From: a virus
Lineage: Duplodnaviria > Caudoviricetes
Reading direction: 5' to 3' (one strand)
Length of the DNA stretch: 62,754 nt
Virus record (IMG/VR): IMGVR_UViG_3300027797_000029
Coordinates: 1 to 62,754 of that record
Shown here: positions 1 to 62,754 of the stretch, in pieces
How the letters are laid out: each line of letters opens with the position of its first letter
Numbering within the stretch: position 1 is the first letter of the stretch
Translations under genes and position numbers: made by a program
The notes under the pieces: model-generated
What the model saw: the letters and a program-made list of their open reading frames with translations, nothing else
Database searches by the model: none
What the model was told of the DNA's origin: nothing

Positions 1-93
1 AATGAATGGGATGAATCCAGTTACAGCAGAACCGGTGCAGGCGAACATGCAGCTGCTTTGAAACGACACAATGAGGATACTGCCAGTGAGTAA
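1..93 (+). CDS. 3' end of upstream gene, probably T4 gp55-like late sigma factor (partial)
   Basis: Frame 1 is open to TAA 91-93 (...SYSRTGAGEHAAALKRHNEDTASE*). It overlaps the next GTG and sits directly before gp47, where gp55 lies in T4-like phages. Confidence 0.4.
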   Translation, partial: NEWDESSYSRTGAGEHAAALKRHNEDTASE

Positions 94-1099
94 TTTATTT
101 AAAAAAGTGGCTTGTTTTACCGACATTCATTTCGGTCTCAAGAGCAACAGTAGCACCCACAATCAAGATTGTGAGGAATTTGTGGAGTGGTACATTGCCA
201 AAGCCAAAGAGCAAGGTTGTGATACTGGAATTTTTATGGGCGATTGGCATCACAATCGCAACAGTCTCAATATCACCACTATGGACTATAGTCTTAGGGC
301 TTTGGAAAAGTTGGGTCAGGCGTTCGATAACTTTTATTTCTTTCCTGGCAATCATGATCTTTACTACAAAGACAAGCGTGATATTCATTCTGTAGAGTTT
401 GGCAAGTATATTCCTGGAATTACTGTGGTTCATGAACCCACTACCATTGGCGATGTTACCCTTTGCCCGTGGCTTGTAGGAGACGAATGGCGAAGCGTGG
501 GCAAGAAAGGCGGCAAGTACATATTTGGCCACTTTGAGTTGCCCAGCTTCTTTATGAATGCCATGATTCAAATGCCGGATCACGGTGAGATTCAGTTGGA
601 TAGTTTTAAAAATTATGAACTTGGCTTTAGTGGACACTTTCACAAGCGCCAGCAACAGAAGAACATGGTGTACATTGGCAATGCATTCCCGCACAACTAT
701 GCAGATGCATGGGACGATGACCGTGGCATGATGATATTAGAATGGGGTGGAACTCCAGAATATCACAGTTGGCCCAACCAACCCACATTTAGAACTGTCA
801 AACTAAGTCAATTGATTGACGATGCTGAGACAATTATCAGACCCAAACAGCACTTGCGTGTTACACTTGACATAGATATCACATTTGAAGAAGCAAGTTT
901 TATCAAAGAAAAATTCATTGCGGACTATGATATCCGAGAACTGACTTTGATTGCAGAAAAGAAAGACATAGAAATCAACACTAACATTGATATACAAGCA
1001 TTTGAGAGTGTGGACCAGATTGTCAGTAGCCAAATTGTTAACATTGACAGTGATCAATTTGACAAAAACGTATTATTATCAATTTATAATAGCCTATGA
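86..1099 (+). CDS. gp47: Mre11/SbcD-like recombination nuclease (T4 gp47 family)
   Basis: Metallophosphoesterase motifs DIHFG, GDWHH, GNHD, GHF, SGHFH. Likely start GTG 86 (ORF track starts at 71). Overlaps gp46 by ATGA. Confidence 0.92.
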   Translation: MSNLFKKVACFTDIHFGLKSNSSTHNQDCEEFVEWYIAKAKEQGCDTGIFMGDWHHNRNSLNITTMDYSLRALEKLGQAFDNFYFFPGNHDLYYKDKRDIHSVEFGKYIPGITVVHEPTTIGDVTLCPWLVGDEWRSVGKKGGKYIFGHFELPSFFMNAMIQMPDHGEIQLDSFKNYELGFSGHFHKRQQQKNMVYIGNAFPHNYADAWDDDRGMMILEWGGTPEYHSWPNQPTFRTVKLSQLIDDAETIIRPKQHLRVTLDIDITFEEASFIKEKFIADYDIRELTLIAEKKDIEINTNIDIQAFESVDQIVSSQIVNIDSDQFDKNVLLSIYNSL

Positions 1100-2877
1100 G
1101 TTTAAAATTAAAAGAACTGACAGTTAAAAACTTTATGAGCGTAGGTAATCAAACCCAAGCTGTAAATTTTGCACAAGAAAATCTAACACTGGTACTGGGT
1201 GAAAACTTGGATCAAGGTGGCGATGACAATGGCAGTCGCAACGGCACAGGTAAAACTACCATTGTGAATGCTTTGAGTTACGCATTGTTTGGCAATGCAT
1301 TAACCAATATTAAAAAAGATAATCTAATTAACAAGATTAACAATAAAAACATGTTGGTTACACTGGCGTTTGAAAAAGACGGCATGGACTATCGCATTGA
1401 ACGTGGGCGCAAACCCAATGTTCTACAGTTTTTTGTCAACGATCAAGCACAAGAAACTGAAGAAACAGACGACTCGCAAGGAGACATGCGAGAAACGCAA
1501 CGAGATCTTGATGAATTGTTGGGCATGAGCCACGACATGTTCAAGCATATTGTTGCCCTTAACACTTACACAGAGCCATTTCTCAGCATGCGGGCAAATG
1601 ATCAGCGAGTTATCATTGAACAATTGCTGGGAATTACTTTGCTAAGTGAAAAGGCTGAAGCATTAAAAGAACTTATTAGACAAACTAAAGAAAATATCAC
1701 TCAAGAGTCTGCCAATATTGAAGCTACCAAGAAAGCCAATGAAGGTATTCAAAAGAGTATTGATGCATTATTAACTAGACAAAGTGCTTGGCGCACACAA
1801 CATGCTAACGAAATAGAAAAAATTGGTCGTGCAATTGTGGAACTTGAAAGTGTTGACATTGATTCTGAAGTAGCAAAGCATGCAGAACTAAAAGTTTACG
1901 ATGAAAGTGCTGCCAAACTAAAAAGTTTGAACAAAGAACGTGCTACTCTGGAAAGTGCGCTGGCGCAAGCAGAAAAAAGTTTAACAAAGTACACAAAAGA
2001 ACTAGAAAGTCTAGCAAACAAAACATGCCATGCTTGCGAACAACAGTTGCATGATCACAAACATGAAGAAATGAATGCACTGGCAGTAAAGCATTTGGAA
2101 GAAGCCAACACTTATTTTAACAAAGTTACAAAAGATCTAGGCAAAATTGTTAAAGAATTAGAAACAATTGGAGATATTAACGGCAGGCCCAACACTTATT
2201 ACGATAGTTTGGAGCAGGCTCTCAAGCATCAGAACAATTTAAAAACATTGGAAACACAATTAATTACCAAAGCAGACGAAACTGATCCGTATCAAGAGCA
2301 AATAGACGAGCTTACTGACACAGCCATGCAAGAAATTTCCTGGGATGGTGTTAATAATCTCAATAGTCTCAAAGATCATCAGGAGTTTTTACTTAAATTG
2401 CTGACCAGCAAAGACAGTTTTATACGAAAAAAGATTATAGATCAGAACTTGGCCTATCTAAACAACAGACTGACGCACTATCTTGACAAGATGGGATTGC
2501 CACACACGGTGATATTCCAGAACGACCTCACTGTTATCATCACACAACTGGGGCAGGACTTGGACTTTGATAACTTGAGTCGAGGTGAACGCAACAGATT
2601 GATACTGAGTTTGTCTTGGGCATTCCGTGATGTGTGGGAAAGTTTGTATCAACAAATCAATTTGTTGTTTGTTGACGAACTTATTGACAACGGATTAGAC
2701 TCAGCTGGTGTAGAAGGTGCCTTAGCAGTGCTTAAAAAGATGAGCCGAGAACGTAAAAAGAACATTTTCTTGATCAGTCACAAGGATGAATTGATTGGGC
2801 GTGTTAACAATGTTCTAAAGGTTATCAAAGAAAATGGGTATACCAGCTATGCAAACGACTTAGAGGTCACAGAATAA
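1096..2877 (+). CDS. gp46: Rad50/SbcC-like ATPase (T4 gp46 family)
   Basis: KNFMS start, Walker A NGTGKTT, coiled coil with CHAC zinc hook, signature LSRGE, Walker B LFVDE, ISH motif. Confidence 0.95.
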   Translation: MSLKLKELTVKNFMSVGNQTQAVNFAQENLTLVLGENLDQGGDDNGSRNGTGKTTIVNALSYALFGNALTNIKKDNLINKINNKNMLVTLAFEKDGMDYRIERGRKPNVLQFFVNDQAQETEETDDSQGDMRETQRDLDELLGMSHDMFKHIVALNTYTEPFLSMRANDQRVIIEQLLGITLLSEKAEALKELIRQTKENITQESANIEATKKANEGIQKSIDALLTRQSAWRTQHANEIEKIGRAIVELESVDIDSEVAKHAELKVYDESAAKLKSLNKERATLESALAQAEKSLTKYTKELESLANKTCHACEQQLHDHKHEEMNALAVKHLEEANTYFNKVTKDLGKIVKELETIGDINGRPNTYYDSLEQALKHQNNLKTLETQLITKADETDPYQEQIDELTDTAMQEISWDGVNNLNSLKDHQEFLLKLLTSKDSFIRKKIIDQNLAYLNNRLTHYLDKMGLPHTVIFQNDLTVIITQLGQDLDFDNLSRGERNRLILSLSWAFRDVWESLYQQINLLFVDELIDNGLDSAGVEGALAVLKKMSRERKKNIFLISHKDELIGRVNNVLKVIKENGYTSYANDLEVTE

Positions 2878-3113
2878 TGCTAAAAGCCTGGACTGTTGAA
2901 CAAGTTTATGAACTTTGTCGACGCATTAGAGACGCCACAAATGAGCGTGGACGTAATAATGCGTGGCATTGGGAATGTAAAAAGGACTTGTACAGAATCA
3001 AGTGGTCAGCAGAACAGGCAATAGCCCAGTGTGAGCACTTTGCTGAAGAAGAACAATTTATTCGAAGCTACGGACACAAACAATTATTAGGCATAATAAA
3101 AGGCAATGAGTAA
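2877..3113 (+). CDS. hypothetical protein (78 aa)
   Basis: TAATG coupling to gp46; overlaps the next ORF. Confidence 0.6.
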   Translation: MLKAWTVEQVYELCRRIRDATNERGRNNAWHWECKKDLYRIKWSAEQAIAQCEHFAEEEQFIRSYGHKQLLGIIKGNE

Positions 3114-3384
3114 ACACGTTGAGCCATCATCAACACAAAACGAAGAGTCGCATGAACAACTCATGGCGGCTTTTAGACAATACTTCAAAGCAAATCAAGA
3201 TTGGCAGGCAAAAGGCACACGCATCGCAGGCGAAAATATGCGCTACTGGTTAGCACAAATTAGAATCATAGCAAAGCAACGTAGAGAACATGTTCAAAAA
3301 TATCGTGTGTATCTGGACACAGCTAAACGTGAACGCAAGGCAAATCAAAAAGGCACAAGTGGAGATCAAGATAGCACTAACTAG
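3106..3384 (+). CDS. small basic helical protein, possibly Hc1/histone-H1-like DNA-binding
   Basis: KGTRIAGENMRYWLAQIRIIAKQRREHVQ resembles the KG..AAG.RAR..L..L.K..R..I pattern of Hc1-like phage proteins. Confidence 0.5.
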   Translation: MSKHVEPSSTQNEESHEQLMAAFRQYFKANQDWQAKGTRIAGENMRYWLAQIRIIAKQRREHVQKYRVYLDTAKRERKANQKGTSGDQDSTN

Positions 3385-3387
3385 TGT

Positions 3388-3825
3388 ATGTCTTGGTATT
3401 ACGAAAATCAATTAATAGAAGAATTGCCCGAGGATTGTGTTGGGTTTGTGTATCTCATAACAAACACAGTCACTGGGCGTATGTACATAGGCAAAAAATT
3501 AGCCAAATTTGCAAAAACCACTTACAAAGTGGTCAAGTTAAAGAACGGCACCAAGAAGAAAAAGAAAATCCGCAGCAAAATTGACAGCGATTGGCAGGAC
3601 TATTATGGTTCCAGTGATGAGTTAGGCAAAGATGTTGTGCAGTTAGGTCAAGAAAACTTTCGCAGGGAAATACTATTTTATTGTAAGTCCAAGGCAGAAA
3701 CGTCATACGTAGAGGCACGAGAACAATTTACACGCAGGGTATTGGAATCTGACGAATATTATAACGGTCAGATATCTGTTCGTGTCCACGGCTCCCACAT
3801 CAAAGGCAAAAAGTTAAACGGTTAA
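3388..3825 (+). CDS. small GIY-YIG endonuclease (Seg/EndoII-like, catalytic domain only)
   Basis: GFVYLITN...YIGKK, YYGSS, FRREIL, E(AREQ), YYN motifs. Confidence 0.85.
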   Translation: MSWYYENQLIEELPEDCVGFVYLITNTVTGRMYIGKKLAKFAKTTYKVVKLKNGTKKKKKIRSKIDSDWQDYYGSSDELGKDVVQLGQENFRREILFYCKSKAETSYVEAREQFTRRVLESDEYYNGQISVRVHGSHIKGKKLNG

Positions 3826-4283
3826 AGCAAGCACAAGCCAATTTCATGTGCCCGTACACCTGGATCTCGGATCGCAGGGAGGGAAATTCTCCAGCCGTTA
3901 GGAGTACTCAGCAACTATCCTTTACAGGACGACGATCAGATATGCCTTGACACAACTGATTTTGCTGTTTGAAAAGATTTTAAAAGGCTAAAAGAGGGGA
4001 AATACGCCCCACGTACACACGCATGTTAGCGTATGAGTGTGTGCCGCCGTTGTGATAAGACAGCATGATTAGGTACCGGATAACCGCCTAAGCTAGTAGA
4101 AATACTTGTAGTGCAAACGCTAAGTGAACTGCTCAACTCAGATAATGTTCAAATAACTTTGCCCGCCAGGGCGAAGTGTGACTACACAATCTAGATAATA
4201 TTTAAACTGCTTCGCAGTTGATAGTTCTTAAAAACAACAACAGTTCGAGCGAAAGCGAAGAACAGAAGAACGCAAGTTCTTCT
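3826..4283 (+). ncRNA. candidate large structured non-coding RNA (~460 nt)
   Basis: No ORF of 60 aa or more. At least 10 helices found by eye, GNRA loops on the + strand (GAAA 4099, GAAA 4251, GCAA 4272), and a loop-distal complement TTAGCGT 4026-4032 / ACGCTAA 4117-4123. Confidence 0.6.
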
Positions 4284-4517
4284 TTACAGTAAAGGCATTC
4301 GTGTTTCTTTAGTGGTTTCGATATTTTCGTTAATCACATTATAGATCATGTCACGATCTTCAAAACTATACAGTTGTAGAAGTTCGTCCACTGTGACACC
4401 ACCACGCATGTACCACGAGATTCTAAAAAGTTCTTGTTTGAACTCTTTGATTTGGCCGTCGAGCCTAATTAATTTCTGTTCAATTTCTTGAGGAGAGAGG
4501 TTAATTAGGCTTTTACG
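4284..4517 (-). CDS. gp51-like hub/tail assembly chaperone C-terminal segment, probably reached by -1 frameshift from gp26
   Basis: Open -1 frame RKSLINLSPQEIEQKLIRLDGQIKEFKQELFRISWYMRGG...RMPLL*. First ATG only at 4409. Not in the ORF track. Confidence 0.7.
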   Translation of the reverse strand, partial: RKSLINLSPQEIEQKLIRLDGQIKEFKQELFRISWYMRGGVTVDELLQLYSFEDRDMIYNVINENIETTKETRMPLL

Positions 4518-5332
4518 AAAAAATTTGATTGATCAAGTTCCACTGTGAGTTTGGTTTCGGTAGCACATGCTTCACATTTTACAGGAAACTTTGGCATGGC
4601 CCATGTGTCATTGTTTTTGTAATTCTGTTGCTTGATGGCTTCAAACACTGTGCGGTCAGCATTTTCCAACCACTCCATGATCCAAGAGCGTTCAGTCACT
4701 ACTTGATCCACAGTGCTGACACTTTCAATGGTGTATTTGTATATGTCGTTTTGGACTTTTGCCAATTCTTTAAACAATTCTGTTACCAGTTTTTGTTTTT
4801 GTTCATCATCTGTCATGATTTCAGTCTGTGCAATTTTTTGTTGCAATTGAAAGTTGATTAAATTGAATTCTGTGCTTTGTTTGTAAGTCAACGGAGTCAA
4901 CTGAATAGTGAGATTGTCCAGCACAATTTTATTATCATAAACACAGTTCATGTAGTGCTCGATAACACGACTTAGATCCAAATCATAATCATTTTCAGTG
5001 GCACAATTTCCACAGGTATGACTAACTGCCATTTCGTTGCCATAAGTGGCAATTCTAATTGCAGCCAAAATGATAGTGATGTCAATGTTAGACAGCTCCC
5101 AGGGATTTTTGACATTAGGGCAACAACTGGCAATCACATTGGCTGTGCTTTCTCCTGACAGCAATGCATCAGGCGTTTTAATTATGATTTCATCCATGCC
5201 AGTCATACCGTACACTGGCATGTGTGTTAAATCGCCTTGAATTGTGCCTGGCTTGCTAAAAATACCACCAGATGGCAATTTGATAAAAACTTTTGGTTGT
5301 CTAAAATATTTCTGTAATGGATTATTGGCCAT
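4505..5332 (-). CDS. gp26: baseplate hub assembly protein (T4 gp26 family)
   Basis: RQPKVFIKLPSGG, MTGMDEII, IDI..ILAAIRIATYG, two CxxC pairs, C-terminal NFF. Confidence 0.8.
   Translation of the reverse strand: MANNPLQKYFRQPKVFIKLPSGGIFSKPGTIQGDLTHMPVYGMTGMDEIIIKTPDALLSGESTANVIASCCPNVKNPWELSNIDITIILAAIRIATYGNEMAVSHTCGNCATENDYDLDLSRVIEHYMNCVYDNKIVLDNLTIQLTPLTYKQSTEFNLINFQLQQKIAQTEIMTDDEQKQKLVTELFKELAKVQNDIYKYTIESVSTVDQVVTERSWIMEWLENADRTVFEAIKQQNYKNNDTWAMPKFPVKCEACATETKLTVELDQSNFFVKA
4517..4523 (-). other. slippery heptamer T_TTT_TTC (-1 programmed frameshift site)
   Basis: AAT TTT TTC GTA AAA GCC TAA at the gp26 3' end; the -1 frame stays open for 77 codons. Confidence 0.65.
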
Positions 5333-5353
5333 GTTATTACTCCGTTTGTCTTG

Positions 5354-5361
5354 TATTTATA
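5354..5361 (-). promoter_or_regulatory. T4-type late promoter TATAAATA for gp26
   Basis: Perfect consensus on the minus strand, followed by a GGAG Shine-Dalgarno. Confidence 0.8.
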
Positions 5362-5404
5362 TGCGTACTTTTTGGGGTATTTTTATTTGAACACATATAA
5401 ATGG

Positions 5405-5410
5405 TAAATA
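5405..5410 (+). promoter_or_regulatory. late promoter core TAAATA, 6 nt before ATG 5417
   Basis: Divergent from the gp26 promoter; no SD. Confidence 0.6.
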
Positions 5411-5416
5411 TCTATT

Positions 5417-6460
5417 ATGAAAGTCTATGAAATCATTACTCCACAGCCCTTGAACGAATTTGCATTGAAAGATCTAAATCCGTTCAACTGGGGCAAGGGC
5501 GACGAAAAAACTGACACAGCTGCTACTGCTGCTGGGCGGTCTGCTGCAACAGGTGTTGCTGTGGGCGGTACACTGGCAGGAATAGGCACCGCCACCATGG
5601 CGTGGGAAAGTTTTGGCAAAGACAAGACGCCTGCCGGTGTGGCTGCTAGAAAAGCCAGTAAAGCTGAAGCGGTCAAATCCTTAGGCAATTGGGCTGCAAT
5701 CTTAAAAATGTTGCAGGCTTTTGAAATAGTTGCTGAAACCAAATACAGATTGTATGTGTTGGAACAGAGGTATCTCAAAGGTGAACTCAATAAACAGCAA
5801 TTTGCTGATTATCAAAAGGCATTCTTGGGACTGGCACAGGTACAATTCTTTGCACCCTGGTTGGTGGACATACTGGCCAATATGACAATTGTTAGATTTA
5901 TAGCCAAACTGATATTTGGAGTTCTCACTCTGGGTGCTGGATTTTTTACCGGAGGTGTGGCTGCTGTGGTGGGCATTGGATTGCAAGCTGCTGTGTTCAC
6001 CGCACTGCAACAATTTTTACGCAGCCATGCATTTGAAACTTGGATGTTTAATAATCTTTTGACACCTTTGATATTGGCTGGTACTATTCCATACGAATCA
6101 TGGAGTCTGTTGAGAAAATACGTGCTTAGTGAGATTCCTATTCTGAACAAGTACATAGACAGTGGCGGCAATCCTGGCATGGGATATGCTGATGCTATGG
6201 CTGCTAAGAAGAAAGAAGTCAATCCCAAAGCTGCTGAAGAAGATGAAAAAGTCACTGACTTTGGAAAAATAAACAAACCCAATGCTGGCAAAGATGCTGT
6301 TATAATCAACGGTACTAATATTGTGGGTCCTGACGGCAAACTGGATGATTTTTCTTTTATGAAAACAAGTGTACAAAATTACATATCGTTGCATCCTAAC
6401 GATCCAGAAGTTAAAAAAATACCCAGCATACCAAGAGCAGCTAATTCAATCTACAAATAA
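5417..6460 (+). CDS. hypothetical membrane-associated virion protein
   Basis: Hydrophobic Gly/Ala-rich segments (FIAKLIFGVLTLGAGFFTGGVAAVVGIGL). MKVYEII...LNE start is typical of T4-like head-processed proteins. Confidence 0.7.
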   Translation: MKVYEIITPQPLNEFALKDLNPFNWGKGDEKTDTAATAAGRSAATGVAVGGTLAGIGTATMAWESFGKDKTPAGVAARKASKAEAVKSLGNWAAILKMLQAFEIVAETKYRLYVLEQRYLKGELNKQQFADYQKAFLGLAQVQFFAPWLVDILANMTIVRFIAKLIFGVLTLGAGFFTGGVAAVVGIGLQAAVFTALQQFLRSHAFETWMFNNLLTPLILAGTIPYESWSLLRKYVLSEIPILNKYIDSGGNPGMGYADAMAAKKKEVNPKAAEEDEKVTDFGKINKPNAGKDAVIINGTNIVGPDGKLDDFSFMKTSVQNYISLHPNDPEVKKIPSIPRAANSIYK

Positions 6461-6485
6461 CATTAACTACCTACTTTTCAAATCC

Positions 6486-6493
6486 TATAAATA
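6486..6493 (+). promoter_or_regulatory. late promoter TATAAATA
   Basis: Perfect consensus upstream of 6517. Confidence 0.8.
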
Positions 6494-6516
6494 TACTATA
6501 TTTCTAGGATTTTTTT

Positions 6517-9500
6517 ATGGCCGATAAAGTTGACCTAAGCGACGACACGTTAGACAAATTAGCACAACGATTAAAAAATGGCGGTGCTGGTAATTCTGGC
6601 GGTGGAAACCAAGGTGGAGGAGGTGGAGGATCTGGTGCATTTGGAGAGGCAATGAGCAAAGCCTCAAAAGAATTTAATCCTCTAGCAGATGCTTTAAAAT
6701 TAGGCGGTTCTGCGGTATCGGGCATCAGTACTGCATATGGTAAACTACAAAGTGTAATTGAACCAAGTCTTGGAACTTGGAGAAAACTCAGCGACACTGG
6801 CGCAAGTTTTGGCAATGACATTGTAGGCATGAGCGCGGCCGCATCTGGGTCTAGATTAACACTGGACGAGTTTGCAGATGTAATTAAAAAGAATTCAGGA
6901 AACTTCAGCGGCCTTGGTGGCAATGCTGCCAAAGGCGCAGAAAACTTTGCTAAACTCAGCAAAGAAATGGCAGACAGTGGCGTAAATGATAATTTGCTTC
7001 GCCTGGGCATGTCAAGTAAAGACATTAATGAAGTGTTGGCATTGCAAGTGGGCATGCAACAAAGCATTAACATGGACAACGAACAGCAACGTAAAAAAGC
7101 CATAGAATCAGCTGTTAAACTGGCAACTGAGATGGATAGCATGGCCAAACTAACGGGAGTTAGTCGCAAAGAGCAAGAAGAAAACATGAAGAAAGCTCAA
7201 GCGGACATGCAAGTTGAAGCTAAACTTCGTGTGCTGACCATGGGCAAGAGTGAGGAAGAAGCAGCTGCAATTCGTAGTGGTTTCATGACGCAATACAATG
7301 AAGCACAACTTCGCGGACAAGGACAAATGTTCAAAGAAGTGTTTGCCACAGGCACAGTTCAAAGTCAAGAAGCTGCAAATCAAGTGGCAATATCTGGTCG
7401 TGAAGCACAAATGACCATGGCTCAAGCCAAAGCCACCGCTGCGGGTGACGCAAAAGCTGCAGGTGAATACAGTAAACAAGCCGCAGTGGAGTCAATGAAG
7501 AATCAGAATGATGTTAACAAACTGAATCTTGCAATTTATTCCAGCAACACCGATGCTGGCAAGTCCATGAAAGAAAGCATGACTGCTACATCTGGCATGT
7601 ACAAAGCAGAGCAAGCTGTTAGAGCCAAGATGGAAAAAGACGGCTTGTTGGCTGGCTTGTCAGAACAACAAAAAGCTGCAAAAGTTCATGAAGAAGCATT
7701 GGCACAAATAAAACGCGAACAAAATAACGAAAACGCCGATGGTACAAAAAAAGCTGGCAGTGAAAGTACAGATGCATTGTTAAAAGTTGGCCGTGCAGCT
7801 GGGGATGTTGAAAGTGCTTTCATGAACAGCGTGGTAAAACCTCTAAACGAAAAAGTTGGACCAGCAATAAATCAAATTGCAGAAAAAGTAATACCTGCAC
7901 AAGTGATAAGAAACAGAACAGCTGCAGAAGGTGGTGGACAAGTAAAAGAAGGGTCCGGCGAAGCCTTGTCAAAAGTTGTTAAACAGGGAGTTGACGCAAG
8001 CCAAGACAGCACAGCTAAAACCAAAGACGAAGCCATTAAAACCAAGCAGCCTAATACTGGATTTGCTTTAGGCGACATTGGCCGAGCTGCAGGCGAGCTT
8101 GCAGGCACAGGCACCAATGCTGTTTTAGCAGGACTTACTTTAGCAAATGAAAAACTAGACGGACTTGATGTTAAGAAACGTGCAGAAGGCACAACAACTA
8201 CCGGACCTGAACTTGCTATCATTGGTGAAGCAGGCAAAGAGCATGTGATCCCAGATGACAAGATGCAAACTTTGATGCAGAATGTCAAGCTGGACGGCTT
8301 GAGCAAAGCAACTGAAGCATTGACAAAAGATAAAAGTGGCGGCGGAGTTGACATGGCCGCCATGGGCAAGATGGTGAACACCACAGTGAGTTCTGCAACA
8401 AGTCCTGGCGCCAGCGCAGCCACCAGTGCAGGTGCTGATGCAGTTGATGACAAAGCTGTGAACAAATGGAAAAAATGGATCACAGACGGAAATGATTTCA
8501 AAGCAGATGCTGAACGTGAAGCAGCTGTAAAAACTGGAGAATCGATCAAAGCTCGACTTGCTGATAGGCAATCACAAGTTGCTGCATTAGAGCAAACTGC
8601 CAGCCAAAGAGAATTATCAGAGAAGGAGCAACAAGAGTTAAAAGTTGCAAAATTTGGTGTTGTGCGAGCCACTAACAACCTTAAAGATCAAGAAGCTCGA
8701 ATGACAGCCATTGATCAACTTGAAAAAGAAGGTGCAACTAAACTAGTTAATTCTAAAAAATCAGAAGTTGCTGAAGTTGTGAAGCAAGCAGAAGAAGGCA
8801 AATTCAAAACTCTTGATTCTAAAAAATCAGAAATAGCCGAAGTTGTCAAGCAAGAAGAAACTAAAAAAGCATCAGTGGTTGCACAATCAGTGTTCAGTGC
8901 CATGGCCACCATTGGCTTGACTGATAATCAAAAGAAAATGTATGGAGAGTTTGCTAATCTCAGTGCAGAAGACAGTGCAAAAAAACAAGCAAGTCTCAAG
9001 GAAGAAGAAGCATCTGCCCTTGCAGCCAACATAGCAGCATCAAAAGCACGAGATGCCATAGAAGAAAAAGCTGAATTGGAAGGTCGCAAAATGACTGAGG
9101 CTGAAGAAGCTGAACACAAAGCTCTTGGGATAATACAAAATGCTTCTGCTGACAAAATAACTGCTGCACAAGAAGAACAACAGGTGCTGAGTCGTGCTGA
9201 CGAACAACGAGTATTTCAATCAAAAGTTCAAGCAACTCAAGCAGAAATGCAAACTGAAGTTTCAAACAGACTGGCAGAAATTACCAAAAACAATGGACTA
9301 GCATCGCAGGAAAGTTTACAAAAAGAAGCTGAATTTAGATTAATTGGGTTGACACAAGGTGCAGAAGCTGAAGCAAAGGCTAGAGAAGAATCACTTAAAT
9401 TGACCACCAGTGTCAGCGATGCAGAGATAGCGGCCAAGTTTAAAGAAGCTGAATTTAAATTAATTGGTATAACTCAGGGTGCAGAAGCTGAAGCAAAGGC

Positions 9501-9954
9501 CAGAGAAGAATCAGTTAAAACAATAAGCAATACTGTAGCAACATCTGAAGCTGGAAAATCAATTGATTCCACCGAAGCCAAAACACAAGATCAAACAAAA
9601 CCCAAAAAGAGCATAGCAGACACGTTTGGTGCCATGTTTGCTGATATCAAGTTGCCCGATGTTCAAAAAATAACCAGCACCGCAACTAGAATCAACCCTC
9701 CAGAAGATGTGGCTAAGAAAGCAGAAGAAGATAAAAAAGCCAAAGCTGCCATTGATGCCAAAGCAGCCGAAGCCAAAAAACCAGCAGAGGCTGCTAAATC
9801 AACTGGAGAAGTCACTCTAAAAGAAGTGCATGCCAGCTTGGAACACTTAAATAAGAGTATGGCACAAATGTTAACTTATACTCAGCAAACAGCTACAGCC
9901 ACTCAGCAACAGGTAAAAGCTACAAAAAATTTGTCGGGCAACAAGTTTGGATAA
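6517..9954 (+). CDS. tape-measure-like protein
   Basis: 1145 aa, Ala/Lys/Glu/Gln-rich and helical; IIGEAGKEHVIP (GE.G.E) motif; near the gp26 chaperone. Confidence 0.7.
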   Translation: MADKVDLSDDTLDKLAQRLKNGGAGNSGGGNQGGGGGGSGAFGEAMSKASKEFNPLADALKLGGSAVSGISTAYGKLQSVIEPSLGTWRKLSDTGASFGNDIVGMSAAASGSRLTLDEFADVIKKNSGNFSGLGGNAAKGAENFAKLSKEMADSGVNDNLLRLGMSSKDINEVLALQVGMQQSINMDNEQQRKKAIESAVKLATEMDSMAKLTGVSRKEQEENMKKAQADMQVEAKLRVLTMGKSEEEAAAIRSGFMTQYNEAQLRGQGQMFKEVFATGTVQSQEAANQVAISGREAQMTMAQAKATAAGDAKAAGEYSKQAAVESMKNQNDVNKLNLAIYSSNTDAGKSMKESMTATSGMYKAEQAVRAKMEKDGLLAGLSEQQKAAKVHEEALAQIKREQNNENADGTKKAGSESTDALLKVGRAAGDVESAFMNSVVKPLNEKVGPAINQIAEKVIPAQVIRNRTAAEGGGQVKEGSGEALSKVVKQGVDASQDSTAKTKDEAIKTKQPNTGFALGDIGRAAGELAGTGTNAVLAGLTLANEKLDGLDVKKRAEGTTTTGPELAIIGEAGKEHVIPDDKMQTLMQNVKLDGLSKATEALTKDKSGGGVDMAAMGKMVNTTVSSATSPGASAATSAGADAVDDKAVNKWKKWITDGNDFKADAEREAAVKTGESIKARLADRQSQVAALEQTASQRELSEKEQQELKVAKFGVVRATNNLKDQEARMTAIDQLEKEGATKLVNSKKSEVAEVVKQAEEGKFKTLDSKKSEIAEVVKQEETKKASVVAQSVFSAMATIGLTDNQKKMYGEFANLSAEDSAKKQASLKEEEASALAANIAASKARDAIEEKAELEGRKMTEAEEAEHKALGIIQNASADKITAAQEEQQVLSRADEQRVFQSKVQATQAEMQTEVSNRLAEITKNNGLASQESLQKEAEFRLIGLTQGAEAEAKAREESLKLTTSVSDAEIAAKFKEAEFKLIGITQGAEAEAKAREESVKTISNTVATSEAGKSIDSTEAKTQDQTKPKKSIADTFGAMFADIKLPDVQKITSTATRINPPEDVAKKAEEDKKAKAAIDAKAAEAKKPAEAAKSTGEVTLKEVHASLEHLNKSMAQMLTYTQQTATATQQQVKATKNLSGNKFG
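9322..9513 (+). repeat. 72-bp imperfect direct repeat, 120-bp period (KEAEFxLIGxTQGAEAEAKAREES x2)
   Basis: Copies at 9322-9393 and 9442-9513. A second pair (SKKSExAEVVKQ) is at 8751-8788 and 8817-8854. Confidence 0.85.
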
Positions 9955-9967
9955 CAAGGATAATTGA

Positions 9968-11695
9968 ATGACGTGGAAAAAGTATTTCTCGCCCGTTGAG
10001 GTCAACGGACAATTAAGTACCATCAGTGGACTTAATAGCGGCAATCGCCCCGGCCCGGCCAGAACTAACTATTCCAGCTATTTGCCAGATGTTTATTCCG
10101 GCAGTCCCAATCGTGTTGAACGTTATCAACAGTATGAAGTCATGGACAGTGATCCAGAAGTCAATGCTGCTTTGGATATTTTAGCAGAGTTTTGCACACA
10201 GAAATTGAAAGATGGCAAGAGTCCATTTGCAATCAAATGGCGTCAAAAAGCCACCAACAGTGAAATTAAAATTCTAAGTGAATACTTGCAACAATGGAAC
10301 ACACTGCAAAAGTTTGACACACGTATTTTCCGCATTGTGCGCAACACATTCAAGTATGGTGATGCATTTTTTATTCGTGATCCAGAAAATCAAAAATGGA
10401 GTTACATTGACGCAAGCAAAGTGGTCAAGGTGATTGTGAATGAAAGTGAAGGCAAGAAACCTGAACAGTTTGTGATCAAAGACCTAGCTCCTAACTTTGT
10501 TAATCTAGTGGCAACACAGATCACACCCAGTGTGAATCCCCGTAGTCATTCAGGTCCAGGCGGTGCTGGTGGCCCGCAACAATACGCAGGATCAACCAGC
10601 AGCAACGGCGGCAGTGGCAGCAATCGTTTTGGATTACAGCAAACTGAACAGGCAATCAACGCTGAACACATCATTCATTTGAGTCTAAGCGAAGGGTTAG
10701 ACAACAACTATCCGTTTGGCAACAGTTTGCTGGAAAACATTTACAAAGTTTACAAACAAAAAGAATTATTAGAAGATGCCATCTTAATTTATCGTATACA
10801 ACGTGCTCCAGAGCGCAGAGTATTTCACATTGATGTGGGCAACATGCCCAGTCACTTGGCCATGGCATTTGTGGAACGTGTTAAAAACGAGATTCATCAA
10901 CGTCGTATTCCGTCACAAACCGGCGGTGGACAGAACGTTATTGACAGTGCGTATAACCCACTTTCAATCAACGAAGATTATTTCTTCCCCAAGACAGCAG
11001 ACGGTAAAGGTTCAGATGTTACCATGCTTGAGGGTGGCAAGAACATTGGTGAAATTGACGATTTAAAGTACTTTACTAACAAATTGTTCCGCGGTTTGCG
11101 CATACCAAGCAGCTACTTGCCCACAGGACAAGACGACAGTCAAAGCAATTTCAATGACGGCCGTGTGGGCACTGCATACATTCAAGAACTGCGTTTTAAC
11201 AAGTATTGTGAGCGTTTACAAGCACTGATCACCGCAGTTTTTGACGAAGAATTCAAGATGTACATGCACAGCAAGGGCATGAACATTGACGCAAGTTTGT
11301 TTGAATTACAGTTTAATCCACCACTTAACTTTGCCAGTAGCAAGCAGGCCAGCATTGATGCAGAGCGTATCAACACATTTAATACTATTCAAGCTGTGCC
11401 GTTTGTGTCCAAGCGATTTGCATTGAAACGCTTCTTGAGCTTGACAGATGAAGAAGTAGCAGAAAACGAACGCATGTGGGGCGAAGAGAATGGTAAAGGG
11501 CATCCAACTACCACAGATGCCGCTGGTGAATTGCGTAGTGCAGGCCTAAGTGCCAGCGGTATTGCAGGTGACGCAGATGCAGCAGGCGACCTAAGTGCGC
11601 CTGATGATATGGATACCAGTGCGCCTGGAGAACCAGGACAGGCAGCACCACCAGGTGGTGCACCAGCAGCTCCTGCGCCAGTGCCTACTGCATAA
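9968..11695 (+). CDS. gp20: portal protein (T4 gp20 family)
   Basis: MDSDPEVNAALD, LLEDAILIYRIQRAPERRVFHIDVGNMP, EDYFFP, LFRGLRIPSS. Confidence 0.95.
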   Translation: MTWKKYFSPVEVNGQLSTISGLNSGNRPGPARTNYSSYLPDVYSGSPNRVERYQQYEVMDSDPEVNAALDILAEFCTQKLKDGKSPFAIKWRQKATNSEIKILSEYLQQWNTLQKFDTRIFRIVRNTFKYGDAFFIRDPENQKWSYIDASKVVKVIVNESEGKKPEQFVIKDLAPNFVNLVATQITPSVNPRSHSGPGGAGGPQQYAGSTSSNGGSGSNRFGLQQTEQAINAEHIIHLSLSEGLDNNYPFGNSLLENIYKVYKQKELLEDAILIYRIQRAPERRVFHIDVGNMPSHLAMAFVERVKNEIHQRRIPSQTGGGQNVIDSAYNPLSINEDYFFPKTADGKGSDVTMLEGGKNIGEIDDLKYFTNKLFRGLRIPSSYLPTGQDDSQSNFNDGRVGTAYIQELRFNKYCERLQALITAVFDEEFKMYMHSKGMNIDASLFELQFNPPLNFASSKQASIDAERINTFNTIQAVPFVSKRFALKRFLSLTDEEVAENERMWGEENGKGHPTTTDAAGELRSAGLSASGIAGDADAAGDLSAPDDMDTSAPGEPGQAAPPGGAPAAPAPVPTA

Positions 11696-11702
11696 ATACA
11701 TT

Positions 11703-11945
11703 ATGATTTTAAGAGAGCTATTTTATATCGATCCGGATACTCGACACGTGGCCAATGACTTGCGTTATGAGCCAAAACGTGACAGCGATGTGTTACACCG
11801 GAGCGACACACGCAAAACAAGATTAACACTTAGACAAATAAATGAATTGCGCAAAAGTACTGAAGCACATATTTTAGAACAGGAAAGCGAACTAGAATTT
11901 ATAAATGCAATGTATGCTGCACCACCTGCAGCGCCTGCCGCTTAA
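11703..11945 (+). CDS. hypothetical head-module protein (80 aa)
   Basis: MILRELFY... starts 4 nt after TAAATA 11693-11698. The ORF-track start at 11595 overlaps the portal gene. Confidence 0.75.
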   Translation: MILRELFYIDPDTRHVANDLRYEPKRDSDVLHRSDTRKTRLTLRQINELRKSTEAHILEQESELEFINAMYAAPPAAPAA

Positions 11946-12048
11946 TTAATTGCAAAAACTGACTGTTTTTGGCCTATATCTACCCACTTTTTACGCAAAG
12001 GTGTAAATATCTTACAGCCTTGTATTAAAAAACCACAGGAGAACCAAC

Positions 12049-12948
12049 ATGACTGACCGCGCTCAATTTGAAGCAATGCTTGAAGCTTTGATCAATGATG
12101 ATCAACAAGCAGCTAAAGAAATTTTCCACAACATCGTAGTAGGAAAATCACGTGAAATCTACGAAGAATTATTAGAGTCTGACTTTGGCAGTGACCAAGG
12201 CAACCCTTACGGTAAGAAAGATGACAAAGATGAGGGTGATTCGGAAGATGAATCCATGGGCGACGAAGAAGATGATATGGACAGTGAAGAAGATGACATG
12301 GACAGTGAAGATGATGGCGAAGAAGCCGACGACATGGATGGCGAAGAAGAGCCAGAAGGCGACATTGAAGATCGAGTTATGGATCTAGAAGACGCACTAG
12401 AAGACTTAAAAGCAGAATTTGAACAACTGTTGTCACAAGAAGGTGAAGAAGACGACGACATGGGCGACGACGACATGGGTGACATGGGCGGTGAAGACGA
12501 CCTAGAAACTGAACTAGGTGAGTTAACTGCAGAATATCCAGGTGGTAGTACAAATTTTAGCACAGGTGAAGTTAAGGGCACACATACTCCAGAAGTGCAA
12601 GAAATGCATCACGTTCACCACCATGTAAATGAATATGTAAACAAAGTTTCTTTGCCAAAGCACGGTGACAACGGTGTTAACACACGTTCAGCTGTGGCTG
12701 GTAAGAACAACATGGGCGGCTCAAGCGCCAACATTGCCAAGTCATTCTCCACAGAGAAAGGCGGCACACAAGGTGGCTTGTTAAATCCAAGCACTAAAGA
12801 AGAAAACTTTGGCAACATCAACAAGCCAGGCGGCAATGCAGGCAAGACAGCGTTCAAGAAGAAAGAACCTGGACACGGTCCTGAAAGCAAAGGCAAGGGC
12901 GAAACAGCTGATAACAAGAAAAGTTTAATCAGCTCTAAAGTAAGATAA
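12049..12948 (+). CDS. prohead core/scaffold-associated protein
   Basis: Between portal and protease; D/E/M-rich middle and basic C-terminus; GGAG SD; TAAATA 12004-12009. Confidence 0.7.
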   Translation: MTDRAQFEAMLEALINDDQQAAKEIFHNIVVGKSREIYEELLESDFGSDQGNPYGKKDDKDEGDSEDESMGDEEDDMDSEEDDMDSEDDGEEADDMDGEEEPEGDIEDRVMDLEDALEDLKAEFEQLLSQEGEEDDDMGDDDMGDMGGEDDLETELGELTAEYPGGSTNFSTGEVKGTHTPEVQEMHHVHHHVNEYVNKVSLPKHGDNGVNTRSAVAGKNNMGGSSANIAKSFSTEKGGTQGGLLNPSTKEENFGNINKPGGNAGKTAFKKKEPGHGPESKGKGETADNKKSLISSKVR

Positions 12949-12965
12949 TACAGAGACTATACTAG

Positions 12966-13598
12966 ATGAAGTCTTTATACCTCCGAGAGAATCTCAGTTT
13001 CAACGAAGCAAAAATGATCGTTGAGTCTGATGACAAAGACGGGAAAAGTTTATACATGTCCGGGATTTGCATCCAGGGCGGTATACGCAACGCTAACCAG
13101 CGTGTTTACCCTGTGAATGAGATTGGCAAGGCTGTCAAGACCCTAAACGATCAGATTCAAAACGGTTATTCAGTTCTCGGAGAAGTGGATCATCCAGATG
13201 ATCTAAAAATTAACCTGGACCGAGTCAGCCACATGATAACAAATATGTGGATGGACGGTCCTAATGGTTACGGCAAACTGAAAGTTTTGCCAACCCCTAT
13301 GGGACAACTTATCAAAACAATGCTGGAAAGCGGAGTCAAGCTAGGTGTTTCAAGTCGCGGATCCGGGAACGTCAAAGATGACGGTTCCGGTGAAGTATCA
13401 GATTTTGAGATTATCACAGTAGATATGGTAGCTCAACCTAGTGCTCCAGGAGCATACCCAACACCAATTTATGAACACTTGATGAATAATCGAGGCGGAT
13501 TAAGTGCCTTACGCATAGCGCAAGAGGTGAAAGGTGATCCTAAAGCACAGAAATATCTCAAAGAGAGCTTATTATCGATAATAAGCAAACTCCAATAA
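12966..13598 (+). CDS. gp21: prohead protease (T4 gp21 family)
   Basis: NANQRVYP, LGEVDHP, LGVSSRGSG, TVDMVAQPSAPGA. Confidence 0.95.
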   Translation: MKSLYLRENLSFNEAKMIVESDDKDGKSLYMSGICIQGGIRNANQRVYPVNEIGKAVKTLNDQIQNGYSVLGEVDHPDDLKINLDRVSHMITNMWMDGPNGYGKLKVLPTPMGQLIKTMLESGVKLGVSSRGSGNVKDDGSGEVSDFEIITVDMVAQPSAPGAYPTPIYEHLMNNRGGLSALRIAQEVKGDPKAQKYLKESLLSIISKLQ

Positions 13599-13611
13599 TA
13601 AGGAGAATCAC

Positions 13612-14706
13612 ATGTTGGATGCACTAAAAAGTTTATTTGAGAACAATGTGATTTCTGAGGAGATCAAAGAGTCAATCGAGATGGCTTTCGAGAGTCGTGT
13701 GAACGAAGCTCGTGAACAAGCCGCTCAACAATTACGTGAAGAGTTTGCACAAAAATACGAACACGACAAGAACACAATGGTTGAAGCAGTAGATCGCATG
13801 ATCTCTGAACAACTAGCTGCTGAGATTGTTGAGTTTGCCGACGATCGCAAGCAATTGGCAGAAATGAAAGTCAAGTATGCCACAGCTATGAAACAAAATG
13901 CATTTGTAATGGAGAAATTTGTTACACGTCAGTTAGCTTCAGAAGTTAAAGAATTGCATGAAGATCAAGTAGCAATGGCAGGTAAATTTGGCGCATTAGA
14001 AAAATTCGTAGTTGAGGCTCTAGCTCAAGAAATTACAGAGTTTTACAAAGACAAGCAAGATCTAGCTGAAACGAAAGTTCGCCTAGTTCGTGAAGGTCGC
14101 GCAGAAATCAAGAAGGTAAAACAACAATTTGTACAACGTGCAGCAACGATGGTAGAATCAATCGTGACTCAGAATTTACATTCAGAGATCCATGCATTGA
14201 AAGAAGACATCGAAGCAGCTCGCCGTGCAGATTTTGGCCGCAAGTTATTCGAAGCATTCAGCGCCGAATATCAATCAAGCTACCTAAATGAAAAATCGGA
14301 AACAGCAAAATTACTCAAGGTCATAGACTTGAAAGATTTGGCAATGAAAGAAGCAGCGCAAGCTGTTGTTCAAGCTGAACAAATTTTAGAAAGTAAACAA
14401 GCTGAAATCCGTGCTCTTAAAGAGAGCCAAGAAAGAAAAGCAATCATGACAGAATTACTTGCTCCGCTAAACACAGAGCAAAAAGAAATCATGGGCGAGT
14501 TGATGGAGACTGTGAAAACAGAACGTCTAAACGAAAGTTTTGAAAAGTACTTACCGTCAGTAATTAATGGTAAGGCTCCGCAGAAGAAACAGGCACTAGT
14601 AGAGGCTAAAGAAGTAACCGGAAACAAGATTTCCAACACCAACCGTAGCAGCGAATCAGATGGCAATATCGTCGATATACGTCGTCTTGCTGGACTAAAA
14701 TTTTAA
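13612..14706 (+). CDS. gp22: prohead scaffold (T4 gp22 family)
   Basis: Coiled coil; lies between protease and capsid; ends IRRLAGL. Confidence 0.85.
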   Translation: MLDALKSLFENNVISEEIKESIEMAFESRVNEAREQAAQQLREEFAQKYEHDKNTMVEAVDRMISEQLAAEIVEFADDRKQLAEMKVKYATAMKQNAFVMEKFVTRQLASEVKELHEDQVAMAGKFGALEKFVVEALAQEITEFYKDKQDLAETKVRLVREGRAEIKKVKQQFVQRAATMVESIVTQNLHSEIHALKEDIEAARRADFGRKLFEAFSAEYQSSYLNEKSETAKLLKVIDLKDLAMKEAAQAVVQAEQILESKQAEIRALKESQERKAIMTELLAPLNTEQKEIMGELMETVKTERLNESFEKYLPSVINGKAPQKKQALVEAKEVTGNKISNTNRSSESDGNIVDIRRLAGLKF

Positions 14707-14718
14707 GGAGAAATTTAA

Positions 14719-15891
14719 ATGTCAGAACTACTTAATGGACGTTGGGCAGAAACTAAAGAAGCCCTATTAGAAGGCTTACAAGGCACAAAAAAATCAGTAA
14801 TGGGTGTAACCCTTGAGAATACTCGCAAGTATTTGATGGAAAGTCCAACAACTGGTGCCACTTCTGCTGGTAACGTCGCAACACTAAATCGCGTGATCCT
14901 TCCAGTGATCCGCCGCGTTATGCCAACCGTTATTGCTAACGAGTTAGTTGGCGTACAACCAATGACTGGTCCAGTCGGTCAAATCCACACATTGCGTGTT
15001 CGCTATGCAGATAGCTCAACAGGTGCTGGAGTATTAGCTGGTGAAGAGGCATTGAGCCCATTCAAGATTGCTGAAGCTTATTCAGGTAACGAGAACGCAA
15101 CTGCTAAAGCAGCTTCAACAGCTACTTTAGAAGGTCGTGCTGGTAACAGAATGAGCATTCAAATCTTGAAACAAACAGTTGAAGCTAAAACTCGTAAATT
15201 GTCTGCTCGTTGGACATTCGAGGCTGCTCAAGACGCACAAGCCCAACAAGGCATTGACGTTGAAGCAGAAGTTATGGCTGCATTGGCTCAGGAAATCACA
15301 GCTGAAATTGACCAGGAAATCATTGCTTCGTTGACAAGTTTGGCTGGTACAGCTACTCAAACTTATGACCAAGCTGCTGTTTCTGGCACAGCTACATTCG
15401 TTGGTGACGAGCATGCTGCATTGGCTGTTCAGATCAATCGCGTAAGCAACTTGATCGCTCAACGTACACGTCGTGGTGCTGGTAACTACGCCGTTGTTAG
15501 CCCATTTGCATTGACAATTCTTCAGTCTGCTACTACTAGCGCATTTGCTCGTACAACAGAAGGCACTTTCGAAGCTCCTACAAACACCAAGTTTGTTGGT
15601 ACATTGAATGGCGCTATGAAGATTTATGTAAACAGCTACGCTCAAGATTCTGCAAGTATCCTAATCGGTTACAAAGGATCAAGCGAGAGCGATGCACCAG
15701 CATTCTATTGCCCATACATTCCATTGATGAGCAGTGGTGTTGTTCTTGATCCATCAACATTTGAACCAGTCGTGTCATTCATGACTCGTTATGGTTATGT
15801 TGAGTTGTCAAACACAGCATCCAGCTTGGGTAATGCTGCTGACTACTTGGGTCTAGTTGCTATCACTAACGGTAACGTTAAGTTCAGCTAA
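14719..15891 (+). CDS. gp23: major capsid protein (T4 gp23 family)
   Basis: GVQPMTGPVGQI, VEAKTRKLSARWT, FYCPYIPL, FMTRYG. Confidence 0.97.
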   Translation: MSELLNGRWAETKEALLEGLQGTKKSVMGVTLENTRKYLMESPTTGATSAGNVATLNRVILPVIRRVMPTVIANELVGVQPMTGPVGQIHTLRVRYADSSTGAGVLAGEEALSPFKIAEAYSGNENATAKAASTATLEGRAGNRMSIQILKQTVEAKTRKLSARWTFEAAQDAQAQQGIDVEAEVMAALAQEITAEIDQEIIASLTSLAGTATQTYDQAAVSGTATFVGDEHAALAVQINRVSNLIAQRTRRGAGNYAVVSPFALTILQSATTSAFARTTEGTFEAPTNTKFVGTLNGAMKIYVNSYAQDSASILIGYKGSSESDAPAFYCPYIPLMSSGVVLDPSTFEPVVSFMTRYGYVELSNTASSLGNAADYLGLVAITNGNVKFS

Positions 15892-15917
15892 TTCAAACCT
15901 AAAGTTTGTAATATAAC

Positions 15918-15942
15918 AAAAGGCATCTTCGGATGCCTTTTT
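15918..15942 (+). terminator. rho-independent terminator
   Basis: AAAAGGCATC-TTCG-GATGCCTTTT(T). Confidence 0.9.
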
Positions 15943-15959
15943 GTTTGGGTAAATATAAG

Positions 15960-16541
15960 ATGACCACTACAACTTTTTACAGTCCGAGCACATTGAACAA
16001 TGTTAATATTCCCAACACTGTCACTGGATACGATTCAATAGATTGGAACTTTAATTCTTCAGTACTGTCAGACAGTGCAATTGCTACCAGTAAAAAATCA
16101 CTGTACACTATTAGTGGATTTTGGATGGAAAAGTTTTTAAGCAACACAAGTCAACTGTGGTGTACTGGATACAATATACCAAGCAGTGTTAGACCTGTTG
16201 TGGGAATAGAATGTCAAATCAATATACAACGTGCCGCAAGAATTGAAGATTTAATCATACAACTAACACTCAATGGTAATATAATTGGCAATAATTTGGC
16301 CAGTAATGTGAATCCTGTACAAAGTGATATGTACACAGGCGATTTCACAACACCTTTAGATCCAGTTGAAGATATAAACATATACGGAGGCGTTGACAAC
16401 TTGTGGGGAACTGCCCTTACACCTGCTGATGTGTCAAATCCCACTTTTGGTATTGTGATCAGTTTCAAAAGCAATATCATATACCCGCATAGAGATATTG
16501 CATATCTCTCCCAAGCAAGCATAAGAATTACCTACGCATAA
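15960..16541 (+). CDS. hypothetical virion protein
   Basis: ATG 15960 lies 4 nt after TAAATA; IYGG..NLWG..LT...V....FG motif; beta-rich. Confidence 0.7.
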   Translation: MTTTTFYSPSTLNNVNIPNTVTGYDSIDWNFNSSVLSDSAIATSKKSLYTISGFWMEKFLSNTSQLWCTGYNIPSSVRPVVGIECQINIQRAARIEDLIIQLTLNGNIIGNNLASNVNPVQSDMYTGDFTTPLDPVEDINIYGGVDNLWGTALTPADVSNPTFGIVISFKSNIIYPHRDIAYLSQASIRITYA

Positions 16542-16544
16542 ATA

Positions 16545-16632
16545 CAATGTACGACTCGCATGGTGTGAGTTTTATGCGGAAATCCAACCGCGTACAGCCT
16601 AGAACGCTGTTTTTCATCAAGGAGAAAACAAA
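16545..16632 (+). promoter_or_regulatory. structured 5' leader (three abutting hairpins) after late promoter 16539-16544
   Basis: ACTCGCA/TGTGAGT, TATGCGG/CCGCGTA and CAGC/GCTG, then AAGGAG SD. Confidence 0.55.
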
Positions 16633-17349
16633 ATGGGACGTCCTTTAAATAAGAAATTTTTTGCTAACACAAACTTACAAGACTTTGGTACAGCAAACAC
16701 AGGTGGCGAATCAATTGCCAGCGTAACAGCTCCAGCAGGTACACTAGCAAATTTAGTAAACGGTACTTACACTATTCCAGCAGGAAACATTGGTGCTCCA
16801 AATATTACTGGTGGTGCTAAGCCAGTATTAACTGTTACAGTAACTGGCGCAACTGCTTACACAGTAACAGTGGTATCAGCAGGTTCTGGTTATACTAGTG
16901 CTCCAACAATTGTGTTTGCTGGTGCGCAAGCAGGCGGTACAGGTAGTGCTACTCCAGTTGCAACACTAACATCCGGTGCAGCCGCTCGTCAAAACGGTAT
17001 CAAGTGTGAAGCACAAATTGGCGCTGGTACTGAAGTTACTACTGGCGACATTATCAAACAAGTCAACACACGTAGCTACAAAGTTCAAACTAGTGACGGT
17101 GTAGCAGTATGTAAGTTAGTTACTACAGAAGCTAAAGACGCTAATCAAATGTCAATCAAAGCCACTGACAGTGCAGGCAACACATACTTTGTTGCTAAAC
17201 TAACAAGCCGTAAAGTTGTGTTAGTTCCTGCGGCCAACGTACACGGCGGTACAACAACTATTGGTTCACAGTTTGCTTCAGGTACAACTGCTAAATGGAC
17301 TTTTGGTAGTGCCGTAGTCAACACTACAGTAACTATTGAGAATCAATAA
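16633..17349 (+). CDS. virion structural protein (possible head decoration)
   Basis: MGRPLNKK start; internal AGSGYTSAPT module; codon usage like the capsid gene. Confidence 0.7.
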   Translation: MGRPLNKKFFANTNLQDFGTANTGGESIASVTAPAGTLANLVNGTYTIPAGNIGAPNITGGAKPVLTVTVTGATAYTVTVVSAGSGYTSAPTIVFAGAQAGGTGSATPVATLTSGAAARQNGIKCEAQIGAGTEVTTGDIIKQVNTRSYKVQTSDGVAVCKLVTTEAKDANQMSIKATDSAGNTYFVAKLTSRKVVLVPAANVHGGTTTIGSQFASGTTAKWTFGSAVVNTTVTIENQ

Positions 17350-17357
17350 TTAGGCAT

Positions 17358-17373
17358 GGGGACTCGGGTCCCC
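17358..17373 (+). terminator. GC hairpin without U-tract (weak terminator or processing site)
   Basis: GGGGAC-TCGG-GTCCCC. Confidence 0.45.
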
Positions 17374-17391
17374 TAACTATAAGGATATAGA

Positions 17392-18438
17392 ATGTCAAGA
17401 ATCTTGAATGTTGATAACGGTGATTACAGAATACGAGTAAAGCCAGGCGGAAATATTATTCTGGATACAGTTAACAGTATCCCTGGCAGTTACGGCTATG
17501 TCACAATATTGGGTAATCTTGACGTTCAAGGTGCTATCACCTATGTACAAAGCACCAACACACAAATTACAGATAATATTTTAGAGTTGAACTACGGCCA
17601 AACTGGCAACGGTGTTGACCCAGCTGGAGTATTTGATCTTGCTAGACAATCTGGTATTAGAATCAAGCGAGGCAACTATTCAGATGCACTGTTTGTTTTT
17701 AAAGAAGATCAATCACATTATGATCCAGTAACATCCAGTACAGTGTTGGGCACATTTGTGTTGAAAACAGCAGATGGCACACTCAAGGGCCTGCAACTGG
17801 CATCTATTTCCAATTCAGGCAGCACCAATTTTGTGTTTGACATGCAGAATCAACCATATGCACTTGCTGTGGCCAATACTGGTAACGATGGCGCTGGGCA
17901 ATTGGGCGAAGCTTATGCAAATTTGTTGTATCCATTGTTGGGTTCAACTAGAACAACTGAAAACAACTTTATACCCAACAGAAGATTTATCACAAAATAC
18001 GTAGCTGCCGCAGAAGGTGTTGCATCGGTAGACAGATTATATTTTCCAATTGACGGGCCATTTTCTGCTGCCACTGCCAGTCTTCGAGTGTATGCCAGCA
18101 GTATACTATTTCAAATCAGCGCAGTTACCAAAGCCACTATCAGTGCATCTGGTTTAACCGTCAACAATGTGAACCTCTACACTGACACTGTCAACAACAA
18201 CACAAATAATTTAATTTTATCAGCAACTGCAACAAACACCATAGAAGTCAGCGGTGTCATGCAACTGGATAATCAAGCCAGCGCACCCATTTACAACAGC
18301 TTGGGCACTCAAATTTATTCTAGATCCACAGTTGGACCAGGAAAAACCGGTATATACTTCACCAATCAAAATGCATCACAAACGCCCGATGAACTAGTTA
18401 GCCGCAACAGAGCTGTATTACTAAGTATTTTATTATAA
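17392..18438 (+). CDS. virion structural/fibre protein
   Basis: GNLDVQG...ITDNILELN, SGIRIKRG; C-terminal ELVSRNRAVLLSILL. Confidence 0.7.
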   Translation: MSRILNVDNGDYRIRVKPGGNIILDTVNSIPGSYGYVTILGNLDVQGAITYVQSTNTQITDNILELNYGQTGNGVDPAGVFDLARQSGIRIKRGNYSDALFVFKEDQSHYDPVTSSTVLGTFVLKTADGTLKGLQLASISNSGSTNFVFDMQNQPYALAVANTGNDGAGQLGEAYANLLYPLLGSTRTTENNFIPNRRFITKYVAAAEGVASVDRLYFPIDGPFSAATASLRVYASSILFQISAVTKATISASGLTVNNVNLYTDTVNNNTNNLILSATATNTIEVSGVMQLDNQASAPIYNSLGTQIYSRSTVGPGKTGIYFTNQNASQTPDELVSRNRAVLLSILL

Positions 18439-18447
18439 GGAACAACC

Positions 18448-18816
18448 ATGGCAATCGCAGCAACACTAATCGATGTGGCAAGCCCAACTACAAAAATAGT
18501 ATACACCAGTTTGGTCACAAGTCCACAGACTGGAAATGCTATAACTTGCATCATGATATGCAACACCAGCGCCCCACCACAAACGACACCAGCAACATTG
18601 ACACTTTATGCTGTGCCTTCAACTAACGGCGGCACAACAATTGGCGCAGCCAGCGCAGCCAATATGATTATCAATGCATTAAACATTCCAGCAGGAGAGA
18701 CTGTGAGTTTGGATCAAGAAAAGTTGGTGTTAACCAACAACGACACAATAGTTGCAATGGTGGCCGCCGGCCAAGCAAACGTTGTGTCATTTTTAATCAG
18801 CACACTGCCAGTATAA
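18448..18816 (+). CDS. small virion adaptor protein (paralog of 25409 and 32896)
   Basis: Shared pattern YT...ICN...IPAGETV...KLVL...D.IVA. Confidence 0.7.
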   Translation: MAIAATLIDVASPTTKIVYTSLVTSPQTGNAITCIMICNTSAPPQTTPATLTLYAVPSTNGGTTIGAASAANMIINALNIPAGETVSLDQEKLVLTNNDTIVAMVAAGQANVVSFLISTLPV

Positions 18817-19853
18817 TGAGATACTTAAAACAACAAAACATCAATCGTCGAGTGGCAAATCACACATCTGTATTTGTGGATCATACAGACACGCATGTTG
18901 TGTTGAACCCTGTCAACAAAGGCAGCTTACAATTGCCAGTGGGCACCAATGCCCAGCGTCCTACCAGCACTCAATCAAACGGCATGATTCGTTACAACTC
19001 AGATGCTGTCACAGGCGGACAAGTGGAAGTGTACTCTGCTGGACGTTGGAGAGCATTGCGTTTTACTGAACAACAACCAATCATTCAACAAAATTTAGGT
19101 GCAGGCGACAGCAACAACACCTACTTTGGACCATTAAACGCAACTTATTATAATCCCAGTAACCAAGCCAACAATGCCACAGTGGGTGGTCAAAACATCA
19201 TAGTTGTTGTTGAAAATGTCATTCAAGTCAGCGGCATCAACTACACAATTGCCAACAATCCAACCATACCATCTGAAACATACACTCCCACTTTGAGTTA
19301 CAATGCTGTTGTGAGCGCATCAACTTTGTATTTTAACACAAGTGTAACAGTTACTGGTGCTACCGGAAATGGCAGCACAGCAGTTCTAACATTTAGCACT
19401 GAAGTTCAAACACCATTTGCTATCGGTGCCAGTATCACAGTTACCGGAGTACTTTCAACAGGCGGTGTTGGCAACTACAATGGAGTATTCACTGTCACTG
19501 CCAGTACCACTGGCAGTGTGAGTTTTGCAAGTGCAACCACTGCAACTTATCAAACCAGTGGAGAAATTGAAGCATCAACTGCTGTGTATCCAAGTGTGGA
19601 TCTAGTGGGTGCAACAATTTCAGGAACCAATCTTGCTACTTCTACAATTTCTAGTTATGTAACTGATTCTGATACAGGTGCATTGGTCAGTGTTACATTT
19701 GGTCCTGCTGTAATCACAACCGGCATTGTGGCTGTTAACACTGCCTATACTATTATTAAAACCAGCGGTGTTGGTTCTGGATACTTTTTAAATTTCAGTA
19801 CTCCAGTACCTTACGGAAAAACTGTCATTGCATTGCTTGGTTTTGACACATAA
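18816..19853 (+). CDS. virion structural protein with inserted beta module
   Basis: LPVGTNAQRP...GMIRYNS motif; YNGVFTV module. Confidence 0.7.
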   Translation: MRYLKQQNINRRVANHTSVFVDHTDTHVVLNPVNKGSLQLPVGTNAQRPTSTQSNGMIRYNSDAVTGGQVEVYSAGRWRALRFTEQQPIIQQNLGAGDSNNTYFGPLNATYYNPSNQANNATVGGQNIIVVVENVIQVSGINYTIANNPTIPSETYTPTLSYNAVVSASTLYFNTSVTVTGATGNGSTAVLTFSTEVQTPFAIGASITVTGVLSTGGVGNYNGVFTVTASTTGSVSFASATTATYQTSGEIEASTAVYPSVDLVGATISGTNLATSTISSYVTDSDTGALVSVTFGPAVITTGIVAVNTAYTIIKTSGVGSGYFLNFSTPVPYGKTVIALLGFDT

Positions 19854-19863
19854 GGAGTAAGTT

Positions 19864-22800
19864 ATGCCAGTAGGCGGTGGTGGTACTCCAAACTTTGTGA
19901 ATAATGCCAACAGAGCTTTGGGCAGAATAAGTGGCCCGTTGCTGGCAGATAACCTACTGCGCAACGGTGTTGATCTTGCATTTGAAACACAATTACTTTA
20001 TGTTGATGTAAAAAACAAACGTGTTGGTGTCAAGTACGGAAGCCCGACTGTTGAGCTATTCATCAACAACACAACCAACACCACTGATTTACGTGTAACA
20101 GATGGTAGTGCAATTGGTGATTTTGTTATCAATACAAATCAGATTCAACATTCCACTGGCTCTATAACAATTCAGCCAAATCAAAGCAGTAATCCCACAG
20201 TTACTACTCCAGGATTAAGCACAGCAAATTTATATCTGTACAGCAACACCATCAGTGGCCAGTATATTTCTACAGATGTAAGTTCTATCCTGATCACACA
20301 AGATGGGGATATTTTTGTAGCCAACGACGGCACCAGCGTTCTGTATACCAATGCTCCAGAACTTGTTGTTGGCGCCAGCAATATTAATTTTGCTGCCCAG
20401 GCCGCTGGCGGCATTAATTTAACTGGCAACACACTGGTAACTGGTAATCTACGTGCCACTGGAAATATCACAGCAAACGGTAACATACAGTTTGGCGATA
20501 ATTTAACACAAGACACTGTGACCTTTGGCGCAGAGATAAACAGTAACATTATTCCAAGTAACGATAACTTTTGGAATTTAGGCCAGTCGGTATTAAGATG
20601 GGCCACAATTTACGCCAACACTGCCAATTCAACCAGTATTACTACAATAAATTTAGCTGCCACTAATTTTACAGGATCTGGAACAAATGCATTAAATGGC
20701 AATGTGACTATTGGCGCAACTGATAGCAATACATTAACGGTCACAGCAAAAATTAATAGTGATTTAATTCCAAGTGCAACTAATGCAAATAATTTAGGTC
20801 AAGACTACGCAGCCAGTGTACCAAGTGGTGGTAGTTTGACTTTTTCTAGTGGTAATTATCTTGCTTTAAATGATCCTCAAACAATAGGCACACAATCGTA
20901 TACCTTTGAATGTTTCTTTTACACAGCCAGTAATGGACTACAGACACTGCTAGGCGCAGCCAATCCGGGAGGAATGTCAATCTGGTTGTTTGGCAATGGC
21001 ATCGATCCAGTAACCACTATACAAATTGATAGATCCTATGTGGATGCTGCGCAATACACTGTCAGCCCAATAACCATAAACACATGGCATCACATTGCGG
21101 TAACAAGAAACAGTTCGAACAACACGTCAGTATTTTTAGACGGAGTCAAAGCCACAGGATCCGCATCAAATACCACAAACTATACTGGGCCTAGCGGACT
21201 CATCGGAGCTGTAGCAGGATCTTCTTATTTTTTTACAGGATACCTAACACAGATAAAATTAACTATAGGGTCAAACTACTACGATCCAACTGCGTCTAGT
21301 ATTTCAGTCCCCACAGCACCATTAACAACCAGTGCAAATACAAAGTTATTGTTAATTGTAGCCAACAGTGGTGCATACATTACAGATACCAGCGTAACAC
21401 AAACCTTATCCAATATAAGCGGAGTTACCTACAGTACATCTACACCACTTGCACCTGTTGCTGAAAAACCAGCATTGTATTGGAATAATGTGTATGGTGT
21501 TACATTTAATAATGGCAACATAACATTAACCACTAACACAATTCAAACAAACATCACTGATAGTGATTTACGTTTGGTTGCAAATGGTTCTGGATCAGTG
21601 GTATTTTCTAAATTAAATTTACCAAATGCTAACAATATTAATATTGGCGGAACACTGGCAGTAACTGGAACCACTGCTCTAAACAACAATGTTGCAACTG
21701 GTGCAATTACGCAGACAGGCAGCTATAATGTTACTGGTAATGCAGCACTGGGAACAGTGAGTTCTGGAAATATCACAGCAGAAAATCCATTAACATTGCC
21801 AACTATAACAATTAACGGAAGTGTAATTACAGGAACAGCCATTGGCAGCAATTTGAAATTAACAGCCAACACCGGACAGACTGTTGAAATAACCAGTGCA
21901 ACAAAATTTAATAATAATGTTTTGATTAGTGGAACACTGGCAGTAAATGGAACCACCTCTCTAAACAACAATGTTGCAACTGGTGCAATCACTCAGTTGG
22001 GTAATTGGACACAATCTGGCGCCAGCGGTGCGTTGATAACAGGCGCTGTTGGAACAAATAATATTGCCATCACTGGACTTTCTTCACAGTTGATTTTAAG
22101 TAATTTTACCATATATGGCAACACAGTGGCTGGAACAGTTGGTAACCAAACTGTGCAGTATACAGCCAATGGTGTTGGATCTGTAAATGTTGAATATTTG
22201 AAATTTAACAACAACAATATTACTAACATCTGGCCCAGTGCAACCACTGATACACAAAAAAGTATTTTGTTTACTGCTAATGGCACTGGCAATGTGGAGA
22301 TAAATTCTACAAAAAGTTTAATATTGCCAATAGGAAATGACAGCACACGAGTACTAGCATCCAACGGTGAAATACGTTATAACAGCTTGTACAATAATAT
22401 TGAAGGCTACAGCAACACGGGCTATGTTAATTTATTCAATTTGTACAGTCAAAATCAACAAACTTATGCTACCGCAGAATTAACACCAAATGCTGCAGAC
22501 AGCACGTTGAGATTTGCTATTGGCAATGTGGTTACCACCACAATCAGTTCCAGCACACTGACCACTGTGAATCTGGTATCAGGCAATGTTGGTGTATCAG
22601 GTAGCACTGTTCAAAACACACAAACCAACACAGATGTGGCGTTTGCACCCAACGGCACTGGCAAAATAAATTTAAAAAGTTTTGTTAATGTCAAAGACAA
22701 CACTGTGACCAACGCCACCAGCACCAACATTTCTTTTGACTCTACCAACCAAGGTCATTGGAAATTTGGAGGCAAAAGCGGTGTGGTGATTCCGCTGGGC

Positions 22801-22980
22801 AACAGCTCTAACTATCCAATCACCGCATTGCAAGGTGCAATTAGATACAACACTGTAACTGGTTTTGCTGAAGTATACACTGGCTCTGTGTGGACGTCTT
22901 GGGTAGGCACTGGCAATGCCACAGTTTCTGAATCAGACATGAACGACCTCACGTTCCTATATACCCTTATACTTGGGTAA
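19864..22980 (+). CDS. tail/fibre protein with LamG (ConA-like) domain
   Basis: GRISGPLLADNLLRNG start; YTFECFFY...NTWHHIAVTR...VFLDG...TGYL LamG motif; paralog of 23102. Confidence 0.8.
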   Translation: MPVGGGGTPNFVNNANRALGRISGPLLADNLLRNGVDLAFETQLLYVDVKNKRVGVKYGSPTVELFINNTTNTTDLRVTDGSAIGDFVINTNQIQHSTGSITIQPNQSSNPTVTTPGLSTANLYLYSNTISGQYISTDVSSILITQDGDIFVANDGTSVLYTNAPELVVGASNINFAAQAAGGINLTGNTLVTGNLRATGNITANGNIQFGDNLTQDTVTFGAEINSNIIPSNDNFWNLGQSVLRWATIYANTANSTSITTINLAATNFTGSGTNALNGNVTIGATDSNTLTVTAKINSDLIPSATNANNLGQDYAASVPSGGSLTFSSGNYLALNDPQTIGTQSYTFECFFYTASNGLQTLLGAANPGGMSIWLFGNGIDPVTTIQIDRSYVDAAQYTVSPITINTWHHIAVTRNSSNNTSVFLDGVKATGSASNTTNYTGPSGLIGAVAGSSYFFTGYLTQIKLTIGSNYYDPTASSISVPTAPLTTSANTKLLLIVANSGAYITDTSVTQTLSNISGVTYSTSTPLAPVAEKPALYWNNVYGVTFNNGNITLTTNTIQTNITDSDLRLVANGSGSVVFSKLNLPNANNINIGGTLAVTGTTALNNNVATGAITQTGSYNVTGNAALGTVSSGNITAENPLTLPTITINGSVITGTAIGSNLKLTANTGQTVEITSATKFNNNVLISGTLAVNGTTSLNNNVATGAITQLGNWTQSGASGALITGAVGTNNIAITGLSSQLILSNFTIYGNTVAGTVGNQTVQYTANGVGSVNVEYLKFNNNNITNIWPSATTDTQKSILFTANGTGNVEINSTKSLILPIGNDSTRVLASNGEIRYNSLYNNIEGYSNTGYVNLFNLYSQNQQTYATAELTPNAADSTLRFAIGNVVTTTISSSTLTTVNLVSGNVGVSGSTVQNTQTNTDVAFAPNGTGKINLKSFVNVKDNTVTNATSTNISFDSTNQGHWKFGGKSGVVIPLGNSSNYPITALQGAIRYNTVTGFAEVYTGSVWTSWVGTGNATVSESDMNDLTFLYTLILG

Positions 22981-23000
22981 AACCAAAAAACCGATAAATA

Positions 23001-23101
23001 CTTTTACTGTAAAAACTGACCAAGTTTTTACGATATTCAACTGTGGTAAACCCGCAATGCAAGGTGGTTAACCGTGAAACACGGGGTATACGGGAGCGTA
23101 A
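23001..23101 (+). promoter_or_regulatory. structured 5' leader after late promoter 22995-23000
   Basis: GTAAAAACT/AGTTTTTAC, TGTGG/CCGCA and CCGTG/CACGG, then GGGAG SD. Confidence 0.5.
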
Positions 23102-25405
23102 ATGGCTGTTGGTCGAATTTCGGGTCCGCTCTTAAAAGATAATTTGCTTCGTAACGGGGTAAATTTAGCTTTTGAGACGAACTTACTTTATCTAGATGTT
23201 AATAATAGCCGCATTGGTATTAAAACATCATCACCAGCTTACGATCTAGACGTCAATGGCACAACCCGTACTACCAATTTAACAGCAACCACCCAAGCCA
23301 ATTTAGCTACCTTTACTATCAGCGGCAACAACATTGCCAGCTCCAGTAACACAATTAATTTCTTGCCCAGCGGTGCTGGCAACACAATTTACAATGCAAG
23401 AGCATTGGTTGGAAACTTGCAATTAACCGGCAACACTATCAGTTCAACCAACAGCAACGGTGCTATCAATATCACTGCAAACGGCACTGGTGGAATTAAT
23501 TTGGGCAACACCAGCGGCAGTGTGCTGGTCACAGTTACTGGAAATTTACATGCCACTGGCAATATCACAGCAGATGGTAATATCACACTGGGTGATAACT
23601 TAACACAAGACACTGTTAGTTTTGCAGCAGAAATCAACAGCGATATAATTCCTAAAATAGATAACACATATAATTTAGGTTCAAGTCTTCTTACTTGGTC
23701 CACTGTGTACACAAATAGTGTTACAGTGACTACTGTTAGTACCACCAATTTCACAGCAACTGGTACAGTGTCAGTTTCTAATGCAACTGTCCTTAGTGGA
23801 AATACCACTATTGGTGCCACTAGTTCTAATACACTCACAGTTACAGCCAGAATCAATAGCAATCTTATCCCAAGCGCAAATAACACATATAATTTGGGCT
23901 CAGCGTTGGGGCCGCTGTATTGGAACAATGCATACATCAGCACAATCAACACAGCTGGCATGCAAATTAACAGCAACAGTATCACAGCAACAGGAACAAA
24001 TTCAAATTTACAATTAAGTGCAAACGGCACTGGCACAGTCCATATTCCAACGAGTAATCTAATTGTAACTAATAACGTTTTAATTGGCGGCACACTGACA
24101 GTTACTGGAACCAGCACATTGGCTGGAGTAGGTATCACTGGCACTCTGACACAAACAGGCAATTTTACACAATCAAGTGGTAATTTCAGCACCACTGGTA
24201 CAATTAATTCAGGTGCAATTAACAGCACAGGCACTTTAACATTACCAAATGTCACTATTGCCAACAGCACAATTACTGGCACCACAACTGCCACCAATTT
24301 GATATTAACACCTTATGCTGGGCAACAGGTTGAAATTACCAGTAATGCAACATTGAATGGAAATGCCACCGTGGGCGGCACATTGACAGTTACTGGGACC
24401 AGCACATTGGCTGGAGTAGGTATCACTGGAAATGTGACACAAACTGGCACATTTAATCAAACTGGCAACTTTACCACTAGCGGAACATTATATGTTAGTG
24501 GAAATTTAACCGCAAACAGTGCATTTACAGTTGGTAATGTTCAAATCAGTGGTAATACAGTCACTACCACAGACACCAACGGAAATTTGAACTTGACAGC
24601 CAACGGCGCTGGCAGTGTAAATGTACAAAATTTAAGTATTAACAATAATGTTATTGGCAGTATCGACACCAATGCCAACATTGTGTTGACTCCGCAAGGC
24701 ACTGGCAACGTTGTTATCAATAACACACAAAGTTTCATAGTGCCAGTGGGATCAACGGGTCAACAACCAGCCAGCCCGACCAACGGCATGATCCGTTACA
24801 ACACCACTAACAATCGTTACGAAGGATATGCCAACGGTTATTGGACCAATCTGGGTGGTGTACAAAGTTTGGACGGAAGAACTTACATAACTCCAGAAAG
24901 TTCACCCGGCGCCAACAACAATGTCATAAGTTTCTATGCCAACAACGTGAACACTGCATATATCAACAGCAGTGGCTTGTACACAACTGATTTCAAAACA
25001 GCCAATATAGATATCACTGGCAACACCATCAGCACTTACACAGCCAATACTGACATGAATTTGGTGCCAAACGGCACTGGATCCATAGTTATTGGTAATT
25101 TGGCATTCAACAACAACTCAGTGACCAACAGAGTCAGTCAAGCAGTTACAGTATTGGCAGCAAGCGGTAGCGGCTATTACAAGTTTGGCGGCACATATGG
25201 AGTTGGAATTCCGTTTGGTAACGGCAATACCGATAGACCCAGCAACATATATGCTGAGACTGGTATGATTCGTTTAAATACAGATTCACTGTCTGTGGAA
25301 GTGTTCAACGGTGCTGCTTGGTCCAGCGTGGTGGGCAACGCAGGCGGTATAACAAATATTCAAGCCACAGATATTGCACTAGGAATAGTGTTATCATTAG
25401 GATAA
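23102..25405 (+). CDS. tail/fibre protein
   Basis: MAVGRISGPLLKDNLLRNG; N/T/G-rich repeats; GMIRYNT motifs; internal DNA repeat at ~24085-24140 and ~24373-24430. Confidence 0.8.
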   Translation: MAVGRISGPLLKDNLLRNGVNLAFETNLLYLDVNNSRIGIKTSSPAYDLDVNGTTRTTNLTATTQANLATFTISGNNIASSSNTINFLPSGAGNTIYNARALVGNLQLTGNTISSTNSNGAINITANGTGGINLGNTSGSVLVTVTGNLHATGNITADGNITLGDNLTQDTVSFAAEINSDIIPKIDNTYNLGSSLLTWSTVYTNSVTVTTVSTTNFTATGTVSVSNATVLSGNTTIGATSSNTLTVTARINSNLIPSANNTYNLGSALGPLYWNNAYISTINTAGMQINSNSITATGTNSNLQLSANGTGTVHIPTSNLIVTNNVLIGGTLTVTGTSTLAGVGITGTLTQTGNFTQSSGNFSTTGTINSGAINSTGTLTLPNVTIANSTITGTTTATNLILTPYAGQQVEITSNATLNGNATVGGTLTVTGTSTLAGVGITGNVTQTGTFNQTGNFTTSGTLYVSGNLTANSAFTVGNVQISGNTVTTTDTNGNLNLTANGAGSVNVQNLSINNNVIGSIDTNANIVLTPQGTGNVVINNTQSFIVPVGSTGQQPASPTNGMIRYNTTNNRYEGYANGYWTNLGGVQSLDGRTYITPESSPGANNNVISFYANNVNTAYINSSGLYTTDFKTANIDITGNTISTYTANTDMNLVPNGTGSIVIGNLAFNNNSVTNRVSQAVTVLAASGSGYYKFGGTYGVGIPFGNGNTDRPSNIYAETGMIRLNTDSLSVEVFNGAAWSSVVGNAGGITNIQATDIALGIVLSLG

Positions 25406-25408
25406 AAG

Positions 25409-26266
25409 ATGCCAACAGTTTTTAAAAACGTTCTTGCAACACAAATAGTAGGCACAACTACTACATTAAATATCACATCAGTGACCAGCAATAGTCCGTC
25501 TGCTGGCTATACCACATTTGGTTTTGCAACCCAACCTGTTGCTCCGTACGCAGTAGGAACAACCATTTATGTGAACGGATTATCAGTGAGCGGATACAAC
25601 GGCGGATACACAGTCACCAACTCCAGCACCACCAGCGTGAGTGTGATAAATGCATTGACCACAGCTATCAAAGGCGCATTGAACGGCGCAACTACATACA
25701 CCAGTGTTAGCGGAACCAGTGTGTCAGCAGCTGCAACTTATTCCGCAGTTAGTCCAGCATCTACCAGTGGCTCAGGCACTGGCGCAACATTCAATGTTAC
25801 AAAAATTGGTGCAGGAACCAGCTACTCTGGATTTATCACAGTCACAGTGGTCAGTGTGGGAACTGGATATGCCATTGGCGATACTGTTACAATATCTGGT
25901 GCAGATCTTGGTGGTGCAAACGGCACTAATAATTTGACATTTACTATTTCCAGTTCTGTTACACTGTTGACTGGCACAGTTAAAAACAATTTGATTTACA
26001 GTAACCCCAGTGCAACCACCACAATCATTGGATTGAGTTTGACCAACACCACACCAGAAACAGTGTTGGCAACAATTCAATTACAAGACACACTGACCGC
26101 AACCAGTGCATACTATATCAGTAACATACCAGTTCCGGGCTATCAAAGTTTGCGAGTGGTAACTGGCGGCGAAAAGTTAATTTTGACTCCAGCAACCAAT
26201 GTGTTTGTCACATCCAATGTGTCACAAAGTTTGGATGCAGTGGTGAGTTGGGTTGAGATCAGTTAA
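25409..26266 (+). CDS. small virion adaptor family protein with two inserted beta modules
   Basis: N- and C-terminal halves match 18448/32896; ~175-aa insert between them. Confidence 0.7.
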   Translation: MPTVFKNVLATQIVGTTTTLNITSVTSNSPSAGYTTFGFATQPVAPYAVGTTIYVNGLSVSGYNGGYTVTNSSTTSVSVINALTTAIKGALNGATTYTSVSGTSVSAAATYSAVSPASTSGSGTGATFNVTKIGAGTSYSGFITVTVVSVGTGYAIGDTVTISGADLGGANGTNNLTFTISSSVTLLTGTVKNNLIYSNPSATTTIIGLSLTNTTPETVLATIQLQDTLTATSAYYISNIPVPGYQSLRVVTGGEKLILTPATNVFVTSNVSQSLDAVVSWVEIS

Positions 26267-26277
26267 AGGATAATATC

Positions 26278-26643
26278 ATGGCATATGTAGGATCAAATTC
26301 TCCAGCATCAGATATCTTAGGAAATAATCCTAGATACTTCTATGCACTTCGCAGAACAGATGACGGCACACTGTATTTGGTTAGAACTGACATGATAGTT
26401 GACAACGGTGACAGTATCGAAATCAATGCTCCCGGCCCAGGTGCTGACGATTATGTTGATTTTGCTGTGGGCAATGATTTTTTTGAAGGTAGAGATGTGT
26501 TTCATAATTTGGTTTACCCTAATTTAAAATATGAACAAATGAGATGGGATGACAAAAGTGTATATTATTACATGAATGCCAACGGTGAATTAGTAGCAAG
26601 GATAGGACAAAGTTATGCGTATACTGGGTCCGATAACGTTTGA
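26278..26643 (+). CDS. hypothetical virion protein
   Basis: YFYALRRTDDG...YEQMRWD...YYMNANGELVARI. Confidence 0.7.
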   Translation: MAYVGSNSPASDILGNNPRYFYALRRTDDGTLYLVRTDMIVDNGDSIEINAPGPGADDYVDFAVGNDFFEGRDVFHNLVYPNLKYEQMRWDDKSVYYYMNANGELVARIGQSYAYTGSDNV

Positions 26644-26687
26644 TAAATAACTTATCCAATAATACGCAATGATAAAGGTATGATAAC

Positions 26688-29600
26688 ATGGCTGAATTTA
26701 AACTAGGAAGATTACGATTTGTATGGCAAGGCCCTTGGGTTTCAGCCACTAACTATGTCAAAGATGACATTGTTGCCTACGGCGGTAAGACGTATGTCTG
26801 CTTAGTCGGGCATACTGCCAACGCAGTATTTTATACAGATCTTAATAATGCAACTGCAAAATGGTCACAGATGTCCGACGGTGTGTCTTGGAAAGGCGCA
26901 TGGTCAAACACCACGGCATTTTACAAGATCAACGATATTGTACAAGTTGGCGGCAAAGATTATATCTGTTTGATAGGTCATACTCCCACAACAATCAGCC
27001 CAGTCAATCAGGGATTTTATACCGACCTAACTGCCAGCAAATGGCAATTGATGGTAGATGGTATTTCTTGGAAAACCACTTGGACCACAGCCACTTACTA
27101 TAACTTGGGCGATATTGTAAAGTTTGGCGCCAAAGAGTTTATCTGCGTAACCGGCCACATCAGCAGTTCCACACCCAACAGCGGATTTTACAGCGATTTG
27201 GCAGCTCTCAACTGGCAGTTATTTGTAGACGGCCAAACATTTATTGGTGCATGGACATCCACAACATATTATAAAATTGGTGATATTGTTAACTATGGTG
27301 GCACCAGTTACATTTGCAATACCGGACACACCAGTAGCACAACCCTTGAAGTGAATCAAGCCAATTGGACCACATTTATTCCAGGATTTGCATGGCTTGG
27401 CACTTATGCCAACGGGTATACTTACAAAGTAAATGATATTGTAAAATACGGACCTGATGCTTATATTTGCACAACAGCATACACATCTGTCACAAACACC
27501 ATTGATTTGACCAAATGGGCTTTGTTTGTGGCAGGTTTGGAATTTATGAATACCTATTCCAGTGCAACCAGTTACGCACTTGGCCAAGTGGTAACATATG
27601 GCGGATATGTTTATACTTCTTTGGTCACCAACAACTTGAATCAAACACCCAGTATTAGTCCCAGCTTTTGGAGTTTGGTAACCACCGGTTTCAACGTTCA
27701 AGGCAACTGGAATTTAACAACAGCTTACAAAGTTGGTGCAGTTGTTACTTACGGCGCATATGTTTATGTTTCTATTTTGGACGGAACTGGTTTCAATCCG
27801 GCAAACAATCCAACATATTGGTCCTTACTGAACACTGGCGTGTCTTGGCAAGGATTATGGACCGCAGGCGGAACATTCACAGCTAACATTGCCACAACCA
27901 ACATGACGGTCAGTGTGGTGGGCACAACATACTTGCGTCCTGGCGTGGTTATCACAGGATCTACCACATCGGCAAACACTGTGATCACAGGACAAACCAG
28001 TGGAACCACAGGTGGCGTGGGAGTATACACAGTCAATAACAGTCAAACAGTTGGCGCACCAGGTGCTGGCCAAGTTACATTAACTGCCACATCGTCTTAT
28101 AGATTAGGCGATTCAGTTGTGTATGGTCCAAACAGTTACATCTGTGTTGCAGCACACACTTCGGGCTACACTAGCCCAACAGGTCCAGCAACATCCAGCA
28201 ACAACAGACCGGACGTTGATACCGCAGGAACTTATTGGAACACATTGGCTCTTGGCAGTGCGGCCAACGTTCTTACCACTCTGGGCGACACTGTTTATTA
28301 CAGCGCAGGCGGCAATGCACGACTACCAATCGGTGAAGACGGTCAAATCCTGCGTGTTACTGGATCAGTACCAACTTGGAACTATTTTGGCCAAGTTGCC
28401 AATGTTTATTATGTTGCTCCCAGCGGTACAGATGCAACTGACTATGGTATTACTTTGGATAAGCCTTGGAAAACTGTTGCGTATGCTTGTGCTCGTGTGG
28501 CACAAGGTCCTGCTAATCCAAGTGCGCAATACTTGATTAATCAAAACAAGTCATGGGTGGGTGCTGAAGCCAACAACTATCTAGCTCACACTAACAAAGT
28601 TAGCGTTACCGGTACCACTGCTGGCGGCGCTTTTACCACAACCAGTACAGCAGGCTTGGCTGTTAACATGCCCATTGTGTTTAACACATTTGGTGGATAC
28701 TTAACAAACATCACACAGGCATATGCAAGTCAAAATTTATCAGTTATCAGTAGTTCAGGCACATTGCTAACAGTTAGCTCAAACATCTCTGGTGTAGTTG
28801 TTAATCAACCAGTGACATTTACCGCAGGATTTGGTAACGTGAGTTCGGGCACTGTGTATTATATTCAATCAGTGGCTGGCACACAGTTTACCATAAGTTT
28901 AACCCCAAGCGGCACAGTGTATACTGTGGGCGGTGGTGGTAGTGGTACAGCAGCAGTGCAGGGAACATTTGTAGTTGACAGCACAGTTGGATTTACACAA
29001 AACGTGCCGTTCCAAGTAACTGGAACAACTTTTGGTAATTTGTCATTGGCCACTAACTATTTTGTTTCAAACATAATTAGCGGAACATTTGTTACGTTCA
29101 GTGCCAGCAGCGGCGGCCCAGTTTTGACCAACGTTACTCCAGCTTCTGGCACAATGGCTGTTACCACTAACAACACATTGACACTGGCCGCTGCGTCATT
29201 GACCACAGCAGCCGCAACTATTGAACAAACTTATCTAGCACAAACATTGTCTGTGTTAAGTTCTGCTGGAACTACCATCACAGTCAGTGCAAACATGGTT
29301 GATGTCAGTGTTAATCAACCCATTGTGTTTAGTGCAAGTTTTGGCACAGTGGATGCAGGTGCAATTTATTATGTACAAGCAGTCAGCGGCACAAGTTTAA
29401 CTATCTCGTTGAATGTGAATGGAACACCATACACAGTGGGCATTGGTAATCAGCCTTGCAGTGCATCAGTGCAAGCCATGTTAAGAGCCACAACTACCAG
29501 CAACATACGGGCTGGCAGCAGTTTTACTGTAACAGGTGCGTTTGGCGGATTGAATACTTCAACAACTTATTACACAACTCAAGTGTTGTCAAGCACACTG

Positions 29601-32600
29601 TTCCAAGTCAGCACAACTAACGGTGGCCCTGTGATATCAACATTATCGGCTGCAACTGGTACAGCAACAGCCAACCAAGGCGTCACTTACTATGTTAAAA
29701 CTATCACAACAAACACCAGTTTTACTGTGTCAAATACATTTGGCGGCACAGCAATTACTGCTGCTGGTTCAGGTACTGTGACAGGTGTGCTTTCATACAA
29801 CGGATTCAAAGCCAAAAGAGATGTTGAGCAAATTTTAAGTGCAGTGGTTTTTGACATAGGACGGGGTGGCAACTTATCCACTACATTGGTGGCAAGATCA
29901 TACTATGCCACAGCAACAACTTACACATCAACTGTGACTTTATATTTGCTGCCTTATTTTGTGTCAGCATTAACATATGCAAGCACATTGACATCTACAA
30001 ATGTGTTGGGACAGTCTGCACCAGCCAACAACTACCAGACATTGAATGGTGTTTCTGCTGCAATCAGTCAGTTTACCAGCGGCAGTTACACAGCTGAAGC
30101 AGGCATGAACACCAAAGCTACCACATTGTTTGCAACTGTGACCAGCGGATTAAACGCTGGCACAACCAATGCTATTCCAGCACCAATAAATCCCACAACT
30201 TCTATCTTTATCAAAACAGGCACATACTCTGAAATATTACCAATCAGTGTGCCAGCATTCACATCACTGATAGGTGACGAACTTAGATCAACAATTATTC
30301 AGCCACTCACATTCAGTGTGACTGCAACCACAAGTTCTGGCACCAGTTTGACATTGTCTGATGCTACTAATGTCACGGTTGGCATGGGTATCAGTGGCAA
30401 TGCATTTATTCCAGATGGTGCGTTTGTTATTGCCAAATCAGGCAATGTGTTAACACTAAGCGCAGCAACCACTGGCACAGTGGTTGGTGCATTGGTAGCA
30501 GGCTACACAGTCAGTGACATGTTCTACATGCGTAACGGTACTGGTGCTAGAAATATGAGTGTTACTGGTTTATTTGGCAAAGTTGGTTCAGCAAACAGCT
30601 ACGGCACAGCACGACCCACAGCAGGCGCATATTTCAGCTTAGATCCAGGCAACGGCCCGGACGACGACACTGTGTGGATTTATTCAAAGAGTCCATATGT
30701 GCAAAACGTTTCACTGTTTGGAACAGGTTGTGTTGGTTGCAAGATTGACGGCAGCTTGCATGCCGGCGGCAACAAATCCATGACACTGAACGACTTTACT
30801 AATATTTTATCAGATGGTATTGCAATTTGGGCCACGCAATTGGCCAAATGCGAAGCTGTGTCTGTGTTCTCGTATTATTGCTATGCAGGATACTTGAGTG
30901 AGTACGGCGGCGCAATTCGAGCCACCAACGGCAACAGTTCTTATGGTACCTACGGTTGTGTGGCAGAAGGAACCAGCCCAACTGAAGTGCCAATCACAGC
31001 CGTGGTCAACACTCAAACCCAAGAGGCACAGGTCACATTTGTTTTGACAGGTGGCGGCCAAATTCTTTGGTTGGAATATTCAAATGCTGGTCAGGCCTAC
31101 AGTTCAGCATCTTACAGCATTACCAGCGGCAGCGGCGGCGGCGCAGCAGTTAGTGCAGCCAACTATTTTACCAATGCAGTAACTGAAGTGCGTATTGTGA
31201 CAGGCGGTGCCAACTACCTAACAGCCACCAATGTGGCTCAGAATGGAACTGCCAGCACTATCACGTTGTCAGCAGCTGATTCAGCAGCCAACAATGCATA
31301 TGTGGGCATGCGCATTGTGTTGCAAGCCGGCACAGGCGCTGGCCAATACGGGTTTATCAATTATTACAACGCCAGTACAAAACAAGTGATTGTGTTAAAA
31401 GAATCTGTTGCAGGAATTGTCACAAGCACTTGTTCAACCACCGTGTTCAACGTTACTGACACTGCAAATATTCCAGCAGGCACACCAGTTGTGTTTACTG
31501 GCACATCGTTTGCTGGTGGATCAATAACAAATAACACTGTGTTTTATGTAGTGGCCAATAACTTTACAGCAACCACATTCTCAGTGGCCACTGCCGCAGG
31601 CGGAACACCTATCACACTCACAGCAGGGTCTGGCACAATGAGTATATTTGTGGCAATGTGGGATGTGGCTGTGAGCGGTACCAGTGTGCAAACAGTGTTG
31701 GACGGCAGCACACGCTATGTTATTGAACCACGAATCACTTTCAGTGGATCAGGCACTGGCGCATTTGCTCGTGCTGTTGTGGCTACCAATCAAATTGCAG
31801 CAATTAGAATTATCAATCCAGGATCAGGATACGGCAGTGCTCCAAGCATAACCATTACTGATCCCAATTCAACCACTGCAGCCACTACCACCGTGCGTGT
31901 ACAACCCACTGGTGTGTTGGGGCAACCCACTTGGGCCAGCAGAGGCACCAATTACAACGAAGCTGCAGTCACAGTAACTGGTAACGGTTTTGCAGATTTC
32001 CAAGCACTGGGATTCTTCATCAACTTGAGTGGCATGACCAAAGTGCCAGTTCCAGGCGCAAACATTGCATTCACAGGCAACTCAACTTATTACATTGTGG
32101 TTCAGGTACTGAGTTACACTGGCAGTGCAGGCAATTACGATGCTAGTATACAGATCAATCCAGGCTTGACTGTGACAGATTCTCCAGTGAACGGAACAGT
32201 TGTTACCATCACCATTGACTACAGTCAAGTTCGGTTAACTGGACATGACTTCTTGTATGTGGGTTCTGGCAACTTCTACAACACTGGTTATCCAAACAAT
32301 TTCAGCACAGCCAACAAAATTGTGGCCAATCAAACTGTTAACAGTGCAGGCGGTCGTGTGTTCTTCACAGCCACTGACCAGGACGGTAACTTCAACGTGG
32401 GTAACTTGTTCACAGTGCAACAGGCCACTGGTATTGCCACACTCAGCGCCAGTTTGTTCAATTTGAGCGGTTTGAATCAACTACAGTTTGCTTCAGGCGG
32501 CGCACTGGTCACACAGTTCAGTACTGATGGCAACATGACTGGAAACAGCGACAGTTTGGTTCCAACACAACGTGCTGTTAGAGCATACATTGCCAGTCAG

Positions 32601-32855
32601 TTGGGTGCAGGCGGCAGCAACATCACAGCCAACAGTTTGACAGCTGGCAGTGTGTACATCAGTGGAACCACTATCACCACAACCAACGCCAACAATTTGA
32701 TAATTACATCCACAGGAACTCAAATTTCTGTGAACAATTTGGCAGTGTTCACAAGAGCGCAAACCGCTACTGTGCCGCTGGTAGCCAATGATTTGACTAA
32801 TAAAGCGTATGTGGACAATGTCAAGAGTTTTGCATTTTTCATTAGTTCTCAGTGA
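26688..32855 (+). CDS. giant tail fibre/spike (2055 aa): CBM5/12-like repeats, beta modules, pectin-lyase-like region
   Basis: About 8 W....Y..GD.V.YGG..Y.C...H repeats; YYVAPSG...PWKT and IKTGTYSE...LIGDELR beta-helix motifs; TNKAYVD near the end. Confidence 0.8.
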   Translation: MAEFKLGRLRFVWQGPWVSATNYVKDDIVAYGGKTYVCLVGHTANAVFYTDLNNATAKWSQMSDGVSWKGAWSNTTAFYKINDIVQVGGKDYICLIGHTPTTISPVNQGFYTDLTASKWQLMVDGISWKTTWTTATYYNLGDIVKFGAKEFICVTGHISSSTPNSGFYSDLAALNWQLFVDGQTFIGAWTSTTYYKIGDIVNYGGTSYICNTGHTSSTTLEVNQANWTTFIPGFAWLGTYANGYTYKVNDIVKYGPDAYICTTAYTSVTNTIDLTKWALFVAGLEFMNTYSSATSYALGQVVTYGGYVYTSLVTNNLNQTPSISPSFWSLVTTGFNVQGNWNLTTAYKVGAVVTYGAYVYVSILDGTGFNPANNPTYWSLLNTGVSWQGLWTAGGTFTANIATTNMTVSVVGTTYLRPGVVITGSTTSANTVITGQTSGTTGGVGVYTVNNSQTVGAPGAGQVTLTATSSYRLGDSVVYGPNSYICVAAHTSGYTSPTGPATSSNNRPDVDTAGTYWNTLALGSAANVLTTLGDTVYYSAGGNARLPIGEDGQILRVTGSVPTWNYFGQVANVYYVAPSGTDATDYGITLDKPWKTVAYACARVAQGPANPSAQYLINQNKSWVGAEANNYLAHTNKVSVTGTTAGGAFTTTSTAGLAVNMPIVFNTFGGYLTNITQAYASQNLSVISSSGTLLTVSSNISGVVVNQPVTFTAGFGNVSSGTVYYIQSVAGTQFTISLTPSGTVYTVGGGGSGTAAVQGTFVVDSTVGFTQNVPFQVTGTTFGNLSLATNYFVSNIISGTFVTFSASSGGPVLTNVTPASGTMAVTTNNTLTLAAASLTTAAATIEQTYLAQTLSVLSSAGTTITVSANMVDVSVNQPIVFSASFGTVDAGAIYYVQAVSGTSLTISLNVNGTPYTVGIGNQPCSASVQAMLRATTTSNIRAGSSFTVTGAFGGLNTSTTYYTTQVLSSTLFQVSTTNGGPVISTLSAATGTATANQGVTYYVKTITTNTSFTVSNTFGGTAITAAGSGTVTGVLSYNGFKAKRDVEQILSAVVFDIGRGGNLSTTLVARSYYATATTYTSTVTLYLLPYFVSALTYASTLTSTNVLGQSAPANNYQTLNGVSAAISQFTSGSYTAEAGMNTKATTLFATVTSGLNAGTTNAIPAPINPTTSIFIKTGTYSEILPISVPAFTSLIGDELRSTIIQPLTFSVTATTSSGTSLTLSDATNVTVGMGISGNAFIPDGAFVIAKSGNVLTLSAATTGTVVGALVAGYTVSDMFYMRNGTGARNMSVTGLFGKVGSANSYGTARPTAGAYFSLDPGNGPDDDTVWIYSKSPYVQNVSLFGTGCVGCKIDGSLHAGGNKSMTLNDFTNILSDGIAIWATQLAKCEAVSVFSYYCYAGYLSEYGGAIRATNGNSSYGTYGCVAEGTSPTEVPITAVVNTQTQEAQVTFVLTGGGQILWLEYSNAGQAYSSASYSITSGSGGGAAVSAANYFTNAVTEVRIVTGGANYLTATNVAQNGTASTITLSAADSAANNAYVGMRIVLQAGTGAGQYGFINYYNASTKQVIVLKESVAGIVTSTCSTTVFNVTDTANIPAGTPVVFTGTSFAGGSITNNTVFYVVANNFTATTFSVATAAGGTPITLTAGSGTMSIFVAMWDVAVSGTSVQTVLDGSTRYVIEPRITFSGSGTGAFARAVVATNQIAAIRIINPGSGYGSAPSITITDPNSTTAATTTVRVQPTGVLGQPTWASRGTNYNEAAVTVTGNGFADFQALGFFINLSGMTKVPVPGANIAFTGNSTYYIVVQVLSYTGSAGNYDASIQINPGLTVTDSPVNGTVVTITIDYSQVRLTGHDFLYVGSGNFYNTGYPNNFSTANKIVANQTVNSAGGRVFFTATDQDGNFNVGNLFTVQQATGIATLSASLFNLSGLNQLQFASGGALVTQFSTDGNMTGNSDSLVPTQRAVRAYIASQLGAGGSNITANSLTAGSVYISGTTITTTNANNLIITSTGTQISVNNLAVFTRAQTATVPLVANDLTNKAYVDNVKSFAFFISSQ

Positions 32856-32895
32856 CCAAATGAACTAAATACACTAAGATAACGGAGAAAAGATT

Positions 32896-33237
32896 ATGGC
32901 AGCAGGAAGATTAGGCACACCGGCAAATTTAGCAGCAGGAACAAACACCACGCTGTACACTAACGCCACCTCATACGCAGTGTGTACAGTGAACATTTTG
33001 AATCGCAACACAACTGCGTTGACAATTCGACTGGGATTGACTTCCACAGGCACGTCAGGCGGCTTTACCGGCGGCGGCGGCACACCAGGACTTGCAGAAT
33101 GGCTGGAGTTTGACACAGTTATCCCAGCCAATGGTGTGTTGGAACGCACTGGATTAGTAGTGGGCGCCACTCAAAATTTGGTTGCTTATGCCAGTGCCAC
33201 TGGTGTCACTGCCATGGTGTACGGAATTGAGACTTAA
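32896..33237 (+). CDS. small virion adaptor protein
   Basis: TTLYT...VNILNR...LERTGLVV...VYGIET; TAAATA 32866-32871. Confidence 0.75.
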   Translation: MAAGRLGTPANLAAGTNTTLYTNATSYAVCTVNILNRNTTALTIRLGLTSTGTSGGFTGGGGTPGLAEWLEFDTVIPANGVLERTGLVVGATQNLVAYASATGVTAMVYGIET

Positions 33238-33249
33238 TAGGAGCCACTG

Positions 33250-33600
33250 ATGGGACGATTTCTTGGACAAGGCTACGCTAGACAAACACCTGACAGTTTT
33301 GCAGAAACTGTGGATGTCACAACCAATATCACATTGGCGTTGAATTCCATCTATTATGTCAATACCACAGCCGCAATTGTTACACTGACATTGCCACAAT
33401 TGCCCTCAGCTGGTGACTTTGTGGATATCATTGATGCTGCTGGAACATTTGACATATACAATTGTGTTATTATTCCCAGTGGTGACGGATCAACGGTGGC
33501 TGGATTTGCAGACAACCTAACATTGAATCTTAGCCGTTTAAGTGTTCGCTTGCAGTATTCAGTTGGAAGAACCAGCTGGCTAGTAACTCAGCTGATATAA
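33250..33600 (+). CDS. tail fibre-associated protein
   Basis: YYVNTT...TLTLP...AGD.V.IIDAAGTF...LQY....W motif. Confidence 0.7.
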   Translation: MGRFLGQGYARQTPDSFAETVDVTTNITLALNSIYYVNTTAAIVTLTLPQLPSAGDFVDIIDAAGTFDIYNCVIIPSGDGSTVAGFADNLTLNLSRLSVRLQYSVGRTSWLVTQLI

Positions 33601-33614
33601 GGAATAGATAAAAA

Positions 33615-34694
33615 ATGGCAAACGTATTAAGTTATATTAACACAGGATCAGTTTCAGGACCGACCGCTGGCGGCTTTACTCCTCCGCCAGGCATGTGGTG
33701 TCGACCAGCACACAAACCCACTCAGTGTGTGTTGATAACAGGTGACAACGTATGTTGTTTCTGTGTGCCAACCACAGCTACTTGTTTTGTTATTGAAATG
33801 TGGGGACAAGGCGGTGGCGGTGGCGGTGGTTGCTGTTGCGGTGTTGGATCATATGGAGGCCAAGGTGGGTCATATGGATTTGTTGCTTGCACAATTAGTG
33901 GTCAAAATTGGATTCTATGTGCATGTGTATGCAATTGCAGTTGCACAACTTGCACCATATGCACTGGCTCAATGGGACAGTTTGCCAGAGTTTGTCAGTG
34001 CAATGGTGGTGTAAACGGCACATGGTGGTGCATATGCGGTGGTTGTGAAGGTTACTGGTGTTGTAATCCCAGCGCACCATGGTGTTGGGACGGCGGCCAA
34101 CAAAACCCTGGCGCCTGGCCAACTGGCCAAAAATACAACATGTGGTTGCACTGGAAAGAAAGAAGCGCCTGTTTAGCAGGACGCTGCGGTAGTACTACAG
34201 CTGCGGCGCCCGCAGCTGGATTACCAATGTGTACAAACAGCGGTGTTGCTGGCCAAGCTCCTGTAGCTGCCACATACACCGGATGCACAACAGCAATGCC
34301 AACAAGTCCAACCGCAGGATCGAGCGGCGGCAACATACTAGATATTGTATTTCCAAAGAAAACTTGCGCCTGTTTTCAACCACTGGGTTACATATGGCAA
34401 GGTGCTTGTGGCTTTAGCGATCCAGGATTAGGAAATATGCCTGCTAGTTGTTTGAATACTGGTTACTTTAACAGTTCGATACCAAACTCAGCATGTGGCG
34501 GTGGCATGGGTGTTGGCGGATCAGCTTATGCCGGCGGCGAACAAGCATGGAAAAAATGCGGTTTTGATTGCGGCGGTTGCTGGCCACAAAATGGAAATTT
34601 TCCAGGCGGTGGCGGCATGAGTACTCACTCTTGCTCAGCATGGTCTCATCCAGGGTGCGGCGCAATGGGTTTAATTTTGATGAGTTACTGTTAA
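33615..34694 (+). CDS. Cys-rich glycine-rich (polyglycine adhesin-like) protein 1
   Basis: IEMWGQGGGGGGGCCC..GGQGGSY...FPGGGG...GLILMSY; ~40 Cys in 359 aa by hand count. Confidence 0.8.
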   Translation: MANVLSYINTGSVSGPTAGGFTPPPGMWCRPAHKPTQCVLITGDNVCCFCVPTTATCFVIEMWGQGGGGGGGCCCGVGSYGGQGGSYGFVACTISGQNWILCACVCNCSCTTCTICTGSMGQFARVCQCNGGVNGTWWCICGGCEGYWCCNPSAPWCWDGGQQNPGAWPTGQKYNMWLHWKERSACLAGRCGSTTAAAPAAGLPMCTNSGVAGQAPVAATYTGCTTAMPTSPTAGSSGGNILDIVFPKKTCACFQPLGYIWQGACGFSDPGLGNMPASCLNTGYFNSSIPNSACGGGMGVGGSAYAGGEQAWKKCGFDCGGCWPQNGNFPGGGGMSTHSCSAWSHPGCGAMGLILMSYC

Positions 34695-34703
34695 GGAAAA
34701 ATT

Positions 34704-35708
34704 ATGGCATTAATAACAAGTTTATTCACAGTAGGTACCGCTGGTGCTTCAACAGCCAGAGCCTGGTGTCGTCCTACACATAGAACTAACTGTGCATATG
34801 TGATCGGAGCCAACTCGTGTTGTATTTGTATTCCAGCAAGTGCCACCTGTTATGTAATTGAAATGTGGGGACAAGGTGGTGGTGGTGGTGGCGTTTGCTG
34901 TTGCATGGGTGCGTTGTATGGCGGTCAAGGCGGATCGTATGGATTTGTCACTTGCACAACCAGTGGCCAAGTACACACCATGTGCATGTGTTCGTGTGTG
35001 TGTACATGCGCAAGCTGTGGCACCAGCGGCCACGCGGGCCAACTGTCAGTTGTATGCGACTGCAGCTTGTCCATCAATTGGACAATATCTGGCGATGCAT
35101 GTGGCGGCTGTGCATGTTGCAATGGCATACAAACCATGAGTGCAGGCGGCTGCTCAACCTGCGGTGGATCGTATTCACGCAACCCAGCACATGCCAACAT
35201 GTCCATTAATTGCTGTTGTTTTGGACAGTGGATTGCACAAATTGGTGTTGGGCACACATGTGTTAGTCATTGGACAACAGAAACGTGCAGCACCCGAGAC
35301 ATGTTCCAGTTGGGTGCAAACATGCCGTTTTTACAACGTCAGGGCACCAACGCATATGGTTGCACTTGTGCTTGTTGCACTAGATTTAACTTTTATGTGC
35401 AAGGTGCTTGCGGCTGGAGTGCTCCAGATCTAGTAACCTGGTATGGAAGTGACACTTGCGGCGGACAACTATTTAATAAGCCGACCTGCACTTATTGTGG
35501 TGCTGGCCTATATGGCTCAGGCGGCACTGCTTATGCTGGCGGAGCAGGACAATGTTGTAACTGTGATATGGGTAATTACTACTGGCAAGGTGCGGACGGA
35601 AACTTCCCAGGCGGTGGCGGCAGCAATGCAGGACACATGTACAGCCCGGGATCATGCTGTATTGGATCATGCGGCGGATTTGGACTAATATTGATCAGTT
35701 GGTCTTAA
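34704..35708 (+). CDS. Cys-rich glycine-rich protein 2 (paralog)
   Basis: Same motifs; ~43 Cys in 334 aa by hand count. Confidence 0.8.
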   Translation: MALITSLFTVGTAGASTARAWCRPTHRTNCAYVIGANSCCICIPASATCYVIEMWGQGGGGGGVCCCMGALYGGQGGSYGFVTCTTSGQVHTMCMCSCVCTCASCGTSGHAGQLSVVCDCSLSINWTISGDACGGCACCNGIQTMSAGGCSTCGGSYSRNPAHANMSINCCCFGQWIAQIGVGHTCVSHWTTETCSTRDMFQLGANMPFLQRQGTNAYGCTCACCTRFNFYVQGACGWSAPDLVTWYGSDTCGGQLFNKPTCTYCGAGLYGSGGTAYAGGAGQCCNCDMGNYYWQGADGNFPGGGGSNAGHMYSPGSCCIGSCGGFGLILISWS

Positions 35709-35746
35709 CATATTAAATAATTAACAAAAGAATTCAGGAGAAACAA

Positions 35747-36823
35747 ATGAGATTTACATACCAAGCACCAGTTGAATATAATGATTTAACTAGCGGTTTA
35801 AGAACTGTTGAGAGCAGATATCAAGGCCCGCACGATTTTAAAGTCTATGTTGATAAAGTTACTAGACGAGTTACTCATGGTGTTGAATTTGACCACGACG
35901 GCCACCCAGGAGTACATGCTGGAGACCCAGAAACCCTGCATGATGGTTGTGAGATGCACTATTTACATTCGCATAATCCCAACCACATTTGTTTGATGGC
36001 AATGATAACCAATCATGAAGAACATGAAGCAACCAATGTTGTAGAGGTGGTGTGTGAAAAATACAACATGGTATATCAACGTCATGAACCCATGGATTTA
36101 TTTCATACATTTGATTTTCAAAAATGCACAATTGATGAAAGAGGAGTGGTTACATATGCATGGTGGCAAATGGCTATATCTTGGGAAATGCTAGTTAGTC
36201 AAGGCATTTCCCATAGAGGTGTTATACAAGAACGAATGAAGGGCTACATGTCAGCTGAACGTATGCAAAAAGCTCAATATTGCATAGAAATTATCGACTA
36301 TGTGCTATCAAACGAAATTAGTAAAAAACATCCATGGAAAATAGCATGGCCAGACATCGACACTGTTAGTTTAGATAACTCTATACCAATTGGTCTAGGG
36401 TCTGGTACTCAGAAAAACGAAGATTGGTTGGCAATTGAACTACAACCGTATTATCAAACCAAATACTGGGGAAGTACTCCGCATGAAAAGGCTGACAGAC
36501 CAGTGGGCAGCGGCTTGCTTCGTTCAAAGAACCCAATGTCCCCATCGGAAGCAGCTCTAGTTGAGGGTGCGCTTGTTTACCAAGAATCTCTCTCTTATTG
36601 CTGGTGTGATGAGCGTTTAACCGATGCGCACCCGAGTCACTGTCATAGAGTTGATGAACATGACATAATTCGTCAGCAATTGATTGACAGTAATCCAGAT
36701 ATTGAACTTACTGCACATCTTATACGTACTGCCCACGAACACCACTGCAAAGTGTGTGAAGAAAACGGTGACCCAGTACATCGTAAGTGTATTCCATCGG
36801 ATGATTCAAGTCATACTCATTAA
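35747..36823 (+). CDS. His/Cys-rich protein, possibly divergent tail-fibre assembly chaperone
   Basis: ISWEML...PWKIAWPD resembles Tfa-type chaperone termini; His clusters; TAAATA 35714-35719 plus GGAG. Confidence 0.6.
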   Translation: MRFTYQAPVEYNDLTSGLRTVESRYQGPHDFKVYVDKVTRRVTHGVEFDHDGHPGVHAGDPETLHDGCEMHYLHSHNPNHICLMAMITNHEEHEATNVVEVVCEKYNMVYQRHEPMDLFHTFDFQKCTIDERGVVTYAWWQMAISWEMLVSQGISHRGVIQERMKGYMSAERMQKAQYCIEIIDYVLSNEISKKHPWKIAWPDIDTVSLDNSIPIGLGSGTQKNEDWLAIELQPYYQTKYWGSTPHEKADRPVGSGLLRSKNPMSPSEAALVEGALVYQESLSYCWCDERLTDAHPSHCHRVDEHDIIRQQLIDSNPDIELTAHLIRTAHEHHCKVCEENGDPVHRKCIPSDDSSHTH

Positions 36824-36855
36824 TTCAAAATACACACTATAGACTCATAATTGCC

Positions 36856-36884
36856 TTGACTTGTTAGATAAATGCATATATAAT
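36856..36884 (+). promoter_or_regulatory. sigma70-type promoter
   Basis: TTGACT-17 nt-TATAAT upstream of the GT9-like gene. Confidence 0.8.
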
Positions 36885-36908
36885 GCTACTAACAGTTGAG
36901 GCATTTTA

Positions 36909-37859
36909 ATGAGTTCAAGACCCAAAGCATTTTTTATCAACGGCGGCGCTGGCCGAGTTATATGTGCAGTTCCTGCATTGGAAAAATATGCAGAAGATCA
37001 TCCAGATGAAAAATTTTTAATAGTGTGTGAAGGCGGCACTGACTTCTTCAAAGCACACCCCAAACTTCATAATCGTGTGTACGATAATTGGCACAAAAAT
37101 CTATTCCACGATAAATTAATTGATATGGATTTGGTAACACCAGAACCGTATAGAGTTTGGGAATATTTCAACCAAAAATGTTCTCTTAGTCAAGCATTTG
37201 ATATTGAAATCAATAACAACGGTGTTAGAGATTTGCCCAGGCCCACACTAAAGTTAACACAAGACGAAATTACCAACGGCAAATTTGGCATAAAAGATGT
37301 AATTTCAAAGACTGGTAAATCTAAAACAATAGTATTCCAGCCGTTTGGCCGCGGCGTAAACATGAAAGGCGATATTGTAACAGACCCATCTGGCCGCAGC
37401 TTTGAATTGGGTAATGTTGTAAATATTATTAATAAGTTACAAAAAGATTTTTCAGTTATTGTTATGACTGAATTACCATTGAATTTTCAAACATTGGGCT
37501 GCAAGGAGCAAGTTGCAGTGCCCGCCAACATTCCTATTCGTCAGTGGGCTGGCATTATTAAAAATGCAGATGTAATACTATCATGCGACAGTGTTTCTCA
37601 ACACATTGCATATGCGCTGAATAAACCAGCTGTAACTGTGGTGGGATCGACATTTCCTATCAATGTATCATATCCTGCTTGTGAAAATATCCGAGTGTTG
37701 GATATGGGGGAAGGAGCTAGAATTTACAGCCCTATACGGATAACTGCAGACGAGTATGCAGACATGAATAATGATGGAATTATGGCAATGAATGATAAAG
37801 TTGAAAACGCTATTGTGGAATCAGTATTCGAGATGTATGATAACTTTGTAAAACAATAA
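36909..37859 (+). CDS. GT-B glycosyltransferase, GT9 (ADP-heptose transferase)-like
   Basis: N-terminal GGAGRV..AVPAL; C-terminal IKNADVILSCDSVSQHIAYALNKPAVTVVGST (DS...H.A.AL motif). Confidence 0.7.
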   Translation: MSSRPKAFFINGGAGRVICAVPALEKYAEDHPDEKFLIVCEGGTDFFKAHPKLHNRVYDNWHKNLFHDKLIDMDLVTPEPYRVWEYFNQKCSLSQAFDIEINNNGVRDLPRPTLKLTQDEITNGKFGIKDVISKTGKSKTIVFQPFGRGVNMKGDIVTDPSGRSFELGNVVNIINKLQKDFSVIVMTELPLNFQTLGCKEQVAVPANIPIRQWAGIIKNADVILSCDSVSQHIAYALNKPAVTVVGSTFPINVSYPACENIRVLDMGEGARIYSPIRITADEYADMNNDGIMAMNDKVENAIVESVFEMYDNFVKQ

Positions 37860-37873
37860 AGGAAAACTAAAAT

Positions 37874-39676
37874 ATGTCAGAAAATAAAAAAAATATTTGG
37901 GTAGCGGGGATAACACGTGGCCATAATGCCGGAGTTTGTTTACTGAAAGACGGAGAAATTGTGTTCAGCATTGAAGAGGAGCGACTTACCCGTCAAAAAT
38001 ACGACGGGGGCCCATTGGCAACCATGCTTAAAATACTTGACTACACACCCAAATTAGACTACCTTGTTATTGCACATACTACTCCTAAAGAAACTGCTGG
38101 TAAAATTGACTTTACTGGTGACGATATGTACACTGGTTTTGCTCGTAAATTGGGATTGATTGATAGAAAAGCGGACAAGTGGAAGCATCCTCAAGTTATT
38201 GATCTCAGCCACATACATCACAAGTTACATGCAGCTTGTGCATTTTATCGATCAGGCTTCGAAGAAGCAGTTTCTGTAATTGTGGACGGCGCTGGCACAT
38301 TTTTAGAACTGGAGTTTCAAGGAGAAAAATTAACCGGCTGGGAAACTGAAAGTATTTTTGATTGTGCATACCCTGCAAATTTTACAACACTATACAAACA
38401 TATTGGAATTAGAGAACCCAAACCGGGCGCAATTATTAAGAATTTCTCTGGAGATCGATATAACGAAAAAACAACTCACGAAGCCAGAATTGGAGATTAT
38501 GCTGGAATTGTTAAAGTTTATGAAGCTGTAACAGAGTATTGTGGATTTAGTGCTATTGAAGCTGGAAAAACTATGGGATTGTTTCCTTACGGAAAACTCA
38601 ACAATGGTATTCCGCCGTTATTCGATACCACAGGGACCCATCCAAACTCTAATCGAAATTTAGTTATTCCGAGATATCCAAATGGTGCAATCATCAACCA
38701 TAGCTTATATAGTTTCTTGGATGAACATAACTCAAATGATCTCTCTGAACTGGAAAATCGTCGTGACCTTGCATACGCATGCCAAACACAGACACAAGAA
38801 CAGGTGTTACAATTAATTTTTAAAGCAGTTGAAATGTCTGGAAAAAATAATGTAGTGTTAAGTGGTGGATATGGACTTAACTGTGTGGCTAATTATTTTT
38901 ACCTTGACAAATTAAAAGAAAAAGGTATAAATTTATATGTAGAACCTATCAGCAATGATGCTGGAACTGCAATGGGAGCAGCTATGATGATATATCGATC
39001 TGCAGTTAACGATTCTACTATTACTAAATTCAAAGATAATTTATATCTGGGATTACATAAGACGTATACCGACGACGATATCGAATTAACTTGTGCATTA
39101 TTTGATAATGCCGAATTTATAAATGCAACACATAAAGATGTTGTTGATTTATTACGCAATAAAAATATTGTGGCCGTATTCCAAGGACGCAGTGAAAACG
39201 GGCCCAGAGCGTTGGGCAATCGTAGTATTTTATTTGATCCTACAGTGTTGGATGGCAAAGATTTTGTCAATAGTGTAAAACATCGAGAATATTTTAGACC
39301 GTTTGCTGGAACAATCCTTAAAGAACATGCGCACGATTGGTTTGATTTGCGAGGCATGGAAGAAAGTCCCAGTATGATGTATGCTGTTAATTGTCAACCC
39401 GGAATTGCTGAAAAAATACCCAGTATTATTCACGTAGATGGCACTTGCCGTATACAAACAGTTACTGCAGAACAAAATAAACATTTTTATGATTTAATTA
39501 GTGAATTTTACAAAGAATCAGGAGTACCAATTTTGTTTAATACCAGTTTTAACTTGGGCGGAGACCCGTTGGTTGAAACATTAGAAGACGCATTAGACAC
39601 ACTTGCAAGAAGCGAAATTGAATACTTGTATCTACCAGAAAATAAAAAATTAATTAGAATTCTTAATCAAGAATAA
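37874..39676 (+). CDS. O-carbamoyltransferase (NodU/CmcH/TobZ family)
   Basis: EEER, HHKLHA, DGAG, GKTMGL, LNCVAN, NDAG, GPRALGNRSIL, HVDGTCRIQTV, NTSFN. Confidence 0.92.
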   Translation: MSENKKNIWVAGITRGHNAGVCLLKDGEIVFSIEEERLTRQKYDGGPLATMLKILDYTPKLDYLVIAHTTPKETAGKIDFTGDDMYTGFARKLGLIDRKADKWKHPQVIDLSHIHHKLHAACAFYRSGFEEAVSVIVDGAGTFLELEFQGEKLTGWETESIFDCAYPANFTTLYKHIGIREPKPGAIIKNFSGDRYNEKTTHEARIGDYAGIVKVYEAVTEYCGFSAIEAGKTMGLFPYGKLNNGIPPLFDTTGTHPNSNRNLVIPRYPNGAIINHSLYSFLDEHNSNDLSELENRRDLAYACQTQTQEQVLQLIFKAVEMSGKNNVVLSGGYGLNCVANYFYLDKLKEKGINLYVEPISNDAGTAMGAAMMIYRSAVNDSTITKFKDNLYLGLHKTYTDDDIELTCALFDNAEFINATHKDVVDLLRNKNIVAVFQGRSENGPRALGNRSILFDPTVLDGKDFVNSVKHREYFRPFAGTILKEHAHDWFDLRGMEESPSMMYAVNCQPGIAEKIPSIIHVDGTCRIQTVTAEQNKHFYDLISEFYKESGVPILFNTSFNLGGDPLVETLEDALDTLARSEIEYLYLPENKKLIRILNQE

Positions 39677-39678
39677 CC

Positions 39679-40518
39679 ATGATAGAAATTTTAAATAAAA
39701 CTATAAGATTTGGTGGAGCACAAATTCCTGTTACCCCCGATATACAAAAAAATATCAAATCTATTAAAAAAGCAATCGATTGGGCTGCAGAAAACAAAGT
39801 GGATTACCTAGTAACTCCTGAGGCATCACTTAGTGGATACTCTACAACTTGGTGTGACAATGTTGCAGTTCTGGCAGATTCTCTTAAAGAGATCGAAGTA
39901 TATGCTGCATTAATGAACGTTGGATTGTGTTTAGGCACACTATGGATAGAATCTGAATATGAAAAAGACAATACGTTAAAAGAAATTAAACGAAATCAAC
40001 TGAGATTTTATACAGCAGACGGAAAGTTTATTGGTGTAATTAACAAAACTGTTACAACTCCTCACGATCAGTTGCTTGGATTGGTAGATAGCGTAAACTT
40101 AACAGGAATATTATTAACTTTTGAAAAAATACATATACCAATAGCAGCATTTATATGTGCTGATTTGTATGGTTTAAATAGCGGCCGTGGCGGACTCCCA
40201 GAACAATTATATGATTCCGGAGCCAAGTTATTTTTACATCCTACCAATGCCGAACGAGGATTAGATCCTTTAAGAGATGAAATAGAAGAAATGTGGATAG
40301 AATCGTGGATTAGACGTGTATCATTTAAGCTACGGCCGATAATTTCTGTAGATAATTCTTGTACAATGACCGGTGAGCATTATGATGGAAAAACCATGAC
40401 TCAAAGCGGAGTATGTGCTGGTGGCGTATGGGTTAATACAGTTCCAAGACTTGGTGAACAATATTTTTATCACGATTTTGTATTAAACGATCTTATTTTA
40501 GAAAGAAATCCTTATTAA
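39679..40518 (+). CDS. carbon-nitrogen hydrolase (nitrilase superfamily) 1
   Basis: TPEASLSGY (Glu), INKT (Lys), ICADL (Cys). Confidence 0.85.
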   Translation: MIEILNKTIRFGGAQIPVTPDIQKNIKSIKKAIDWAAENKVDYLVTPEASLSGYSTTWCDNVAVLADSLKEIEVYAALMNVGLCLGTLWIESEYEKDNTLKEIKRNQLRFYTADGKFIGVINKTVTTPHDQLLGLVDSVNLTGILLTFEKIHIPIAAFICADLYGLNSGRGGLPEQLYDSGAKLFLHPTNAERGLDPLRDEIEEMWIESWIRRVSFKLRPIISVDNSCTMTGEHYDGKTMTQSGVCAGGVWVNTVPRLGEQYFYHDFVLNDLILERNPY

Positions 40519-40529
40519 TTAAAAATAAT

Positions 40530-41378
40530 ATGAAAATAATAAAAACTATAAGATTTGGAGTGGCGCAGATTCCTGTCACCCCGTTCCAACAACGAAATAT
40601 TGAAACTATTAAAAAAGCAATCGATTGGGCTGCAGAGAACAAGGTGGATTACCTAGTAACTCCTGAGGCATCACTCAGTGGGTATTCTACAAGCTACTAT
40701 AGAGATTTAGAGTTTTTAAATAGTGGGTTACATGAAATAGAAATGTACGCAATATCAAAAAATGTTGGATTATGTTTGGGCACACTGTGGGTAGAGTATA
40801 ACGAACCAGGACACGAGCAGAAACTTGTAAAAAGAAATCAAATTAGATTTTATACAAAAGAAGGTAGATTTTTAGGTTCGACCAATAAACAAGTATTAAC
40901 TCCTTTGGATTTAGAAATTGGCATTGTAAAAGGAGAAGGGTTAGCAGGAGTCCTCATACCGTTTGAAGATAAAGTTATTCCAGTTGCTGGATTAATTTGT
41001 GCAGATTTATACGGACATTTAAGTAATTATGGTGGTCTTCCACAACAGTATTTCACTATGGGTGCAAAATTACTGATACATTCAACTAATGCAGAACGTG
41101 GTTTAGATAAATTCAAAGATAAACTTGAAGAACAGTGGCTTGAAGCAAACATAACTCGAATTTCATATTTGTTATTTCCAGTAATTTCCGCAGATAATTC
41201 TTACACAATGTCCGGAGAGCCTTATACCGGAAAAACTATAACTCAGAGTGGATTTTGCATTGGTGGTAAATGGGTTAATAAAGTTCCAAGAACAGGTACC
41301 CAATATTCGTATCATGATTTTGATATTAAAAAAATAGCAATAGACTTAGCTGATCTTCCTAAATCCAAATTATCATGA
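40530..41378 (+). CDS. carbon-nitrogen hydrolase 2
   Basis: TPEASLSGY, TNKQ, ICADL. Confidence 0.85.
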   Translation: MKIIKTIRFGVAQIPVTPFQQRNIETIKKAIDWAAENKVDYLVTPEASLSGYSTSYYRDLEFLNSGLHEIEMYAISKNVGLCLGTLWVEYNEPGHEQKLVKRNQIRFYTKEGRFLGSTNKQVLTPLDLEIGIVKGEGLAGVLIPFEDKVIPVAGLICADLYGHLSNYGGLPQQYFTMGAKLLIHSTNAERGLDKFKDKLEEQWLEANITRISYLLFPVISADNSYTMSGEPYTGKTITQSGFCIGGKWVNKVPRTGTQYSYHDFDIKKIAIDLADLPKSKLS

Positions 41379-42211
41379 AAAATACCATAAGATTTGGAGG
41401 TGCGCAGATTCCTGTTACACCTGACATACAACAGAATATCAAAACTATTAAAACAGCAATAGACTGGGCTGCAGAGAACAAGGTGGATTATCTAGTAACT
41501 CCTGAAGCATCACTGAGTGGATATTATACAACAGACGACGCTTCTATTAAAAGTGTAGCAACTGCAATGTCCACGATAGAAAAATATGCAGCCAGTAAAA
41601 AAATAGGTCTGTGTCTAGGTACAATATGGGACGAAGCAGAAGTTGATAAAACTGTAAGACGTAATCAGATCAGATTTTACAATCGGAAAGGGTTGCTGTG
41701 CGGCGTTACTAATAAAAGGTATGCCATCGAATTTGATCGAACAATCGGTGTAACGGGCGACAACAATGCAACATTGATACCCTTGCCAATTAAAAATAAA
41801 CTTATACCTGTTGGCGGCCTAATATGTATAGATATGTATGTGTCATCACCTGAGGAAATGACCCCAATTTTGAAATTGAATGCGCAAGGCGCAAAATTAA
41901 TAATACACTCAACTAATGCAGCACGTAATGTGTCAGTAAAAAACAAACCTAGTGTAGAACTAGCAGACAAAATAGCTAATGATTGGCACGATATATGTTT
42001 AAGACGTGCGTCGTTTCTAACAAATCTCCCAATTATAACGGTGGATAATTGTTACATGGCTGACGGTACTGAATATCACGGTCCTACATCTAGTGAAAGC
42101 GGTGTGTTAATTAATGGAGAGTGGGTCACTAAAATACCTAGAACTGGAACTCAGTATTTTTACCACGATTTTAACATTGACGAAGTGGCAATTGATTGGC
42201 CAAAAAACTAA
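41375..42211 (+). CDS. carbon-nitrogen hydrolase 3
   Basis: TPEASLSGY, TNKR, ICIDM. Confidence 0.85.
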   Translation: MKNTIRFGGAQIPVTPDIQQNIKTIKTAIDWAAENKVDYLVTPEASLSGYYTTDDASIKSVATAMSTIEKYAASKKIGLCLGTIWDEAEVDKTVRRNQIRFYNRKGLLCGVTNKRYAIEFDRTIGVTGDNNATLIPLPIKNKLIPVGGLICIDMYVSSPEEMTPILKLNAQGAKLIIHSTNAARNVSVKNKPSVELADKIANDWHDICLRRASFLTNLPIITVDNCYMADGTEYHGPTSSESGVLINGEWVTKIPRTGTQYFYHDFNIDEVAIDWPKN

Positions 42212-42212
42212 T

Positions 42213-42842
42213 TTAGTTTAAACTGTCAGCAAATGCCATCAAGCTATCAAATACTTGTGTGCGTTTACGCAAGTTTCGATTAGCAAATGTTTCCAACTTC
42301 TTGCTAGTTTCCACCCATTCACCAGACTTGATCAGCACAGGCTTCGATTTGATATTTTCAGCGGCTTTTAAATCACTGATTTTATCACCCACAAACCAGC
42401 CTTCTTTAAATTTAACATTGTGTTCACGCTCTGCTCGATGAAACATACCAATATTAGGTAACGCAAACATATCTTCTTTCATTTTGCTAGTGGAATAATA
42501 CATGGCGTCTATACTAGGGCACCCTGCTGAACCAAACAGTTCCAGCATATGTTGATTAACCACATCCACTTCAGCGGTGGTCAATCTGCCTTCGCTAATG
42601 CCATATTGGTTGGACAGGATTACAATGCGGTAGCCTTTTTTTCGCATCACTGCCACAGCTTCTGCAGCTCCGGGTATAATTTCAAATTCGTCTGGTTTGG
42701 TCACATGGCTGGTTTTTGCATAGTTGATAACACCGTCACGTGAAATACCAATAACTGGTTTTGTAAACTGAGATGAAAAGTTTGGTATTTTTTGTAAAGA
42801 TGCAATATCAACATCTTTGTCTAGTAGGTTTCGTAGGTTCAT
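42213..42842 (-). CDS. GmhB/HisB-N-like HAD-IIIA phosphatase homolog with altered catalytic residues
   Basis: SRDGVIN (usually DRDG), SNQYGI, ALPNIGM (usually RKP..GM), VGDKISDLKAA. Confidence 0.8.
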   Translation of the reverse strand: MNLRNLLDKDVDIASLQKIPNFSSQFTKPVIGISRDGVINYAKTSHVTKPDEFEIIPGAAEAVAVMRKKGYRIVILSNQYGISEGRLTTAEVDVVNQHMLELFGSAGCPSIDAMYYSTSKMKEDMFALPNIGMFHRAEREHNVKFKEGWFVGDKISDLKAAENIKSKPVLIKSGEWVETSKKLETFANRNLRKRTQVFDSLMAFADSLN

Positions 42843-42967
42843 ACTGTATTTTAACAGCCTTTATAATAAAAGTAAATCTCTATGGCAAACTTAATTAGCT
42901 AAAATACAGGGTTATTACTAGATTTTTGAATAGATATTTGAATAAATACTTAAACTGGGATTGATCA

Positions 42968-45514
42968 ATGACTCAAATAGCTAATACGTTTTTTACCCGC
43001 GGCAGTAATTCGACGATTCAGCTGGCCCGCGGCACTAATTTATCGTATCAAAGTACCGGTTTAGCCATCTATACTAGTACAGAAATTGACACATGGTACA
43101 TTGGTGACTTTGTATCAGCAGAATATATTATCAATGCTGAATACGGATTAAATGAGCGAGAAACTATCCATGCTACACTGGTAGCAATGCCTGGACAAAG
43201 CAGTATTACCGTGTACGGCAGAACTAGTCTTACTCGCCCACTGATCAATGTTAGATCTTCAGCAACAAATTCGCATGCTGGCTTGATAGTTGAGCCAGCC
43301 AGTTCTATGGTACAGGGCAGCATCATAACACTATTTGCAAACTATGCCAAAACTAGCTTGCCTGTAAAACCTATGAATGCCCCAGCTATTACTGGAGCAT
43401 GCTATTGGAATCATGCATACAATGCAACTACACTGACAATCAACGTTCCGTTATCAACTGTTACTGGCACAATACTTGTTGGACAACGGGTATCCAACAC
43501 ACTTCTTCCAGTAAATGCACTAGTAAAATCGTGGACGCCTGTGTCCAGCACAGCTGGAGTTGGTTCGTTAGTTATAACAGGATTTTTATCAACAACTATT
43601 TTAGCTGGAGTTAATCAGCAATTAACATTTACCACAAGTCCTACTCAATTAAACAATTTGTTAAATGTTATTCAGCCAGTAAGAAGTTTTAGTTCAATAA
43701 TTATACCAGGTCAAAAAACAATTGATGCCAAAGTAGCCGACGATTATTTAAATTTAAAAGCTGAAAACGGTATTAAGATATCATCAAATCAAAGTGACAG
43801 AAGTATTACTATCAAAAATCAAGGCATTACACAAATTTCAGTGTTAGGCCAAAGCGATATTAATCCTGCTATAAATTTAATTAAATCAACTGAAGTTTCC
43901 TTAAACAGCAACGCAACCACCATCCAATTGGGATCTTCAAGACCTACTCAGTCAACAACATGGACACTGACCAACGGCCGTATCACGTTGCAGTCATCTG
44001 GTTTACCTTATCACAGCTATGGCAATTATCCAACTTCCCCAGTTATTCCAATTAATCAAAATTATAATCTAACTTGGACATTAAGGGCAGGAACAAATCA
44101 ACCATCCTTCCCAAATTTTATTAGTTTATCATACACTGCTATAGGATACTGGCTGAACGGTGTGGCCATGTATAGTCCTAAAACAGCAGCCGGTCCCGCC
44201 AATAATAATCCAAATATATATTACCCTCAGTGGGAATACAATACTTCTTATCAATCTGGTATTGACAACGGCTATGTGTTTGGAAACGATCTAGCCGGCG
44301 GCATAACTGATCCTGCTATTACTGGCACATATAATTATAGAGATTTTAAGTTTGGCACAGCATGGACAAACGGATCTGGATACGCCAATGGCGGCACACA
44401 GGGAGGATACCCAACTGGAACGTCTGATGCCACACTAATTCCTTATCTTAACGGAAAGTTGCAACATGAAGACGGTCACAGCAAAATTTTAGGATTTGCA
44501 TTAGACGGATATCCTGTGTACGGACCATACGGCTATACCACGCCTACAGATAACACCAGTACTGTGAAAATAATTACCAGTGGTTATTCGCTTAACACCA
44601 CACGAACAGCAATAATTAGAATTGTTGGCGGATTACCAGTACCTATATTGCCGCCAGTGGGACTAGCAACAGAAGGCAAGTATCCGCTAGGTACATTTGT
44701 TCAAGACTATTCATATGTTGGAGGTGGTGACTTAGATGAGCACAACGGACGATATTGTGTAACACCTGATTATCCTAGTGGAACATATGCTTATTTTACA
44801 ACAGTTGACACCAGTTTAAAACCAACATATCCATATGTAATTGGAAATACATTCTACGGTGTTCCATATACAAATTCAGTAGGTGTTGGATTTGCACCAA
44901 CTAGTATTACATCTGGATCAACCACACTGAATGTGGTTCAGGGCGACCACATAACACTCACAACCAAGTCAACAACTAATCAATTAACTATTACTGCAGA
45001 TGGCCAAACACTCACCACCGACGATGTTGTTACAAAGACACAAACAACCAACATCATAACTGGTGCAAACGGAATTACAACAAGTCAATCAGGTACCAAC
45101 ACGTTGACAATTCGCAACAATGTCAGTGTTTATAACAAATTATATGGTGATACCAACCCAGCTGCTGGATTTTCTTCTGCTACAAGCATTGCCAGCACGT
45201 TCAAAATATTAGGCACTGGCGCCAGTTACTCAGGAACAGCTGGCAGGCAAGCTGGTATCAGCACAATTTTGGTGTCTCAAGATGCCACTCATGGTGACTA
45301 CATACAGTTGCTCAACACTGGAGTTTTAGGTTTAAACAATGGCACTTCGGTTATTACAGGAACAGCTGGCAATTTACAACCAAGCGATATCATAAACACT
45401 GTTAATTCGCAACAACTGGTATTAACAAGTGCTAGTGGTGCGATAACTACAAATCCAGGATTACAACCAGGTTTGGTAATTTCAGCAATGATGTATTTCT
45501 TGTCTGCCGGCTAA
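42968..45514 (+). CDS. virion protein with YHYH-family domain
   Basis: IGYWLNGV, GHSKILGFALDGYPVYGPYG, GDLDEHNGRYCVTPDYP.GTYAYF. Confidence 0.75.
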   Translation: MTQIANTFFTRGSNSTIQLARGTNLSYQSTGLAIYTSTEIDTWYIGDFVSAEYIINAEYGLNERETIHATLVAMPGQSSITVYGRTSLTRPLINVRSSATNSHAGLIVEPASSMVQGSIITLFANYAKTSLPVKPMNAPAITGACYWNHAYNATTLTINVPLSTVTGTILVGQRVSNTLLPVNALVKSWTPVSSTAGVGSLVITGFLSTTILAGVNQQLTFTTSPTQLNNLLNVIQPVRSFSSIIIPGQKTIDAKVADDYLNLKAENGIKISSNQSDRSITIKNQGITQISVLGQSDINPAINLIKSTEVSLNSNATTIQLGSSRPTQSTTWTLTNGRITLQSSGLPYHSYGNYPTSPVIPINQNYNLTWTLRAGTNQPSFPNFISLSYTAIGYWLNGVAMYSPKTAAGPANNNPNIYYPQWEYNTSYQSGIDNGYVFGNDLAGGITDPAITGTYNYRDFKFGTAWTNGSGYANGGTQGGYPTGTSDATLIPYLNGKLQHEDGHSKILGFALDGYPVYGPYGYTTPTDNTSTVKIITSGYSLNTTRTAIIRIVGGLPVPILPPVGLATEGKYPLGTFVQDYSYVGGGDLDEHNGRYCVTPDYPSGTYAYFTTVDTSLKPTYPYVIGNTFYGVPYTNSVGVGFAPTSITSGSTTLNVVQGDHITLTTKSTTNQLTITADGQTLTTDDVVTKTQTTNIITGANGITTSQSGTNTLTIRNNVSVYNKLYGDTNPAAGFSSATSIASTFKILGTGASYSGTAGRQAGISTILVSQDATHGDYIQLLNTGVLGLNNGTSVITGTAGNLQPSDIINTVNSQQLVLTSASGAITTNPGLQPGLVISAMMYFLSAG

Positions 45515-45568
45515 TTGATAAAAACCACAAATCACAGCATGTGATAAATATACTACAAGGAATTCAGA

Positions 45569-46324
45569 ATGGCAAACTTAACTAGTCCGTTTACAATAGA
45601 TCCGCTGTCGTCTGCAACGGGGTTCTCCAGCCCTAATTTTGCCGTAGACGCCAACGGAAATATCAGTATGAACGGAAATCTAGTAATAAACAGCGGTAAT
45701 ATTACTAACGGTGCTACGGTATTATTAAGTCCAACCACACTGGGTTCGGGTATTACAGGCAGTAGTTTGACTAGCCTAGGAACACTTAACGGCTTGACTG
45801 TTGTTAATCCTATTGTAGGCAACGTTTCTGGATATGCTGCTAGTTTATTTGCACAAAACAGCACAGTGACAATTGACGGCGCCAACAACATAGGCATTGT
45901 CAGCAATAATTCACAGTCTTGGAGTTTTAGAGCCGACGGTTCAACACGTTTTCCTAATTATACTTTTCCAGCAGCTCGTGGAACTACTGGCCAAGTGCTG
46001 GTTGGCGATGGCGCTGGCAATTTATCTTGGACTACTCTCAACACAGGCGGCGGCTCGGTTATCACAGCAGGAAATTTGACAGGCGCTACACTGGCAAGCA
46101 ATGTGCTTGCATCTAGCCTAACCAGTGTGGGAGCATTGACCTCATTAACGGTGATTGGAATAAGTAGCTTTGCTACAGGATCATTTAGTGGAAATTACAC
46201 AGCAACCACTGCAACATTTTCAGGAAATATTACAGCAACCGCTGCTCCCACAGCCGCAGGACATTTAACAAACAAACAATATGTGGATGCACAGGCAATT
46301 GCATTGTCTGTAGGACTAAGTTAA
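45569..46324 (+). CDS. short fibre-like protein
   Basis: SSLTSLG/SSLTSVG repeats, GQVL..DG.GNLSW, TNKQYVD. Confidence 0.7.
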   Translation: MANLTSPFTIDPLSSATGFSSPNFAVDANGNISMNGNLVINSGNITNGATVLLSPTTLGSGITGSSLTSLGTLNGLTVVNPIVGNVSGYAASLFAQNSTVTIDGANNIGIVSNNSQSWSFRADGSTRFPNYTFPAARGTTGQVLVGDGAGNLSWTTLNTGGGSVITAGNLTGATLASNVLASSLTSVGALTSLTVIGISSFATGSFSGNYTATTATFSGNITATAAPTAAGHLTNKQYVDAQAIALSVGLS

Positions 46325-46348
46325 CAATAAAAATGGAAACGAAATAAA

Positions 46349-49300
46349 ATGGCAAAACAGCTTTTACGAACATATGTTTTTACACCAGGTGGTGCCGGCG
46401 CAGGTACAATTATATTGCCAGGCAATTACACATTAAATCAACTGTTATTGATAACCAATACCACTAGCAATGTTATTATATATAATTTTGCCAACGTTGG
46501 CAATACTGGCACAACAGCAACGTTTACTAGAGCTGCACATCCATCGTTCCCAGGACAGTTGGGAAACAGTGACGGATACACAACAATCACCCTAGCTGTG
46601 GCAACCACAGCAATGAATGCAACTGACAATCTGCAAATATTCGTTGATACGCCTTACCAACTGGTAAAAATGGCTGTTGCTGGCACGGATGCATGGGAAC
46701 GTACTCGCATGTCGCAACCGCAATCCATGCTTGACGCTGACTTTGAGTACGGATTACAGCCCACCAAGTGGCAACAGTTGTCTTTGCTGAATAATTATCC
46801 ATCAATATATGAAATTTCAGGCAGCGACATGGCAATTACCACAGTAACTACAGATGCATCTGTGGGAGCAGGCGGAGTGGGTGCAAGTTTGATCACAGTG
46901 AACACATTGGCAGTGCATGGTTTAGTGGCAGGACAACCGGTAACAGTCAAGGGTTATCTAAACACCATTTTGGGATTCAGTCGAGCGGAGGGTTCGTTTT
47001 TTGTCAACACAGTGCCTACACCTACCAGTTTCACTTATTATGCCAAGTCAAAGACAGGCGTAAATAGTGGCGATGTTATCAGTGCTGCCTACACCATTGT
47101 GCGTAAAGGTGGCTTGTATACTGGTTCCAGTATTGGTGTTCCTACCTTCTCAGTGAGCAATGCCAGCAGTCCGTCAACTATCACAGTGACATTTGCTACT
47201 TTTCACGGATTAGTAGCTGGTCAAACTATATTGACAGCAATTACCAGTACAGGTTCAAATCATGGATTTGCACAGGGGCCGTTCTTTGTGGAAACAGTTG
47301 TTTCTTTAAACACAATTACCTACACAGCTAGATCCGCTGGAACTATTGATACTGGTACAGCAATGAATGGTGCGGTATATGCTAGACCTGATGCATTTTA
47401 CATACATAGACCTTTTGACGGAGGAGTCATGCTGGGCACTGGCGGCCCCCAATATGGTTTGCAAGCAATACGTATGAGTAAAAAATACATACGTTATCAG
47501 TCAGGCAAAGCCATTAACTATAACACTGGTTTATTATTGGCACCCAGCTATGACATAAGAAGTCTAGTTGCATCGCCTGCATTGACTTACGGAGTGATAA
47601 CTGGTTGTGCTGGAAGTGGAACTACTATTACTGTGGGCAGCACGGCTGGTCTAGTGACGGGTCAATCAGTTGTGGTAACATCAGGTGTTGGTGTATTTGC
47701 AAGAGGCACAACTATTACTGGAGTCAGTGCCGGTACTATCACAATTTCTGCCGCACCAACAGTGGCACTGGTCAATGCCAGTGTCACATACAGCGCAACA
47801 ATTACTGTTTCAACAGACGATACAGATCATGGTTTCCAACCAGGTGCTTATATTCAAATTTCTGGTGTAACATCAAGTGGGTACAACGGATTTTACAATG
47901 TGGCCAGTATAACTGATGAAAGAACGTTTACTCTTGCAGCAACTGGTGTGTTGGGACATACCACAGCTTTGTTTGGCGATCCTTGCCAAGTCAGTTTAAT
48001 TGCTTGGTATGGATCCACAGTTCGTGCAGGCACATTTGATGAACAAAACGGACAGTACTGGCAATATGACGGCACAACTATTGGAGTAGGTTATAGATCA
48101 AGTACATTCCAACTGGCAGGTACATTATCAGTGACACCTGACAGCAACACAGTGACTGGAACCAATACTAGATTCTCAACCCAAGTGGCCGCAGGCGATC
48201 GTATTGTTATCAAAGGCATGACACACAAAATATCAAATGTGGTAAGTGACACGCTGATGTATGTTACACCAGACTACCGCGGTGTCTCATCGCAAAGTGG
48301 TGTTAAAGCAGCTAAAACAATTGACTTTTTACATCCTCAAAACACATGGAACTTGGATCGTTGTGATGGAACAAACAGTGTGTTCAATCCCAGTGGATTT
48401 TTGTTCAACCCAAACAAAATGCAGATGGTTGGTATACAGTGGACTTGGTACGGTGCTGGATTTATTGACTGGATGTTGCGTGGTCCTGAAGGCAATTACA
48501 TCACAGTGCATCGTGTAAAACACAGCAACGTCAATACTGAAGCGTACATGCGTTCAGGCAACATGCCAGTGCGTTATGAAGTTATCAACGAAGGCCCTAG
48601 AACTGTGTTGAGTGCTCCGTGTACCAGCAACGACACTGTGTTATCAGTTGGTGACACCAGTTTATTTCCGCCAGCTGGTGTGCTTAATCAAGAAGGTGAA
48701 ATTATTCAGTACACTGGAAAAACACTAACATCGTTTACAGGATGTACTCGCGGCACAAATTATTCAGTATTTGCATCAGGTCTTAACAGAACATTCCAGG
48801 GCACAACAGGTAGCGGTCAGCCAACTGGCACTGGACTATATTTGTTAACACAAACAGCCACACCAAACATCAGTCACTGGGGCTCAGCATTTATTACAGA
48901 CGGTGGATTCGACCAAGACCGAGGATATTTGTTCAACTATGTTGGTACCAACATCAGTGTATCCAGCACAATTCAAACAGCATTCTTGTTACGTCTAGCA
49001 CCCAGTGTCAGTAATGCCACAGTAGGCGACCTAGGCGACAGAGAGTTGTTAAATCGTGCGCAATTATTGCTACAAAATATTGACTGTGCTGTGGACAGCG
49101 GAGCAACTGGTGGTATTGTTATTCAGGGTATTTTGAATCCCAGCAACTATCCAACTAACCCCAGCAACATTCAGTGGACTGGATTAAGTACTCAAGCTGC
49201 AGGCGGCCAACCCAGTTTTAGTCAAATTGCTCCTGGTGGTAGTGTGACATGGAGCACTGGGGCAACTGTTGTGGGCACTGCTATCACAACTCAAGCGTTT

Positions 49301-50038
49301 CCAACCGGTTCTATCACAGCTCGTGCAGCTCCGTTTGGCGCCAATTCGATCAGAAGCGACGTCAACTACTTATTTGTAACAAACTCTGATTATGCAAGTT
49401 ATCAAACAAGCGGCTTGGCTGTGGGCGATTTCTTGTCAGGCACTAATGTGCCCACTTCGGGCAATCAGATTCAATTCATTGGGGCAAGCGGCAGTTACTA
49501 TTATATACAAATCAGCAGCAGATTCACTGGCAACACCGCTGGAGACACCACACTGACTGTGACTAGACGTTACAATGTTACCAATACATCTGTGTTGTTC
49601 TTCAGTGCAGCAGAGTGGTCTGCTACAACTGCCACAATTGGTACACAGGTGTACTCAACTGACAACAATTACCCAGCTGGTACCAATGTGAACGGTGTGA
49701 CCAATCCCACATACTTTGGCACTAATTACTACAGAGTAACATTTACACAGAATTTAAACAACGGTGTAACTATTATTCCTGGCACAACACAAGTTACATT
49801 TGGCTTTGGACAACCACCATATGCATTGCCCGGTGAAACTGTGTTTTCATTCATTGCAACATCTGGAGCACTGAGTAATTTGGACCTGAGTCAGTTGAAA
49901 GAATTGACCAATACTACTATTGGTGGCCGAGGTACGTATCCAAACGGTCCAGATGTGTTGGCCATTAACATTTATAAAACAGCTGGCTCAGCTGTTACAT
50001 CCAACGTGGTGCTGCGTTGGGGTGAAGCGCAGGCGTAA
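46349..50038 (+). CDS. large virion structural/baseplate-associated protein
   Basis: SMLDADFEYGLQPTKW, HRPFDGGV, WYGAG; repeated HGL..GQ.V modules. Confidence 0.75.
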   Translation: MAKQLLRTYVFTPGGAGAGTIILPGNYTLNQLLLITNTTSNVIIYNFANVGNTGTTATFTRAAHPSFPGQLGNSDGYTTITLAVATTAMNATDNLQIFVDTPYQLVKMAVAGTDAWERTRMSQPQSMLDADFEYGLQPTKWQQLSLLNNYPSIYEISGSDMAITTVTTDASVGAGGVGASLITVNTLAVHGLVAGQPVTVKGYLNTILGFSRAEGSFFVNTVPTPTSFTYYAKSKTGVNSGDVISAAYTIVRKGGLYTGSSIGVPTFSVSNASSPSTITVTFATFHGLVAGQTILTAITSTGSNHGFAQGPFFVETVVSLNTITYTARSAGTIDTGTAMNGAVYARPDAFYIHRPFDGGVMLGTGGPQYGLQAIRMSKKYIRYQSGKAINYNTGLLLAPSYDIRSLVASPALTYGVITGCAGSGTTITVGSTAGLVTGQSVVVTSGVGVFARGTTITGVSAGTITISAAPTVALVNASVTYSATITVSTDDTDHGFQPGAYIQISGVTSSGYNGFYNVASITDERTFTLAATGVLGHTTALFGDPCQVSLIAWYGSTVRAGTFDEQNGQYWQYDGTTIGVGYRSSTFQLAGTLSVTPDSNTVTGTNTRFSTQVAAGDRIVIKGMTHKISNVVSDTLMYVTPDYRGVSSQSGVKAAKTIDFLHPQNTWNLDRCDGTNSVFNPSGFLFNPNKMQMVGIQWTWYGAGFIDWMLRGPEGNYITVHRVKHSNVNTEAYMRSGNMPVRYEVINEGPRTVLSAPCTSNDTVLSVGDTSLFPPAGVLNQEGEIIQYTGKTLTSFTGCTRGTNYSVFASGLNRTFQGTTGSGQPTGTGLYLLTQTATPNISHWGSAFITDGGFDQDRGYLFNYVGTNISVSSTIQTAFLLRLAPSVSNATVGDLGDRELLNRAQLLLQNIDCAVDSGATGGIVIQGILNPSNYPTNPSNIQWTGLSTQAAGGQPSFSQIAPGGSVTWSTGATVVGTAITTQAFPTGSITARAAPFGANSIRSDVNYLFVTNSDYASYQTSGLAVGDFLSGTNVPTSGNQIQFIGASGSYYYIQISSRFTGNTAGDTTLTVTRRYNVTNTSVLFFSAAEWSATTATIGTQVYSTDNNYPAGTNVNGVTNPTYFGTNYYRVTFTQNLNNGVTIIPGTTQVTFGFGQPPYALPGETVFSFIATSGALSNLDLSQLKELTNTTIGGRGTYPNGPDVLAINIYKTAGSAVTSNVVLRWGEAQA

Positions 50039-50043
50039 TCAAC

Positions 50044-50068
50044 AAAAAGCCGCTGTATGCGGCTTTTT
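50044..50068. terminator. bidirectional terminator
   Basis: AAAAAGCCGC-TGTAT-GCGGCTTTTT between convergent genes. Confidence 0.9.
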
Positions 50069-50070
50069 TG

Positions 50071-50520
50071 TTAGATCAAATCCACTAGATCAAACACAGT
50101 TTGTAGTTTGGTGCGAATAATTTTATTTGAAAAACTATTGCGTAGGCCCTGATGCAAGGGCTTAGGAGCACGATCCACTGTGGTCCATGCCCATCCTTGA
50201 TGCTCGTCGCTCAACAAGGGCACAAATTCATTGTCTATCACACACAGGTATGTGTGGAAATTGAACACTCTATCATTGCTCACAAAGGTTTCTAAAGGAA
50301 TTGTTTTGATGATAGCGGGCACTGTGCCTATTTCTTCAGTTATTTCCCGCTGTAGACCTTGCCACGGAGTTTCTCCAGCAATGTTAGTGCCACCTACGAG
50401 GCCCCAAGTGCCTTCGTGTTTGCCATGTGCTTTTTGTAACAGTAAAAATCGTCGTGTGGCCTTGGCATAAAACAATGCACCACTGCAAACTATTGATTCT
50501 TTTACAACACTATTTTCCAC
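50071..50520 (-). CDS. Nudix hydrolase
   Basis: Intact Nudix box GTNIAGETPWQGLQREITEEIG. Confidence 0.9.
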   Translation of the reverse strand: MENSVVKESIVCSGALFYAKATRRFLLLQKAHGKHEGTWGLVGGTNIAGETPWQGLQREITEEIGTVPAIIKTIPLETFVSNDRVFNFHTYLCVIDNEFVPLLSDEHQGWAWTTVDRAPKPLHQGLRNSFSNKIIRTKLQTVFDLVDLI

Positions 50521-52004
50521 TGTTTGGCCTCGTATATACCTTCAAAGCTCTTGACCCATGAAACTCCGTTCCATGCATACTGAACTCCAGTGTATATATT
50601 CGTTTGCCACACCATGGTGTCTGGATACTGACTGTGATCAAATATTATATGCCATGCAGTTCCTGTCCATTCTATGATATTATTGGCCTTTGCCACCAGT
50701 GCGCCCCATGCTTGTGCCGGAGTCACATTAGTGATATCTCCTATATCTTCTATAATCAAAAATCTTTTACCAACAACAATGGGTTGGTCAGTTATTTCTG
50801 TACCCAGTGGTCGATAAGGGTTATATGTTAGTGGATTAACAATTGCATCAAATGTACCAGGACTGTTGGGACGATAGCTGGTGCTGGCATTGTAATTAAC
50901 TGAGCCAGTGCCTGCAATAAACTTGTTGGATCCTTCTAAAATACCGTTACTATCAATGCCAGTATTTGTGGTCAGTGTATCCCCATTCCAGTTCACACTC
51001 AACACTGTTTGGTCCAGCGCACTGATAGCAACAGTGCCCACAACATAACTACCATTGGGCTGAGCAAGAAAAATCATGCTGCTACCAGCAATGTATCGAC
51101 CACCACTTGTGGAAAACACAGTGTCCCAATTAATTGGAGTTCCTTGTCTAACAGGCATGTCCAGTGTGGGCTCTCTTGGGATCACACTTTCGCTAGCACT
51201 TAACAATATCACAGTGGAGCCGTACACTTCAATTCTGTAATCGTCAATGGTTGCACTTAAATCAAATAAACTTCCACTGGTTACAGAAGTTGATCCCATG
51301 GGATCAGTGCCTAAACCATCAATATAAGTGCCGCTGGTTGTTGCGTTACCAGCCACGCTGGCAACAATTTTTGTAACAACACCAAGGTGTTTTACCTTGA
51401 CTGGCGGACTGATCCATATAGGTGTGTCCAATGTGAGTGTTCCAACTTCGATGGGAGTTTCTGCCCCAATTGGAACAGTTTGACTGGACCAACTAATGTC
51501 ATTTAAATTTAACACACTTAAACTGGTCCAGTCTATGTAGTTGTCAGACGTTTGTATTTCCAAACTGGGATTGAACAACACCAATATCTGTTCCATGATT
51601 TGAAGTTTTTGTTCAGTATTGGCACTCCAGATGTCCACTTTCAGCGTTAATTTAAATGGAGTTGGCATCAAACGTTCAATGGTGTAATTTCGGCCTTGTC
51701 CAGTGGTGTATGTGTCGTTGGCAACATCTCGTTCTCGAATGTTTACCTTGCTGATATATGACGAATCTGAAAGCCTATCCCTATCCAGCGCAAGTGCAGA
51801 CACATACACTGCAATCCTTGGAACGCTGTTGACTTTGTTTTCTGAATTTTGACGAATGATACTGGCTGCTTGTCTATCTGTATTGCCATACATCACTGGT
51901 ATGCGCACCAGTGTGCCGTCGCCGTATTTGACCACAAAATTGCTGAACACACGTATCACTTGTGTGATGTAACGTCTTATTTGCCCATCGTAGAAGAACT
52001 CGAT
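50502..52004 (-). CDS. gp15: tail terminator/sheath stabilizer (T4 gp15 family) with C-terminal extension; probable ATC start at 52004
   Basis: (I)EFFYDGQIRRY...VPRIAVY...MPTPF...QKLQIMEQILVLFNP. The ORF-track GTG at 51959 truncates the FFYD..IRRY N-terminus. Confidence 0.75.
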   Translation of the reverse strand: MEFFYDGQIRRYITQVIRVFSNFVVKYGDGTLVRIPVMYGNTDRQAASIIRQNSENKVNSVPRIAVYVSALALDRDRLSDSSYISKVNIRERDVANDTYTTGQGRNYTIERLMPTPFKLTLKVDIWSANTEQKLQIMEQILVLFNPSLEIQTSDNYIDWTSLSVLNLNDISWSSQTVPIGAETPIEVGTLTLDTPIWISPPVKVKHLGVVTKIVASVAGNATTSGTYIDGLGTDPMGSTSVTSGSLFDLSATIDDYRIEVYGSTVILLSASESVIPREPTLDMPVRQGTPINWDTVFSTSGGRYIAGSSMIFLAQPNGSYVVGTVAISALDQTVLSVNWNGDTLTTNTGIDSNGILEGSNKFIAGTGSVNYNASTSYRPNSPGTFDAIVNPLTYNPYRPLGTEITDQPIVVGKRFLIIEDIGDITNVTPAQAWGALVAKANNIIEWTGTAWHIIFDHSQYPDTMVWQTNIYTGVQYAWNGVSWVKSFEGIYEAKQWKIVL

Positions 52005-52019
52005 TTTAGTACAACGGCG

Positions 52020-52154
52020 TTAAACCGAAGCCTCCTTGATATACCAGACTCGCTTTCCGTCTATTAATTTCCATGACTTCGTACCTTTATTTTGTATAGT
52101 TTGTCCTATGTAAGATCGATTAGATTCCAAATGGGTAAATTTATAGATATGCAT
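52020..52154 (-). pseudogene. internally deleted GIY-YIG homing endonuclease remnant (44 aa)
   Basis: MHIYKFTHLESNRSYIGQTIQ-NKGTKSWKLIDGKRVWYIKEASV*; in frame with gp15. Confidence 0.75.
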
Positions 52155-53611
52155 TATAAATCTGCCCTGGGTTTTAATGCCTTACTCAGACTTTGTTTCT
52201 GAGCGTCTCTAGTGTTGTATAAAGTAATGATCCATTGTCCATCATACGGTATTGACTGTTGCACAGCATTGATTACTGGCAAATTGATCTTTTTGGCTAA
52301 TTTTTGTACACCAGTTATTTTGTCAGTGTACTGATATGTTGTGAACAATTCAGGATATCGAACAACTTCGTATTCTAATATTTGCAATTCAAATTTGATC
52401 ACAACATAATTTGCTGTTATTGTGTTACTAATTGATGTGTTGATTACCACGTCACCCTCGGATAGATTTATATAATCGGTGATCACTGCATCGTTGTAGG
52501 TGTAAGCAGTGTTGTTGATAAATCCTGTTTTCTGGGTGTTTCTAGTGTTGTTATTGGTCATGTTCATTCTGATAGAATCTTCAACAGCAATCCATGCACT
52601 TATTACCCCGTCGAATCTATACAATCTGTTGGGGAGATAATCTGTACGCAAAAAGAAATCGTCTGCTGCTGGGTTAGCGGGAAATTGTATACCATGCCCA
52701 AACTCATATCCATTGACCGGCGAACCGTCGCTTAACAAATAACCCGTATAACCACTACGCTGAGGCACAGAACTTGCTGTGCTGGCCAACACACTGCTGC
52801 CACCACTGCTGGCTAACAAATCAGTTGCGTCTGCTGTTTTTAACAAAGAATTACCCGTGTTTGGATCAGCAGCCAGGGTGTAAAATTGTCTAGTTTCGTA
52901 ACCACTTTTTGGTGCATCGATCTCTGCTTGTGCCACAATTTGATCATTGATTTCCAACTCTCGATTATGCATGCTGAGTAAATCTCTCAGAGTGGTGTTT
53001 GCTATGGGATCTCCGTTGGCATCTTTTGCTGGTTGATCAAATATCTGTGAAAATTGTTGACTGTCTGTGACTTTCTTTATTTTTAATCTATACAAGTGCG
53101 GAAACCAAGTTACACTGAAACCTTCACTTGCACGACCCACATCTTCAATAACATAGTATCTAGGCAAACTAACATCAAAATCATTAAGAGCGAAATCGTC
53201 ACGCAAATGCGGTAATTCTATCACATCTCCACTGATGGGTTTACGACCTATGTATTTGATAAAATCATTTATATGTACGGTCATGTACAAGGTATCGTTG
53301 TCAATAAACAGGCCAAACTGGCTTAGATTAAAGTCAATGTTTTGCACATTGTAAAGGCCACGAATTCTGTATATTTGTGTGTCGTATGTGCGATCTCTAT
53401 TCTCCAAAAACAACAGATCTTGTATGTTTGTTTCTTTTGTGGTGGCATAATGCGGCTGATCAGCTGTGGCATTTGCTTCGTCGGTATTTGTACCCAGATA
53501 CTTGTGCAAGTATACATCGGTTCCGCCCGCCTGAAACATCTCAGATATGTTGCGGTCTATGAACCGATAATCTCGGCCTTTTTCTGGTTTATATAAAGAT
53601 AGTCTTGGCAT
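52154..53611 (-). CDS. gp14: neck protein (T4 gp14 family) with extension
   Basis: GGTDVYLHKY, FNLSQFGLF, GDVIELPHL; next to gp13 and gp15. Confidence 0.7.
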   Translation of the reverse strand: MPRLSLYKPEKGRDYRFIDRNISEMFQAGGTDVYLHKYLGTNTDEANATADQPHYATTKETNIQDLLFLENRDRTYDTQIYRIRGLYNVQNIDFNLSQFGLFIDNDTLYMTVHINDFIKYIGRKPISGDVIELPHLRDDFALNDFDVSLPRYYVIEDVGRASEGFSVTWFPHLYRLKIKKVTDSQQFSQIFDQPAKDANGDPIANTTLRDLLSMHNRELEINDQIVAQAEIDAPKSGYETRQFYTLAADPNTGNSLLKTADATDLLASSGGSSVLASTASSVPQRSGYTGYLLSDGSPVNGYEFGHGIQFPANPAADDFFLRTDYLPNRLYRFDGVISAWIAVEDSIRMNMTNNNTRNTQKTGFINNTAYTYNDAVITDYINLSEGDVVINTSISNTITANYVVIKFELQILEYEVVRYPELFTTYQYTDKITGVQKLAKKINLPVINAVQQSIPYDGQWIITLYNTRDAQKQSLSKALKPRADL

Positions 53612-53616
53612 GATTG

Positions 53617-53648
53617 TATTTATGGTAAGACACTCTTAGCGATAAATA
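53617..53648. promoter_or_regulatory. back-to-back late promoters
   Basis: TAAATA on minus 53617-53622 and on plus 53643-53648. Confidence 0.75.
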
Positions 53649-53666
53649 CCATAGGAGAACATTATA

Positions 53667-54455
53667 ATGGCAGATAACGTACCATCAACAACTCAGTCAA
53701 ATTCTACGGTAGAACGCAATAAAGTATTTGAGTTTATCAAACTCATGCTAGGCGATGGTATGATTGATGTGGAACTGGATCCAGCTCACATGGAGTTGGC
53801 CCTGGAGCGAGCATTGACTCACTACCGTCAACGTAGCAGCAATGCTGTGGAAGAAAGTTATTTGTTTTTAGAACTGATACAGGATCAAAACGAATACAGA
53901 TTACCCGATGAAGTTATTGGTGTTAGAGAAGTATTTCGCAGAGCAATTGGATCTCGTACTGGACTTGGCGCCGGCGGCACACTGTTTGAACCGTTCAACT
54001 TGGCTTACACAAATACCTATTTGATGTCAGGCAGCATGATGGGTGGACTGGCAACATACGATGCATTTGCTGGCTATCAAAAACTGGTTGGCCGTATGTT
54101 TGGTAGCTATATCGAATACAACTGGAAACCCACCAGCCACACTCTGGATATTTTACAACGTCCGTTTGCACAAGGCGAACAAATTCTCATCAGAAGTTAC
54201 AACTTTAGACCAGACTGGGTATTGTTACAGGATATCTATGCCAAACAATGGCTGAGAAATTACTCACTTGCAGTGTGCAAGCAAATACTGGGTCAAGCAC
54301 GCTCTAAGTTTGGTTCAATTGCGGGCCCTGGTAGCCCAATTACTCTGAACGGTACTGCATTAATTTCTGAAGCCAAAGAAGAAATGGAAAAGTTAGATAA
54401 AGAAGTACAAGATCTAACAGCAGGCGGCTTTGGAATGACATTTGTAATTGGCTAA
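53667..54455 (+). CDS. gp13: neck protein (T4 gp13 family)
   Basis: LGDGMIDVELD, WLRNYSLA..KQILGQARSKF..I.GPG...LNG..L..EA. Confidence 0.85.
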   Translation: MADNVPSTTQSNSTVERNKVFEFIKLMLGDGMIDVELDPAHMELALERALTHYRQRSSNAVEESYLFLELIQDQNEYRLPDEVIGVREVFRRAIGSRTGLGAGGTLFEPFNLAYTNTYLMSGSMMGGLATYDAFAGYQKLVGRMFGSYIEYNWKPTSHTLDILQRPFAQGEQILIRSYNFRPDWVLLQDIYAKQWLRNYSLAVCKQILGQARSKFGSIAGPGSPITLNGTALISEAKEEMEKLDKEVQDLTAGGFGMTFVIG

Positions 54456-54462
54456 AAAACTC

Positions 54463-54491
54463 TTGACCTTGCAATAAAACTGTTATATAAT
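54463..54491 (+). promoter_or_regulatory. sigma70-type promoter
   Basis: TTGACC-17 nt-TATAAT, then GGAGG SD. Confidence 0.8.
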
Positions 54492-54511
54492 AGCACATCA
54501 ACGGAGGTGCT

Positions 54512-55144
54512 ATGATTATAGGCGTATGCGGTTTTATTGGCTCTGGCAAAGACACAGTTGCTGATTATCTCACTAACTTCCACGGTTTTAGACGTGAGTC
54601 GTTTGCCAACAGTTTAAAAGATGCTGTGAGTATGGTGTTTGGCTGGGACAGAACCATGCTGGAAGGCCGCACAAAACAAGCCCGTGAATGGCGTGAACAA
54701 GTGGATCCGTGGTGGGCCAACCGCTTGAACATGCCTAATCTTACGCCACGCTGGATTCTGCAATATTGGGGCACTGAAGTTTGCCGCCAAGGGTTTCACG
54801 ATGACATGTGGATTGCTAGCCTGGAAAACAAACTACGCACCAGCACTGACAACGTTGTTATATCAGACTGTCGTTTCCCCAACGAAATTAAAAGTATCAA
54901 ACAAGCAGGCGGCATTATTGTGTGTGTGAAACGTGGCATTCAACCACACTGGTTGGACATTGCTATGCAGGCAAATCGCGGCAGTGGCAATGCTCAAGAC
55001 TGGTTAAAGAATGAAAAAATTCATGCCAGTGAAACTGCATGGGTGGGCACCAATTTCGATGATGTGCTGGATAACGATGGCACTATAGATGACTTGTTTG
55101 CACAGGTTAAAAATCTGGTCGAAGATCGCCTTGTTTCCACTTAA
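54512..55144 (+). CDS. gp1: deoxynucleoside monophosphate kinase (T4 gp1 family)
   Basis: GFIGSGKDT P-loop, SFANSLKD, TPRWILQYWGTE, DCRFPNE, HASE. Confidence 0.92.
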   Translation: MIIGVCGFIGSGKDTVADYLTNFHGFRRESFANSLKDAVSMVFGWDRTMLEGRTKQAREWREQVDPWWANRLNMPNLTPRWILQYWGTEVCRQGFHDDMWIASLENKLRTSTDNVVISDCRFPNEIKSIKQAGGIIVCVKRGIQPHWLDIAMQANRGSGNAQDWLKNEKIHASETAWVGTNFDDVLDNDGTIDDLFAQVKNLVEDRLVST

Positions 55145-55442
55145 CGCCTTCTTTGTGAAGTACCTTGGCACAGTTAGAACAAACTGTTTTTAAGTTGGCC
55201 GGTCTGCAATTATTAAGTTCGCCGTCAACGTGAAACACACTGAACACTTCCTGATGCGGACTTTTAAAGCCACACTTGTCACATTGATGTTTTAATCGGT
55301 ACCCCGATCGATACCATCTGGGTATGCTGGCATTTATGCCGCCTTTGAGGCATGCCTCGCATAATCTCCTGTAATATGTTTTGCCGTTCTTAATATAGTT
55401 AACAGCTGCGGGTCTGTGTCCGCATGTGCAAAGTGGTCTCAT
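55107..55442 (-). CDS. zinc-binding HNH-like endonuclease
   Basis: CTC, CEAC, CDKC, FHVDGELNN...NLKTVCSNC. Confidence 0.75.
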   Translation of the reverse strand: MRPLCTCGHRPAAVNYIKNGKTYYRRLCEACLKGGINASIPRWYRSGYRLKHQCDKCGFKSPHQEVFSVFHVDGELNNCRPANLKTVCSNCAKVLHKEGVKWKQGDLRPDF

Positions 55443-55545
55443 ACTTTATTTACACCTTTTCAATCCCTTTCCGTGGGCTTATATTAGGTATAAAAAACCA
55501 AAAACTACTAAATACATTAAGAACATGTACACATGGAGATAAAAT

Positions 55546-58500
55546 ATGGCACAACTAAGTTCACCAGGCGTTAGCGTAAGCGTAATAGACGAAAGTTTTT
55601 ATACACCGGCAGCACCTGGCACCGTACCCTTAATAATTATAGCGTCTGAACAAGACAAATTAAATGCTGCCGGAACTGGTATTGCTCCAGGTACTACAGC
55701 AGCAAATGCTGGCAAAGTTTGGTTGCTCACAAGTCAGATGGATCTTGGAAATACATTTGGTATTCCTTACTTTCAAACTGATGCAGAAGGCAATCCAGTT
55801 AATGCTGGCGAACTTAACGAATATGGATTGCAAGCAGCTTACAGTTTCTTGGGTGTGAGCAATCGTGCTTATGTGGTACGTGCAAATGTGGATACAAAAC
55901 AACTGATCGGTACAACAAACAGCCCATCAGGCGAGCCAGCAGACGGAACTGTTTGGTTGGATACCGCAGAAAGCAAGTTTGGTATTTTTGAGTGGAATGC
56001 CAATTCTGCCACAACTACCGGCGGCCAAACATTCACATCACAAGCAGTGACAGTTATCACCAACACAAGTTTGTTGATAGGTGGCACAGCAGGTAATGCA
56101 CCATTGGCCAGCTTTGGTACAACTGGTACATATGCTCTAGTGGCAACTTCCACACTGAACAAATTATACTACAAGAAAGGCGCCACAGACGGTGTATTGG
56201 CCGCTGGCACTTGGGTTGCAGTTGGATCACAACAATGGACAGCTAGCCGCCCAACAGCTATCAGCACAGTAGCTAGCCCAGTGCTAACAGCCACTGGTGT
56301 TTCAGCAGCCAGTGCTATTATTGGTGACGGCGCAGCTGTTGCTGGCAGTGGTGTGATAATGACAGTGAATGGCACTGTTTCAGGCGGCACTTTGGCTGTG
56401 GGACAAGTGTTGTCTGGCGGCACAATTGTTGCTGGTACAGAAATCACAGCAGTCAACACAGTGACCATTACAGCTACCATCACCACAACAACATTGACAG
56501 TTAGTGCAGTATCAAATGGCACAATTACAGTTGGTATGGCATTGAGTGGCGGTTCAGTTACTGCTGGCACTTACATTGTTGCGTTTGTGTCAGGCACAAA
56601 CGGCGGCCAGGGCGTGTACACATTGAATCAAAGTGCATCAGGTTCACCAACAACAGGTACAAGTTACACAGTTAGTACAAGCCAATTGGTAGCAACCACA
56701 ACAGTTACTACTGGTGGCAGTGTACTGACTATCAGCAACGGCACCAGCACAGTTAATGTGTCGGGTGTTGCCACAGTGGCAGCATTGGCCGCAGCCATTA
56801 ACGGCGGTGGCGGTGTATTGTTTGGTGTTACCGCAGGAGCTGCTGGCAATATATTAAACATCTATTCAACAGGTGCAAGTGTAACACTAAGTGGCACAGC
56901 TGCAACCGCATTGGGATTCTCAACAAGTCCTTATTTGGCTCCTACGTTTTCAGCAAGCCAGCACTACAATGTTCCAACATTTGGTACTGCAGACAACACA
57001 AGCACAGCCAACGGTTATCCCACAGGCAGTGTGTGGTGCAAAACTACAAATGTCAACAATGGTGCAAACTGGGTGCTTAAACAATACAGTACAGACACAT
57101 CTGCTTGGGTCTTGAAGCCAGTTAGTTTGTTGCCAAATAACGGAACAGCGTTGGCAACATTGGATCCAACTGGCGGCGGTATTAATCTTTCAGCCAGTGC
57201 TGCATATGTGAAATTCAATGATGGTGGGTTTACTACCAACAGTTTGGCAGATTTCAAAATTTATTATCGCACAGCAGCCGGCGTAACAAAAATTACAAGT
57301 AGTCCAGTTGGCAACAGCACATTTACAAATGCTGCCGCGTATAGTTTCACAATTTCAGAAACTTCGTTAACACCTGGCACTGTTGATGCTGACGGTTACG
57401 CCAGCTACTTGACAACACCAGTGACTGTGGCATTTACCGGTACTGGAAATAGTCAATCAGATGCAAACAATTTGGTTGCAGCATTGCAAGCAGCATTGGT
57501 TGGCAGTGTGGTATCTGCAGAAGTTAACAGTGATTTTTCAATCACTATCACTCACCAACGCGGCGGTGACATTGTGTTTGTGGACGGTTCAGGAGCAGCT
57601 GCCACACTAAGCAAGTTGTTCACAGCTGGTTCGACACTGAACTATTATTCAAATCCGTCTGGCATAGGTACAATGGCGTCATTATGGGGCACAATGGTTG
57701 GTAATTCAGCATATGCTACACCAAGTGCAACTCCACTGACCACAACTCCTTTAGACGGTGCATTGTGGTATGACAGCTACCTAAATGATGTGGACATCAT
57801 GGTGTGCAATGGTTCACGCTGGGTAGGCTATCGCAGTGTAGATACCACAGTGGGTAGTGCTGTTATCAAAGGCGGCAAATCAATTAATAATCCATTCGGC
57901 ACACAGGGTGATACAGATCCTAACGGTCCTATCATTAGCGCAAGTATGCCTAAAACACAAAGTACTGGCACAACATTGGCCAACGGTGATTTGTGGATCT
58001 ACACAGGCGACACTGAAAATTATCCTATCATTTACAAGTGGGATTTTGCAAACAAGAAGTGGGTATTGATTGACAACACAGATCAAGTGACCAGTGCTGG
58101 TATTGTGTTCGGTGATGCACGTTGGAGTGATCAAAGCACCAACGGTAACTTGGGTTCACCATTTGAAGGCACCGGCGCTCCTGACACAATCGTCAGTTTG
58201 CTTGCCAGTAACTTCTTAGATGGTGATGCTCCAGATCCTGCATTGTATCCAAAAGGAACATTGTTATGGAACACACGCCGTAGTGGTTACAATGTTAAGA
58301 GATATGAAGTTGGATATGTTGACACAACAGAACAAAATCCACGCATGGGCAATGCTGCACAAACTTACTATTATCCAGATCGTTGGGTAACAGCAGCTCC
58401 AAATGACACATTTGGTGTTGGACAATTTGGCCGCAAAGCACAACGTGCTGTGGTGTTGCAAGCGATTCAAGCCACAATACAAAGCAATCAAGGCATTCGT

Positions 58501-59379
58501 CAACCTGACACAGTTATCTATAACTTGTTGGCTTGCCCAGGCTATTTAGAAGCAGCCAGCGCACTTAATGGTTTGAATGCAGACAACGGCTTATCAGCAT
58601 TTATCGTATTAGACACACCAGCCCGCTTGACACCAGATGCTACAAGTTTAAGCAACTGGGGTAACAACGCTGCCGGCGCAGCTATCGATGGCGACGTGGG
58701 ATTGATTGCAACTAGTCCGTACAGTGCTGTTTACTATCCGTGGGGATACACAACTGACTTGAACGGACGCAATATTGTTGTTCCCCCAAGTCACATCATG
58801 TTGCGTACAATTGCGCTGAGCGACAATGTTTCTTATCCATGGTTTGCACCAGCTGGTGTACGTCGTGGTGGCGTATCAAACGCAAGCAGCGTTGGTTATG
58901 TCACAAGCGATTCAGGCGAATTTGTTACAGTGGCATTGAATCAAGGTCAACGCGACACAATGGCCGGCATTCATGTTAATCCAATCACATATCTTGCTGG
59001 AACAGGATTAGTGGTTTACGGACAGAAAACACGTCAACTAGTGGCCAGCAGCTTGGATCGTATCAATGTGGCTCGTTTGGTGATTTATCTACGTTATCAA
59101 TTGAACGTTATTGCTAAACCATATATCTTTGAACCAAACGATACTATCACACGTAACCAAATCAAACAACAGATTGAAAAACTATTGCTTGAGTTAGTTG
59201 GACAACGAGCATTGTATGATTTCTTAGTAGTGTGCGATAATTCAAACAACACACCGTCTAGAATTGATGCAAACGAACTACACGTCGACATAGCCATTGA
59301 GCCAGTAAAAGCTGTGGAATTTATTTACATTCCGTTGCGTTTAGAAAATACTGGCGGCATCGCAGGCTTGAGCACATAA
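55546..59379 (+). CDS. gp18: tail sheath protein (T4 gp18 family) with large insertions
   Basis: LSSPGVSVSVID, YPWFAPAG.RRG, VNPI, LDRINVARL, FEPND..TR, PVKAVEFIYI. Confidence 0.95.
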   Translation: MAQLSSPGVSVSVIDESFYTPAAPGTVPLIIIASEQDKLNAAGTGIAPGTTAANAGKVWLLTSQMDLGNTFGIPYFQTDAEGNPVNAGELNEYGLQAAYSFLGVSNRAYVVRANVDTKQLIGTTNSPSGEPADGTVWLDTAESKFGIFEWNANSATTTGGQTFTSQAVTVITNTSLLIGGTAGNAPLASFGTTGTYALVATSTLNKLYYKKGATDGVLAAGTWVAVGSQQWTASRPTAISTVASPVLTATGVSAASAIIGDGAAVAGSGVIMTVNGTVSGGTLAVGQVLSGGTIVAGTEITAVNTVTITATITTTTLTVSAVSNGTITVGMALSGGSVTAGTYIVAFVSGTNGGQGVYTLNQSASGSPTTGTSYTVSTSQLVATTTVTTGGSVLTISNGTSTVNVSGVATVAALAAAINGGGGVLFGVTAGAAGNILNIYSTGASVTLSGTAATALGFSTSPYLAPTFSASQHYNVPTFGTADNTSTANGYPTGSVWCKTTNVNNGANWVLKQYSTDTSAWVLKPVSLLPNNGTALATLDPTGGGINLSASAAYVKFNDGGFTTNSLADFKIYYRTAAGVTKITSSPVGNSTFTNAAAYSFTISETSLTPGTVDADGYASYLTTPVTVAFTGTGNSQSDANNLVAALQAALVGSVVSAEVNSDFSITITHQRGGDIVFVDGSGAAATLSKLFTAGSTLNYYSNPSGIGTMASLWGTMVGNSAYATPSATPLTTTPLDGALWYDSYLNDVDIMVCNGSRWVGYRSVDTTVGSAVIKGGKSINNPFGTQGDTDPNGPIISASMPKTQSTGTTLANGDLWIYTGDTENYPIIYKWDFANKKWVLIDNTDQVTSAGIVFGDARWSDQSTNGNLGSPFEGTGAPDTIVSLLASNFLDGDAPDPALYPKGTLLWNTRRSGYNVKRYEVGYVDTTEQNPRMGNAAQTYYYPDRWVTAAPNDTFGVGQFGRKAQRAVVLQAIQATIQSNQGIRQPDTVIYNLLACPGYLEAASALNGLNADNGLSAFIVLDTPARLTPDATSLSNWGNNAAGAAIDGDVGLIATSPYSAVYYPWGYTTDLNGRNIVVPPSHIMLRTIALSDNVSYPWFAPAGVRRGGVSNASSVGYVTSDSGEFVTVALNQGQRDTMAGIHVNPITYLAGTGLVVYGQKTRQLVASSLDRINVARLVIYLRYQLNVIAKPYIFEPNDTITRNQIKQQIEKLLLELVGQRALYDFLVVCDNSNNTPSRIDANELHVDIAIEPVKAVEFIYIPLRLENTGGIAGLST

Positions 59380-59393
59380 TTAGGAGAAACTAA

Positions 59394-60023
59394 ATGGCAA
59401 TTGCAGCTCTATCAAACTTTACAGTACCGTTAGCATCAGACCAAAGTGCAAGCTCGCAAGGCTTGTTGATGCCCAAACTAAAATACAGATTTCGTATTTC
59501 GTTTGAAAACTTTGGCGTGTCTGGCGCAGTAACTGAACTGACAAAACAAGTTTCAGAAGCAGCCCGTCCAAGTGTGAAATTTGCGGATCAAAAGATTGAG
59601 ATTTACAATTCAATTATTCACTATGCCGGCAAACCAAGTTGGGATCCTATCTCAATCAAATTACGAGACGATGTTACCAATCAAGTTACAACATTGGTTG
59701 GTGAACAGAATCAAAAGCAATTTGACTTCTTTGAACAAAGCAGTGCAGCTTCAGCAGGTGACTACAAATTCACCATGCGTATTGAAATGTTAGATGGCGG
59801 CAACGGCACTAACACTCCAACTGTGTTGGAAGCATGGGTGTGCTATGGTTGCTACATAGTTTCAACAAACTATACAGATTTGAAATACAGCGAACAAACT
59901 CCTGCAATGATTGATCTAAGCATACAGTTTGACAATGCTGTGCAGTTGAATCCAACTAATGGAATTGGTTCTGGCACCACAGTACAGACATTCCCAGGCG
60001 GAACTACTGTTTTAGGTTCATAA
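59394..60023 (+). CDS. gp19: tail tube protein (T4 gp19 family)
   Basis: Follows sheath; PKLKYRFR, YAGKPSWDPISIKLRDD. Confidence 0.85.
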   Translation: MAIAALSNFTVPLASDQSASSQGLLMPKLKYRFRISFENFGVSGAVTELTKQVSEAARPSVKFADQKIEIYNSIIHYAGKPSWDPISIKLRDDVTNQVTTLVGEQNQKQFDFFEQSSAASAGDYKFTMRIEMLDGGNGTNTPTVLEAWVCYGCYIVSTNYTDLKYSEQTPAMIDLSIQFDNAVQLNPTNGIGSGTTVQTFPGGTTVLGS

Positions 60024-60027
60024 TACA

Positions 60028-60049
60028 AAAACCCACTTCGGTGGGTTTT
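60028..60049 (+). terminator. rho-independent terminator
   Basis: AAAACCCAC-TTCG-GTGGGTTTT. Confidence 0.85.
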
Positions 60050-60099
60050 ATTATGATTGTTAGTTAAGTGCGTACATTATTTTTTCGATAAATAAAGTT

Positions 60100-61356
60100 A
60101 TGGCCTTCACACCCAACTCTAATCTCACCAGGACCGGTTCCACAATTTTTCGGGACTATGCTCATGCTGCCAATTTGTTCAATGTTGATCAGTTTAGACT
60201 TGCTCCTAAGTTTAATTTTCAATTTCACGTGTCGTTTGGTATCAATACAAAAAATTCTAAACTGGTATCGTCATACGGCCAAGAAATCAACATGTTGGTT
60301 AAAAGTATCGATTTACCTAATTTTGCAATAGTGACAGAAACATTGAATCAGTACAACAGAAAAAAGATTGTGCAGTATCGTGTGAATTACCAAGAAATTG
60401 GAGCCAAGTTTCACGATGATAACATGGGATTGATTAATCAGTTGTGGCAAGAATATTTTTCTTATTACTATGCTGACAGTAACACAGCAACTATTCCAGG
60501 TGCATATGCCAGAAATGCCACCAAAGCATACAGCACCATACCATCTGTGTACGGATACGATGCAGGCAGTACTGACCCATTTTTCAACTACATTAAAATA
60601 TATCAAATGGCCCGCCACGAGTATGTGTGCTACCACTTGTATAACCCAGTTATAACCAGTTGGAACCACAATAAATTAGATTATAGTCAAAATTCAATGC
60701 ATGACTTTGACATGAAGTTCAGTTATGAATCAGTCAGCTACAGTGTTGGCAATGTTGGCCAAGATGCTCCGGAAGGATTTGGCGACACACATTACGACAA
60801 TACACCCAGTCCGTTAAAGGGTAGTAGACCCAACGGTGTAACATCACCCAGTTTTGTGTCCAGTGGCGGCGCAGGTGCCGGCGGCATACTGTCTAACACC
60901 ATCGCACAAGTTAACACTTATCAAAACACACAATTATCCAGTAAACCTGTTAGTAGATTGGCATCTGGACTTGCTAGGGGACTCGGAGTGGTAGGAGTAT
61001 TAGGCGCGGCCAGTAGCTTAGTTAGTGGACTATCAGGATTTAGTTTTCCAAGTTTTGGTAGCAAGAACACCGATGATGTAGCAAATCCAGGAGCAAGCGG
61101 AACAGCAAGTGAAATAGAAGGCGACAATCCTCAAGAGTCATTAGACGATTCGGGTTCCTTATTAAGTAATCCAGAAGGATTTGAAGAAGATCCAGCTGTA
61201 GAAGCGCAAGAAGTTGACACTGGAGCAGATACTTATGATTATGAAACAGATTTTAGAACAGAAGATGCAGGTGGATTTGAAGATGCAGGTGGATTTGAAG
61301 ATGCAGGTGGATTTGAAGAATTTGGCGGATCTGACGACGAGGGACCAGGTTGGTAA
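60100..61356 (+). CDS. tube-fold baseplate/tube initiator (gp54/gp48-like) with acidic tail
   Basis: LVKSIDLP...NQYNRK...FHDDN tube-fold motifs; D/E-rich C-terminus. Confidence 0.65.
   Translation: MAFTPNSNLTRTGSTIFRDYAHAANLFNVDQFRLAPKFNFQFHVSFGINTKNSKLVSSYGQEINMLVKSIDLPNFAIVTETLNQYNRKKIVQYRVNYQEIGAKFHDDNMGLINQLWQEYFSYYYADSNTATIPGAYARNATKAYSTIPSVYGYDAGSTDPFFNYIKIYQMARHEYVCYHLYNPVITSWNHNKLDYSQNSMHDFDMKFSYESVSYSVGNVGQDAPEGFGDTHYDNTPSPLKGSRPNGVTSPSFVSSGGAGAGGILSNTIAQVNTYQNTQLSSKPVSRLASGLARGLGVVGVLGAASSLVSGLSGFSFPSFGSKNTDDVANPGASGTASEIEGDNPQESLDDSGSLLSNPEGFEEDPAVEAQEVDTGADTYDYETDFRTEDAGGFEDAGGFEDAGGFEEFGGSDDEGPGW
61261..61314 (+). repeat. 18-bp tandem repeat x3 (EDAGGF)
   Basis: GAAGATGCAGGTGGATTT in three exact copies. 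Confidence 0.95.
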
Positions 61357-61358
61357 TC

Positions 61359-61727
61359 ATGAGCGCATTTAATTTACCCTCAACAAAACAAACTGGTCCT
61401 ATCAATGTAAAAACATTCTTTGGAGCCAACTTGGCAAATTCATACAGTTTTCCTGCCGGAGAAATTGATGCCACCGTTGCATTTTTTACCAAACGTGGAT
61501 TTGATAAAGTCAGTGCAAATTCAGTAGCAATTATATTGTTATCACAATCTAGAAAAGAAAATGTAAATGTGTTTACATTAATGGACACATTAAAAGTTCT
61601 CACAGATATACAATTGACTCAAGTGGTAGCCCAGGTACTGAACGCCAGCAGAGACAGTACCAGCGTGTTGGGATATAGAACTGCAACAGTTACTAACACA
61701 TACGAAGCACGTAACATTTTAATCTAA
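61359..61727 (+). CDS. hypothetical protein
   Basis: ORF between the tube initiator and gp4; ATG 61359 preferred over GTA-containing upstream extension. Confidence 0.65.
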   Translation: MSAFNLPSTKQTGPINVKTFFGANLANSYSFPAGEIDATVAFFTKRGFDKVSANSVAIILLSQSRKENVNVFTLMDTLKVLTDIQLTQVVAQVLNASRDSTSVLGYRTATVTNTYEARNILI

Positions 61728-61728
61728 A

Positions 61729-62157
61729 ATGGCAAAATTCGCACGAGGCAAGTTTGTAATTAAACATCCCGAAAAATATGTTGGTACTAAAATTCCAACA
61801 TACAGAAGCAGCTGGGAATGGAGTTTCATGAACTTCTGTGACAATAATCCCAGCATAATAAAGTGGGCCAGTGAAGCTATACAAATTCCTTATAGAGACC
61901 CACTAACTGAACGCCAAACTGTGTATGTGCCAGATTTCTTCATACAATATGTTGATAAAAAGAACAGAATATTAACTGAGCTGATTGAAATTAAACCAGC
62001 AAGTCAAACAATTCTTGAGCGTGTGGGCAAGAACAAATACAATCAAGCACAGTTTGTTAAAAATCAAGCCAAATGGAAAGCAGCCACACTTTGGTGCGGG
62101 CAACAGGGCATAAAATTCCGAATTCTCAATGAAAATGATATATTCAGTCAGATGTGA
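61729..62157 (+). CDS. gp4: head completion nuclease (T4 gp4/TnsA-like)
   Basis: PEKYVG...YRSSWE...WASE...YVPDF...IEIKP...KWKAA...F.ILNE. Confidence 0.9.
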   Translation: MAKFARGKFVIKHPEKYVGTKIPTYRSSWEWSFMNFCDNNPSIIKWASEAIQIPYRDPLTERQTVYVPDFFIQYVDKKNRILTELIEIKPASQTILERVGKNKYNQAQFVKNQAKWKAATLWCGQQGIKFRILNENDIFSQM

Positions 62158-62171
62158 GCATAAGTAAGTAT

Positions 62172-62651
62172 ATGACAAAACGACTAGAAGAATTATTAAA
62201 TTTGCCTGAAAGCAAGAAAATTGTTAAGGACGATGAAAAACGTCAAGCAAAAACAGAAGTTGCTCCGCTACTTCGCAACATCAGCGAATACGATAAAATA
62301 TCAGCAGCATTACCTCAAGTAAAGGGTCTAGGCGATATTGCAGATACTGAGTTGGATGATTTAGCCAAAAAAGCCACTGATGCTTACGATGATTTGATGG
62401 ACCTTGGCATGAATGTGGAAGCACGTTACAGTGCTAGATTATTTGAAGTTGCCGGCACCATGTTGAAAAACGCCATTGATGCAAAAAGTGCAAAATTAGA
62501 CAAAAAACTAAAAATGATAGATCTCCAGTTGAAAAAACAGAAGTTAGACCAAGATGCCAACAACGCAGACGAAGGCATCAACCTCACAGGTGACGGTGTT
62601 ATCATCACAGATCGAAACAGCTTGCTTGAAAAACTAAAGCAAATGAAATAA
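62172..62651 (+). CDS. probable terminase small subunit
   Basis: Helical; ARLFEVAGTMLK resembles the gp16 PRAYEV region; C-terminal TDRNSLL. Confidence 0.55.
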   Translation: MTKRLEELLNLPESKKIVKDDEKRQAKTEVAPLLRNISEYDKISAALPQVKGLGDIADTELDDLAKKATDAYDDLMDLGMNVEARYSARLFEVAGTMLKNAIDAKSAKLDKKLKMIDLQLKKQKLDQDANNADEGINLTGDGVIITDRNSLLEKLKQMK

Positions 62652-62672
62652 ATACAATACTGGGATCATACT

Positions 62673-62754
62673 ATGAAATCATTTAAAGATTATTTGACAG
62701 AAAACAAAAAGATTTACGAATTTAAGGTAAAAATTGTTGGAGATTGTCCAAAAG
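62673..62754 (+). CDS. 5' end of hypothetical late protein (partial)
   Basis: MKSFKDYLTENKK...; TAAATA 62649-62654. Confidence 0.7.
   Translation, partial: MKSFKDYLTENKKIYEFKVKIVGDCPK

What the first reader, a model, noticed from the sequence alone, without database searches (positions are those of the whole stretch)
3826..4283. ~460-nt multi-helix RNA candidate with a three-way junction and two possible pseudoknots
Seen helices: GCACA/TGTGC (3831-3851) and CCTGGATC/GATCgCAGG (3859-3878). CTCC/GGAG (3889-3904) has a loop AGCC complementary to GGCT 3986-3989. CAGCAA/TTGCTG (3909-3967) encloses TCCT-TTAC-AGGA and GATCAG/CTGATT. GGGG/CCCC lies at 3996-4010. A long stem at 4013-4044 has loop TTAGCG(T) complementary to ACGCTAA 4117-4123. 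Further stems: TTAGG/CCTAA with inner CGG/CCG (4069-4091), AGTA-GAAA-TACT, a 9-bp stem at 4156-4177, and three 3' hairpins. GNRA loops and G-U pairs fit the + strand. It is by far the longest ORF-free stretch in a tightly packed genome. It matches no tRNA, tmRNA, RNase P or intron hallmark I recognise.
Basis: partly seen in the sequence, partly recalled or inferred. Interest (0 to 1): 0.82.

Follow-up and report, generated by a model that had tools for sequence, protein, structure and literature searches.

The report
Large structured phage RNA beside nuclease
This stretch encodes a real, roughly 470-base, intricately folded noncoding RNA of freshwater jumbo T4-like phages; only its first third was catalogued before, and it carries two short repeats that always change together.

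Summary
The RNA is real and lies on the + strand. Its first 145 nt (3826-3970) are a full-length match to Rfam RF01718, Polynucleobacter-1 (108 bits). That motif is only the 5' third of a conserved element of about 470 nt (3817-4283). All 120 IMG/VR loci found with a 5'-domain pattern carry the 3' part too, or are cut by a contig end. On 94 sequences, a 95-pair structure is 95.8% paired against 35-41% in slid controls; 67 pairs show compensatory changes. Its AGCC/GGCT pseudoknot is not: that loop pairs with 3817-3822, just before the upstream stop codon. A further pseudoknot joins 4049-4053 to 4080-4084. Two direct repeats (4134-4147, 4187-4200) keep identical letters at four variable positions, with 5 to 23 joint changes on a tree and 70 of 70 identical in a second set. 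This is unexplained. The RNA follows a small nuclease gene: GIY-YIG in most loci, PD-(D/E)XK in five. A T4-like late-promoter core follows it in 55 of 94. A divergent subfamily shares the 3' core without the Rfam domain. Function is unknown.

The parts
3388..3825 (+). 145-aa GIY-YIG nuclease-domain gene directly upstream. The RNA's first pairing strand overlaps its last codons.
   Evidence: Pfam PF19835 SegE_GIY-YIG, E 3.2e-33; phrog_447. A homologue lies upstream on the same strand in 116 of 121 loci.
3817..3822 (+). 5' strand of pseudoknot PK5' (AACGGU). It pairs with the P3 loop, 3894-3899.
   Evidence: Covariation 3818/3898 AT41 GC24 GT13 TA13 and 3820/3896 GC59 AT19; slid controls 23-32% paired.
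3826..3970 (+). 5' domain, equal to the Rfam Polynucleobacter-1 motif. It holds P1 3831-3851, P2 3859-3878, P3 3886-3905, the three-way junction P4 3909-3967 / P5 3915-3931 / P6 3934-3961, and the small pseudoknot 3827-3828 x 3837-3838.
   Evidence: RF01718, 108.3 bits against a gathering score of 37, model positions 1-141. Helices 1-11 are 94-100% paired with compensatory changes.
3971..3995 (+). A-rich linker. Its start, with the end of P4, forms an invariant GUUGUUUGA-type strand.
   Evidence: Invariant columns in A1. Considered as a partner of the repeats and not supported.
3996..4010 (+). P7 hairpin.
   Evidence: 3 pairs with changes on both sides, but only 79% of cells are paired; the alignment is poor here.
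4013..4044 (+). P8, a 12-bp hairpin. Its loop 4026-4032 forms pseudoknot PK1 with 4117-4123.
   Evidence: 12 of 12 pairs of P8 and 7 of 7 pairs of PK1 show changes on both sides.
4049..4053 (+). 5' strand of pseudoknot PK2. It pairs with 4080-4084 in the loop of P10.
   Evidence: 4051/4082 UA62 CG32; 4052/4081 GC68 AU23 GU3; 4053/4080 UA67 GC12 AU8.
4062..4115 (+). P9 (4062-4066 x 4111-4115). It encloses P10 (4071-4074 x 4086-4089) and the lineage-specific hairpin 4095-4106.
   Evidence: 4063/4114 GC44 CG33 UA9 GU5 AU3, 100% paired. P10 is 100% paired with 1 covarying pair.
4117..4123 (+). 3' strand of pseudoknot PK1.
   Evidence: helix 14.
4134..4147 (+). Direct repeat A (CAACUCAGAUAAUG).
   Evidence: Positions 4140, 4141, 4144 and 4146 always carry the same letter as 4193, 4194, 4197 and 4199.
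4156..4177 (+). P12 hairpin between the two repeats.
   Evidence: 8 pairs, 93% paired, 3 with changes on both sides.
4187..4200 (+). Direct repeat B (CAAUCUAGAUAAUA).
   Evidence: As for repeat A. Joint changes on the tree: 23, 6, 10 and 5.
4205..4219 (+). P13, a small variable hairpin.
   Evidence: Present in the window. The region is poorly aligned and only 27-66% of cells per pair are paired in A1.
4241..4264 (+). P14 stem enclosing the conserved GA / GC-GNRA-GC / GAA module (P15).
   Evidence: Column pairs 567/607 UA43 CG21 AU14 and 581/606 UA43 CG40.
4265..4282 (+). P16, the terminal hairpin and the 3' boundary of the conserved element.
   Evidence: 7 of 7 pairs covary. In 55 of 94 relatives an ATAAATA late-promoter-like core follows within 25 nt. 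A strain indel starts at 4286.

Best explanation
What is shown. Window 3817-4283 (+) is the gene of a noncoding RNA of about 470 nt. It folds into about 16 helices and four pseudoknots. Its 5' third is the Rfam Polynucleobacter-1 motif. Its 3' two-thirds are the more widely conserved core, because a divergent subfamily keeps them with a different 5' domain. The gene sits at the 3' end of the + strand gene run made of a gp47-like gene, a gp46-like gene and a small nuclease gene, in freshwater jumbo T4-like phages. It is single-copy in two complete genomes. It ends at hairpin P16. In most relatives with a + strand gene next, a T4-like late-promoter core follows P16.

What is inferred. The RNA is made as the tail of, or from within, the nuclease message. 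It acts in trans as a folded scaffold and is not a leader of the next gene. Its two single-stranded repeats, which co-evolve in lock-step, are twin recognition arms for one partner that reads their letters. That partner is most likely a nucleic acid, present in two copies or contacted twice.
For: - Extent and conservation: 120 of 120 pattern-found loci have the 5' domain. 110 of 120 have the 3' part directly after it on the same strand, and the other 10 are cut by a contig end.
- Structure: 95 pairs are 95.8% paired against 35.3-40.9% in slid controls. 67 pairs have changes on both sides. 0 of 500 shuffles reach any measure.
- Strand: 635 G-U cells against 81 A-C cells. Variability by column phase is flat at 0.206, 0.195 and 0.197, so there is no codon periodicity.
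- Not a 5' leader: the immediate downstream neighbour differs in family and strand. Among 121 loci it is cluster 6 (+) in 30, cluster 5 (-) in 22, baseplate (-) in 15, cluster 24 (+) in 9 and cluster 20 (-) in 9. ATAAATA lies within 25 nt after P16 in 55 of 94 loci, and in 28 of the 33 with a + strand neighbour; 0.005 is expected per window.
- One copy per complete genome in G001 and G002.
- Twin arms: identical letters with 0-1 exceptions in 94 sequences, 22-23 / 6 / 10 / 5 joint changes, and 70 of 70 identical with 9 haplotypes in the second set.
- RNA-library contigs from 4 runs of 4 studies cover parts of the stretch. This is weak evidence.
Against: - No partner for the arms was found. There is no complementary covarying column inside the RNA. 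No complementary or extra copies occur in 877 kb of flanks. Nothing beyond chance turned up in two complete genomes.
- No residue of the upstream GIY-YIG protein tracks the arm letters in 85 sequences.
- Discrete transcript ends are not shown. The only RNA data are assembled contigs. One bridges the ORF-RNA border (3806-3956) and one runs past the 3' end (4119-4366).
- P16 has no U-tract; the next 10 nt hold 3.5 T on average. How the 3' end is made is therefore unknown.
- The function itself is pure inference.
Confidence: 0.5

Rival explanations
1. The RNA is the partner of the small nuclease encoded directly upstream. It would act as a scaffold, a decoy or regulator (for example a mimic of branched nucleic acid that holds a structure-specific nuclease in check), or a guide whose twin arms choose the substrate.
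For: - A nuclease gene abuts the RNA. GIY-YIG lies upstream on the same strand in 116 of 121 loci, with a stop-to-RNA gap of at most 56 nt in 111 of those 116.
- In the second set, 63 of 78 loci have it, including 4 loci where the protein is only 38-42% identical to the window's.
- In 5 loci the slot holds an unrelated small nuclease, PDDEXK_15, and the RNA is kept.
- The two nuclease families were mutually exclusive in the records searched.
- The first pairing strand of the RNA overlaps the last codons of the ORF.
Against: - The same GIY-YIG family is in 493 cultured phage records. In Melnitz-3, S-SRM01 and phiN3 only 148, 88 and 29 nt follow the gene.
- Its basic loop is present with or without the RNA.
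- No protein column covaries with the arm letters; the best mutual information with 4140 is 0.13.
- In 5 of 116 loci another ORF lies between the gene and the RNA.
- 4 loci with room upstream (L336, L324, L281, L266) have no match to either nuclease family next to the RNA: no GIY-YIG by tblastn anywhere in the locus and no nuclease family in the one upstream ORF tested per locus.
- Adjacency may be plain synteny. The gp46-like gene is also upstream in 98 of 121 loci.
Confidence: 0.2
2. It is a cis-acting 3' untranslated element of the recombination operon. It would protect the message from 3' exonucleases, end transcription, or couple translation of the nuclease gene to RNA folding.
For: It always lies at the 3' end of the + strand gene run, and its first strand overlaps the stop codon region. 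It ends in a stable, covarying hairpin.
Against: About 470 nt with four pseudoknots, dozens of invariant unpaired bases and lock-step repeats is far more than such roles need. P16 lacks a U-tract. The RNA persists where another ORF is inserted between it and the nuclease gene.
Confidence: 0.12
3. It is a ribozyme or a self-processing element, for example one that cuts itself out of the operon transcript at or near the repeats, or a degenerate intron.
For: Its size, its pseudoknots and its many invariant unpaired nucleotides are typical of catalytic RNAs. The two identical sites could be two identical cleavage sites.
Against: No Rfam ribozyme or intron model matches, even at E up to 10. There are no flanking exon halves: the upstream ORF has its own stop, and the next gene is on the other strand or behind its own promoter. 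No RNA ends at the repeats appear in the contig data, which cannot show ends reliably.
Confidence: 0.08
4. The signal is at the DNA level. The repeats would be iterons or protein-binding sites of a replication origin or packaging signal, or the conserved stretch would be the target beside which homing endonuclease genes settle.
For: Repeats that stay identical are typical of sites read by one DNA-binding protein. Nuclease genes of two families occupy the neighbouring slot.
Against: G-U pairs outnumber A-C by 635 to 81, and 67 pairs change in a compensatory way, so selection acts on one RNA strand. The GIY-YIG gene is single-copy, near-universal and lacks a DNA-binding domain, unlike a patchy selfish endonuclease gene. 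A DNA role for the repeats on top of the RNA is not excluded.
Confidence: 0.05

Closest known systems
Polynucleobacter-1 RNA motif (Rfam RF01718; Weinberg et al. 2010, PMC2864571)
   Same: Window 3826-3970 matches the whole model at 108 bits. The paper's table gives the taxa 'Burkholderiales, fresh water/estuary' (passage read), and the relatives found here come from IMG/VR virus records.
   Different: The catalogued motif is 141 positions. As I read the table, with its column headings recalled, it is marked as probably cis-regulatory. Here it is the 5' third of an RNA of about 470 nt. It pairs with bases upstream of the model. It lies in phage genomes after a nuclease gene, not before a constant gene. 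A sister subfamily lacks it altogether.
GOLLD, ROOL and OLE: large ornate noncoding RNAs, partly phage-borne, that form RNA-only multimers (PMC12286853; only the listing and the start of the abstract were seen)
   Same: It is a large, highly structured RNA of unknown function that is not next to a gene it could regulate, and it is carried by phages.
   Different: There is no sequence or model match. It is smaller. Multimer formation was not tested. In many members repeat B contains a near-palindrome (AUCUAGAU), but 12 of 94 break it.
Nuclease-associated guide RNAs: HEARO / omega RNA of IscB and TnpB (recalled; the review PMC13565253 was seen only as a listing)
   Same: A long structured RNA is encoded next to, and overlaps the end of, a small nuclease gene. 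It has short variable segments inside an otherwise fixed scaffold.
   Different: The nucleases belong to other folds (GIY-YIG or PD-(D/E)XK). No transposon ends were looked for, and no target was found. The protein family occurs widely without room for the RNA.
ToxI-type antitoxin RNA of type III toxin-antitoxin systems (recalled)
   Same: Direct repeats in an RNA stay identical because one adjacent nuclease reads each copy.
   Different: Here there are only two repeats, embedded in a large folded RNA and placed downstream of the gene. The neighbours are DNA-nuclease folds. No processing is shown.

Membership tests
Rfam RF01718 Polynucleobacter-1 | The covariance-model score reaches the curated gathering score over the full model. 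| tested here: met
   108.3 bits against 37, E 1.5e-22, model positions 1-141 of 141, at 3826-3970 (+).
Rfam RF01718 Polynucleobacter-1 | The consensus helices are kept with compensatory changes in relatives. | tested here: met
   Helices 2-11 are 94-100% paired. P1 has 4 of 5 pairs and P4 has 4 of 6 pairs with changes on both sides.
Rfam RF01718 Polynucleobacter-1 | A self-contained motif of about 141 nt, presumed to be a cis-regulatory leader. | tested here: not met
   Conserved pairing extends 9 nt upstream and about 313 nt downstream. The downstream gene varies in family and strand, and a late-promoter core lies between.
Known large RNAs and ribozymes in Rfam (GOLLD, ROOL, OLE, HEARO, raiA, RNase P, group I and II introns, self-cleaving ribozymes) | A match to the family's covariance model. 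| tested here: not met
   A permissive scan of 3600-4600 at E up to 10 gives, besides RF01718, only chance-level hits of 11.8-19 bits. There was no hit in 6 loci of the divergent subfamily at gathering thresholds.
tRNA / tmRNA | Detected by ARAGORN. | tested here: not met
   0 genes in the whole window.
Omega-RNA-type guide RNA of a mobile nuclease | The RNA is encoded next to, or overlaps, the nuclease ORF. | tested here: met
   The gap is at most 56 nt in 111 of 116 loci, and the PK5' strand overlaps the last codons.
Omega-RNA-type guide RNA of a mobile nuclease | The nuclease is of the IscB/TnpB (RuvC, HNH) kind and always comes with the RNA. | tested here: not met
   The nuclease is GIY-YIG or PDDEXK_15. 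The protein family occurs in 493 cultured phage records, and the 3 inspected have no room for the RNA.
Omega-RNA-type guide RNA of a mobile nuclease | A variable guide segment that matches a target. | tested here: inconclusive
   Four variable positions are shared by the two arms in 9 or more haplotypes, but no target was found in the flanks or in complete genomes. Host genomes were not searched.
Template RNA of a reverse transcriptase (repeat-flanked template) | A reverse transcriptase is encoded by the same genome. | tested here: not met
   PF00078 was found in 0 of 4 records, including two complete genomes. The control genomes scored.

The most novel reading that the evidence does not exclude
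The two repeats that co-evolve in lock-step are programmable recognition arms. Each phage lineage would set the same four-letter code in both arms, so that one folded RNA, working with the structure-specific nuclease encoded just upstream (GIY-YIG or PD-(D/E)XK), engages a matching nucleic acid twice. That would be an RNA-directed nuclease or nuclease-control system of a kind not described so far, carried by jumbo phages.
Probability: 0.1. Interest if true: 0.95.

Novelty: new variant of a known kind. Interest (0 to 1): 0.68.

Why it matters
A motif catalogued in 2010, whose name stands in only that one paper of the searched library, turns out to be one domain of a large, pseudoknotted phage RNA. 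RNAs of this size and complexity have usually turned out to be ribozymes or the cores of ribonucleoproteins (my recollection of the field). Few such RNAs are known from virulent phages.

The finding has three practical consequences:
- The Rfam family boundary and its type label need revision.
- A 3' core now defines a wider family, including members with no Rfam match at all.
- The twin arms give a sharp, testable handle: change one arm, or change both.

The identity-type covariation is itself unusual, because standard covariation tools look for complementary changes and would miss it. If the arms prove to be guide-like, the element would be of interest as a new programmable system.

Tried and rejected
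1. Cultured phages. blastn (word size 11) of the 458 nt against 50,697 phage records gave no match. nhmmer profiles gave no significant hit in the equivalent regions of PA5oct, Melnitz-3, S-SRM01 or phiN3.

2. Bacterial genomes. The 5' pattern returned 120 stretches from genome contigs. 0 of 120 match the RNA profile, so all are chance hits.

3. Partner of the repeats inside the RNA. No complementary covarying column was found. With G-U pairs allowed, the best partner is the invariant strand 3964-3972 (65 of 94 for repeat A, 48 of 94 for repeat B). That strand overlaps P4, is invariant and cannot explain identity, so it was rejected. A strict-complement search found only the self-palindrome of repeat B.

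4. Pairing of the bases before repeat A with those before repeat B. The observed mean helix length is 4.43 against 4.42 in shuffled pairings, and no clean diagonal appears.

5. Partner elsewhere. Own-arm 10-mers in 877 kb of flanks gave 0 forward copies and 3 scattered reverse complements, with 0.8 expected. A scan of two complete genomes found nothing beyond chance. No inverted-repeat target was found.

6. Coupling of the arm letters to the GIY-YIG protein: none.

7. Reverse-transcriptase template idea: no RT is encoded.

8. Coding and recoding ideas (read-through after the stop codon; bypassing between identical codons). There is no codon periodicity, the frames are closed, and the distance from the ORF stop to the RNA start varies between 0 and 56 nt among relatives.

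9. P16 as a classic terminator: there is no U-tract. The consensus scan listed only the P13 hairpin.

10. Expression. Only assembled contigs of RNA libraries were on hand. They cover parts of the ORF and of the RNA. Stretches without cover (about 3828-3871 and 4004-4091 in the best run) prove nothing. Contig ends at 3826 and 4282 are at most weak hints.

11. Mapping PK1, P8 and P9 of the divergent subfamily onto the window by MAFFT failed, because that region aligns poorly. PK2-type pairing in the printed sequences (GUUGA/UCAAC, GUUGG/CUAAC) is read by eye.

12. Supplementary files of Weinberg 2010 and of PMC10690425 are closed. They may describe gene contexts of the motif or list pieces of this RNA as separate candidates.

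13. Literature. Searches for 'Polynucleobacter-1', for GIY-YIG + structured RNA + phage + noncoding, and for large noncoding RNA + bacteriophage + GOLLD + ROOL turned up no description of the long form. PMC10690425 was checked only by term search.
Full report
SETTING

The window is an IMG/VR virus record of 62,754 bases, estimated 18% complete. It belongs to a T4-like myovirus. It encodes a gp47-like phosphoesterase, a gp46-like AAA/SMC ATPase, a T4-type baseplate protein and a gp20 portal. The portal and the gp46-like protein are 48-51% identical to those of cultured jumbo phages such as PA5oct, Atu_ph07, Phosso and XbC2. Relatives of the locus lie on contigs of up to 354,680 bases.

The finding lies between a + strand gene run and a - strand baseplate gene. 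The run ends with a 145-aa GIY-YIG gene (3388-3825; PF19835, E 3.2e-33). The baseplate gene occupies 4505-5332.

WHAT IS KNOWN ALREADY

An Rfam scan of the whole window gives a full-length match of 3826-3970 (+) to RF01718, Polynucleobacter-1. The score is 108.3 bits against a gathering score of 37, covering model positions 1-141. The rest of the finding, 3971-4283, matches nothing, even at E up to 10. ARAGORN finds no tRNA or tmRNA in the window.

In the searched literature the motif's name stands in one paper only, Weinberg et al. 2010. [quoted passage not shown] The column headings (RNA, cis-regulatory, switch) are recalled.

THE MOTIF IS ONE DOMAIN OF A LONGER RNA

- All 120 match the 5' 145 nt.
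- 110 of 120 also match the 313-nt 3' part, directly downstream on the same strand.
- The other 10 are cut by a contig end at that point.
- 101 loci are full-length and 93 are distinct, at 411-509 nt.
- With the window they form alignment A1: 94 rows, with mean column identity 51%.

STRUCTURE

RNAalifold alone finds 67 pairs, 39 of them with compensatory changes. Mutual information on the structure-blind MAFFT alignment added long-range helices. My 95-pair structure in 23 helices was then counted on A1:
- 95.8% of cells are paired, against 35.3-40.9% when the partners are slid by 1-3 columns.
- 67 pairs have changes on both sides.
- 0 of 500 shuffles reach the observed value on any of the five measures.

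The helices are as follows:
- P1, P2 and P3.
- The three-way junction P4/P5/P6.
- P7.
- The 12-bp P8.
- P9, enclosing P10.
- P12.
- P14/P15.
- P16.

There are four pseudoknots:
All 7 pairs covary.
- PK2 (4049-4053 x 4080-4084) has 3 of 5 pairs covarying.
- A two-pair contact joins 3827-3828 to 3837-3838.
- PK5' joins 3817-3822 to the P3 loop, 3894-3899. Here 3818/3898 is AT41 GC24 GT13 TA13 and 3820/3896 is GC59 AT19; slid controls give 23-32% paired.

PK5' also moves the 5' boundary to 3817 or earlier, inside the last codons of the GIY-YIG gene.

G-U cells outnumber A-C cells by 635 to 81, so the + strand is the RNA. Column variability shows no period of three.

THE 3' BOUNDARY

- P16 (4265-4282) is the last covarying helix.
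- In 55 of 94 relatives the core ATAAATA follows within 25 nt, against 0.005 expected per window. I recall the T4 late-promoter consensus as TATAAATA.
- Among the 33 relatives with a + strand gene next, 28 have this core.
- P16 is not followed by a U-tract.
- Metatranscriptome contigs show a strain indel that starts right after the RNA, with a joint from 4285 to 4503.

GENOMIC CONTEXT

- A homologue of the GIY-YIG gene lies directly upstream on the same strand in 116 of 121 loci, counting the 120 loci plus the window.
- Four of the five misses are contig edges. One, L104, has 1,410 nt upstream without it.
- The gap from the stop codon to the Rfam start is at most 56 nt in 111 of 116 loci. In the other 5 another ORF is inserted.
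- The gp46-like gene is upstream in 98 of 121 loci.
- The downstream neighbour varies in family and strand. This argues against a 5' leader role.

A WIDER FAMILY

A second scan used a pattern from the P10 loop. It gave 103 new loci:
- 78 have the 3' domain.
- 44 of those 78 also match the 5'-domain profile.
- 34 of those 78 match the 3' domain only.
- 25 of the 103 are chance hits.

Many of the 34 form a divergent subfamily. Its region after the nuclease gene looks unlike Polynucleobacter-1 (sequences printed). Six of its loci have no Rfam hit at all.

63 of the 78 have the GIY-YIG gene upstream, including 4 where the protein is only 38-42% identical to the window's. Among the remaining 15:
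- 5 have a PD-(D/E)XK nuclease (PF24608, about 170 aa) in the same slot.
- About 6 are limited by contig ends.
- 4 have other neighbours.

Two complete genomes (G001, G002) hold one GIY-YIG gene, no PDDEXK_15 and one copy of the RNA. The record with PDDEXK_15 has no GIY-YIG gene. In PA5oct the same neighbourhood holds an annotated RusA-like resolvase. I therefore read the slot as that of a small structure-specific nuclease filled by unrelated families. This reading is an inference.

DOES THE NUCLEASE NEED THE RNA?

The GIY-YIG family (phrog_447, mislabelled 'NAD synthetase') is found by tblastn in 493 cultured phage records, 339 of them Synechococcus phages. In Melnitz-3, S-SRM01 and phiN3 only 148, 88 and 29 nt follow the gene. 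The basic loop of the protein is present in homologues both with and without the RNA. The family therefore works without this RNA elsewhere. This lowers, but does not exclude, a partnership in this clade.

THE TWIN REPEATS

Repeat A (4134-4147) and repeat B (4187-4200) share the frame AA-YYY-R-N-AU-R-A-W. Their fixed differences, CUC against UCU and a final G against A, are invariant.

At the four variable positions the two repeats always agree:

| Positions | Paired letters observed in 94 sequences |
|---|---|
| 4140/4193 | GG54, AA39, GA1 |
| 4141/4194 | GG82, CC7, AA5 |
| 4144/4197 | AA61, GG33 |
| 4146/4199 | UU78, AA15, GG1 |

On a tree built without these columns, Fitch parsimony counts 22-23, 6, 10 and 5 changes. 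The joint count equals the single counts, as it does for true base pairs. In the second set, 70 of the 79 hits yielded both repeats. All 70 are identical at the four positions, in 9 haplotypes, with spacing of 49-59 nt.

This is covariation by identity in parallel register, not by complementarity. I found no partner for the repeats:
- None inside the RNA.
- None in the flanks.
- None in complete genomes.
- None in the GIY-YIG protein.
- No reverse transcriptase that might use the repeats as template ends.

The explanations that remain are:
- One trans-acting nucleic acid read twice.
- Twin sites for a dimer.
- Two alternative pairings kept equal in strength.
- Direct contact of the two strands through like-with-like pairs.

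None of these was tested decisively.

EXPRESSION

Nine RNA-library runs hold parts of the stretch. Contigs of four runs from four studies were laid on it. They cover parts of the ORF and of the RNA. One bridges the border (3806-3956) and one runs past the 3' end (4119-4366). Contigs cannot show ends or levels, so this shows at most that the region is present in RNA libraries.

VERDICT

It is not wholly new, because its 5' third is RF01718. The following appear to be undescribed in what I could search:
- The long form.
- Its four pseudoknots.
- Its phage home next to a swappable nuclease gene.
- The subfamily without the Rfam domain.
- The lock-step repeats.

Supplements that I could not open may bear on this. 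Function is unknown. I commit, at about even odds, to a trans-acting scaffold whose twin arms read one partner. A role with the neighbouring nuclease is the main rival.

Noticed in passing
window 16554-16635 (+): Full-length match to Rfam RF02980, freshwater-2 (73.6 bits against a gathering score of 49.9). It ends at the start of ORF 16633-17349.
   Followed up: no
L288 3963-4484; L317 9348-9854; L275 3893-4423; L293 2614-3126; L264 1198-1719: In these relatives the slot between the gp46-like gene and the RNA holds a PD-(D/E)XK nuclease of about 170 aa (PF24608) instead of the GIY-YIG gene. The two were mutually exclusive in the whole records searched.
   Followed up: partly
L286, L248, L274, L289, L257, L317 (regions printed): A divergent subfamily shares the 3' core, the repeats and P10/PK2-type pairing, but has a different 5' domain and no Rfam match.
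   Followed up: partly
window 4286-4502: Metatranscriptome contigs join 4285 to 4503, and 4336 to 4509. The segment right after the RNA, which holds a 41-aa ORF at 4284-4409 (-), is therefore an indel among strains.
   Followed up: no
L348 (PA5oct NC_071039.1 75,666-77,180): In this cultured jumbo relative the same neighbourhood has a RusA-like resolvase gene and about 1.3 kb with only tiny annotated ORFs before the baseplate hub gene. There is no profile hit to the RNA.
   Followed up: partly
window 3388-3825 and phrog_447: The PHROG family, and many GenBank records of this protein, carry the label 'NAD synthetase', although the protein matches GIY-YIG nuclease models.
   Followed up: partly
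L101 636-1640; L040 1367-2599: Radical SAM genes lie between the gp46-like gene and the nuclease gene in some relatives (clusters of 30 and 5 ORFs).
   Followed up: no
window 3917-3930: In hairpin P5 the pairs 3918/3929 and 3917/3930 switch together between U-A plus A.C and C.A plus A-U (UC55, CU39). The switch goes along with a change of loop type (UUUACA against GAAA).
   Followed up: no
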